Origin: Copranaerobaculum intestinale
GTDB taxonomy: Bacteria; Bacillota_I; Bacilli_A; Erysipelotrichales; Erysipelotrichaceae
Reading direction: 5' to 3'
Length of the DNA stretch: 32,000 nt
Assembly (NCBI RefSeq): GCF_009831105.1
Contig: NZ_WUUQ01000004.1
Location: 59,701 to 91,700 of the forward strand
Part shown: one piece after another, positions 1-32,000 of the stretch
Layout of the letters: each line of letters opens with the position of its first letter
How positions within the stretch are numbered: the stretch's first letter is position 1
Program-made: the position numbers and the translations under genes
Notes under the pieces: generated by a model
Told to the model about the DNA's origin: nothing
Seen by the model: the letters and a program-made list of their open reading frames with translations, nothing else
Databases searched by the model: none

Positions 1-533
1 TGGTTAAAGGCTTTGTCTATGAGGGAGCTCTGCATGATGCGGCGATTGCAGACATTGCCGCACCGATTCGTCAGCTGCTGGACAGCGGTGTCAGCCGGAT
101 TTTCTTTGCAGATTGTCACACGGATAGCGCAGTAGAATTTGCTAGTTATCCAAAGCATTGTGTTAAAGGTACTTCAGAAAGTGAGATTATTGAGGAATTG
201 AAGCCGTATGCTGAAAGAATCCTTGAAAAAAACAGCACCAATGGTTTTATCAGTGATGGATGGCAGGATTTTCTAAAAGACTCGCTCTCTGACTATGAAG
301 ATATCATCGTGACCGGCTGCTGTACGGATATATGTGTTATGCAGTTTGCTTTATGTATGCGTACATGGTTAAACGATCAAAACCGCAGCGGACGTGTGAT
401 CATACCGGTGGATATGGTGGATACCTATCATATTGATGATATACATGATGTAAATGCATGCAACCTATTTGCTTTGAATAATATGAAAATGAACGGCATT
501 GAGCTTTGTAAAACCGTAGAAAAGGGGTTATAA
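1..533 (+). CDS. pncA: Isochorismatase-family cysteine hydrolase, probable nicotinamidase (5'-truncated by window edge)
   Basis: Frame 3 is open from the window edge to TAA 531-533; the track ORF 198..533 only begins at an internal TTG. GCCTDICV catalytic-Cys motif. Stops 2 nt before pncB, its usual partner. Confidence 0.75.
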   Translation, partial: VKGFVYEGALHDAAIADIAAPIRQLLDSGVSRIFFADCHTDSAVEFASYPKHCVKGTSESEIIEELKPYAERILEKNSTNGFISDGWQDFLKDSLSDYEDIIVTGCCTDICVMQFALCMRTWLNDQNRSGRVIIPVDMVDTYHIDDIHDVNACNLFALNNMKMNGIELCKTVEKGL

Positions 534-535
534 AG

Positions 536-2017
536 ATGGAAGGGCTTGATTATAAATTTGATTTTCGGGATGAACGAAATTTATCACTGGTAATGGATTT
601 CTATGAATTGACCATGAGCCAATGTTATTTCAACAGTGAAGCAAAGGACCGGGTTGCGGTTTTTGATTTGTTTTACCGCCGTAATCCGGACAACGGAGGT
701 TTCTCGATCTTTGCAGGACTGGAGGAAGTGATCGGCTATATTCAAAATCTTCATTTCACAGATGATGATATTGCTTATCTGGACTCGCTTCATAAATTTT
801 CACAACCCTTTTTAGGTTATTTAAGACATTTCATTTTTGCCGGTGATATCTATGCGATTCCTGAAGGAACTCCGGTTTTTCCATATGAGCCATTAGTTCG
901 GGTAAAGGCAAATATCATTGAAGCACAGCTGATCGAAACTGCTTTGCTTTTGGCAATCAATCATCAGACACTGATCGCAACGAAAGCCAATCGCATTGTA
1001 CGGGCGGCGAAAGGACGGGCTGTAATGGAATTTGGAGCCCGCCGCGCCCATAATTTTGATGCGGCGACATACGGTGCGCGAGCTGCATTTATCGGCGGAG
1101 TGACCGGTACCGCTACGACCTATGCCGGTGAAAAATTTGATATACCCGCCCTGGGAACAATGGCACATTCCTTTGTACAGTCATTCGACAGTGAATATGA
1201 AGCATTTAAATGCTATGCGGAAACCTATCCAAATAGCTGTACGGTGCTGTTAGATACTTACGATACATTAAAGAGCGGTCTGCCAAACGCGGTTCGTGTT
1301 GCTAAGGAGGTGCTGGAGCCTGCCGGTCATCGCTTAGCCGGTGTGCGCATTGACAGCGGTGATATTGCGTATCTGTCTAAAAAAATTCGCAAAGTGCTGG
1401 ATGAAGCCGATATGCAGGACTGCGGAATTGTCGCGAGTAATTCGTTCGATGAATATATTATCAAAAGTCTGATTGAACAAGGTGCTCAGATCAATTCCTT
1501 TGGTGTAGGAGAAAATATGATTTGTTCCCGCTCAACGCCGGTCTTCGGCGGTGTCTATAAAATGAGCGCACTGTTCGACGGTGATCAGGTCATTCCAAAG
1601 ATCAAGGTCAGTGAAAATGTTGAAAAGCTGACAAATCCAGGATTTAAAAACCTATATCGCATCTATGATAAAGAAAGCGGAAAAGCTTTAGCCGATCTGA
1701 TGACATTAGCGGATGAGGTTCTAAATGAGGATGAGGATCTAACTATCTATCATCCGATGAATACCTGGAAGCATAAGACTTTGGAAAAAGGAACCTATGA
1801 AATACGTGATCTGTTGGTTCCGATAATTCTGAATGGTCAGTTGGTTTACGAGGCTCCAAAGCTCAGTGAAATTCGCGATTATGCAAAAGCACAATTGGAT
1901 ACCCTATGGGATGAGATATTCCGCTTTGAATATCCGCAGACGTATTATGTGGATCTCAGTAAAAAACTGTTGGATCTGAAGCTTCGTATGCTGGGAGATG
2001 TACGTACACATGAATAA
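536..2017 (+). CDS. pncB: Nicotinate phosphoribosyltransferase
   Basis: 493 aa, NAPRTase-like over its full length (GTMAHSFV, VRIDSGD motifs). SD AAAGGGG upstream of the ATG. Confidence 0.9.
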   Translation: MEGLDYKFDFRDERNLSLVMDFYELTMSQCYFNSEAKDRVAVFDLFYRRNPDNGGFSIFAGLEEVIGYIQNLHFTDDDIAYLDSLHKFSQPFLGYLRHFIFAGDIYAIPEGTPVFPYEPLVRVKANIIEAQLIETALLLAINHQTLIATKANRIVRAAKGRAVMEFGARRAHNFDAATYGARAAFIGGVTGTATTYAGEKFDIPALGTMAHSFVQSFDSEYEAFKCYAETYPNSCTVLLDTYDTLKSGLPNAVRVAKEVLEPAGHRLAGVRIDSGDIAYLSKKIRKVLDEADMQDCGIVASNSFDEYIIKSLIEQGAQINSFGVGENMICSRSTPVFGGVYKMSALFDGDQVIPKIKVSENVEKLTNPGFKNLYRIYDKESGKALADLMTLADEVLNEDEDLTIYHPMNTWKHKTLEKGTYEIRDLLVPIILNGQLVYEAPKLSEIRDYAKAQLDTLWDEIFRFEYPQTYYVDLSKKLLDLKLRMLGDVRTHE

Positions 2018-2693
2018 ACGAAAAATAAATGTAAAATTGCTATATCTGATCGTTCTCGTAATTTATATATTGACCCTGCTGTACAGCTTTGCTACCGGCT
2101 TTTTCGAACAGAATTGGAATCGCGTCGGGATGACCGTCGTGTCAGTGCTTTGTTTGCTTATTATTCCTGTGGTTTTCAAGATATTTCGCTGGAAACCGGT
2201 TTATGAGATTTATGTATTAGGAACCTGCTTCATGTATTTTGCCTCTTTGATCGGCAGTTGTCTGGGTGGCTATTCGGTTCGTTATTTTGACAAGGTTGTG
2301 CACCTGTGTTCGGGAATCTTCGCGACCCTGCTTGCGATCATGCTGTTTTCTATTCTTAAGAAAGTCCGGCAGGCTCAAAATAAAGAGGATTATCACCTGC
2401 TTTTGGTCTTTGTCAATGCAGTGAATCTGGCGATTGCGGTTATCTGGGAGTTTTATGAATATGCGATGCTGATCTTTTTCAATAACGATGCAATCAACCA
2501 TTATACGCAGGGGGTGCATGATACCATTACAGATATGATGTCTGCCTGCGTCGGCGGATTATTTGTGACGATGATTCTGATTCATCGATATCGTACCCAA
2601 AAATCCAATTTTTTGATCAATGTGCCAGAGCGTTTCTATGAAAAAAATATTGCCCATCATCGCCAGCGGAAAATGGAAGAAGGAAACAAATGA
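2010..2693 (+). CDS. Multi-pass membrane protein, YjdF/DUF2238-like
   Basis: About 6 hydrophobic segments. KVVHLCSG, WEFYEYA and QGVHDTITDM resemble my recollection of YjdF conserved blocks. Start set at the second ATG (MNKRK), overlapping the pncB stop; 1998 is also possible. Confidence 0.55.
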   Translation: MNKRKINVKLLYLIVLVIYILTLLYSFATGFFEQNWNRVGMTVVSVLCLLIIPVVFKIFRWKPVYEIYVLGTCFMYFASLIGSCLGGYSVRYFDKVVHLCSGIFATLLAIMLFSILKKVRQAQNKEDYHLLLVFVNAVNLAIAVIWEFYEYAMLIFFNNDAINHYTQGVHDTITDMMSACVGGLFVTMILIHRYRTQKSNFLINVPERFYEKNIAHHRQRKMEEGNK

Positions 2694-3172
2694 GTCATCA
2701 GCGAAAGCGATGGCTTTTTTTATGATAAGCTTTGTAAAATATTTTAGATGGAAACAACCGGATGCGTGTGATAAAATAATCCCATAATCAGCCAGAAAAG
2801 ATTACCTATTTGTATATCAAGTATTTAGGATTGACAGCAGAATCAAAATCGTGATCATGCAAATGTTTTTATAGTGTTAACGGGATAGAAGTACGAATCT
2901 GAATGATATTTACATTCCAAGGATAGAGCGTTCATAATGCTTTTGTAAGGCAGATAAGCTAAAGGAAAAGTCCTATTTCTGGTGAATCATCAATTATTCG
3001 TTGATTAGAGAGTGCTATTGGAATTAATTCAACAGCTGTGTATGATGCATATACAAGCTGGATAAGCTTTTCCAGTTTTAACCTTATCTATGGTGGATTA
3101 TCATCCTGAGATAGAACAACTGAGATCATTGTAAACGGTGTGCTGAAGGTAAAGGAGAAAGGAGGGGATTAA

Positions 3173-4543
3173 ATGGAAGCAATCATCCAAGATATGACAA
3201 AGGGATCACCGGCACGGCTGATTGTGCGCTTTGCGATACCGCTGATGCTGGGATCGGCCTGTCAACAGTTTTATACCATGGTAGATACGATGGTCGTGGG
3301 GCGAGGAGTTGGTGTGGAAGCATTGGCAGCAATTGGTGCTTCTGATTGGCTGAATTGGATGATCTTAGGTATCGTTCTAGGCTTTACACAAGGGTTTTCC
3401 ATTTTAATTTCTCACTGTTTTGGGGCGAACGATCAAAAACGATTACGCAAAGCGATTGCTATGTCATATATGTTGGCAGTATTCATGGCAGTTATTTTGA
3501 CCGGCTTGGCGCTTGTTTCCGCTCGGCCTATTCTGGTGTTGCTGAGAACTCCGGCAAATATCTTGGATTTATCCCTGCAATATTTATATATCGTATTTGC
3601 AGGTATTCTGGTCATTACCGCCTACAATACGTTTTCTTCGATTCTTCGGGCAATGGGCGACAGTAAAACACCGCTGTATGCGATGATCGTCGCGGCGGTT
3701 ATCAATATTGTTCTGGATATACTGTTTGTTATCGTATTTCATATGGGTGTGCCCGGTGCAGCGGTCGCTACTGTCATTGCGCAGGCATTTTCCAGCATAT
3801 TTTGTTTCTTTGCGATTCGTCGGCTGTCCATGATCCACCTGCATCGTGAGGATTTTCATTTGGATAAACAGGTGATTATCCGGTTGGTTTCCATGGGCTC
3901 CTTGACCGCCTTTCAAAACGTTGTGATTTCCGTAGGCGGCATGGTTGTGCAAAGTGTAGTAAATGGTTTTGGTTTTCTGTATGTTGCTGGTTTTACCGCA
4001 ACCAACAAACTGTACGGTCTTCTGGAGCTTGCAGCAACTTCACTTGGTTATGGCGTGGCAACCTATGTGGGACAGAATCTTGGCGCGCGTAAATTTAAAC
4101 GAATTAAGCAGGGGGTAAAAACTACCGGATGGATTGGAATTGCCATAGCTATTTTTCTGATGGCATTTTTGATACCCTTTGGACGGTATTTTCTGAATCT
4201 GTTTGTATCTGGCAATCCCCAGGATACTGCCAGGGTCTTGAATATTGCATATTCCTATCTATTTGTAATGTGCTGTTTGCTCTGGGTGTTATATATTCTG
4301 CATGTATACCGTTCTGCACTGCAGGGTATGGGAAATACCTTTTTTTCAATGCTGTCAGGAGTTGCAGAACTGGTTTTGCGAATAGGCGCAGCCCTGATAT
4401 TACCGCGGTATCTCGGCGCTAACGGCGTATACTTTGCAGAAGGCTCTGCTTGGATCGGAGCTGTGCTGATTCTGCTGTTTGCATATGCTCACAAAATCAA
4501 ATCCTTTCCTGATGAAACAGCGGTTTCAAGCTTGGAATCTTAA
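3173..4543 (+). CDS. MATE family efflux transporter
   Basis: 456 aa, about 12 TM segments, N-terminal ARLIVRFAIPLMLGSACQQFYTMVDTMVVGR typical of MATE/NorM-like pumps. SD AGGAGGGG 5 nt upstream. Confidence 0.9.
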   Translation: MEAIIQDMTKGSPARLIVRFAIPLMLGSACQQFYTMVDTMVVGRGVGVEALAAIGASDWLNWMILGIVLGFTQGFSILISHCFGANDQKRLRKAIAMSYMLAVFMAVILTGLALVSARPILVLLRTPANILDLSLQYLYIVFAGILVITAYNTFSSILRAMGDSKTPLYAMIVAAVINIVLDILFVIVFHMGVPGAAVATVIAQAFSSIFCFFAIRRLSMIHLHREDFHLDKQVIIRLVSMGSLTAFQNVVISVGGMVVQSVVNGFGFLYVAGFTATNKLYGLLELAATSLGYGVATYVGQNLGARKFKRIKQGVKTTGWIGIAIAIFLMAFLIPFGRYFLNLFVSGNPQDTARVLNIAYSYLFVMCCLLWVLYILHVYRSALQGMGNTFFSMLSGVAELVLRIGAALILPRYLGANGVYFAEGSAWIGAVLILLFAYAHKIKSFPDETAVSSLES

Positions 4544-4553
4544 TTAAGCAAAG

Positions 4554-4588
4554 AAAAGATCTGCACGTTTGAAATGCAGATCTTTTTT
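4554..4588. terminator. Bidirectional intrinsic terminator shared by the MATE gene and typA
   Basis: Perfect 12-bp stem AAAAGATCTGCA / TGCAGATCTTTT with a 9-nt loop, A-tract on one side and T-tract on the other, between convergent genes. Confidence 0.8.
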
Positions 4589-6424
4589 CTATACGATATC
4601 CTGAGCTACTTTTTCACGATAGAACTGACGTCGTTCATGTGGTTTCAAGCCTTTTTTACGCAGTCTGATCGTATCTGGTGTAATTTCGACCAATTCATCG
4701 TCATTTATGAATTCCAGCGCTTCTTCCAGCGTCAGCGTTTTCGGTGTAGTCAAACGCATCGCTTCATCATTTCCACTGGAACGAATTGCGGTTAGCTTTT
4801 TATTCTTCAGCGGGTTGACATCCATATCCACGTTACGAGCGCTTACTCCTATGATCATTCCTTCATATACTTCTGTTTGCGGACTGATAAACAACTGTCC
4901 GCGTTCCTGAATATTCCAGAGTGCATAAGTCATAGCCTTTCCGGTTTCAGTAGAGATCAAGGCTCCGTTTACCCGCTGCGGAATTTCCCCCTTGTAAGGT
5001 TCATAGCCTTGAATCCGTCGTACCAGGGTTCCTTCACCGTGGGTATCGTTGATAAATTCACTGCGGAAACCCAGCAGTCCGCGAGTCGGAGCATGATATG
5101 TGATACGACTGTAATCATTTTCTTCAACTAAATCCATCATAACGCCCTTTCTAAGATTCAGTTTGGAAATTACTGTACCGGCATAGATACTCGGTGTAAT
5201 CGCAATTACTTCTTCGATCGGCTCAACCGTATGGCCCTGGCTGTCCTTGTGCAGGATAACCTCCGGCTTAGACACGGCAACCTCATAACCCTCACGGCGC
5301 ATATTTTCCAACAGGATGGAAATATGCAATTCACCACGTCCGCTGACTTTGAAACAGTCACCGCTGTCGGTCGGTTCAACCCGTAAGCCAACATTCACTT
5401 CCAGTTCTTTTTCCAAGCGTTCCTTCAAATTGCGGGACGTAACATATTTACCGGATTTACCGGCAAATGGAGATTTATTGACAATGAAGTTCATCGATAA
5501 GGTCGGTTCCTCGATTTTGATGCTTGGCATCGGCATAGGATGTTCTTTGTCACAGAGTGTTTCACCGATTGAGATATCGGCAATTCCGGCAAATACAACA
5601 ATGTCACCGCTATGTGCTTCCTTAACATTTACCCGTTTTAATCCCTGATAAACAAATAGCTGGTTGACCTGTTTAGATCGCTGATTTCCATCAGCGTCAC
5701 AGATTAGGATCGGTTCGCCTTCGCGCAGAACTCCCTGAAAGATTCTGCCGATGCCTAAACGGCCGATGTAGTCATCATAAGCCAATGCGCTGACCTGCAT
5801 CTGTAACGGTTCCTCATCCATATTTGGATATGGTTCAGTATGTTTCAGAATGGTCTCAAACAACGGATCGATATTATCGCTTTGTGTATCCATATCGTAC
5901 TGAACAATTCCCCGCTTCGCGATACCGTAGAGAATTGGGAAGTCAAGCTGTTCATCTGTAGCATTCAGGTCTAAAAACAGATCATAAACTTCATCCACTA
6001 CTTCCTGAGCACGCTGATCTTTCTTATCGATTTTATTGATCACCAAAATCGGACGAAGTCCCATTTCTAAAGATTTTGATAATACGAATCGCGTCTGCGG
6101 CATCGGTCCTTCACTGGAATCAACCAGCAGGATAACCGTATCGACGGTTTTGATAATACGTTCTACTTCACTTGAGAAATCGGCATGTCCCGGAGTGTCG
6201 ACGATATTGATTTTTACACCGTTATGAATAACGCTGCAGTTTTTGGAATAGATCGTAATACCGCGCTCACGTTCCAGATCATTGCTGTCCATCACGCAGT
6301 CTACAACTTCTTCGTTGCTGCGGAAGACATCGCTCTGTCGTAAAAATGCGTCAACTAGGGTAGATTTTCCCGCATCGACGTGCGCGATTACGGCGATATT
6401 AATAATTTCTTGTCTTTCTGTCAT
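4589..6424 (-). CDS. typA: Translational GTPase TypA/BipA
   Basis: 611 aa. GTPase motifs [24 protein letters not shown]-like domain order. Confidence 0.95.
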
Positions 6425-6551
6425 GTAGATACCACCTTTAAAAGTACTGTACTATCATATAACGAATCAGGAATAAATACAATTTTTTTATTATCATACG
6501 GGCATTATTTTATCCTGAATACCCATATACTATAAGGAAAAAGGTGAAAAG

Positions 6552-7871
6552 ATGAAACAAAAGCGGATAATCATACTCTTATGCATGACTTTTTTTATGT
6601 CAGGATGTTCTAAACAAGCGCTTAAGGAAAATCCCAATCCTCATCAGGAAATCGGTTCGGAAGTGGCTGAGCTTCATATCGGCACGAAAGCAGTAACAAG
6701 TGTCAGCTATCCCAAAACCGGATATGAAAAGCTGGATACCAAAATCGCTCAAAAAATCCGGAAACTAAAAAGCGATTTTAAGAAAGATACCGAGAACTAT
6801 CGGGGGGAGAGCGCCCCGGAACTGAATATTAACTTTGAAAGTTACATGAAGGATAAGCGGTATTTATCAGTAAGACTGCTTATTTATGAACATATATATA
6901 ATAATAAGGAAATCAGTCAGACGCTGCACTATGATATTGAAAAAGATGATTTCTTTGACTTGGACGATTTATTTGAGGATGATTTTCTGCCTTATGTATC
7001 CAAACAAGCCAGACAATATTTTCAGTCACAATATCCTGAAGAATGTAAACGGGCTGATTTTCGGATCGGCATTTCTCCGGTTACCCAAAACTATCAAGAA
7101 TTTGTATTGCAGAAGGATAAGCTCGTATTCTATTTTAATCCTGGCACGCTGTTTGATCAGGGCGTCTCCTTTTCTATGAGTTTTGATAAATTAGCTCCTT
7201 ATACCGATCTTGAGAAGGAAGAAAAAACGGTATTTGTACCATATGATGATGTCCTGAATGAACCGGTGCGCGTCATTGATCCCAAGCAGCCAATGGTAGC
7301 GCTGACCTTTGATGATGGACCTACCAGAAAATATACGGAAGCGATTCTGGATGCTTTGAAGGAACATAACAGTGCAGCAACCTTCTTTGTGTTGGGAAAT
7401 CGTGCCAGCAATGCCCCTGATCTGCTTCAGCGCATGATCATGGAAGGCAGTGAGATCGGAAATCACACCTATTCTCACAAACAGCTTACGACCCTTTCCA
7501 AAGAGCGAATTGAAGAAGAAATTATGCATACGCAGGAAACGATTCACAAGATTACGAATCAATATCCAAGTGTGATCCGGCCTCCATATGGCTCTCGTAA
7601 TGACAATGTATTGTCATGCGCCCGGAATAAGCGTATCGTTACATGGACTCTCGATACTGAAGACTGGAAAAGCCGTAATACCAAAACCATCGTAAACCGA
7701 GTCATGAATACCGTAAAGGACAAGGATATTATTTTGATGCACGACTTATATGCGACCAGTGCGGAAGCTGCGATTATATTGATCGATGAATTACATGAAC
7801 AGGGATATCAGCTTGTGACCGTATCTCAGCTTTATGAATACAGCGACTCTCATCAATACCAGGGGAAATAA
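6552..7871 (+). CDS. Lipoprotein polysaccharide/peptidoglycan deacetylase (NodB domain) with an N-terminal PdaC/RsiV-like domain
   Basis: Signal peptide with lipobox FMSGC. C-terminal NodB motifs TFDDGP and HTYSH. SD AAGGAAAAAGGTGA. Confidence 0.85.
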   Translation: MKQKRIIILLCMTFFMSGCSKQALKENPNPHQEIGSEVAELHIGTKAVTSVSYPKTGYEKLDTKIAQKIRKLKSDFKKDTENYRGESAPELNINFESYMKDKRYLSVRLLIYEHIYNNKEISQTLHYDIEKDDFFDLDDLFEDDFLPYVSKQARQYFQSQYPEECKRADFRIGISPVTQNYQEFVLQKDKLVFYFNPGTLFDQGVSFSMSFDKLAPYTDLEKEEKTVFVPYDDVLNEPVRVIDPKQPMVALTFDDGPTRKYTEAILDALKEHNSAATFFVLGNRASNAPDLLQRMIMEGSEIGNHTYSHKQLTTLSKERIEEEIMHTQETIHKITNQYPSVIRPPYGSRNDNVLSCARNKRIVTWTLDTEDWKSRNTKTIVNRVMNTVKDKDIILMHDLYATSAEAAIILIDELHEQGYQLVTVSQLYEYSDSHQYQGK

Positions 7872-7896
7872 AGCAAACGCGCGATTTTGCTTTTTC
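7871..7896 (+). terminator. Intrinsic terminator after the deacetylase gene
   Basis: Stem AGCAAA / TTTGCT, 8-nt loop, followed by TTTT. Confidence 0.5.
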
Positions 7897-7943
7897 CCTT
7901 TCTTTTTTAATGTTACAATTATACTAAAGAAGAGGTGATGGGA

Positions 7944-9158
7944 ATGAATTTTATTTTTATTTCTCCTTATTTCCCGTATATCTATTATCAGTTCTGTGAA
8001 CGGCTTCTGAAAAACGGTGTCAATGTGTTGGGAATTGGCGATGCCCCCTATCATCAGCTGCCGCAGGAATGCCGAACGGCGATGCGCGAATATTACAAGG
8101 TTGATACTCTGGAGGACTATGACCAGGTAATGCGTGCGGTTGCCTTCTTTACCTTCCGTTACGGCAAGATCGATTGGCTGGAATCCAATAATGAATATTG
8201 GCTGGAAAATGATGCACAGCTGCGTACGGATTTTCATATCGAGACGGGAATTATGATTGATGGTATAAATGCTTACAAGCATAAATCCTGTATGAAGAAA
8301 TATTATGAAAAAGCCGATATACCATGTGCCCGTTGGCATATGGTGAGCAGCTTGCAGGAGGATCTGGCGTTTATTCATAAGGTCGGCTATCCAGTCGTGG
8401 TAAAGCCCGACTGCGGCGTAGGCGCATATGCAACATTTAAAATCAATACGCGCTCAGAATTGGATGAATTTTATGAAAATTTGCCGGATGTCCCTTACAT
8501 TATGGAGGAGTATATTCACGGTATGATCGTATCTTATGATGGTATTGTTGATCAGGATGGTCATGTTGTATTTGACACCAGTCATATCTTTCCGGATCCG
8601 ATTATGAATGTGGTCAATGAAGGGAATCATCTTAGTTACTATACCGATCGAGTTCCGGCAGCGGATGTCGTGGCAATCGGTCGGCGGACACTGAATGCGT
8701 TTCAAGTCAAAGGACGCTTTTTCCATCTTGAATTTTTCCGTTTGTTGAACGATAAGGAAGGAATGGGGAAAAAAGGTGATCTGGTTGCATTAGAGGTAAA
8801 TATGCGTCCGCCGGGAGGCTATACACCGGAGATGATGAATTATGCGAGCGGAGTGGACGTTTATCAGATCTATGCCGACATGGTAAGTAAAAATCATACA
8901 GATATTGTAAGCAAACGGCCTTATTACTGTGCCTATGCGTCACGCCGTGATGGCAAGCAGTATCAAAAAACGCATGAGGAAATTATGAGCGTGTATGGGG
9001 AAGCAATGGTTATGCAGGAGCGAATGCCGGACATATTGAGTCAGGCAATGGGAAATGACAGCTATGCAGCGCTGTTTGAAACCGAGCAAGAAGTACATCA
9101 ATTTATAGCATTTGTTCAGCGATTACAGCGGGCAGGGGGAGAAGCAGATGAAAATTGA
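7944..9158 (+). CDS. ATP-grasp domain protein (carboxylate-amine ligase type), substrate unknown
   Basis: GYPVVVKPDCGVGA, EEYIHG and LEVNMRPPGG match ATP-grasp nucleotide/Mg sites. The track ORF starts at GTG 7935; ATG 7944 has the best spacing to SD AAGAGG. Confidence 0.75.
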   Translation: MNFIFISPYFPYIYYQFCERLLKNGVNVLGIGDAPYHQLPQECRTAMREYYKVDTLEDYDQVMRAVAFFTFRYGKIDWLESNNEYWLENDAQLRTDFHIETGIMIDGINAYKHKSCMKKYYEKADIPCARWHMVSSLQEDLAFIHKVGYPVVVKPDCGVGAYATFKINTRSELDEFYENLPDVPYIMEEYIHGMIVSYDGIVDQDGHVVFDTSHIFPDPIMNVVNEGNHLSYYTDRVPAADVVAIGRRTLNAFQVKGRFFHLEFFRLLNDKEGMGKKGDLVALEVNMRPPGGYTPEMMNYASGVDVYQIYADMVSKNHTDIVSKRPYYCAYASRRDGKQYQKTHEEIMSVYGEAMVMQERMPDILSQAMGNDSYAALFETEQEVHQFIAFVQRLQRAGGEADEN

Positions 9159-9903
9159 ATATTTGAAGCAATTCAGCAAACAGCTGCAGCGCGATATGGA
9201 GTGGAAGATATTCGGACATCGAGGAAAACCGTGTCTGGTGTTTCCCGCACAGGACGGCAGATTTTATGACTATGAAAACTTCGGTATGATCGAGGCTGCG
9301 AAGCAATGGATCGACCGCGGAGAAATTCAATTTTTCTGTATTGACAGCATTGATCTGGAAACATGGTCTAATAAAAACGGTGATCCGCGTCAGCGAATTT
9401 TGCTTCATGAGGCTTGGTATCGCTACATAACAGAGGAAGTCGTTCCACAGATTATGGCGATAAGCACCCGAGGGAATGACGATTTGAAACCAACCGGAAT
9501 TTTAACAACCGGATGCAGTATGGGTGGTGCACATGCGATGAATTTCTTTTTGCGCCGCCCGGATCTGTTTGATATGGTATTGTCTTTGAGCGGCATCTAC
9601 CGTGCAGATTTCTTCTTTGAGAACTATATGGACGATCTGGTATATATCAATTCGCCAATTGATTATATGCAAAATCTGCCGTTGGATCATCCCTACATTG
9701 AAATGTTTCAGAAGAGAAAAATTATCATGTGCTGCGGCCAGGGTGAATGGGAAGATGATATGATCGTGAGCACTCGACAGCTGGAAGCTGTATTCAAAGT
9801 AAAACAGATACCGGTATGGACGGATTTTTGGGGAATAGATGCCGCCCATGATTGGGTTTGGTGGAAGAAACAGCTTCCTTATTTCCTGACAAAGCTGCTT
9901 TAA
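9148..9903 (+). CDS. Esterase-family alpha/beta hydrolase (PF00756-like 'putative esterase')
   Basis: Nucleophile elbow GCSMGG (G-x-S-x-G) and C-terminal HDW. ATG 9148 follows SD GGGGGAG and overlaps the ATP-grasp stop by 11 nt (translational coupling). Confidence 0.75.
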   Translation: MKIEYLKQFSKQLQRDMEWKIFGHRGKPCLVFPAQDGRFYDYENFGMIEAAKQWIDRGEIQFFCIDSIDLETWSNKNGDPRQRILLHEAWYRYITEEVVPQIMAISTRGNDDLKPTGILTTGCSMGGAHAMNFFLRRPDLFDMVLSLSGIYRADFFFENYMDDLVYINSPIDYMQNLPLDHPYIEMFQKRKIIMCCGQGEWEDDMIVSTRQLEAVFKVKQIPVWTDFWGIDAAHDWVWWKKQLPYFLTKLL

Positions 9904-9914
9904 CTAATTTTACT

Positions 9915-10475
9915 GTGAACATACTCACTCAGGATTATGATAAGCTTCCGCAGCTTACTAAATTAGATATCGTTTCGCTTTTACAGTTGGTGTGGCCTGA
10001 TTCAAAGACAGAACTACCGGTACATTGGCATGATCTGCATGTTTATTCTTTCTGTTTATATGAAGGAACTGAGCTGCTCGGATATGCTGGAGTGGTTCGC
10101 AAAACCATCCATAGTGATGATGAAATGTTTTATGTTGTATCCTTAACGTGTATGGCGGTACATCCGAATGATCGGAAACAGGGTTATGGTAAGCAGCTGA
10201 TGGAAGCGATTATGAAATGGCTCAGGGATCATCATACGGAATTTGATTTTGGTATCTTTACCTGCGATCCTTCTTGTGTTGCTTTTTATGAACAGTTTGG
10301 ATGGAAGGCACGCAGTGATATGCTCGTGAAGGGAAATACCAAGAATCATGCCTATACGAGTGAACATCTGCATGTGATAGTCATGTATCAGCCGTTTCGG
10401 CGAAAGAACTTATTTCAAAACTGCGATATCAAAACTGTTCTCTATCTGGGATTACCAGATCAGCAGTTTCTCTAA
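9915..10475 (+). CDS. GNAT family N-acetyltransferase
   Basis: Acetyl-CoA motif A RKQGYGKQLM and C-terminal FYEQFGW. No ATG near the N-terminus. GTV start uncertain: GTG 9915 is proposed, TTG 9852 is in the track, and no good SD precedes either. Confidence 0.65.
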   Translation: MNILTQDYDKLPQLTKLDIVSLLQLVWPDSKTELPVHWHDLHVYSFCLYEGTELLGYAGVVRKTIHSDDEMFYVVSLTCMAVHPNDRKQGYGKQLMEAIMKWLRDHHTEFDFGIFTCDPSCVAFYEQFGWKARSDMLVKGNTKNHAYTSEHLHVIVMYQPFRRKNLFQNCDIKTVLYLGLPDQQFL

Positions 10476-10486
10476 GGGCGTCATAA

Positions 10487-10592
10487 AAGAAAAAGAAAAG
10501 CTGCCGGGGGGGGGCAGTTTTTCTTTCATTTAAGGGGATAGAAAAGTATGAAAAAATTTAAGGGGATAGGGTTAGCAGATCTCTCTGCCTGG
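10487..10592 (-). ncRNA. Candidate C-rich (anti-SD) small RNA, copy 1
   Basis: On the minus strand, in order:
- TATAGT -10-like box (10602-10597)
- 5' hairpin GCAGA-GAGA-UCUGC (10588-10575)
- two unpaired CUAUCCCCUUAAA motifs (CCCC = complement of 10562-10565 and 10534-10537)
- terminator CUGCC-C7-GGCAG followed by CUUUUCUUUUUCUUUU
The strand is inferred and no expression data exist. Confidence 0.4.
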
Positions 10593-10652
10593 TAATACTA
10601 TACGAAAATAATGCAGTCATAGTATGTCATGATTTTGGATAATTGTGTGAAA
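10491..10652. repeat. Direct repeat unit, copy 1 (terminator hairpin + 2x TTTAAGGGGATAG + hairpin + conserved tail)
   Basis: Copy 2 lies 474 bp downstream. The 125-nt core (10528-10652 vs 10999-11123) differs at 6 positions by hand count. Confidence 0.9.
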
Positions 10653-10960
10653 AAGATTATTTAGAAAGAAAAATACGAATGTTTGCGGAAGCAAGCGAAA
10701 ATGATGTAATTTTTTTGTACCACTTTATATAGGTAAGATTGATTGTTTCAGTCTATTTGCTGGAATCTCCAGCAGGCAAGCAGATTGATCATAAGGCTTG
10801 TAATTTCAATCAGCAGCTGAGTGCGGATAAAAATTTCTATATGATCTCAAAGAGGAACATCTGCATCTTTTTATAATAAAGGATGATTGGTTGAAAAATA
10901 TTACAGAGGAGTATCATCCGTAAACGTAAGGTCAATGCTTGATTCATTATTTAATGCCTC

Positions 10961-11063
10961 ATTCAAAAGAAAAGCTGCCTGTTAGCAGCCTTTCTTCAAT
11001 TTAAGGGGATAGAAAAGTATGAAAAAATTTAAGGGGATAGGATCGGCAGATCTCTCTGCCTGG
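10961..11063 (-). ncRNA. Candidate C-rich (anti-SD) small RNA, copy 2
   Basis: Same layout as copy 1:
- -10-like box at 11073-11068
- hairpin GGCAGA/UCUGCC (11060-11045)
- CCCC motifs complementary to 11033-11036 and 11005-11008
- terminator 10994-10969 followed by CUUUUCUUUUG. Confidence 0.4.
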
Positions 11064-11123
11064 TAATACTATACGAAAATAATACAGTCAGAGTATGTCA
11101 TGAATTTGGATAATTGTGTGAAA
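10965..11123. repeat. Direct repeat unit, copy 2
   Basis: See copy 1. The terminator-like hairpin keeps the GCTGC/GCAGC stem but has a different loop (CTGTTA vs G7). Confidence 0.9.
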
Positions 11124-11545
11124 GTAACAACACTTTTTTTTGTTATCCAGAATTCAGGCTTATTTTCATTTTATATGCTGAAAATAGCGTTTATGATTTT
11201 GAAACTTTATCATGAACGTTATATGGCTTTTTGTATCGAACTTAAAGAAATAGTAATTGTTATCAGTTTGCGTGTATAGATTTTATAGGTGATCAAATCC
11301 AATCATAAACTTTCCGATATTTGAAAAGCGGCAGAAATGCTTATCCGAATGTATCATGATTCTTTTATATTCAGAGAAACGGTATTTTTTTAATTAAAAT
11401 TGCCAGATACATTTGTAAAATAGATAGGCAGAATTACGATATAATTATGGTTTTTAAACGTATTGGATGCCAAAAATTACCATATCTATTTCTTACATGT
11501 ATAGTGTAAGATTCAAAGGTATAATCAGTCATAGAGGTGATAAAC

Positions 11546-11782
11546 ATGAATGAGCTATACACATTTAAAGATTTTCTGGAGAATCATGTATTTGGTTTTA
11601 AAGCAATGCGATATGAGGCTGATATTATGTATAAGGCAGTATGCTTTCATAAATATGGATATGCTTATAAGCGATATTGTGAAAATCATCAAAAGGTAGG
11701 AGATTATGAAATGTTGCAATATGATGTAAAGGATTATGAGAAACGGATTGCTGATGCGAAATATGCCGGTCGTATATCTTAA
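11546..11782 (+). CDS. Hypothetical small protein (78 aa, Tyr/Lys-rich), no recognisable family
   Basis: ATG 11546 is 5 nt after SD AGAGGTGA, with TATAAT at 11520-11525. The track ORF begins at an upstream GTG. No motif recognised. Confidence 0.5.
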   Translation: MNELYTFKDFLENHVFGFKAMRYEADIMYKAVCFHKYGYAYKRYCENHQKVGDYEMLQYDVKDYEKRIADAKYAGRIS

Positions 11783-12088
11783 TGTGTTTTATATAAGGAC
11801 AGTTTATGAAATAATTATAGGCTTGCTTAAATGAATAGCGGCATTCAATAAAGGTATGGATGTAAATTATATGTTATAACGCAATGAAGAAAAAGCTTTT
11901 ATACAATGTTTTTTTGGTATCATGTATTGGACGAAGGCAGGAAAAATCGATTATATCTAGCTGCTATTCCCTTACGATCAAAACCCCAGTTTTCTCTTTC
12001 TTATAGTTTTCTATATGCTTTTAAGTATATTATGAGATATAAAATGCGCCCCTCCTGTAAGCTTTTAACTTCAGAGGCGCACTTTCTA

Positions 12089-12577
12089 TTATTGATGATC
12101 AAAACTTATAACAAATTTTTGATCTTGATTTCGGACTACGCATTCACCATAACGGGTTTTTCCTAGAGAATAGGTGCCTTTTCCATTCGGGTAGGCACTC
12201 ATAAGATTCTGATAGACATCAAAATCTTCCCTCAGATCCTGAAACACATCCAACGTCGAAAAAGTGATTTTCCCAAAAGCTTCTGCTGCTTTTCTTTGTT
12301 CTCCGTTTTTGAGAAACTCCAGTGCTTTTATTTGCTGTTCCTTATTATAGATAAATTTTAAAGCGGAACCATCTTCATGTTTATAAGAAAGAATATATTC
12401 CTTTTCTTTTTCTTTAATAGAAGTTAACTCGAAATTGAGCTTTTTTGATTTTTCCGTAAGGATATCATTCATTACTGCAATATCTTTTGTATCATCAAAA
12501 TCAGATATATTCAGCGATGAAGAACAACCAAAAAGCAGCACTATCATAACAAGTAACGATGCAAGCTTTATTTTCAT
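12089..12577 (-). CDS. Hypothetical lipoprotein (162 aa)
   Basis: Signal peptide MKIKLASLLVMIVLLFGC with lipobox LFGC. SD AAGGAGGGAG 4 nt upstream. No recognisable domain. Confidence 0.7.
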   Translation of the reverse strand: MKIKLASLLVMIVLLFGCSSSLNISDFDDTKDIAVMNDILTEKSKKLNFELTSIKEKEKEYILSYKHEDGSALKFIYNKEQQIKALEFLKNGEQRKAAEAFGKITFSTLDVFQDLREDFDVYQNLMSAYPNGKGTYSLGKTRYGECVVRNQDQKFVISFDHQ

Positions 12578-13030
12578 GACACTCCCTCCTTTATGTAATT
12601 TGCTGGTGTAACTTCTGCATGATCGATTGGGATCATCTCCTTCTATACTTCTATATTATCACTTTATCGCTTTCAGAGTAAAGGTGCTACCTGATTATAG
12701 CTAATTTTGAATTTCGTATGTATTGTTTTGAATCCCTTATGCAAAGTTTTAAATTCATTTTAAATGATTTTTGATGATTTCTTATATTTATGAACCATAC
12801 GATGCTAAATATCTGTCCTATTCAATCCTTACGCAATAGTTCAGAATCAAAAGATATCATGAAACATAATGGTACTGATTACTAATGAGCTCTGCGCTTT
12901 TAGATGTTTTGGAAATATCATTTATATAATAAGAAGTCCGTGTAATACGGTATAGTTTTGTTTATTTTGGCAACAACTTCTAACACACTTCTGACAAATC
13001 GATTAGTTAATAAAATTCAAAAAATCATAA

Positions 13031-13180
13031 CAAGCAAAAAGCCCTTTAAATTAAAGGGCTTTTTCAATGTAAAAGAGCCCAAGGGGAGGGGCTCTTTTAC
13101 AAAAATTATTATTAAGGGGATAGAATGTATAGAGATAATTAGGGGAAATTATTTCTATCAGCAAAGGCACTTCCTTTGCT
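13031..13180 (-). ncRNA. Candidate C-rich (anti-SD) small RNA, diverged copy 3 with tandem terminators
   Basis: On the minus strand, in order:
- TAGAGTATAAG box (13193-13183)
- hairpin GCAAAGG-AAGUG-CCUUUGC (13179-13161)
- UUUCCCCUAAUU, possibly in the loop of an AUAAUU/AAUUAU stem
- CUAUCCCCUUAAU
- terminator 13098-13071 with loop CUCCCCUU
- a second, perfect terminator at 13064-13036. Confidence 0.35.
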
Positions 13181-13279
13181 TGCTTATACTCTACCAAAGT
13201 CAATACGCAAAAATATATGCAAAAAATGGGATTTTATGTTATTTTCGTTTAATATATTAAACTTTTTATTTGGTATATA

Positions 13280-13307
13280 TTGCATTTACAGGTAATCTGA
13301 GTATAAT
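13280..13307 (+). promoter_or_regulatory. Sigma-A-type promoter of the XRE-cupin/pot operon
   Basis: TTGCAT (13280-13285), 16-nt spacer, TATAAT (13302-13307); about 60 nt upstream of the regulator start. Confidence 0.6.
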
Positions 13308-13323
13308 AGAATTGTTTTCATAT

Positions 13324-13351
13324 ACTTAACAGTAAGTTTAGTAATACTAAA
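13324..13351. promoter_or_regulatory. Two adjacent palindromes in the pot-operon leader (candidate operator)
   Basis: ACTTA-acag-TAAGT (13324-13337) and TTTAGTA-a-TACTAAA (13337-13351, perfect 7-bp arms), between the -10 and the SD. Confidence 0.4.
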
Positions 13352-13366
13352 CAGGGAGGGATGCAC

Positions 13367-13900
13367 ATGGATATTGGGCCAAAGATCAAACAACTGCGAA
13401 TAAAAAACGCATTAACACTCGAAGAGTTGGCGAGTCGCTGTGAGCTGACAAAAGGATTTCTTAGTCAGGTAGAGCGTGATCTGACCAGTCCCAGTGTGTC
13501 TACGCTAAATGATATTCTGGAAGCACTTGGAACATCCTTATCAGATTTTTTTCAAGAGACAAAAGAAGAAAAGCTAGTATTCACTGATGAAGATTTCTTT
13601 ATTGATGAACGAGCTGGAACCACGGTGCACTGGATCGTTCCCAATGCTCAGAAAAATGAGATGGAACCAATACTTTTGGATATTGATCCAGAGGGAGAAT
13701 CGCAAATTATCGATCCACACGACGGTGAAGAATTCGGATATGTTTTGCAGGGCAGAATTTATTTGGTTTACAACGAAGAAGAGCTGCTGGTAAAAAAGGG
13801 TGAAACCTTTTATATTTCCGGCAAGCACACCCATTTTATAAAAAATGCGGGTAAGAGCACAGCTACGGTGCTTTGGATTACGACCCCGCCGACATTTTAA
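13367..13900 (+). CDS. XRE-family HTH transcriptional regulator with C-terminal cupin domain (PuuR-like architecture)
   Basis: HTH LTLEELASRCELTKGFLSQVERD. Cupin GEEFGYVLQGRIYL...GETFYISGKHTHFIKN. ATG 13367 is 7 nt after SD AGGGAGGG; the track start 13361 is too close to the SD. Confidence 0.85.
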   Translation: MDIGPKIKQLRIKNALTLEELASRCELTKGFLSQVERDLTSPSVSTLNDILEALGTSLSDFFQETKEEKLVFTDEDFFIDERAGTTVHWIVPNAQKNEMEPILLDIDPEGESQIIDPHDGEEFGYVLQGRIYLVYNEEELLVKKGETFYISGKHTHFIKNAGKSTATVLWITTPPTF

Positions 13901-13912
13901 GGAGGAATGACA

Positions 13913-15490
13913 ATGAAAAAGTTAATTCAGTTCAAAAATATTGTAAAAGAATTTGACGGTCAGCTGGTATTAAAGGGAATCAACTTGGATATCAATGAAA
14001 ATGAGTTCGTTACATTGCTGGGGCCGAGCGGATGTGGGAAAACGACCTTACTGCGTATTCTGGGAGGGTTTTTAAATCAAACTGAAGGACATGTCGTATT
14101 CGATGGTGAGGTAATCGATAATGTTCCTCCTTATAAACGTGAATTGAATACTGTCTTTCAGAAATATGCATTGTTTCCGCATATGAGTGTATATGATAAT
14201 ATTGCATTCGGCTTAAAAATTAAAAAAGTCAGTAAGGACGTCATCGAACAGAAGGTGATGAAGATGCTGAAGTTGGTGAATTTAGAAGGCTATGAAGACC
14301 GCAGTGTAACGCTTTTATCGGGTGGTCAGCAGCAGCGTGTCGCAATTGCCCGCGCTTTGGTAAATGAACCGATGGTTCTGTTACTGGATGAGCCTTTGGG
14401 AGCATTGGATTTGAAGCTTCGCAAAGAGATGCAGCATGAGCTGAAAAAAATTCAGCAGGAAGTCGGCATTACCTTTATTTATGTAACACATGATCAGGAA
14501 GAAGCATTGACGATGTCTGATAAAATTGTAGTTATGAAAGATGGTGAGATACAGCAGATCGGTACTCCGATTGAGATTTACAATGAGCCGGAGAACGAGT
14601 ATGTTGCACGTTTCATCGGAGACTCCAATATCATACCGGGCATCATGCTGGAAGACTATAAAGTAATGTTTGATGATTTGAAATTCGATTGTGTCGATTT
14701 TGGATTTAAAGAGAAGGAGCCTGTGGATATTGTAATACGGCCGGAGGATCTGGATATAGTGGAAGAAACTCAGGGCAAGCTTACTGGCACGGTGAAGTCT
14801 GTTCTGTTCAAGGGGGTTCACTATGAAATTATCGTGGAGACGGTACCCGGAACTGAAGTGACCGTTCGTATGAATGTATCAAAGGAGCATCCGGCTGCGA
14901 GCAGCGATGCTTCGGAGAAAATTTCCGCAAATGATTTCTATGTCGATCTGGAGGATGTTGCAGAATTAAACGATGCAGAAGTAATTGCCCGTGCAGATGC
15001 GCAGGCATGGAACGTAGAAGATGATGAATTGCTTTCGATTGCTAAGATTGAATATGATGTGAAAGAGGAGATCGGTACCTATCCGGTAACCTTTACATCC
15101 GCAGGCGGAGTCAGCGTCACTACGAAAATCTTTGTGGTGCAGCAGACTTATGTTGAAAATAAAAAAGCTAATGAAGCAATAAGCGCCTTCAATATCTTTA
15201 AGACGGTTGATGATATCAAAGAAAGTACTGCATTGGATACTGACCTGAAAACATGGGCAAATGCGCAGGGTTGGAAGCTCGATGATGAAGATGCCGTCGT
15301 GGAAATTACCGATGTGGATTATGATTTTGATCCTGATCATATTGAAGAAGGTGTCTATACCGTTCGCTTTTCTACCCAGGGACGTGAATTAAAAGTTCAT
15401 ACAACGGATGTCAGTGAGGAGGGAGCAGAAGTCGGGCTGCTCTTTCAGCCGGAAGATATTCATGTTATGAACAAGATGGGGTCATACTGA
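13913..15490 (+). CDS. potA: Spermidine/putrescine ABC transporter ATPase PotA with a ~180-aa insertion in the C-terminal regulatory domain
   Basis: Walker A GPSGCGKT, signature LSGGQQQR, Walker [13 protein letters not shown]-loop THD. 525 aa, whereas my recollection of ordinary PotA is about 370-385 aa. ATG 13913 is 7 nt after AAGGAGG. Confidence 0.9.
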
Positions 15491-16341
15491 TGAAGCAGTT
15501 TCGCCGTCTTACATATCCTTATATTATATGGATATCGGCTATGATCGTTATTCCAATGCTGTTGATCGTGCTGTATGCCTTTACAAAGCAGGGTAACGAT
15601 GTAGCGACTTTGCAGTTCACATTTGATAATTTCACGAAGTTTTTTACCGACCCTGACTTCTTGAAAATTCTGTTTCTGTCTCTGCGTATTGCATTGATTA
15701 CAACAATCTTATGTGTATTGATCGGTTATCCGGTAGCCTATGCGATTGCGCAGGCATCACCGGCTCGTCAAAACTTCTATATTCTTTTAATTACGCTGCC
15801 GATGTGGATCAATATGTTGGTTCGCACCTATGCATGGATTGGTATTTTAGCCGATAATGGTGTCATCAATAATATTTTGCAGTTTTTTGGAATGTCACCG
15901 ACCAAGCTGCTGTATACGGATTTTGCGGTAACATTGGGCATGGTATATAATTTTGTACCATTTATGATTTTACAGATTCACTCCTCCTTAACCAAAATGG
16001 ACCGCAGCCTCTTAGATGCTGCAAATGATTTGGGTGCCAATAAAGTACAAGCATTTAGAAGGGTTACTTTTCCATTATCTCTGCCGGGTGTCATATCCGG
16101 TATCACATTGGTGTTCCTGCCGGCAGTATCCAGCTTTGTCATTCCGAAGCTGCTCGGCGGAGCCGGTAAGCCGCTGATTGGAAATATCATCGAAACACAA
16201 TTTATTACCGTAGGCGAATGGAACTTTGGCAGTGCGATTTCCATGATCATGGCAGTTATTATCATGGCCTCAATGTACGTAACCAGAAAACTGGATAAAG
16301 ACAATGATGAAGAAAAAGGAAAGCGGGGAAGAGCACTATGA
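15490..16341 (+). CDS. potB: Spermidine/putrescine ABC transporter permease PotB
   Basis: 283 aa, 6 TM segments, EAA-type loop DAANDLGANKVQAFRRVTFPLSLPG. Its ATG overlaps the potA TGA. Confidence 0.9.
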   Translation: MKQFRRLTYPYIIWISAMIVIPMLLIVLYAFTKQGNDVATLQFTFDNFTKFFTDPDFLKILFLSLRIALITTILCVLIGYPVAYAIAQASPARQNFYILLITLPMWINMLVRTYAWIGILADNGVINNILQFFGMSPTKLLYTDFAVTLGMVYNFVPFMILQIHSSLTKMDRSLLDAANDLGANKVQAFRRVTFPLSLPGVISGITLVFLPAVSSFVIPKLLGGAGKPLIGNIIETQFITVGEWNFGSAISMIMAVIIMASMYVTRKLDKDNDEEKGKRGRAL

Positions 16342-18233
16342 AGAAATTCCATGTGTCCCGTAAACTGATTATCGGAGGTATTCTTCTATTCTTCTATCTG
16401 CCGATTTTATATTTAGTGATTTTTTCTTTTAACGATTCCCGCTCATTGACCAATTTTCAGGGATTCTCGCTGCACTGGTATGAGCAGATGTTTTCTGATC
16501 AGAATATGCTGGAGGCAATCTATTATACACTGGTGATCGCGGTGATCGCTACGATAGTGTCAACGATTGTAGGAACGATTACGGCAATCGGTCTGTCAAA
16601 ATCACGCCGCATTGTTCGTGAGGTAGTTACTCAGATCAATGATCTGCCGATCATGAATCCGGAAATTGTCACAGCGATCGGATTTATGCTGTTTTATGTA
16701 TCGCTGCATATCGAAAAGGGCTTTGCGACATTATTGTTATCACATATCGCATTCTGTATTCCATATGTAATCTTGAGTGTGATGCCAAAACTGCGTTCTC
16801 TTGATCCCAATATAGCAGAAGCAGCGATGGATTTAGGCGCGACACCCTTTCAATCGCTTCGGAAGGTAATCGTACCGCAGATCATGCCGGGTATTATCTC
16901 CGGTGCGCTTATTGCTTTCACCATGTCCTTTGATGATTTCATTATTTCATATTTTGTTACCGGAAATGGTGTAAAAAATATTTCAACATTGGTTTGGACG
17001 ATGTCTAAGCGAATCAACCCAAGCATCAATGCACTGTCTACGATTATTGTGGTAATTATTACGATTGCGCTGATATTGGTAAATATTCTGCCGATTATCA
17101 AATCCAATGTGGAAAAGAAAAACCCGGCGATGGGCAGACGTGTAATCGCTTTGATCATGGTACCGATCATCGCGGCAGCCGGATTCGGACTCTTTTGGCT
17201 GAAAGGCAGTTCCGGAAACGCCAGTGCGTCCGCTGCTATTCAAAAATACGGAAGTGATGTACTGAAAGTGTATAACTGGGGTGAGTATATTGACCCATCT
17301 GTAAACAAGGCGTTTGAAAAGAAATTTGGGGTAAAGGTTATTTATGATACGTTTGACTCCAATGAACTAATGTATACGAAACTACAGGGTGGGGAAGCCT
17401 TCGATGTTCTGGTGCCAAGTGACTATATGATTGAACGCTTGCTGAACGAAAACCTGCTTCAGCCGCTTGATAAAAAAATGATTCCTAATTTGGATCAAAT
17501 TTATGAAGGGGTACGCAAGCTGCCTTATGATCCGACGAATAAGTACAGTGTTCCTTATTTCTGGGGGACTGTCGGTATTGTCTATAACAAAAAGAATGTC
17601 AGTAAGGCTGACCTCGATAAAGAAGGCTTTAATATTCTGCTGGATCAGAATTATAAAGGAAAGCTGTATATCTATGATTCAGAACGTGATTCCTTCATGA
17701 TGGCGCTGAAGGCACTTGGTTATTCTATGAATACAACCGATCCAAAAGAATTAAAAGCAGCGTATGACTGGCTGGTGAAGCTGAAAACTACGATGGATCC
17801 GGAGATTGTTACTGATGAAGTAATTGATGCGATGGTCAATGGCAATAAAGATATGGCAGTCGTATACAGCGGTGATGCGGCTTATATACTGTCACAGAAT
17901 CCGGATATGGATTACTATATGCCGGCAGAAGGTACTAACTTCTGGAGCGATGCGATGGTAATTCCGAAGAATGCGCCTAATCCAAAACTGGCTAATGAAT
18001 ATATCAATTTTATCTCAGACTACGAACAGAGCTACAAGAATTCGATCTTTGTCGGCTATGCTTCCAGTAATGCAGATGTCTTGCATGACCTTAGCAGTGA
18101 AGGCGGCGAATTTGCCGGTAATCATGCATATAAACCTCGTATTCATTATAAGAATGATGAAGTATTCCAATATAATGACAAAACAAAGAAAATCATGTCT
18201 GATTACTGGACGAAAGTCAGAATCGCAAAATAA
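16338..18233 (+). CDS. potCD: Fused PotC permease / PotD substrate-binding protein
   Basis: Residues 1-260 are a PotC-like permease (EAAMDLGATPFQSLRKVIVPQIMPG). Residues 265-288 are an extra TM segment. Residues 300-631 are a PotD-like periplasmic binding domain (VYNWGEYIDP, VPYFWGT). One continuous ORF; its ATGA overlaps the potB stop. Confidence 0.9.
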   Translation: MKKFHVSRKLIIGGILLFFYLPILYLVIFSFNDSRSLTNFQGFSLHWYEQMFSDQNMLEAIYYTLVIAVIATIVSTIVGTITAIGLSKSRRIVREVVTQINDLPIMNPEIVTAIGFMLFYVSLHIEKGFATLLLSHIAFCIPYVILSVMPKLRSLDPNIAEAAMDLGATPFQSLRKVIVPQIMPGIISGALIAFTMSFDDFIISYFVTGNGVKNISTLVWTMSKRINPSINALSTIIVVIITIALILVNILPIIKSNVEKKNPAMGRRVIALIMVPIIAAAGFGLFWLKGSSGNASASAAIQKYGSDVLKVYNWGEYIDPSVNKAFEKKFGVKVIYDTFDSNELMYTKLQGGEAFDVLVPSDYMIERLLNENLLQPLDKKMIPNLDQIYEGVRKLPYDPTNKYSVPYFWGTVGIVYNKKNVSKADLDKEGFNILLDQNYKGKLYIYDSERDSFMMALKALGYSMNTTDPKELKAAYDWLVKLKTTMDPEIVTDEVIDAMVNGNKDMAVVYSGDAAYILSQNPDMDYYMPAEGTNFWSDAMVIPKNAPNPKLANEYINFISDYEQSYKNSIFVGYASSNADVLHDLSSEGGEFAGNHAYKPRIHYKNDEVFQYNDKTKKIMSDYWTKVRIAK

Positions 18234-18248
18234 GGGAGGCGAGCGGCT

Positions 18249-18347
18249 ACGAATCAAAAAAAGAAGCGTCATCAATTCAAGCAAATTGCCATTATTTCTT
18301 TGCTTGTGTTAATGATGGTTGTATCCTTGATCGGAACTTTGTTATAA
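18249..18347 (+). pseudogene. Small single-TM ORF (32 codons) with ACG in the position expected for the start codon
   Basis: SD GGGAGG (18234-18239), 9 nt, then ACG AAT CAA... encoding (T)NQKKKRHQFKQIAIISLLVLMMVVSLIGTLL*. The stop abuts the operon terminator. There is no in-frame ATG/GTG/TTG before the TM segment. Confidence 0.3.
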
Positions 18348-18350
18348 CCT

Positions 18351-18383
18351 AAAAAAATGCAATTTCCTATTGCATTTTTTTTT
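18351..18383 (+). terminator. Intrinsic terminator of the pot operon
   Basis: Stem AAAAAAATGCAAT / ATTGCATTTTTTT, 5-nt loop, long T-tract. Confidence 0.8.
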
Positions 18384-18397
18384 GTTTATTATATAAT
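18370..18397 (+). promoter_or_regulatory. Candidate sigma-A promoter for the tRNA pair
   Basis: TTGCAT (18370-18375, inside the 3' arm of the terminator), 16-nt spacer, TATAAT (18392-18397); 28 nt upstream of tRNA-Cys. Confidence 0.5.
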
Positions 18398-18424
18398 TAG
18401 GAAGCACCGAGATTTTGATGAAAT

Positions 18425-18499
18425 GGTTCCGTAGCCAAGTGGTAAGGCAATAGACTGCAACTCTGTGATTCATCGGTTCAAATCCGATCGGAACCTCCA
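18425..18499 (+). tRNA. tRNA-Cys (anticodon GCA), CCA encoded
   Basis: Hand-folded cloverleaf:
- acceptor GGTTCCG/CGGAACC
- anticodon stem ATAGA/TCTGT with loop CTGCAAC
- T-arm ATCGG-TTCAAAT-CCGAT
- discriminator T followed by CCA. Confidence 0.9.
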
Positions 18500-18503
18500 T
18501 TTT

Positions 18504-18591
18504 GGGATCGTGGCGAAATAGGCAGACGCAACGGACTTAAAATCCGTTGGGAGTTAATCCCGTGGGGGTTCAAGTCCCCCCGTTCCCACCA
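18504..18591 (+). tRNA. tRNA-Leu (anticodon UAA), class II with long variable arm, CCA encoded
   Basis: Hand-folded cloverleaf:
- acceptor GGGATCG/CGTTCCC (one T-T mismatch)
- anticodon stem ACGGA/TCCGT with loop CTTAAAA
- variable arm GGGA-GTTAA-TCCC
- T-arm GGGGG-TTCAAGT-CCCCC. Confidence 0.85.
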
Positions 18592-18601
18592 TACTATAAA
18601 G

Positions 18602-18638
18602 AAAGTTGTATTTTCATATAGAAAATGCAACTTTTTTG
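18602..18638 (+). terminator. Intrinsic terminator after the tRNA pair
   Basis: 13-bp stem AAGTTGTATTTTC / GAAAATGCAACTT (one G-T pair), loop ATATA, then TTTTT. Confidence 0.75.
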
Positions 18639-18726
18639 TATATTTAACAATCGTTTTGTTATTTGAAGTTGCAGTCTGAAAGTTTTTAATCGTTCTCTTT
18701 TCTTACAATGTGGAAGGATTAAGCAT

Positions 18727-19455
18727 TTATCGCTTATTGCTGTAAAGAATAGAGAAATGATCATATTTGATAAAGGAATCGGAATATTCAAATACCACAC
18801 TATTGCTTAAACGTGAGATATGTGAAATATAAACAACCGGTTCAGTTTTTGGTATGTTTAAAAGCAGTGCGACATCATCGGGCGGCAGGATCACAGACAA
18901 CTGACTGGACCCATCCCCAATCACCAGATTCAGATTATTTTCAATAAAAGAATAAATTGAGCTTTTTAGACATGATAAAGGCAGATTGGGAATGATATCT
19001 TTGGTGATATAGGAATACTGAACGGCAAATGGTTTATCATTGCCAAATCGTACTCGTTCAAAGTAATGAACATAATCTTTGGGAAGGGCACCTAATTTTT
19101 TAGATAATCGATTATCCTGAAAATCCTTGATTCGGATAACGGTATAAAAAATCAGCTTGGTTGATACCTGATATCCTTTTTTTGAATATTCCTCAGAAAA
19201 AGAAGACATGTAAATACTCTGCTGACTCAGTTTTGGCGTACGTACATAACAACCGCTGCCCTGAATTTTTTCTATGAAGCCATTTTCAACCAATGCTTCA
19301 AAGGCCTTGTTTACGGTTGTACGACTGACTTCAAATTTTTCACAAAACCAGTGATGTGTAGGGAGCAGTGAATCAACCGCATAAGTTCCGCTGCGGATAC
19401 GTTCATAAATAAAGTTTTCTATCTGCTTATATTTGTACTTATCGTAATTGTTCAT
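18727..19455 (-). CDS. GntR-family (HutC/UTRA-type) transcriptional regulator
   Basis: N-terminal winged helix LPTHHWFCEKFEVSRTTVNKAFEALVENGFIEKIQGSGCYV with a UTRA-like C-terminal half. ATG 19455 is 8 nt after AAAGAGG; the track ORF starts at an upstream GTG. Divergent from the PTS genes. Confidence 0.85.
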   Translation of the reverse strand: MNNYDKYKYKQIENFIYERIRSGTYAVDSLLPTHHWFCEKFEVSRTTVNKAFEALVENGFIEKIQGSGCYVRTPKLSQQSIYMSSFSEEYSKKGYQVSTKLIFYTVIRIKDFQDNRLSKKLGALPKDYVHYFERVRFGNDKPFAVQYSYITKDIIPNLPLSCLKSSIYSFIENNLNLVIGDGSSQLSVILPPDDVALLLNIPKTEPVVYISHISRLSNSVVFEYSDSFIKYDHFSILYSNKR

Positions 19456-19730
19456 TCTCTTGACCTCTTTCCCATTCACTTCTCATTATAGCGGAACCGA
19501 ATGTTTTTTCAATAATTGGATAATTCATGAAAACATTACATGGTGAAACAGTCAAAGCTTTTAACAATTTCTGGTAATATAGATTTTTTTCAATACCAAT
19601 ACCATACAAATTAACAATTAATCATGGATATGTATGGGTTAATGATACTATGAAAGGGAATTAAGGACTACTTCGAAGGGTATCTGATTCATTGGTCGTG
19701 GATAGTATGAAAGAAGAGGAGGGATACTGT

Positions 19731-20507
19731 ATGACCACTATTCAAATTATCTTGTTAACAATCTTATCAGGTCTCATTATGATCGACTTTATGTCCGTGA
19801 AATTGACGGTACATAACACGATTATCACAGGTATTGTGGCGGGAATCATTATGGGGAATCCAACCTTAGGACTGATCGTAGGGGCAACGATGCAGTCGTA
19901 TGCACTTGGCTTAAATTATTTCGGAGGTGCTTCGATACCGAATTATCAGGTAGCCGCCATCATCGTGACGGCACTTTGTGAAGGTAAAGTCGGCAATATT
20001 GCTCAGGTTACCGCACTTGTCGGCATTCCAGTCGCAGCTTTGACGGTTCAGCTTGATGTGGTTGGGCGCGTTATCAACAGTTTCTGACAGCATCAGGTAG
20101 ATGCAGTAGTATCCACTGGTGATATTCGAAAAATCATGATTCGAAACCTAGGCGGTTTTCTGACCTGGTCGCTGACGCGAATGATCCCGGTATGTATTTG
20201 CCTGATGATCGGGCCGTCTCTGATTGAAAAGTTAAATACGGTTATGCCTACATGGTTCTTGAATGGTTTGTCAATCGCCAGCGGCATGTTCCCAGCTATC
20301 GGTTTTACCATTCTGCTGAAATATATGCCATTGAAAGGAAATATTCAATATCTCATCGTCGGGTTTATCTTAGCGGCATGCTTTAAAGCATCAACGATCA
20401 CCGTTGCCGCGATCGGTTTAGCAATCGCATTATTTGTTTACAATTTGGATAAAGGCAATAAGCAGTCAGTGACTGTGGGAGGCGATGGAGGAAACTATGA
20501 TGAATAA
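19731..20507 (+). pseudogene. PTS mannose/sorbose/GalNAc-family IIC component interrupted by one in-frame TGA (20085-20087)
   Basis: Track ORFs 19692..20087 and 20136..20507 are in the same frame with only one stop between them. Read through, the product is about 258 aa, collinear with ManY/AgaC. The stop falls in the conserved ...F-x-QH-x-x-D... block. Confidence 0.8.
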
Positions 20508-21327
20508 GGTGAATACTAACACATCTGAAAAATTATTCTCGAATAAAGAGCTGTACCGCATTACCTGGCGCTGGTCAAAGTGGCTGGCTACAATTTGGAA
20601 TTATGAAAAAATGGAAGCAGCCGGCTATCTGATCACGATGGCACCGGTGTTGGATAAAATCTATCAGGATGATGAGCAAGCAAGACTGCACGCTTATGAA
20701 GTAGAATCACAATTCTTTAACTGTGAAACGAATCTTGCCGCGATCATTTTCGGTATTGATATTGCAATTCAGGAGGAATTTAAAGAAGCAGGACTTGATA
20801 TGGCGCAGGCAGTTAAAACCAGCCTGATGGGTCCCTTTTCAGGAATTGGTGACACTCTGTTTTCCAGCGTTTTTGATGTGATCTTCGGATCTATTGCGGT
20901 AACTACCGGTTTACAGGGTAATTACATCGGTATTCTGCTGTGGGCAGTATGGATTTTCTTTGTGCCGTTCTTCTTAAGACCTTGGTTCTGCCGTCTTGGT
21001 TATCGTGAGGGTATCAAGCTGACAATGAGCTTAAATGAAAGTCTGGGCGAGCTCACGAAATGTGGCACGATTCTTGGATTGACGGTTATCGGTGCTATGA
21101 TTGCCACGATGGTCAATGTGAAATTTGGTACTATTCAATTTGATTCTTTTAAATTTGATGTCCAGAAGCAGCTCTTTGATGCGATTATGCCGAGCATTGG
21201 CTCCGGAGTTATTGCACTGCTGTGTTATAAATTTCTGGATAAGTTTGGGATGAAATCGGCGAGACTTATCTATATAGTGATTTTGATCAGTCTTGTCTTA
21301 TCATATTTTGGAATTTTGGTTGTATAG
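20497..21327 (+). CDS. PTS mannose-family IID component
   Basis: About 276 aa. N-terminal LYRITWRW...WNYEKMEAAGYL and multi-TM C-terminus typical of ManZ/AgaD. ATG 20497 is 5 nt after GGAGG. Confidence 0.85.
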   Translation: MMNKVNTNTSEKLFSNKELYRITWRWSKWLATIWNYEKMEAAGYLITMAPVLDKIYQDDEQARLHAYEVESQFFNCETNLAAIIFGIDIAIQEEFKEAGLDMAQAVKTSLMGPFSGIGDTLFSSVFDVIFGSIAVTTGLQGNYIGILLWAVWIFFVPFFLRPWFCRLGYREGIKLTMSLNESLGELTKCGTILGLTVIGAMIATMVNVKFGTIQFDSFKFDVQKQLFDAIMPSIGSGVIALLCYKFLDKFGMKSARLIYIVILISLVLSYFGILVV

Positions 21328-21418
21328 TTGTATCCATATATTTTCTAAAATTAATGTTTGATTTCACCGAAATTCTTATGAAAAAAGATAAGGTCTACAT
21401 TTATATTGGGAGGAAGAC

Positions 21419-21891
21419 ATGGAAATTGTAAATATTCGATTGGACTCAAGACTTATTCATGGACAGACAGCGGCAATGTGGACGGGAACGTTAAAGGCTA
21501 CCCGCATTATGGTTATTGATAATGATGTGGTGAAGGATGATATGATGAAAAGTCTTTTGCGGATGGCATGTCCGAAAGCATGCAAGCTGAGCGTTTTGGA
21601 TACAAAGGTTGCTACCGCAAATATCAAAATGAGAAAATACGAAGGTGACAGAATCTTTATCATTGTGAAGACCTCGGCTACCCTGGTTGAGCTTTTAAAG
21701 TGCGGCTTTCCGCTTGCAGATGTAACGATCGGTAATATCAATGGTCGAAATGATTCACGGGCAATCATGAAAACAATATGTGTAACTCCTGATGATGAAG
21801 ACAATTTTCACTATCTTCACGAACATGGGTCCGGATGTTTGCGCAGATGGTTCCGAGTAATGCAAGAGAGGATTTTATAAAATTATTATAA
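21419..21891 (+). pseudogene. PTS mannose-family IIB component with a 1-nt frameshift near the 3' end
   Basis: N-terminal RLDSRLIHGQ phospho-His motif. After ...LHEHG the annotated frame gives SGCLRRWFRVMQERIL*. The +1 frame gives VRMFAQMVPSNAREDFIKLL* (stop 21889-21891), which matches the AgaB-type C-terminus GVECFVQGVPTEPAVDLFKLL as I recall it. Confidence 0.75.
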
Positions 21892-21905
21892 GGAGGAAAC
21901 AAGAT

Positions 21906-23048
21906 ATGCTCATTGCAAGCAATCGTGTGTGGATCGATGAAGCATTCATTCCAGCCACCATTGAAATAGATGGAGGAATGATTAAGGCCATCCACAATAA
22001 GAAGCAAGCGAATGCAGTTGATTATCAGGATGCATGTATCATCCCGGGATTGATCGATATTCATACGCATGGTTATCAGGGAGGGGGAGCGGCAGACGGC
22101 AGTACTGCTTTTATTAAGAAATGGGCTGCATATTATCCCCAAGAGGGAGTTACAACCTTTTTGCCGGGAGTTAATATCACCACCGAGGAAAAAATCAAAG
22201 AATCATTAACGGCTATTGCAGATGCAATGGATGAAAAACCCGAAGGGGCGGAGATTTACGGTACCTTTTTACAGGCGCCGTTCATGAATCACAATTATTG
22301 CGGAACTTATAATAAATTTTTGTTGAAAGCACCGACGGTTGAACATTTGAAAGAATATATCGCATGTTCAAGAAATACGATCCGAACTATCAGTCTGGCT
22401 CCGGAAGCGGATAAAAATCATGAAACCTTAAAATACTGTGTGAAGCATCATATCAAAGTATGTCTGGGATTTTCAGGTGTTTCTTATGAGGAAGCAATGC
22501 AGGCAATCGATGAAGGTGCAAGCAATGTCGTACACTGTTTTAACTGCATGAGTCCAGCTTTCAGCCGAGAACCAAATCTGCCGGTTGCCGGTATGCTGCA
22601 TAAGAATGTTTTCTGTGAGGTAATGACCGATGGTATTCATGTTCATCCCGCAATCATGCAGCTGGTGGGAGAAATGAAAGGAAAGGATAAGCTTATATCC
22701 GTAACCGATTCGACTAGTTTAAAAGGATTGCCTCCTGGCATGTATACAGCGGAGGGAGGAGCTACTCGCGTATGTGAGGATGGAGTTGCTCGGCTGATGA
22801 ACGGGAAAATTGCCGGCAGCTTAAAGCCGATGATCGTAAATATCAAGGATATGCAGGAAAAAGGAAAGCTGCCGTTAGTAACCGCGATCAATGCGGTAAC
22901 GATCAATCCCGCTCGTATGCTGGGAATTGATGATCGAAAAGGATTGATTAAAGCGAACTACATAGCTGACCTTACGGTATATGATGCGGATTATCAAATC
23001 CTTCAGACCTATGTTCATGGGAAAGCGATGCTGTCATGTGCTTCCTGA
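21906..23048 (+). CDS. nagA: N-acetylglucosamine/galactosamine-6-phosphate deacetylase (amidohydrolase superfamily)
   Basis: 380 aa, with IDIHTHGYQGGG metal-binding motif. Position downstream of an aminosugar-type PTS. SD AAGGAGG. Confidence 0.8.
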   Translation: MLIASNRVWIDEAFIPATIEIDGGMIKAIHNKKQANAVDYQDACIIPGLIDIHTHGYQGGGAADGSTAFIKKWAAYYPQEGVTTFLPGVNITTEEKIKESLTAIADAMDEKPEGAEIYGTFLQAPFMNHNYCGTYNKFLLKAPTVEHLKEYIACSRNTIRTISLAPEADKNHETLKYCVKHHIKVCLGFSGVSYEEAMQAIDEGASNVVHCFNCMSPAFSREPNLPVAGMLHKNVFCEVMTDGIHVHPAIMQLVGEMKGKDKLISVTDSTSLKGLPPGMYTAEGGATRVCEDGVARLMNGKIAGSLKPMIVNIKDMQEKGKLPLVTAINAVTINPARMLGIDDRKGLIKANYIADLTVYDADYQILQTYVHGKAMLSCAS

Positions 23049-23503
23049 AGAAGAAAATCAGAAGCGGTGAGAAAATAAACATCTGAATATACTGATCAAT
23101 GGTAATAAAAAGCTGAGTATTCGTTATCAAAGCGATGATTACTGAATGGTTTTTAGAAATACCGCTGATCTCAGATAAAGATACGAAGAAACCAAAAGTG
23201 TTGATGCACCCCTTTTTCATTGGATAACAATGAAGGGAGGTGCTTTTTCATTTATCTGTTTATGATAATCAGACGCATATGATCGTATGTCAGTCATTTA
23301 TGATAAATTGCATATTTATTATTGAATGTCAGGCTTTCATCTCCATGTGCCTGTTATAAGCAGAAAATAGTCCTTGTCATTCCGGTCAATAATTGACGTG
23401 AGAATTGTATAAAATTCATGGTAAGCAGATGATTAACAAAGTTTCTCTTGAAGCTTTCACGGTTCACCGTTACAATTATCATAAATAAAAGGAGGATAGA
23501 AGC

Positions 23504-24724
23504 ATGAGTATAACATCACGTATGAATCCACGTTTTCAAAAAATTCAGGGAGGATTGTTCACGGAAGTTCAGAAGGCGGATGTGAGCGGTTCTTATATGG
23601 ATCTTGCCAAACAGGGCATCGATTTAATGGGATGGGCCGATCCCTTTACCCCTGATTATGTTTTACCTCAAAAGGTGAAAAAAGCATTTGTCGATGCGGT
23701 GAATGATCCTCTGGGAGCACATTATACCGCCCCGATCGGCAACGATGAATTAAAACAGATCATCGCTGAGAAAATTAAACGTCAAAATCATATTGAGGTG
23801 GATTGGCGCCGCAATTTACTGATAACTCCGGGCTCTGACTCAGGTCTGTATTATGCGATGCTCCCATTTATTGAATCGGGAGATGAGGTTATGGTTCCGG
23901 TGCCTTGTTACCCCAACAACCTGCAAAATATTCAAACTATGGGTGCAGAACCTGTCTATATCCCACTGCGAGCAGAAAATGGGTATCAATTTGATATAGC
24001 TGAATTTGAAAAAAGAATTAGTGACAGGACAAAAATGGTTGTTCTGACCCATCCTAATAATCCGACCACGACCGTGTTCACCAGAGCATCACTTGAGGCG
24101 CTTTGTGCCTTTATTGTAAAACATGATTTGATTTTGGTATGCGATCAGGCATTTGAAGATTATATTTATGATAATCGCGAGTATGTCACCCCGGCGGCTC
24201 TGCCAGGAATGTGGGAGCGCACGGTTACGGTTTTTTCGGTTTCCAAGGGCATGGGCTTTTCAGGTATCCGGGTAGGTTATCTCATGAGCTGTGATGCAGT
24301 TATGGATGTATTGTATGGGGCTGCGGTTTCGGTTATTGGGGCAACTCACACAATTTCACAGCTTGCGGTAATGGAAGCTTTTCGAGATATGTCCTTCATG
24401 AAGGAATTTGAAAAGGCATTCGAAGAGCGGCGTCATATGGCCTATGCACTGTTGAACAGCGTTCCGCATGTTTCAATGCAGCTGCCGGAATCAGGATTCT
24501 TATGCTGGGTGGATGTCCATGAGCTGGGCAGCGGTCAAGAGATTTACGAGTATCTTCTGAAGGAGGCAAAAGTAGCGGTTAACGCCGGTACTTCCTATGG
24601 ACCGGGCGGTGAAGGTCATATTCGCATTGTGTTAGGAGTATATCGTGATTCAACAAAAGTGTATGATGCGCTTCAGCGGATTGCGAAGGCTTTGTCACAT
24701 TATCCAAACGGCTGTGCAGATTAG
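23504..24724 (+). CDS. Pyridoxal-phosphate-dependent aminotransferase, class I/II
   Basis: 406 aa. HPNNPTT and SVSKGMGFSGIRVGY (PLP-lysine motif). SD AAAGGAGGA. Confidence 0.85.
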   Translation: MSITSRMNPRFQKIQGGLFTEVQKADVSGSYMDLAKQGIDLMGWADPFTPDYVLPQKVKKAFVDAVNDPLGAHYTAPIGNDELKQIIAEKIKRQNHIEVDWRRNLLITPGSDSGLYYAMLPFIESGDEVMVPVPCYPNNLQNIQTMGAEPVYIPLRAENGYQFDIAEFEKRISDRTKMVVLTHPNNPTTTVFTRASLEALCAFIVKHDLILVCDQAFEDYIYDNREYVTPAALPGMWERTVTVFSVSKGMGFSGIRVGYLMSCDAVMDVLYGAAVSVIGATHTISQLAVMEAFRDMSFMKEFEKAFEERRHMAYALLNSVPHVSMQLPESGFLCWVDVHELGSGQEIYEYLLKEAKVAVNAGTSYGPGGEGHIRIVLGVYRDSTKVYDALQRIAKALSHYPNGCAD

Positions 24725-24812
24725 CTTCACATATTGCATAATCCTCCTATCTTGCAAAACTGTTATGTTTTAAAATAGGGAAATATGGTAGAATAAAACA
24801 AGAGGTGACGCC

Positions 24813-25967
24813 ATGAAAATACATTATACGAAAGAAATGCAGCAGAAAATTTTGGTTTATGTTACAGCTGCCGGCATATCGCTTGCCATTTATTTCTTCT
24901 TTCAGCGTTTTGATAATATCAAAGCGGGATTCATGACGGTATTCAATCTAATTTTACCGTTTGTGCTGGGATTTGCTATTGCTTTCCTATTGAACTCACC
25001 GATGAAATTTATTGAGAGAAAACTCTTAAAACGTTTTAACTGGAAGAAAACGACGAAGCGCCGAATATCGGCAATTTCGGCGGTGCTGCTGGGATTATGC
25101 ATTGTCGCATTGTTTTTTGCTTTGCTGATACCACAGCTGATCGAGAGCGTTCTGCATCTTGCTAAGCGTGCTCCTTCCTATATCGAATCCTTCCAGGAAT
25201 TGCTGGATACCAGCATGGTTCGTTATAATCTCAATATGGATCAAATTGCAGATTTGATTGGTAAAAAACCGGATATACTCAATAATTTAACTGATATGTT
25301 CACCTCTGCGATCCCGCAGATGGTAAAGCTGTCCTATCAGTTTACCAGCGCGCTCCTGAACATCGTGCTGGGCATTATGGCCGGCTTATACATACTGTTG
25401 GACAAGGAACGCTTTCTGCTTCATGTCAAAAAAGCGAACTATGCGCTTTTTCCTAAAGATGTGGCAGACTATTTGGTTCGAACCAGCCGTGATACGGCAC
25501 TGATTTTTAATAATTTTATCATTGGTAAGGCTATCGATTCGATGATTATCGGTATCCTATGTTACATCGGTATGATGATCCTGCATTTACCGTATGCACT
25601 TCTATTATCGGTTATTGTTGGTGTAACAAATATGATACCGGTATTTGGACCGTTCATTGGAGCTGTACCGGGTATCGTCATTTTGTTGATTATTCATCCG
25701 ATTTATGCGGTATACTTCGCAATCTTTGTCTTGATTCTTCAGCAGTTTGACGGTAATATTCTGGGACCGTTGATCCTTGGTGATAAATTGGGACTGCCAA
25801 GCTTATGGATTTTATTTGCGGTAGTAGTAGGCGGCGGCTTGTTTGGGGTAGTCGGCATGTTCATCGGAGTACCGATCTTTGCGGTAATTTACGCCGCGGT
25901 TCGGGAATTTCTGAATTTCCGGTTGGAACGCAAAAAAATGGAAGTTTCCATTAAAGAGGATTCATGA
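24813..25967 (+). CDS. AI-2E family transporter (UPF0118/PerM-like)
   Basis: 384 aa, about 8 TM segments, conserved GVTNMIPVFGPFIGAVPG block. Confidence 0.8.
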   Translation: MKIHYTKEMQQKILVYVTAAGISLAIYFFFQRFDNIKAGFMTVFNLILPFVLGFAIAFLLNSPMKFIERKLLKRFNWKKTTKRRISAISAVLLGLCIVALFFALLIPQLIESVLHLAKRAPSYIESFQELLDTSMVRYNLNMDQIADLIGKKPDILNNLTDMFTSAIPQMVKLSYQFTSALLNIVLGIMAGLYILLDKERFLLHVKKANYALFPKDVADYLVRTSRDTALIFNNFIIGKAIDSMIIGILCYIGMMILHLPYALLLSVIVGVTNMIPVFGPFIGAVPGIVILLIIHPIYAVYFAIFVLILQQFDGNILGPLILGDKLGLPSLWILFAVVVGGGLFGVVGMFIGVPIFAVIYAAVREFLNFRLERKKMEVSIKEDS

Positions 25968-26011
25968 AAATACGCTGAATTGAAGGAGTGTGCTTCAATC
26001 AGCGTATTTTT
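25968..26011. terminator. Bidirectional terminator between convergent genes
   Basis: 16-bp stem AATACGCTGA(A)TTGAAG / CTTCAATCAGCGTATT with one bulge, flanked by A- and T-tracts. Confidence 0.8.
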
Positions 26012-26867
26012 ATTTGACCAGATAGTTTGCGATATTTGCGGAAGCGTCCTTAATACCCTTGATATTGGATGTTTTGCTTGACATGATAATGGTGACTCCC
26101 GGACCGTGACCACTGGTGTAAGAATCACTGTGAACAATAACTCCGATTGATACTGCGCCTTTTAAATAGTGCGGACCGTTGTGATTATCGTGATCTTCAA
26201 TTAATACAAAATCACCAAATTTAAGCTCATTGATTCCATATTTCGCATTGGCTTCTTTATCCTGGGTCATAATGTCATAGTCGCCGTTCATCATGGTGCT
26301 GCTTCCCAGACCTGAGCCCATAAGACAGGCAGGAATGCTGGTTACGACCGGAACCTCCAATATGCCGCCTTGCTCCTGAATCGGGAGCTGTTCAAACAGG
26401 TCAGGATCAATATTCATCATCTGAATGTCTTCATGGCCGATGATTTTCATTCCCTGTCCATATGCCCGGATCAGAATTTTGTCATCAATATTCATTTTGT
26501 CCAGAACAGCTCTTGGATAGTAAACCATTACATGATCAATGCCGCCGTGCTTACCGGTAACATAGCCGATGCTTCCAGCAGCTTCACCGCTGATTACTTT
26601 TGCTTGATTACCGATGCAGGCAAATGCCATCATGGCTGCATTCTCCCGTTCATCCGCATTTTTCATTGAAACACCGGGTTCGATATGATCACCCATGATA
26701 TTCATACAGGAATCACCGATTGCATAATTATATGTGATACCTCCGGTAGCCATCGGAATGCGCCCCCATCCGTCAAAGCCAACCCGATAACCGGAGCCGC
26801 TCATTACCGGATGATGTACGCGCCCCTGCACACTCTGCATAACCAGTTGATTTTTGTTGATTTTCAT
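26010..26867 (-). CDS. Conserved hypothetical protein, possibly DUF4438 family
   Basis: 285 aa, soluble, Gly/His-rich. ATG 26867 is 6 nt after GAGGAGG. The family assignment is from memory only. Confidence 0.55.
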   Translation of the reverse strand: MKINKNQLVMQSVQGRVHHPVMSGSGYRVGFDGWGRIPMATGGITYNYAIGDSCMNIMGDHIEPGVSMKNADERENAAMMAFACIGNQAKVISGEAAGSIGYVTGKHGGIDHVMVYYPRAVLDKMNIDDKILIRAYGQGMKIIGHEDIQMMNIDPDLFEQLPIQEQGGILEVPVVTSIPACLMGSGLGSSTMMNGDYDIMTQDKEANAKYGINELKFGDFVLIEDHDNHNGPHYLKGAVSIGVIVHSDSYTSGHGPGVTIIMSSKTSNIKGIKDASANIANYLVK

Positions 26868-26965
26868 AAATAACCTCCTCATCTTTTGGGTTATTATAAC
26901 ATATTTTCATTCCCTCAGCATACGATTGGACATTCTGATGATATAATAGCATTGAGGTGATGCAG

Positions 26966-27928
26966 ATGAAGTTTTTTCACACCTGCAAGGTGAAAACAAA
27001 TGAGGAAGCAGTGATCCCCAACAACTTGCGTTATCAGCAGCTGGTGGGAAAAGTAGCTGCCGCCGATGCGCTGACTTCGGTTCGGGCGGCACATATTATG
27101 CTGGCTGGTGAATCGGCAGTGAATTCCATTACCCGCCGTCAGTCCTTGGAGAATTTTCAGATCCCGATGAAGCGTACAATGATGGGTTTATATATGATCG
27201 AAGTATTGGTCAATCATCAGAAACTTCAGTTTGTGTTGGATACCGGTGCTCAGGTCAGTGGGATTTGTGAACATGCCGCACGTAAGCTGGGCTTGGATTC
27301 CACATCAGGAAAAATGCGTATCAGCAGCGTTGGCGGTCAGGAGAAAGCGATGCGGGGCTGGATTGCAGGAAGCCTGCAGGTCGGAGCCTTGGAGTTGTTT
27401 CAATACCCCATGATTACGATTGAAAAATTAAAGCTTCCGATGATTCGTATGGACGGTATCATCGGATGGGATATCCTTTCCACGCTAGATTTTGAAATGG
27501 ATGATATCAGTAAGCTGTTTATCGTTATGAAAAATAGATATCGGTTTGATTACTGTAACCTGATCAAGGGGATGTTTCCAATCATGATTCTGTTGGATGA
27601 AAACAGTGATATGCATTTGTTTGGAATGGACAGCGGAGCCACTGTCAGCTGGCTGAACGAAGCATCAGCGCTGGAGGCGAAGCGGAAGGTTGTAAATGAG
27701 ATCACCGCTGTAGGGATTGGTGTCCACGGGGCAGAACAGCTTAACCTGAAAGTGTTTGAAGGCTGTGAATATCGCTTATTTAAAGCAAAAATTAAAATTA
27801 CAAACATCAATACCGGACGCACAGATGTTTTGCCGGGACTGCAGCTGGACGGGGTGCTGGGAAATGAGATCTTCCGCAATCGACGCATCCGCTTCATTAA
27901 CAGCAAAGGCATGGTACTGCTGGCATAA
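26966..27928 (+). CDS. Two-domain retropepsin-like aspartic protease
   Basis: Two clan-AA signatures, FVLDTGAQVSG and FGMDSGATVSW, each followed by a ...DG(I/V)(I/L)G... flap/dimer-like motif. SD GAGGTGA; the start could be 26960 or 26966. Confidence 0.7.
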   Translation: MKFFHTCKVKTNEEAVIPNNLRYQQLVGKVAAADALTSVRAAHIMLAGESAVNSITRRQSLENFQIPMKRTMMGLYMIEVLVNHQKLQFVLDTGAQVSGICEHAARKLGLDSTSGKMRISSVGGQEKAMRGWIAGSLQVGALELFQYPMITIEKLKLPMIRMDGIIGWDILSTLDFEMDDISKLFIVMKNRYRFDYCNLIKGMFPIMILLDENSDMHLFGMDSGATVSWLNEASALEAKRKVVNEITAVGIGVHGAEQLNLKVFEGCEYRLFKAKIKITNINTGRTDVLPGLQLDGVLGNEIFRNRRIRFINSKGMVLLA

Positions 27929-27975
27929 AGCAGAAATTCATGATATAGTAATGGACGAAGAAAAGAGGATACGAT

Positions 27976-28410
27976 ATGATATTACATGGTAAATTTATAA
28001 TGGAAAATAGTGAGGTCATTCCATTTGAACTCTATCCGGATGAAGCGCCGATCACGGTTGAAAATTTCGTAAAGCTGATCAAGGACGGCTATTATAATGG
28101 TAAGACATTTCATCGGGTTATTCCGGGATTTGTTTCACAGGGCGGGTGCCCATATGGTGATGGTACAGGGGATCTGGGTTACACCATTCCCTGCGAGACA
28201 AATAATAACCCGCATCGTCATGTGCCGGGGGCGCTTTCAATGGCCCATCGCGGAAGGGATACTGGCTGCTGCCAATTCTTTATCGTTCATGAGCCCCAGC
28301 CGCATTTAGATGGTGTTCATACAGTATTCGGTCAGGTAACAGATAATATGAAAGCTGTAACATCCATGCATAACGGTGATGTTATGCAGAGTGTTGTCAT
28401 TGAGGATTAA
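27976..28410 (+). CDS. ppiB: Cyclophilin-type peptidyl-prolyl cis-trans isomerase
   Basis: [21 protein letters not shown] and SMAHRG...CQFFI motifs. 144 aa. Confidence 0.9.
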
Positions 28411-28412
28411 GC

Positions 28413-28763
28413 ATGGATGATTTAAAAAGACTCGGATATCCGGTATTGATCATTTTTCTGTCAGCGCTCATTGTTAAGCTGATGGATCAGTATCTGGTGT
28501 TTCCCTATACGAGCATGTTGATTACGATTTTAGTAGCGGCCGCATTATTTTTGTTCGGTACTTCATTGAATAAGAGCCGCAAAAAACGAAATCAGTCTGC
28601 GTTCAAAAAAGTTATTGCGATTTTGATCATCGTTCTGCTTTTGCTGATGCAGTTGGAATATTTCCGTATTCCTTATGTTGATAAGGTGTTTGATCTATTT
28701 GGCATCGGTGCATTCTTTATTAATATGATCTATATTTACTGCGGATATTTATTTGCGGATTAG
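28413..28763 (+). CDS. Hypothetical membrane protein (116 aa, 3-4 TM)
   Basis: Hydrophobic segments separated by a KSRKKRNQ loop. SD GAGGA. Followed by a terminator. Confidence 0.5.
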   Translation: MDDLKRLGYPVLIIFLSALIVKLMDQYLVFPYTSMLITILVAAALFLFGTSLNKSRKKRNQSAFKKVIAILIIVLLLLMQLEYFRIPYVDKVFDLFGIGAFFINMIYIYCGYLFAD

Positions 28764-28789
28764 AAACGCATTTCGGCGTTTCTTTTTTT
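28762..28789 (+). terminator. Intrinsic terminator
   Basis: Stem AGAAACGC / GCGTTTCT, 6-nt loop, then TTTTTT. Confidence 0.75.
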
Positions 28790-28817
28790 AGCCATACTAT
28801 TTGTATGAGGTGATGAT

Positions 28818-29138
28818 ATGTTTGCATTTGATTTAAGAAGGCAGCTTCGCGTCCGCGAGCTGCGTCGTTGTGATAAGATTGCGGATCAATTGTTTGTTGA
28901 TGTACGGAAAGTCTCAGATTATCAGCTTCGTCATCTTCCTAGTGCGGTATCACTGCCGCTGGACTTATTGGAGGATCACGCATCAGCGTTATTGGATCCG
29001 TCCAGGATTCTATATGTGTATGGCAGAAATCGAACCCAGGCGTTATTAGCGTGTGTGATTCTACAGGACTTGGGTTATCAGGCGGTAAGCATCGGAACCA
29101 TGAGAGCATGGCCGTATGACACGATCACAAGCTGGTAA
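28818..29138 (+). CDS. Rhodanese-homology domain protein lacking the catalytic cysteine
   Basis: VDVRKVSDYQLRHLPSAVSLP ... YVYGRNRTQA ... GTMRAW. The Gly sits where the rhodanese active-site loop has Cys (CRSGxRS). Confidence 0.7.
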   Translation: MFAFDLRRQLRVRELRRCDKIADQLFVDVRKVSDYQLRHLPSAVSLPLDLLEDHASALLDPSRILYVYGRNRTQALLACVILQDLGYQAVSIGTMRAWPYDTITSW

Positions 29139-29193
29139 TGTTGCATTTTTAAATGATTCCTGCTAGTATAAAAAAGCTGAGGGGTGTGAAGCT

Positions 29194-29550
29194 ATGTTAT
29201 CGTATAAAATTAAATGTCCCAACTGTGGTAAAGAATTTGATTATAGTCTTTTGAAATTTCAAAGTCGTCATGTTTGTGAAACGTGCAAAAAGAAAATTAT
29301 TGTGGAAACCCGCATGGTGACAATGCTGGTGCAGGCGGCTGTTTTCATACTGCTGGGGCAGCTGTATGTGCAGATTTTGCCTTCCATGGGAATTGAAAAT
29401 TCTTTTTTTACTTATGTCATCCTGTTCATTCTATTGTTTTTCCTGTTAGTGATCATGGATGAAATCTTGGTAAAACTGTTTGGTATTAACAGTATTTTCC
29501 GAGTGGATATGCTGATTCCGATAAACCATAAAAAAACCTCTGATCATTGA
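29194..29550 (+). CDS. Zinc-ribbon (CxxC...CxxC) membrane protein, hypothetical
   Basis: CPNCG...CETCK at the N-terminus followed by two TM segments. SD GAGGGG. Confidence 0.55.
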   Translation: MLSYKIKCPNCGKEFDYSLLKFQSRHVCETCKKKIIVETRMVTMLVQAAVFILLGQLYVQILPSMGIENSFFTYVILFILLFFLLVIMDEILVKLFGINSIFRVDMLIPINHKKTSDH

Positions 29551-30293
29551 TCACAGGTTTTTTTTATTTGCTGCCGCAGTACTTCAAATGAGAATATCGC
29601 TGCCGCTGCTGCCGCATTCAGCGCATTGCGGGCATCTCTGCCATAGGGAATGTAGATATTTTGATCTGCTGCAGCCCTCACAGCTTTAGATAGACCGCGC
29701 ATTTCTCCGCCAATCGCGATGCAAAGGCGACGGGGAAACTCGATATCGTATAAGGAACAGGCATTTTTTCGTTCTGCACAATAAAGCGGAATGTCCGCTT
29801 GTTTCAGCTGTCCCAAAATTTCTTCCGTATCTTCAGTGATGATCAGGGGTATCGCTTCGCTGGCACCGGCACTTGCGCGGGTTACTACATCCGCAGCGGT
29901 TGTCCAATTGCGCTTGGGCAGAATGACCGCATCTACGCCTGCCGCATAGAATGTCCGCAGCAGATAGCCAAAATTGAAAGGGTCTTCAATTCCTTCGATC
30001 ATTGCCAGATACACTGTATCTTTTGAAAGAAAATCATCCAGCGACTGAAAGGTACGCTCGCCGACCTTCGCAAGCATGCCGCCATGTGTGCGGCCGCTGG
30101 CCATTGCATCAATCTCAGCCCGACTTCGGTACACTATTTTAATACCGCGCTGGTTTGCTTCACGAAGGATATAGAACGTATCCTTATCTTTTTTTTCCGG
30201 ATCGACATAGATCGCTGAAACACTGCGAAAAGCATTTATGATTGCCGCCTTGACGGAAATATTTCCTTCCAGGATATATTCGTTATTTTCCAT
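29544..30293 (-). CDS. TrmH/SpoU-family RNA 2'-O-methyltransferase (RlmB-like)
   Basis: C-terminal SPOUT motifs IAIGGEMRGLS and IPYGRDARNALNAAAAAAI. The start is taken at MENNEY (30293, GGTGA 5 nt upstream); MKPVIL at 30311 is possible. The track ORF extends to 30461 through AT-rich non-coding-looking sequence. Confidence 0.8.
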   Translation of the reverse strand: MENNEYILEGNISVKAAIINAFRSVSAIYVDPEKKDKDTFYILREANQRGIKIVYRSRAEIDAMASGRTHGGMLAKVGERTFQSLDDFLSKDTVYLAMIEGIEDPFNFGYLLRTFYAAGVDAVILPKRNWTTAADVVTRASAGASEAIPLIITEDTEEILGQLKQADIPLYCAERKNACSLYDIEFPRRLCIAIGGEMRGLSKAVRAAADQNIYIPYGRDARNALNAAAAAAIFSFEVLRQQIKKTCDQ

Positions 30294-30708
30294 AAGTATC
30301 ACCGGTTTCATTATAAAGCATTTTAGATCATAAAAATATAAGAATATTCGGTTTTCATCAAGAATCATTTTCTTGTGATGAAAAAACTTGTTTTTGTGTG
30401 TATACCTTATCTTTATGGATGCTTGATAATGGTATTTACTATAAAATTGTATGGCGTACAAAAACCGTTTCCTTTTTCATTAAAATATTTCAGATAGTAA
30501 GAAATACTTTTAAGCCGCATATATAATATTATTAATTTCAATAAATTATATATGTCTTTTTGAGTATCTTTTTATATCTTCTTAAATGTCCGCAAAGCCT
30601 TATTTTATAGGCTCTACGGGCATTTTGCTTTTGTGGTAAACCTCACATATCTAGGTCTATCTTCTTATATTTTCGCTATCAAGCGTGGTTAAAATCGTGG
30701 TAAATACT

Positions 30709-31902
30709 TCATGCGATTAGACGCTGAACCTCTGATTTTGCGGTATCTATGGACGCATGAGCGTACCAGTTCATTGTGATACTGATATTTGAATGTCCCA
30801 TGATATACTGTAAATCTTTTGGGTTCATGTTCTTGCTTGCCAGTCTTGTGCAGAACGTATGGCGTAGCGTATGCGGTGTGATATGTGGCAAGGGATTGTC
30901 TTTGTGGTGCTTGTTGTATTTCTTTACCATACGGACAAATAAGGCGTTGTAATCAATCGCAACTTTTGGCTTGCCCTTATGATTGACAAATAGGAAATTG
31001 CCCCGTCCGTCTATCACAAATGGTTCTGCCTTTGGGCGTTTCTTCATAACCCGTTGAAATGCCTGTATCGTTTCTCTGCTTAATGGTACTTGCCTTATTC
31101 CGCTTTTCGTCTTAGGCGTTTCAATATAATAGCCCTGTTCCTTGCTCTTTAGTAACTGGTGGTCGATAATTACAACTTCATTCTTGAAATCAATATCAGC
31201 TACTGTCAGTCCGCACAGTTCCGAGATACGAAGTCCAGTCTTTAACAGTATCAGCACATCATCATAATGCTTGTGATACACATTGTCTGTCTTGATAAAT
31301 GAGAGTAAGGCTTGTTCCTGTTCCTCTGTCAATGCGACTTTCTCTTTGGTATCATTTTCTAGGACTTCACTTAACTTAAAATCAAAAGGGTTCTTCCTTA
31401 CACAATCGTCTTGTATGGCGATATAGAATGACGCTTTTAACGAGCGTTTATGGTTGTTAATGGTGTTATAGGAAAAGCCTTTATCTTTCATGCGTAACGC
31501 CCATTCCTTAGCGTCAGAGGGTTTTATCGTATCAATGCTCCTAGCACCCAACTTGTCCTCTTTCAATAACCGCATGAGTTGTTCCCGTTGTTTCTGTGTA
31601 CTTTTCTTCACATTTGCTCTCTGTGCGTTCTGTTTGGCATAAAGTTGGCAAAGTGTCATTTTCTTGCCTGTGCTGTCGATACCGTCCTCAATATCCCGTC
31701 TTATCTGCTGTTCCAGTTCACGAAGTGAGGGTTTTTCCCGTTTTTCCTTTGGTGTCGGGTCTGTGGGTGTCAATCTCCAAGCATACACATATTTTGTGTT
31801 TCCAAATGCGTCTACATATTTATATAAGTATTTTCCGTCTGTTCGTTGGCTCTCTCCAGTATGCAGGATACGACCTTTGTTATCCCGTCTTTTTTCTTTC
31901 AT
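30709..31902 (-). CDS. int: Tyrosine recombinase, Tn916-family integrase
   Basis: 397 aa. Long blocks match Tn916 Int as I recall it: KRRDN.GRIL.TGESQR.DG.YLYKY, KKMTLCQLYAKQNAQR, SLKASFYIAIQDDCVRKNPFDF, YYIETPKTKSG.RQVP, LPHITPH.LRHTFCT, LQYIMGH. The catalytic R..H.LRH..Y is present. Confidence 0.92.
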   Translation of the reverse strand: MKEKRRDNKGRILHTGESQRTDGKYLYKYVDAFGNTKYVYAWRLTPTDPTPKEKREKPSLRELEQQIRRDIEDGIDSTGKKMTLCQLYAKQNAQRANVKKSTQKQREQLMRLLKEDKLGARSIDTIKPSDAKEWALRMKDKGFSYNTINNHKRSLKASFYIAIQDDCVRKNPFDFKLSEVLENDTKEKVALTEEQEQALLSFIKTDNVYHKHYDDVLILLKTGLRISELCGLTVADIDFKNEVVIIDHQLLKSKEQGYYIETPKTKSGIRQVPLSRETIQAFQRVMKKRPKAEPFVIDGRGNFLFVNHKGKPKVAIDYNALFVRMVKKYNKHHKDNPLPHITPHTLRHTFCTRLASKNMNPKDLQYIMGHSNISITMNWYAHASIDTAKSEVQRLIA

Positions 31903-31980
31903 GGTGTCTGCTCCTTTCCTTGTTGGAAAGAGCCTTGATATGACTTGTGTTCATCATAACACATACAAGGCTCATTTGCA

Positions 31981-32000
31981 TTAGATTGCGTCCAATTTAT
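31981..32000 (-). CDS. xis: Excisionase (Xis-Tn916-like), last 6 codons only
   Basis: The minus strand reads ...K L D A I TAA, matching the ...DTLDAI end of Tn916 Xis as recalled, and lies 78 nt upstream of int. Only 20 nt are in the window. Confidence 0.35.

What the first reader, a model, noticed from the sequence alone, without database searches (positions are those of the whole stretch)
13031..13195. Third, diverged copy keeps the structure but not the sequence (compensatory hairpin, C-rich loop, double terminator)
**Seen in the sequence**
- This copy lies 2 kb away, on the other side of the lipoprotein gene, and repeats the same order of elements.
- Plus strand, in order:
  - two terminator hairpins (13036-13064, perfect, and 13071-13098)
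  - TTAAGGGGATAG
  - 26 nt later, TTAGGGGAAA
  - hairpin GCAAAGG-cactt-CCTTTGC
  - a TATACTCTAC box aligning with TAATACTATAC of copies 1 and 2
- The 5' hairpin has a completely different stem sequence from copies 1 and 2 but the same position and similar size.
- On the minus strand, one CCCC can sit in the loop of an AUAAUU/AAUUAU stem, and the first terminator loop reads CUCCCCUU.
- There is no plus-strand gene for 1.2 kb upstream that these terminators could serve.

**Inference**
- Conserved motifs and structure with diverged stems suggest selection at the RNA level, rather than a recent duplication or a coding element.
Basis: partly seen in the sequence, partly recalled or inferred. Interest (0 to 1): 0.7.

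Follow-up and report, generated by a model that had tools for sequence, protein, structure and literature searches.

The report
New C-rich small RNA family
The flagged stretch is very likely the gene for a ~115-nt small regulatory RNA on the minus strand, the conserved full-length member of a three-copy family found across gut Erysipelotrichaceae, which resembles known C-rich RNAs that block ribosome-binding sites but is in no RNA database.

Summary
Window 13067-13182 (minus strand) has the layout of a gene. In order it has an upstream box, a -10 hexamer, a 5' hairpin, a second hairpin with UCCCCU in its loop, a single-stranded CUAUCCCCUUAA, and a terminator with CUCCCCUU in its loop.

I recovered about 36 distinct relatives from Erysipelotrichaceae genomes and gut metagenomes (Merdibacter, [Eubacterium] hominis, Bulleidia). 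A covariance model built from five of them, without the window, finds copy 3 at 77 bits (E 8e-13). Across the family, 29 of 30 base pairs show compensatory changes (0/500 shuffles). A conserved direct-repeat box starts 62±2 nt upstream of the model's first helix column, at or near the 5' hairpin's base, in 33 of 34 relatives.

Copy 3 is the ancestral, syntenic form, not a diverged copy. It lies divergent from an XRE-cupin/pot operon in four other contigs. Copies 1 and 2 are derived siblings that lost hairpin 2.

No Rfam family reaches its threshold. RsaE/RoxS is the recurrent weak match, at 16-25 bits against a threshold of 79.

The most likely mechanism is a trans-acting anti-Shine-Dalgarno sRNA in the style of RsaE or LhrC. 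Strand, expression and targets are inferred, not shown.

The parts
13067..13182 (-). Copy 3: predicted ~115-nt small RNA (5' hairpin, C-loop hairpin, single-stranded C-rich seed, terminator)
   Evidence: Model R1 was built from five other-genome sequences only. It scores this stretch 77.4 bits, E 7.7e-13. R2 scores it 89.9 bits. Fold -36.8 kcal/mol, z -7.8.
13227..13242 (-). Copy 3 upstream box ATAACATAAAATCCCA. This is a degenerate form of the family box ATCACATAWTTTCACA, a direct repeat TCACA-N5-TCACA. It is a presumed activator site at about -60 to -45.
   Evidence: 12/16 match, starting 63 nt upstream of the model's first helix column. The same box starts at 62±2 nt in 33 of 34 relatives. 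Random 113-nt pieces of the window seldom reach 12/16.
13188..13193 (-). Copy 3 putative -10 hexamer TAGAGT (aligns with TATAGT/TATACT/TATATT of relatives), 8 nt before the GCAAAGG stem
   Evidence: Anchored upstream sequences. Not strand-specific on its own, because -10-like hexamers occur on both strands.
13161..13179 (-). Hairpin 1 (GCAAAGG-AAGUG-CCUUUGC) at the predicted 5' end
   Evidence: Helix 1 has 7 of 8 pairs with double-sided changes across the family. Stem sequences differ between lineages: GCAAGG, GGCAAAGA, AGACAAAG, GCAGA, CAGACAG.
13129..13158 (-). Hairpin 2 (AUAGAAAUAAUU / AAUUAUCUCUAU) with loop UCCCCU at 13141-13146, the first C-rich region
   Evidence: Helix 2 has 11 of 11 pairs with double-sided changes. 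The loop CCCCU is kept in all relatives. This conservation is partly imposed by the search pattern.
13112..13123 (-). Single-stranded seed CUAUCCCCUUAA, the second C-rich region
   Evidence: Unpaired in the MFE and consensus structures. AUCCCCUUA is also kept in copies found only by the model (L009 2581-2694, L016 5504-5618).
13069..13100 (-). Terminator 1 with loop CUCCCCUU (13081-13088), the third C-rich region
   Evidence: Helix 3 is 98.7% paired, with 11 of 11 pairs showing double changes. C-rich terminator loops are shared by the Merdibacter, hominis and L009/L016 lineages, but not by the L028-L140 lineages.
13036..13064 (.). Second, perfect palindromic terminator hairpin (AAAAAGCCCUUUAA-U-UUAAAGGGCUUUUU). 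Probably a back-up or insulating terminator ahead of the lipoprotein gene. Not part of the conserved family.
   Evidence: (I16). No equivalent in orthologous loci, where a second sRNA copy or a convergent gene follows instead.
10493..10592 (-). Copy 1: sibling sRNA without hairpin 2. It has hairpin 1 (10574-10589), two single-stranded CUAUCCCCUUAA (10558-10569 and 10530-10541), and a terminator with a C9 loop. The -10 TATAGT is at 10597-10602 and the box TTCACACAATTATCCA at 10636-10651.
   Evidence: R2 40.6 bits, E 8.1e-7; not in the model's training set. Box at 62 nt. Fold.
10966..11063 (-). Copy 2: 93% identical to copy 1 over 139 nt, 471 nt away. The terminator loop has no C run. The -10 is at 11068-11073 and the box at 11107-11122.
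   Evidence: R2 38.4 bits, E 2.3e-6. Repeat D1. Box at 62 nt.

Best explanation
Window 13067-13182 (minus strand) is an independently transcribed small RNA gene of about 115 nt. It belongs to a family restricted, as far as sampled, to Erysipelotrichaceae.

Proposed mechanism:
- Transcription starts 6-8 nt downstream of a -10 hexamer and depends on a factor that binds a direct-repeat box (TCACA-N5-TCACA) at about -60 to -45.
- The RNA begins with a stable 5' hairpin, which probably protects it from 5' exonuclease.
- It displays up to three G-free, C-rich motifs in accessible positions: the hairpin-2 loop UCCCCU, the linker CUAUCCCCUUAA and the terminator loop CUCCCCUU.
- It ends at an intrinsic terminator.
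- By analogy with RsaE/RoxS and LhrC, the C-rich motifs pair with G-rich Shine-Dalgarno regions (…AAGGGGAU…) of target mRNAs and block translation initiation.

Copies 1 and 2 are derived siblings with the same promoter, 5' hairpin and seed. In them the hairpin-2 stem is lost, so both C-motifs are single-stranded.

Shown computationally: family membership, conserved structure, promoter-box spacing, synteny, and absence of coding.
Inferred: strand, expression, trans action, targets and regulator.
For: - Relatives with the same element order were found in Merdibacter spp., [Eubacterium] hominis, Bulleidia and Erysipelotrichaceae MAGs, and in gut metagenomes.
- Model R1, built without the window, finds copy 3 at 77.4 bits, E 7.7e-13. 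Model R2 finds copies 1 and 2, which were never in a training set, at 40.6 and 38.4 bits. All three are on the minus strand, and nothing else in 32 kb is found beyond terminator-level noise.
- Covariation: 91.5% of cells are paired, and 29 of 30 pairs have compensatory changes. The score is 0.650 against 0.175 shuffled (0/500) and at most 0.152 slid. RNAalifold predicts the same three helices, with 25 of 25 pairs compensated.
- The promoter-side box starts at a fixed 62±2 nt in 33 of 34 relatives. It travels with the RNA through three different gene contexts.
- On the terminator side the next gene is convergent in most loci, so the element is not a leader.
- No + strand gene lies upstream of copy 3's terminators.
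- No conserved ORF exists, and the RNA is 10-19% G.
- A pair at the base of hairpin 1 is G·U in 17 sequences and A-U in 14, which is compatible only with the minus strand. Three recent substitutions between near-identical relatives all create G·U on that strand.
- The recurrent best sub-threshold Rfam match on this strand is RsaE, with hairpin 2, AUCCCCUU and the terminator aligned to the RsaE stem-loop, C-rich linker and terminator. A sequence profile of the family matches the RsaE consensus better than 500 of 500 shuffles.
- Published behaviour of such RNAs: PMC4409812 and PMC4132741.
Against: - There is no expression data of any kind.
- Thermodynamic strand tests do not favour the minus strand. 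Consensus energy is -25.2 (sense) against -26.5 (antisense). The hairpin 1+2 region folds better on the antisense strand in 24 of 36 sequences, with 8 better on the sense strand and 4 ties.
- In the model-fitted alignment, A·C outnumbers G·U in helices 1 and 2 by 23 to 12. This includes copy 3's own A·C in hairpin 2.
- -10-like hexamers occur on both strands.
- Copy 3's and copies 1/2's boxes match the consensus at only 11-12 of 16 positions.
- Invariance of the two C-motifs across relatives is partly an artefact of having found them with patterns that contain those motifs.
- Target prediction within the window is weak. The best hit, the MatE gene at 3173, gives -17.5 kcal/mol, and start regions are G-rich anyway.
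- No Rfam family reaches even half of its gathering score.
Confidence: 0.75

Rival explanations
1. It is a minus-strand small RNA, but its C-rich motifs act by binding or titrating a protein (for example a KH-domain or other C-binding RNA-binding protein) or another RNA as a sponge, rather than by pairing with Shine-Dalgarno sequences.
For: - Up to three repeated, accessible, near-identical C-rich sites per molecule, and two to three gene copies per genome, is the layout of titrating RNAs as well as of anti-SD RNAs.
- The extreme conservation of a 12-13-nt motif is longer than an anti-SD seed needs.
- No convincing target was found in the window.
Against: - Every characterised Firmicute sRNA with UCCC/CCCC motifs in loops acts by mRNA pairing (PMC4132741, PMC4409812).
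- The motif's complement, AAGGGGAU, looks like a Shine-Dalgarno sequence.
- Motif invariance is inflated by how the relatives were found.
Confidence: 0.1
2. It is a cis-acting leader or attenuator on the minus strand that controls the gene downstream of its terminator. In the window that gene is the lipoprotein gene 12089-12577.
For: - Promoter, structured RNA and terminator, followed by a same-strand gene, is the layout of an attenuator.
- In the L028/L054/L130/L039/L030 lineages the element is followed within about 20-25 nt by a co-oriented gene for a P-loop kinase-like protein.
Against: - In Merdibacter (L003, L013, L020, L021, L024), in L009 and for copy 1, the next gene on the terminator side is convergent.
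- In L014, L064, L009 and L016 the next feature is another sRNA copy.
- In the window the lipoprotein gene is about 490 nt away, behind a second terminator.
- Downstream genes are unrelated between lineages.
- No alternative anti-terminator pairing is evident in the folds.
Confidence: 0.05
3. The functional strand is the + strand or the DNA itself. On this reading the G-rich repeats TTAAGGGGATAG are protein-binding sites or parts of a + strand RNA (for example GGA-type protein-binding motifs), placed between a terminator and the promoter of the neighbouring XRE-cupin/pot operon.
For: - Thermodynamics slightly favours the + strand.
- A·C outnumbers G·U in helices 1 and 2.
- -10-like hexamers are also present on the + strand.
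- Copy-3-type elements always sit next to the XRE-cupin/pot operon.
Against: - On the + strand the unit would begin with a terminator and would have neither a promoter upstream nor a terminator downstream.
- The flank beyond the terminator is not conserved, whereas 62 nt of fixed-spacing promoter architecture lies on the other side.
- The same unit, with its box, occurs where the box side abuts the 3' end of a co-oriented gene (L020, L054). A + strand promoter would be pointless there.
- Compensatory changes in two non-terminator helices argue for RNA rather than duplex DNA sites.
- The small + strand ORFs that follow the motif are not conserved (4-22 codons, absent in some lineages; read directly from the sequences).
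Confidence: 0.07
4. It is a repeated selfish or structural intergenic element (REP- or MITE-like), with no gene of its own.
For: Several copies lie within 2.7 kb, and there are hairpins.
Against: - Only 1-3 copies are seen per locus, at syntenic positions across genera.
- There are no terminal inverted repeats or target duplications.
- Only three copies occur in 32 kb.
- The unit has a directional promoter-RNA-terminator layout.
Confidence: 0.02

Closest known systems
RsaE / RoxS (Rfam RF01820), the C-rich sRNA of Staphylococcus and Bacillus
   Same: - About 100-115 nt and G-poor.
- CCCC motifs sit in a hairpin loop, in the following single-stranded linker, and (in B. subtilis and here) in the terminator loop. 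The motif is duplicated within the molecule (PMC4409812).
- AUCCCCUU is shared with the RsaE consensus, as printed.
- It is the recurrent best sub-threshold Rfam match on the right strand for copies 1-3 and for L014b.
- The family's sequence profile beats 500 of 500 shuffles of the RsaE consensus.
- The promoter carries a conserved upstream element at about -60. RoxS has a ResD site near -65.
   Different: - Scores are 16-25 bits against a gathering score of 79.
- There is an extra 5' hairpin.
- The duplicated motif is CCCCUAAU / AUCCCCUUAA, not CCCCUUUGUU.
- No Rex inverted repeat lies at the start site.
- The upstream box is a direct repeat of TCACA.
- There are two to three gene copies rather than one.
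- The host family is anaerobic gut Erysipelotrichaceae.
LhrC1-5 of Listeria monocytogenes (Rfam LhrC family)
   Same: - It is a multicopy, partly tandem sRNA.
- Three redundant (C)UCCC sites sit in a hairpin loop, in the single-stranded stretch and in the terminator loop.
- The RNA is G-poor.
- Its promoter depends on an element upstream of -53 that is recognised through a response regulator (PMC4132741).
- The three-site layout is the same as in copy 3.
   Different: - No Rfam match to LhrC at E up to 10 or up to 1.
- No sequence similarity was noted.
- The family here has an extra 5' hairpin.
- The regulator here is unknown.
csRNAs (Cia-dependent small RNAs, Rfam RF02379) of Streptococcus
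   Same: - Several sibling sRNAs of about 90-150 nt per genome, with an anti-SD sequence in a hairpin loop and in the linker.
- Control is through a direct-repeat response-regulator box.
- It is the best single sub-threshold Rfam score for copy 3 (31.2 bits, E 0.011).
- By eye, the linker of copies 1/2 (UUAAAUUUUUUCAUAC) resembles the csRNA consensus (CCUAAAcUUUUUUCAUAAUAAU).
   Different: - The score is below the gathering score of 57.
- The match is not reproduced in L014 or L017 or for copy 1.
- A sequence profile shows no similarity.
- No TTTAAG-N5-TTTAAG box lies at the promoters.
- The seed is CCCC, not CCUCC.
FsrA (Rfam RF02273) and the wider class of UCCC-motif sRNAs of low-GC Gram-positives (RsaA/C/D/G/H, RNAIII, SprD)
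   Same: C-rich accessible motifs, including a C-rich terminator loop. There are weak hits for copy 1 and for L014a (19.5 and 19.1 bits).
   Different: The scores are far below the gathering score of 80. No shared architecture beyond the motif class.

Membership tests
RsaE/RoxS (RF01820) | Match to the Rfam covariance model at or above its gathering score (79 bits) | tested here: not met
   23.7 bits (copy 3), 19.7 (copy 2), 16.4 (copy 1) and 25.4 (L014b).
RsaE/RoxS (RF01820) | Several C-rich regions in unpaired positions (hairpin loop, linker, terminator loop) | tested here: met
   UCCCCU is in the hairpin-2 loop, CUAUCCCCUUAA is unpaired, and CUCCCCUU is in the terminator loop. This holds in the MFE and consensus structures.
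RsaE/RoxS (RF01820) | Duplicated CCCCUUUGUU motif (PMC4409812) | tested here: not met
   The motifs here are UUCCCCUAAU and AUCCCCUUAA. Only AUCCCCUU is shared.
RsaE/RoxS (RF01820) | Rex operator (TTGTGAA-W4-TTCACAA) at the transcription start, and a ResD site near -65 (PMC5419742, PMC4409812, PMC2883068) | tested here: not met
   No Rex-like inverted repeat lies near any of the three copies. The conserved box is a direct repeat, ATCACATAWTTTCACA, at about -60 to -45. Its right half equals a Rex half-site but the left half does not. Similarity to a ResD site could not be tested, because the ResD sequence is not in the text I could read.
RsaE/RoxS (RF01820) | Represses translation by pairing with G-rich Shine-Dalgarno regions | not testable with these tools
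   Only duplex predictions within 32 kb were possible.
LhrC | Match to the Rfam LhrC model | tested here: not met
   No LhrC hit at E up to 10 or up to 1 in any search of the three copies.
LhrC | [quoted passage not shown] | tested here: met
   Copy 3 and the Merdibacter, hominis and L009/L016 relatives have all three. Copy 2 and the L028-L140 lineages lack the terminator-loop site.
LhrC | Multicopy, with tandem siblings | tested here: met
   There are three copies in 2.7 kb here. Pairs occur in L009, L016, L014, L035, L051 and L064.
LhrC | LisRK-dependent promoter | not testable with these tools
   A conserved box lies at a comparable position, but the regulator is unknown.
csRNA (RF02379) | Match to the Rfam model at or above 57 bits | tested here: not met
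   31.2 bits for copy 3 only. There is no hit for copy 1, L014 or L017.
csRNA (RF02379) | CiaR direct repeat TTTAAG-N5-TTTAAG at the promoter (from my own knowledge of the csRNA literature) | tested here: not met
   No such site lies near 10600-10660, 11070-11130 or 13190-13250, allowing up to 2 mismatches.
Generic class: trans-acting C-rich (UCCC-motif) sRNA of Firmicutes | A free-standing gene with its own promoter and intrinsic terminator, non-coding, with accessible C-rich motifs and conserved structure | tested here: met
   Expression itself was not tested.

The most novel reading that the evidence does not exclude
The family is a true, very diverged orthologue of RsaE/RoxS. RsaE/RoxS has been described as the only trans-acting sRNA besides 6S RNA known to be conserved between S. 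aureus and B. subtilis. On this reading the RNA has persisted in Erysipelotrichia, has been rewired to a different regulator that binds a direct repeat, and has expanded into sibling copies. Its 12-nt seed, invariant in the sampled relatives, would then define a conserved regulon in anaerobic gut bacteria.
Probability: 0.2. Interest if true: 0.65.

Novelty: new member of a known kind. Interest (0 to 1): 0.45.

Why it matters
- Post-transcriptional regulation is essentially unstudied in Erysipelotrichaceae, which are common gut commensals.
- This finding gives a concrete family backed by covariation. It has a defined promoter box, a predicted seed and up to three sibling copies per locus. Two working covariance models can be used to annotate it.
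- It makes two questions testable. Which regulator binds the TCACA-N5-TCACA box? Which mRNAs with AAGGGGAU-type ribosome-binding sites are controlled?
- If homology to RsaE/RoxS were established, it would extend that RNA beyond Bacillales.
- The mechanism class itself, a C-rich anti-Shine-Dalgarno sRNA, is well known. A specialist would find the result useful rather than surprising.

Tried and rejected
- Rfam: at gathering thresholds it finds only two tRNAs in the window. Permissive scans of the copies and of relatives gave only sub-threshold hits.
- Sequence-only alignment: MAFFT alignments across lineages misplace hairpins 1 and 2, and RNAalifold on them recovers only the terminator. I therefore built a model from one well-aligned lineage and re-aligned the rest.
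- Strand tests were all inconclusive: MFE and z-score per sequence, G·U against A·C counts, and consensus energy of the alignment against its reverse complement. A -10 scan on both strands was also uninformative.
- Coding was rejected. The 50-codon ORF 13051-13203 starts upstream of the predicted start site. Several relatives have no ORF of 15 or more codons. Frames relative to the motif differ between relatives. The + strand mini-ORFs after the motif are not conserved.
- Leader/attenuator, mobile repeat and + strand or DNA-site readings were rejected on gene context.
- Organism look-up by exact protein failed.
- Literature search for the motif sequences found only unrelated E. coli papers. 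A search for Erysipelotrichaceae sRNAs found nothing relevant.
- Looking for further genomic sites of the promoter box in the window gave chance-level matches only.
- Target prediction within the window and loci gave leads only. These are the MatE gene at 3173, the aminotransferase gene at 23504, and a 70-aa ORF with SD GGGAGGGGGAU next to the sRNAs in L035.
Full report
**What is in the sequence.**
- A perfect 14+14 hairpin lies at 13036-13064 (I16).
- A second terminator lies at 13069-13100. Its loop reads CUCCCCUU on the minus strand.
- TTAAGGGGATAG is at 13112-13123 and TTAGGGGAAA at 13139-13148.
- The hairpin GCAAAGG-CACTT-CCTTTGC is at 13161-13179 and TATACTCTAC at 13185-13194.
- The 12-mer occurs five times exactly, always on the + strand. 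Two occurrences are in each of copies 1 and 2 and one is in copy 3. With up to two mismatches there are 8 matches against 2.5 expected, and 0 of 100 shuffles reach 8.
- Copies 1 and 2 (10514-10652 and 10985-11123) are 93% identical over 139 nt and lie 471 nt apart. Only that block is repeated, not the spacers.
- The minus strand of copy 3 folds into three hairpins. UCCCCU sits in the second loop, the 12-mer complement CUAUCCCCUUAA is unpaired, and CUCCCCUU sits in the terminator loop (-36.8 kcal/mol, z = -7.8).

**Relatives elsewhere.** A pattern scan of one genome per species returned 12 Erysipelotrichaceae loci with the same order of elements, plus chance hits. The 12 comprise eight Merdibacter loci, [Eubacterium] hominis, Bulleidia and two unnamed MAGs. 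Taxonomy was checked.
- A metagenome scan added further lineages, mostly from human-gut assemblies.
- That scan also returned many hits to an unrelated repeated coding element of oral Lachnospiraceae. I removed those.
- In each lineage the individual MFE fold gives the same three hairpins, although the stems differ in sequence.
- Caveat: both scans required the C-rich motifs, so the invariance of those motifs among these hits is partly imposed by the search.

**Structure test.** Sequence-only alignments across lineages slip in hairpins 1 and 2, and only the terminator is recovered from them.
- I built a covariance model (R1) from five sequences of one lineage, without the window.
- R1 finds copy 3 at 13067-13182 (minus strand) with 77.4 bits, E 7.7e-13. 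It finds all other lineages at 38-60 bits.
- R1 also finds second copies in L009 and L016 that no pattern had detected.
- The resulting alignment holds 39 sequences, of which 36 are distinct. On it, 91.5% of cells are paired and 29 of 30 pairs have changes on both sides. The covariation score is 0.650, against 0.175±0.012 in shuffles (0/500) and 0.06-0.15 when partners are slid by 1-3 columns.
- Hairpin 1 has 7 of 8 pairs with double changes. Hairpin 2 has 11 of 11.
- RNAalifold predicts the same three helices on its own, with all 25 predicted pairs compensated.
- The alignment is fitted to the model, which favours the structure. The slid control and the independent per-sequence folds argue that the signal is real.
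- A second model from the diverse alignment (R2) scores copies 1 and 2, which were never used in training, at 40.6 and 38.4 bits (E about 1e-6). Both are on the minus strand, with hairpin 2 deleted. Nothing else in the 32 kb rises above terminator-level noise.
- R2 also picks up the Bulleidia-type, L123-type and L031/L091-type variants.

**Promoter side.** The sequences were anchored on the model's first helix column, which lies at or within a few nt of the base of hairpin 1. With that anchor, a 16-nt box with consensus ATCACATAWTTTCACA starts 62±2 nt upstream in 33 of 34 relatives. The box is a direct repeat, TCACA-N5-TCACA.
- Matches are 12-16 of 16 outside the window. Copy 3 matches at 12 of 16 (13227-13242) and copies 1 and 2 at 11 of 16.
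- Random 113-nt pieces of the window mostly reach 8-10 of 16.
- An A/T-rich hexamer (TATAGT, TATACT, TATATT; TAGAGT in copy 3) lies 6-8 nt before hairpin 1.
- The box is not a Rex operator, which is an inverted repeat (PMC2883068). It is not a CiaR-type repeat either.
- A direct repeat with 10-bp phasing at about -60 to -45 suggests a winged-helix response regulator. This is an inference from general knowledge, and the factor is unknown.

**Which strand.** This is the weakest link, and it is not settled by energetics.

*Tests that do not favour the minus strand:*
- The consensus energy is -25.2 on the sense strand and -26.5 on the antisense strand.
- The hairpin 1+2 region folds better on the antisense strand in 24 of 36 sequences, with 8 better on the sense strand and 4 ties.
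- A·C outnumbers G·U in helices 1 and 2 of the fitted alignment by 23 to 12. Many of these cells lie in internal loops.
- -10-like hexamers occur on both strands.

*Evidence for the minus strand:*
- A pair at the base of hairpin 1 is G·U in 17 sequences and A-U in 14.
- Three recent substitutions between near-identical relatives all create G·U on that strand.
- The layout points the same way. All conserved promoter architecture lies on one side and the terminator on the other. The flank beyond the terminator is not conserved.
- On the terminator side the next gene is convergent in most loci. On the box side the neighbour is sometimes the 3' end of a co-oriented gene.
- In the window no + strand gene precedes copy 3's terminators.
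- A + strand RNA would begin with a terminator and would have neither a promoter nor an end.

**Context and history.** Copy-3-type genes are syntenic. In the window, L009, L014, L035 and L064 they lie divergent from an XRE-cupin regulator and a potA-like ATPase. The regulators are 69-75% identical in protein sequence in all four contigs. The ATPases are 81-87% identical in the three contigs where they were compared (L009, L014, L035).
- Other lineages sit in other, internally conserved contexts. One example is downstream of Bax1-I/CpXC genes.
- The box therefore belongs to the RNA, not to the pot operon.
- Copy 3 is the ancestral full-length form. Copies 1 and 2 are window-lineage siblings in which the hairpin-2 stem is gone and both C-motifs are single-stranded.
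- The second hairpin at 13036-13064 has no counterpart in relatives. It is probably an extra terminator that insulates the lipoprotein gene.

**Not coding, not a leader, not a repeat element.**
- Several relatives have no ORF of 15 or more codons. Start positions and frames relative to the motif differ between relatives. The RNA is 10-19% G and so has no Shine-Dalgarno sequence of its own.
- Downstream genes are unrelated or convergent.
- Copy number is 1-3 at syntenic sites.

**Comparison with known families.** No Rfam 15 family reaches its gathering score.
- RsaE/RoxS: this is the recurrent sub-threshold match on the minus strand, at 23.7, 19.7, 16.4 and 25.4 bits against a threshold of 79. 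Hairpin 2, AUCCCCUU and the terminator align to the RsaE stem-loop, C-rich linker and terminator. A sequence profile of the family scores the RsaE consensus at 10.2 bits, above all 500 shuffles.
- csRNA: it gives the single best score for copy 3 (31.2 bits against 57). It is not reproduced for other members or by sequence profile.
- RoxS, functionally: it has four C-rich regions, a duplicated C-motif, SD-pairing action, a ResD site near -65 and a Rex site at the start (PMC4409812, PMC5419742).
- LhrC, functionally: it is multicopy with UCCC in loop A, in the linker and in the terminator loop. It needs a promoter element upstream of -53 that depends on LisR (PMC4132741). The three-site layout and the multicopy state match LhrC best. 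The sequence match is best to RsaE.
- Membership in any of these families fails the model test. The family therefore works like these RNAs without being a demonstrable member of any.

**Mechanism and confidence.** I put 0.75 on a free-standing minus-strand sRNA that acts through its C-rich motifs. Anti-Shine-Dalgarno pairing is the most likely mode.
- Within the window, the strongest predicted duplexes of the linker seed are with the start regions of the MatE gene at 3173 (GGAGGGGAUUAAAUG, -17.5 kcal/mol) and the aminotransferase gene at 23504 (-16.0). The background first percentile is -13.0.
- These are leads only, because start regions are G-rich in any case.
- Expression, ends, targets and regulator all need experiments.

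**Verdict.** It is a new, uncatalogued family within a well-known kind of regulator.

Noticed in passing
window 10506-10514: The terminator loop of copy 1 is a run of nine C on the minus strand (G9 on +). Copy 2 has no such run (loop UAACAG). A homopolymer of this length could vary by slippage and change the number of C-rich sites.
   Followed up: no
window 11537-11782 (+); L035 3813-4022, L042, L045, L049, L014 2882-3049: An 81-aa ORF with no Pfam match lies between copy 2 and copy 3. It has weak homologues (24-31% identity, E 1e-6 to 1e-8) that sit between or beside the two sRNA paralogues in [Eubacterium] hominis-like contigs. In L035 its ribosome-binding site is GGGAGGGGGAU, which would be a possible target of the sRNA.
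   Followed up: partly
window 13361-18233: The divergent operon is an XRE-HTH/cupin regulator followed by a polyamine-type ABC transporter with unusual fusions. One is a 527-aa ATPase (ABC_tran + TOBE_2 plus a long C-terminal extension). The other is a 631-aa protein that joins a permease domain to a solute-binding domain.
   Followed up: no
L009 2581-2694, L016 5504-5618: Second, more diverged sRNA copies lie about 70 nt downstream of the first (about 180 nt start to start). They were found only by the covariance model. Their seed is AAUCCCCUUAUA and the terminator loop is CUCCCCU. Their own box is at 62-63 nt.
   Followed up: partly
L031 3789-3903, L041, L091 1729-1841, L093 648-759: A further gut-metagenome variant has three CCCC(C) motifs (…GCCCCCUAAAACC…UUCUAUCCCCUUAAAAAUAUUCAAUAAUGCCCCCUUAAAAAG…). 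It scores 29-37 bits with R2 but has a different 5' part.
   Followed up: no
L032 3605-3724 upstream region: This is the only homologue without the upstream box (best match 9/16). Instead it has a perfect TATAAT 7 nt before hairpin 1, which suggests a switch to constitutive expression.
   Followed up: no
L002, L005, L007, L025 and about 45 metagenome loci: An unrelated, highly repeated element of oral Lachnospiraceae (Catonella, Lachnoanaerobaculum, [Eubacterium] yurii) contains …CCCCTTAAGACTGTATATTCTATCCCCTTAAT…, and it dominated the pattern scans. It looks like part of a multi-copy mobile element.
   Followed up: no
L027 and L117; L001 796-840: L027 and L117 carry head-to-tail 27-nt repeats (…AAAATGTATTGATACATCTATCCCCTT…). 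A Methanoplasma contig carries four tandem TTAAGGGGATAG units next to a tRNA-like sequence. Both are chance sharers of the motif.
   Followed up: no
window 18425-18588: Two adjacent tRNA genes (66 and 57 bits) lie directly after the pot operon terminator.
   Followed up: no
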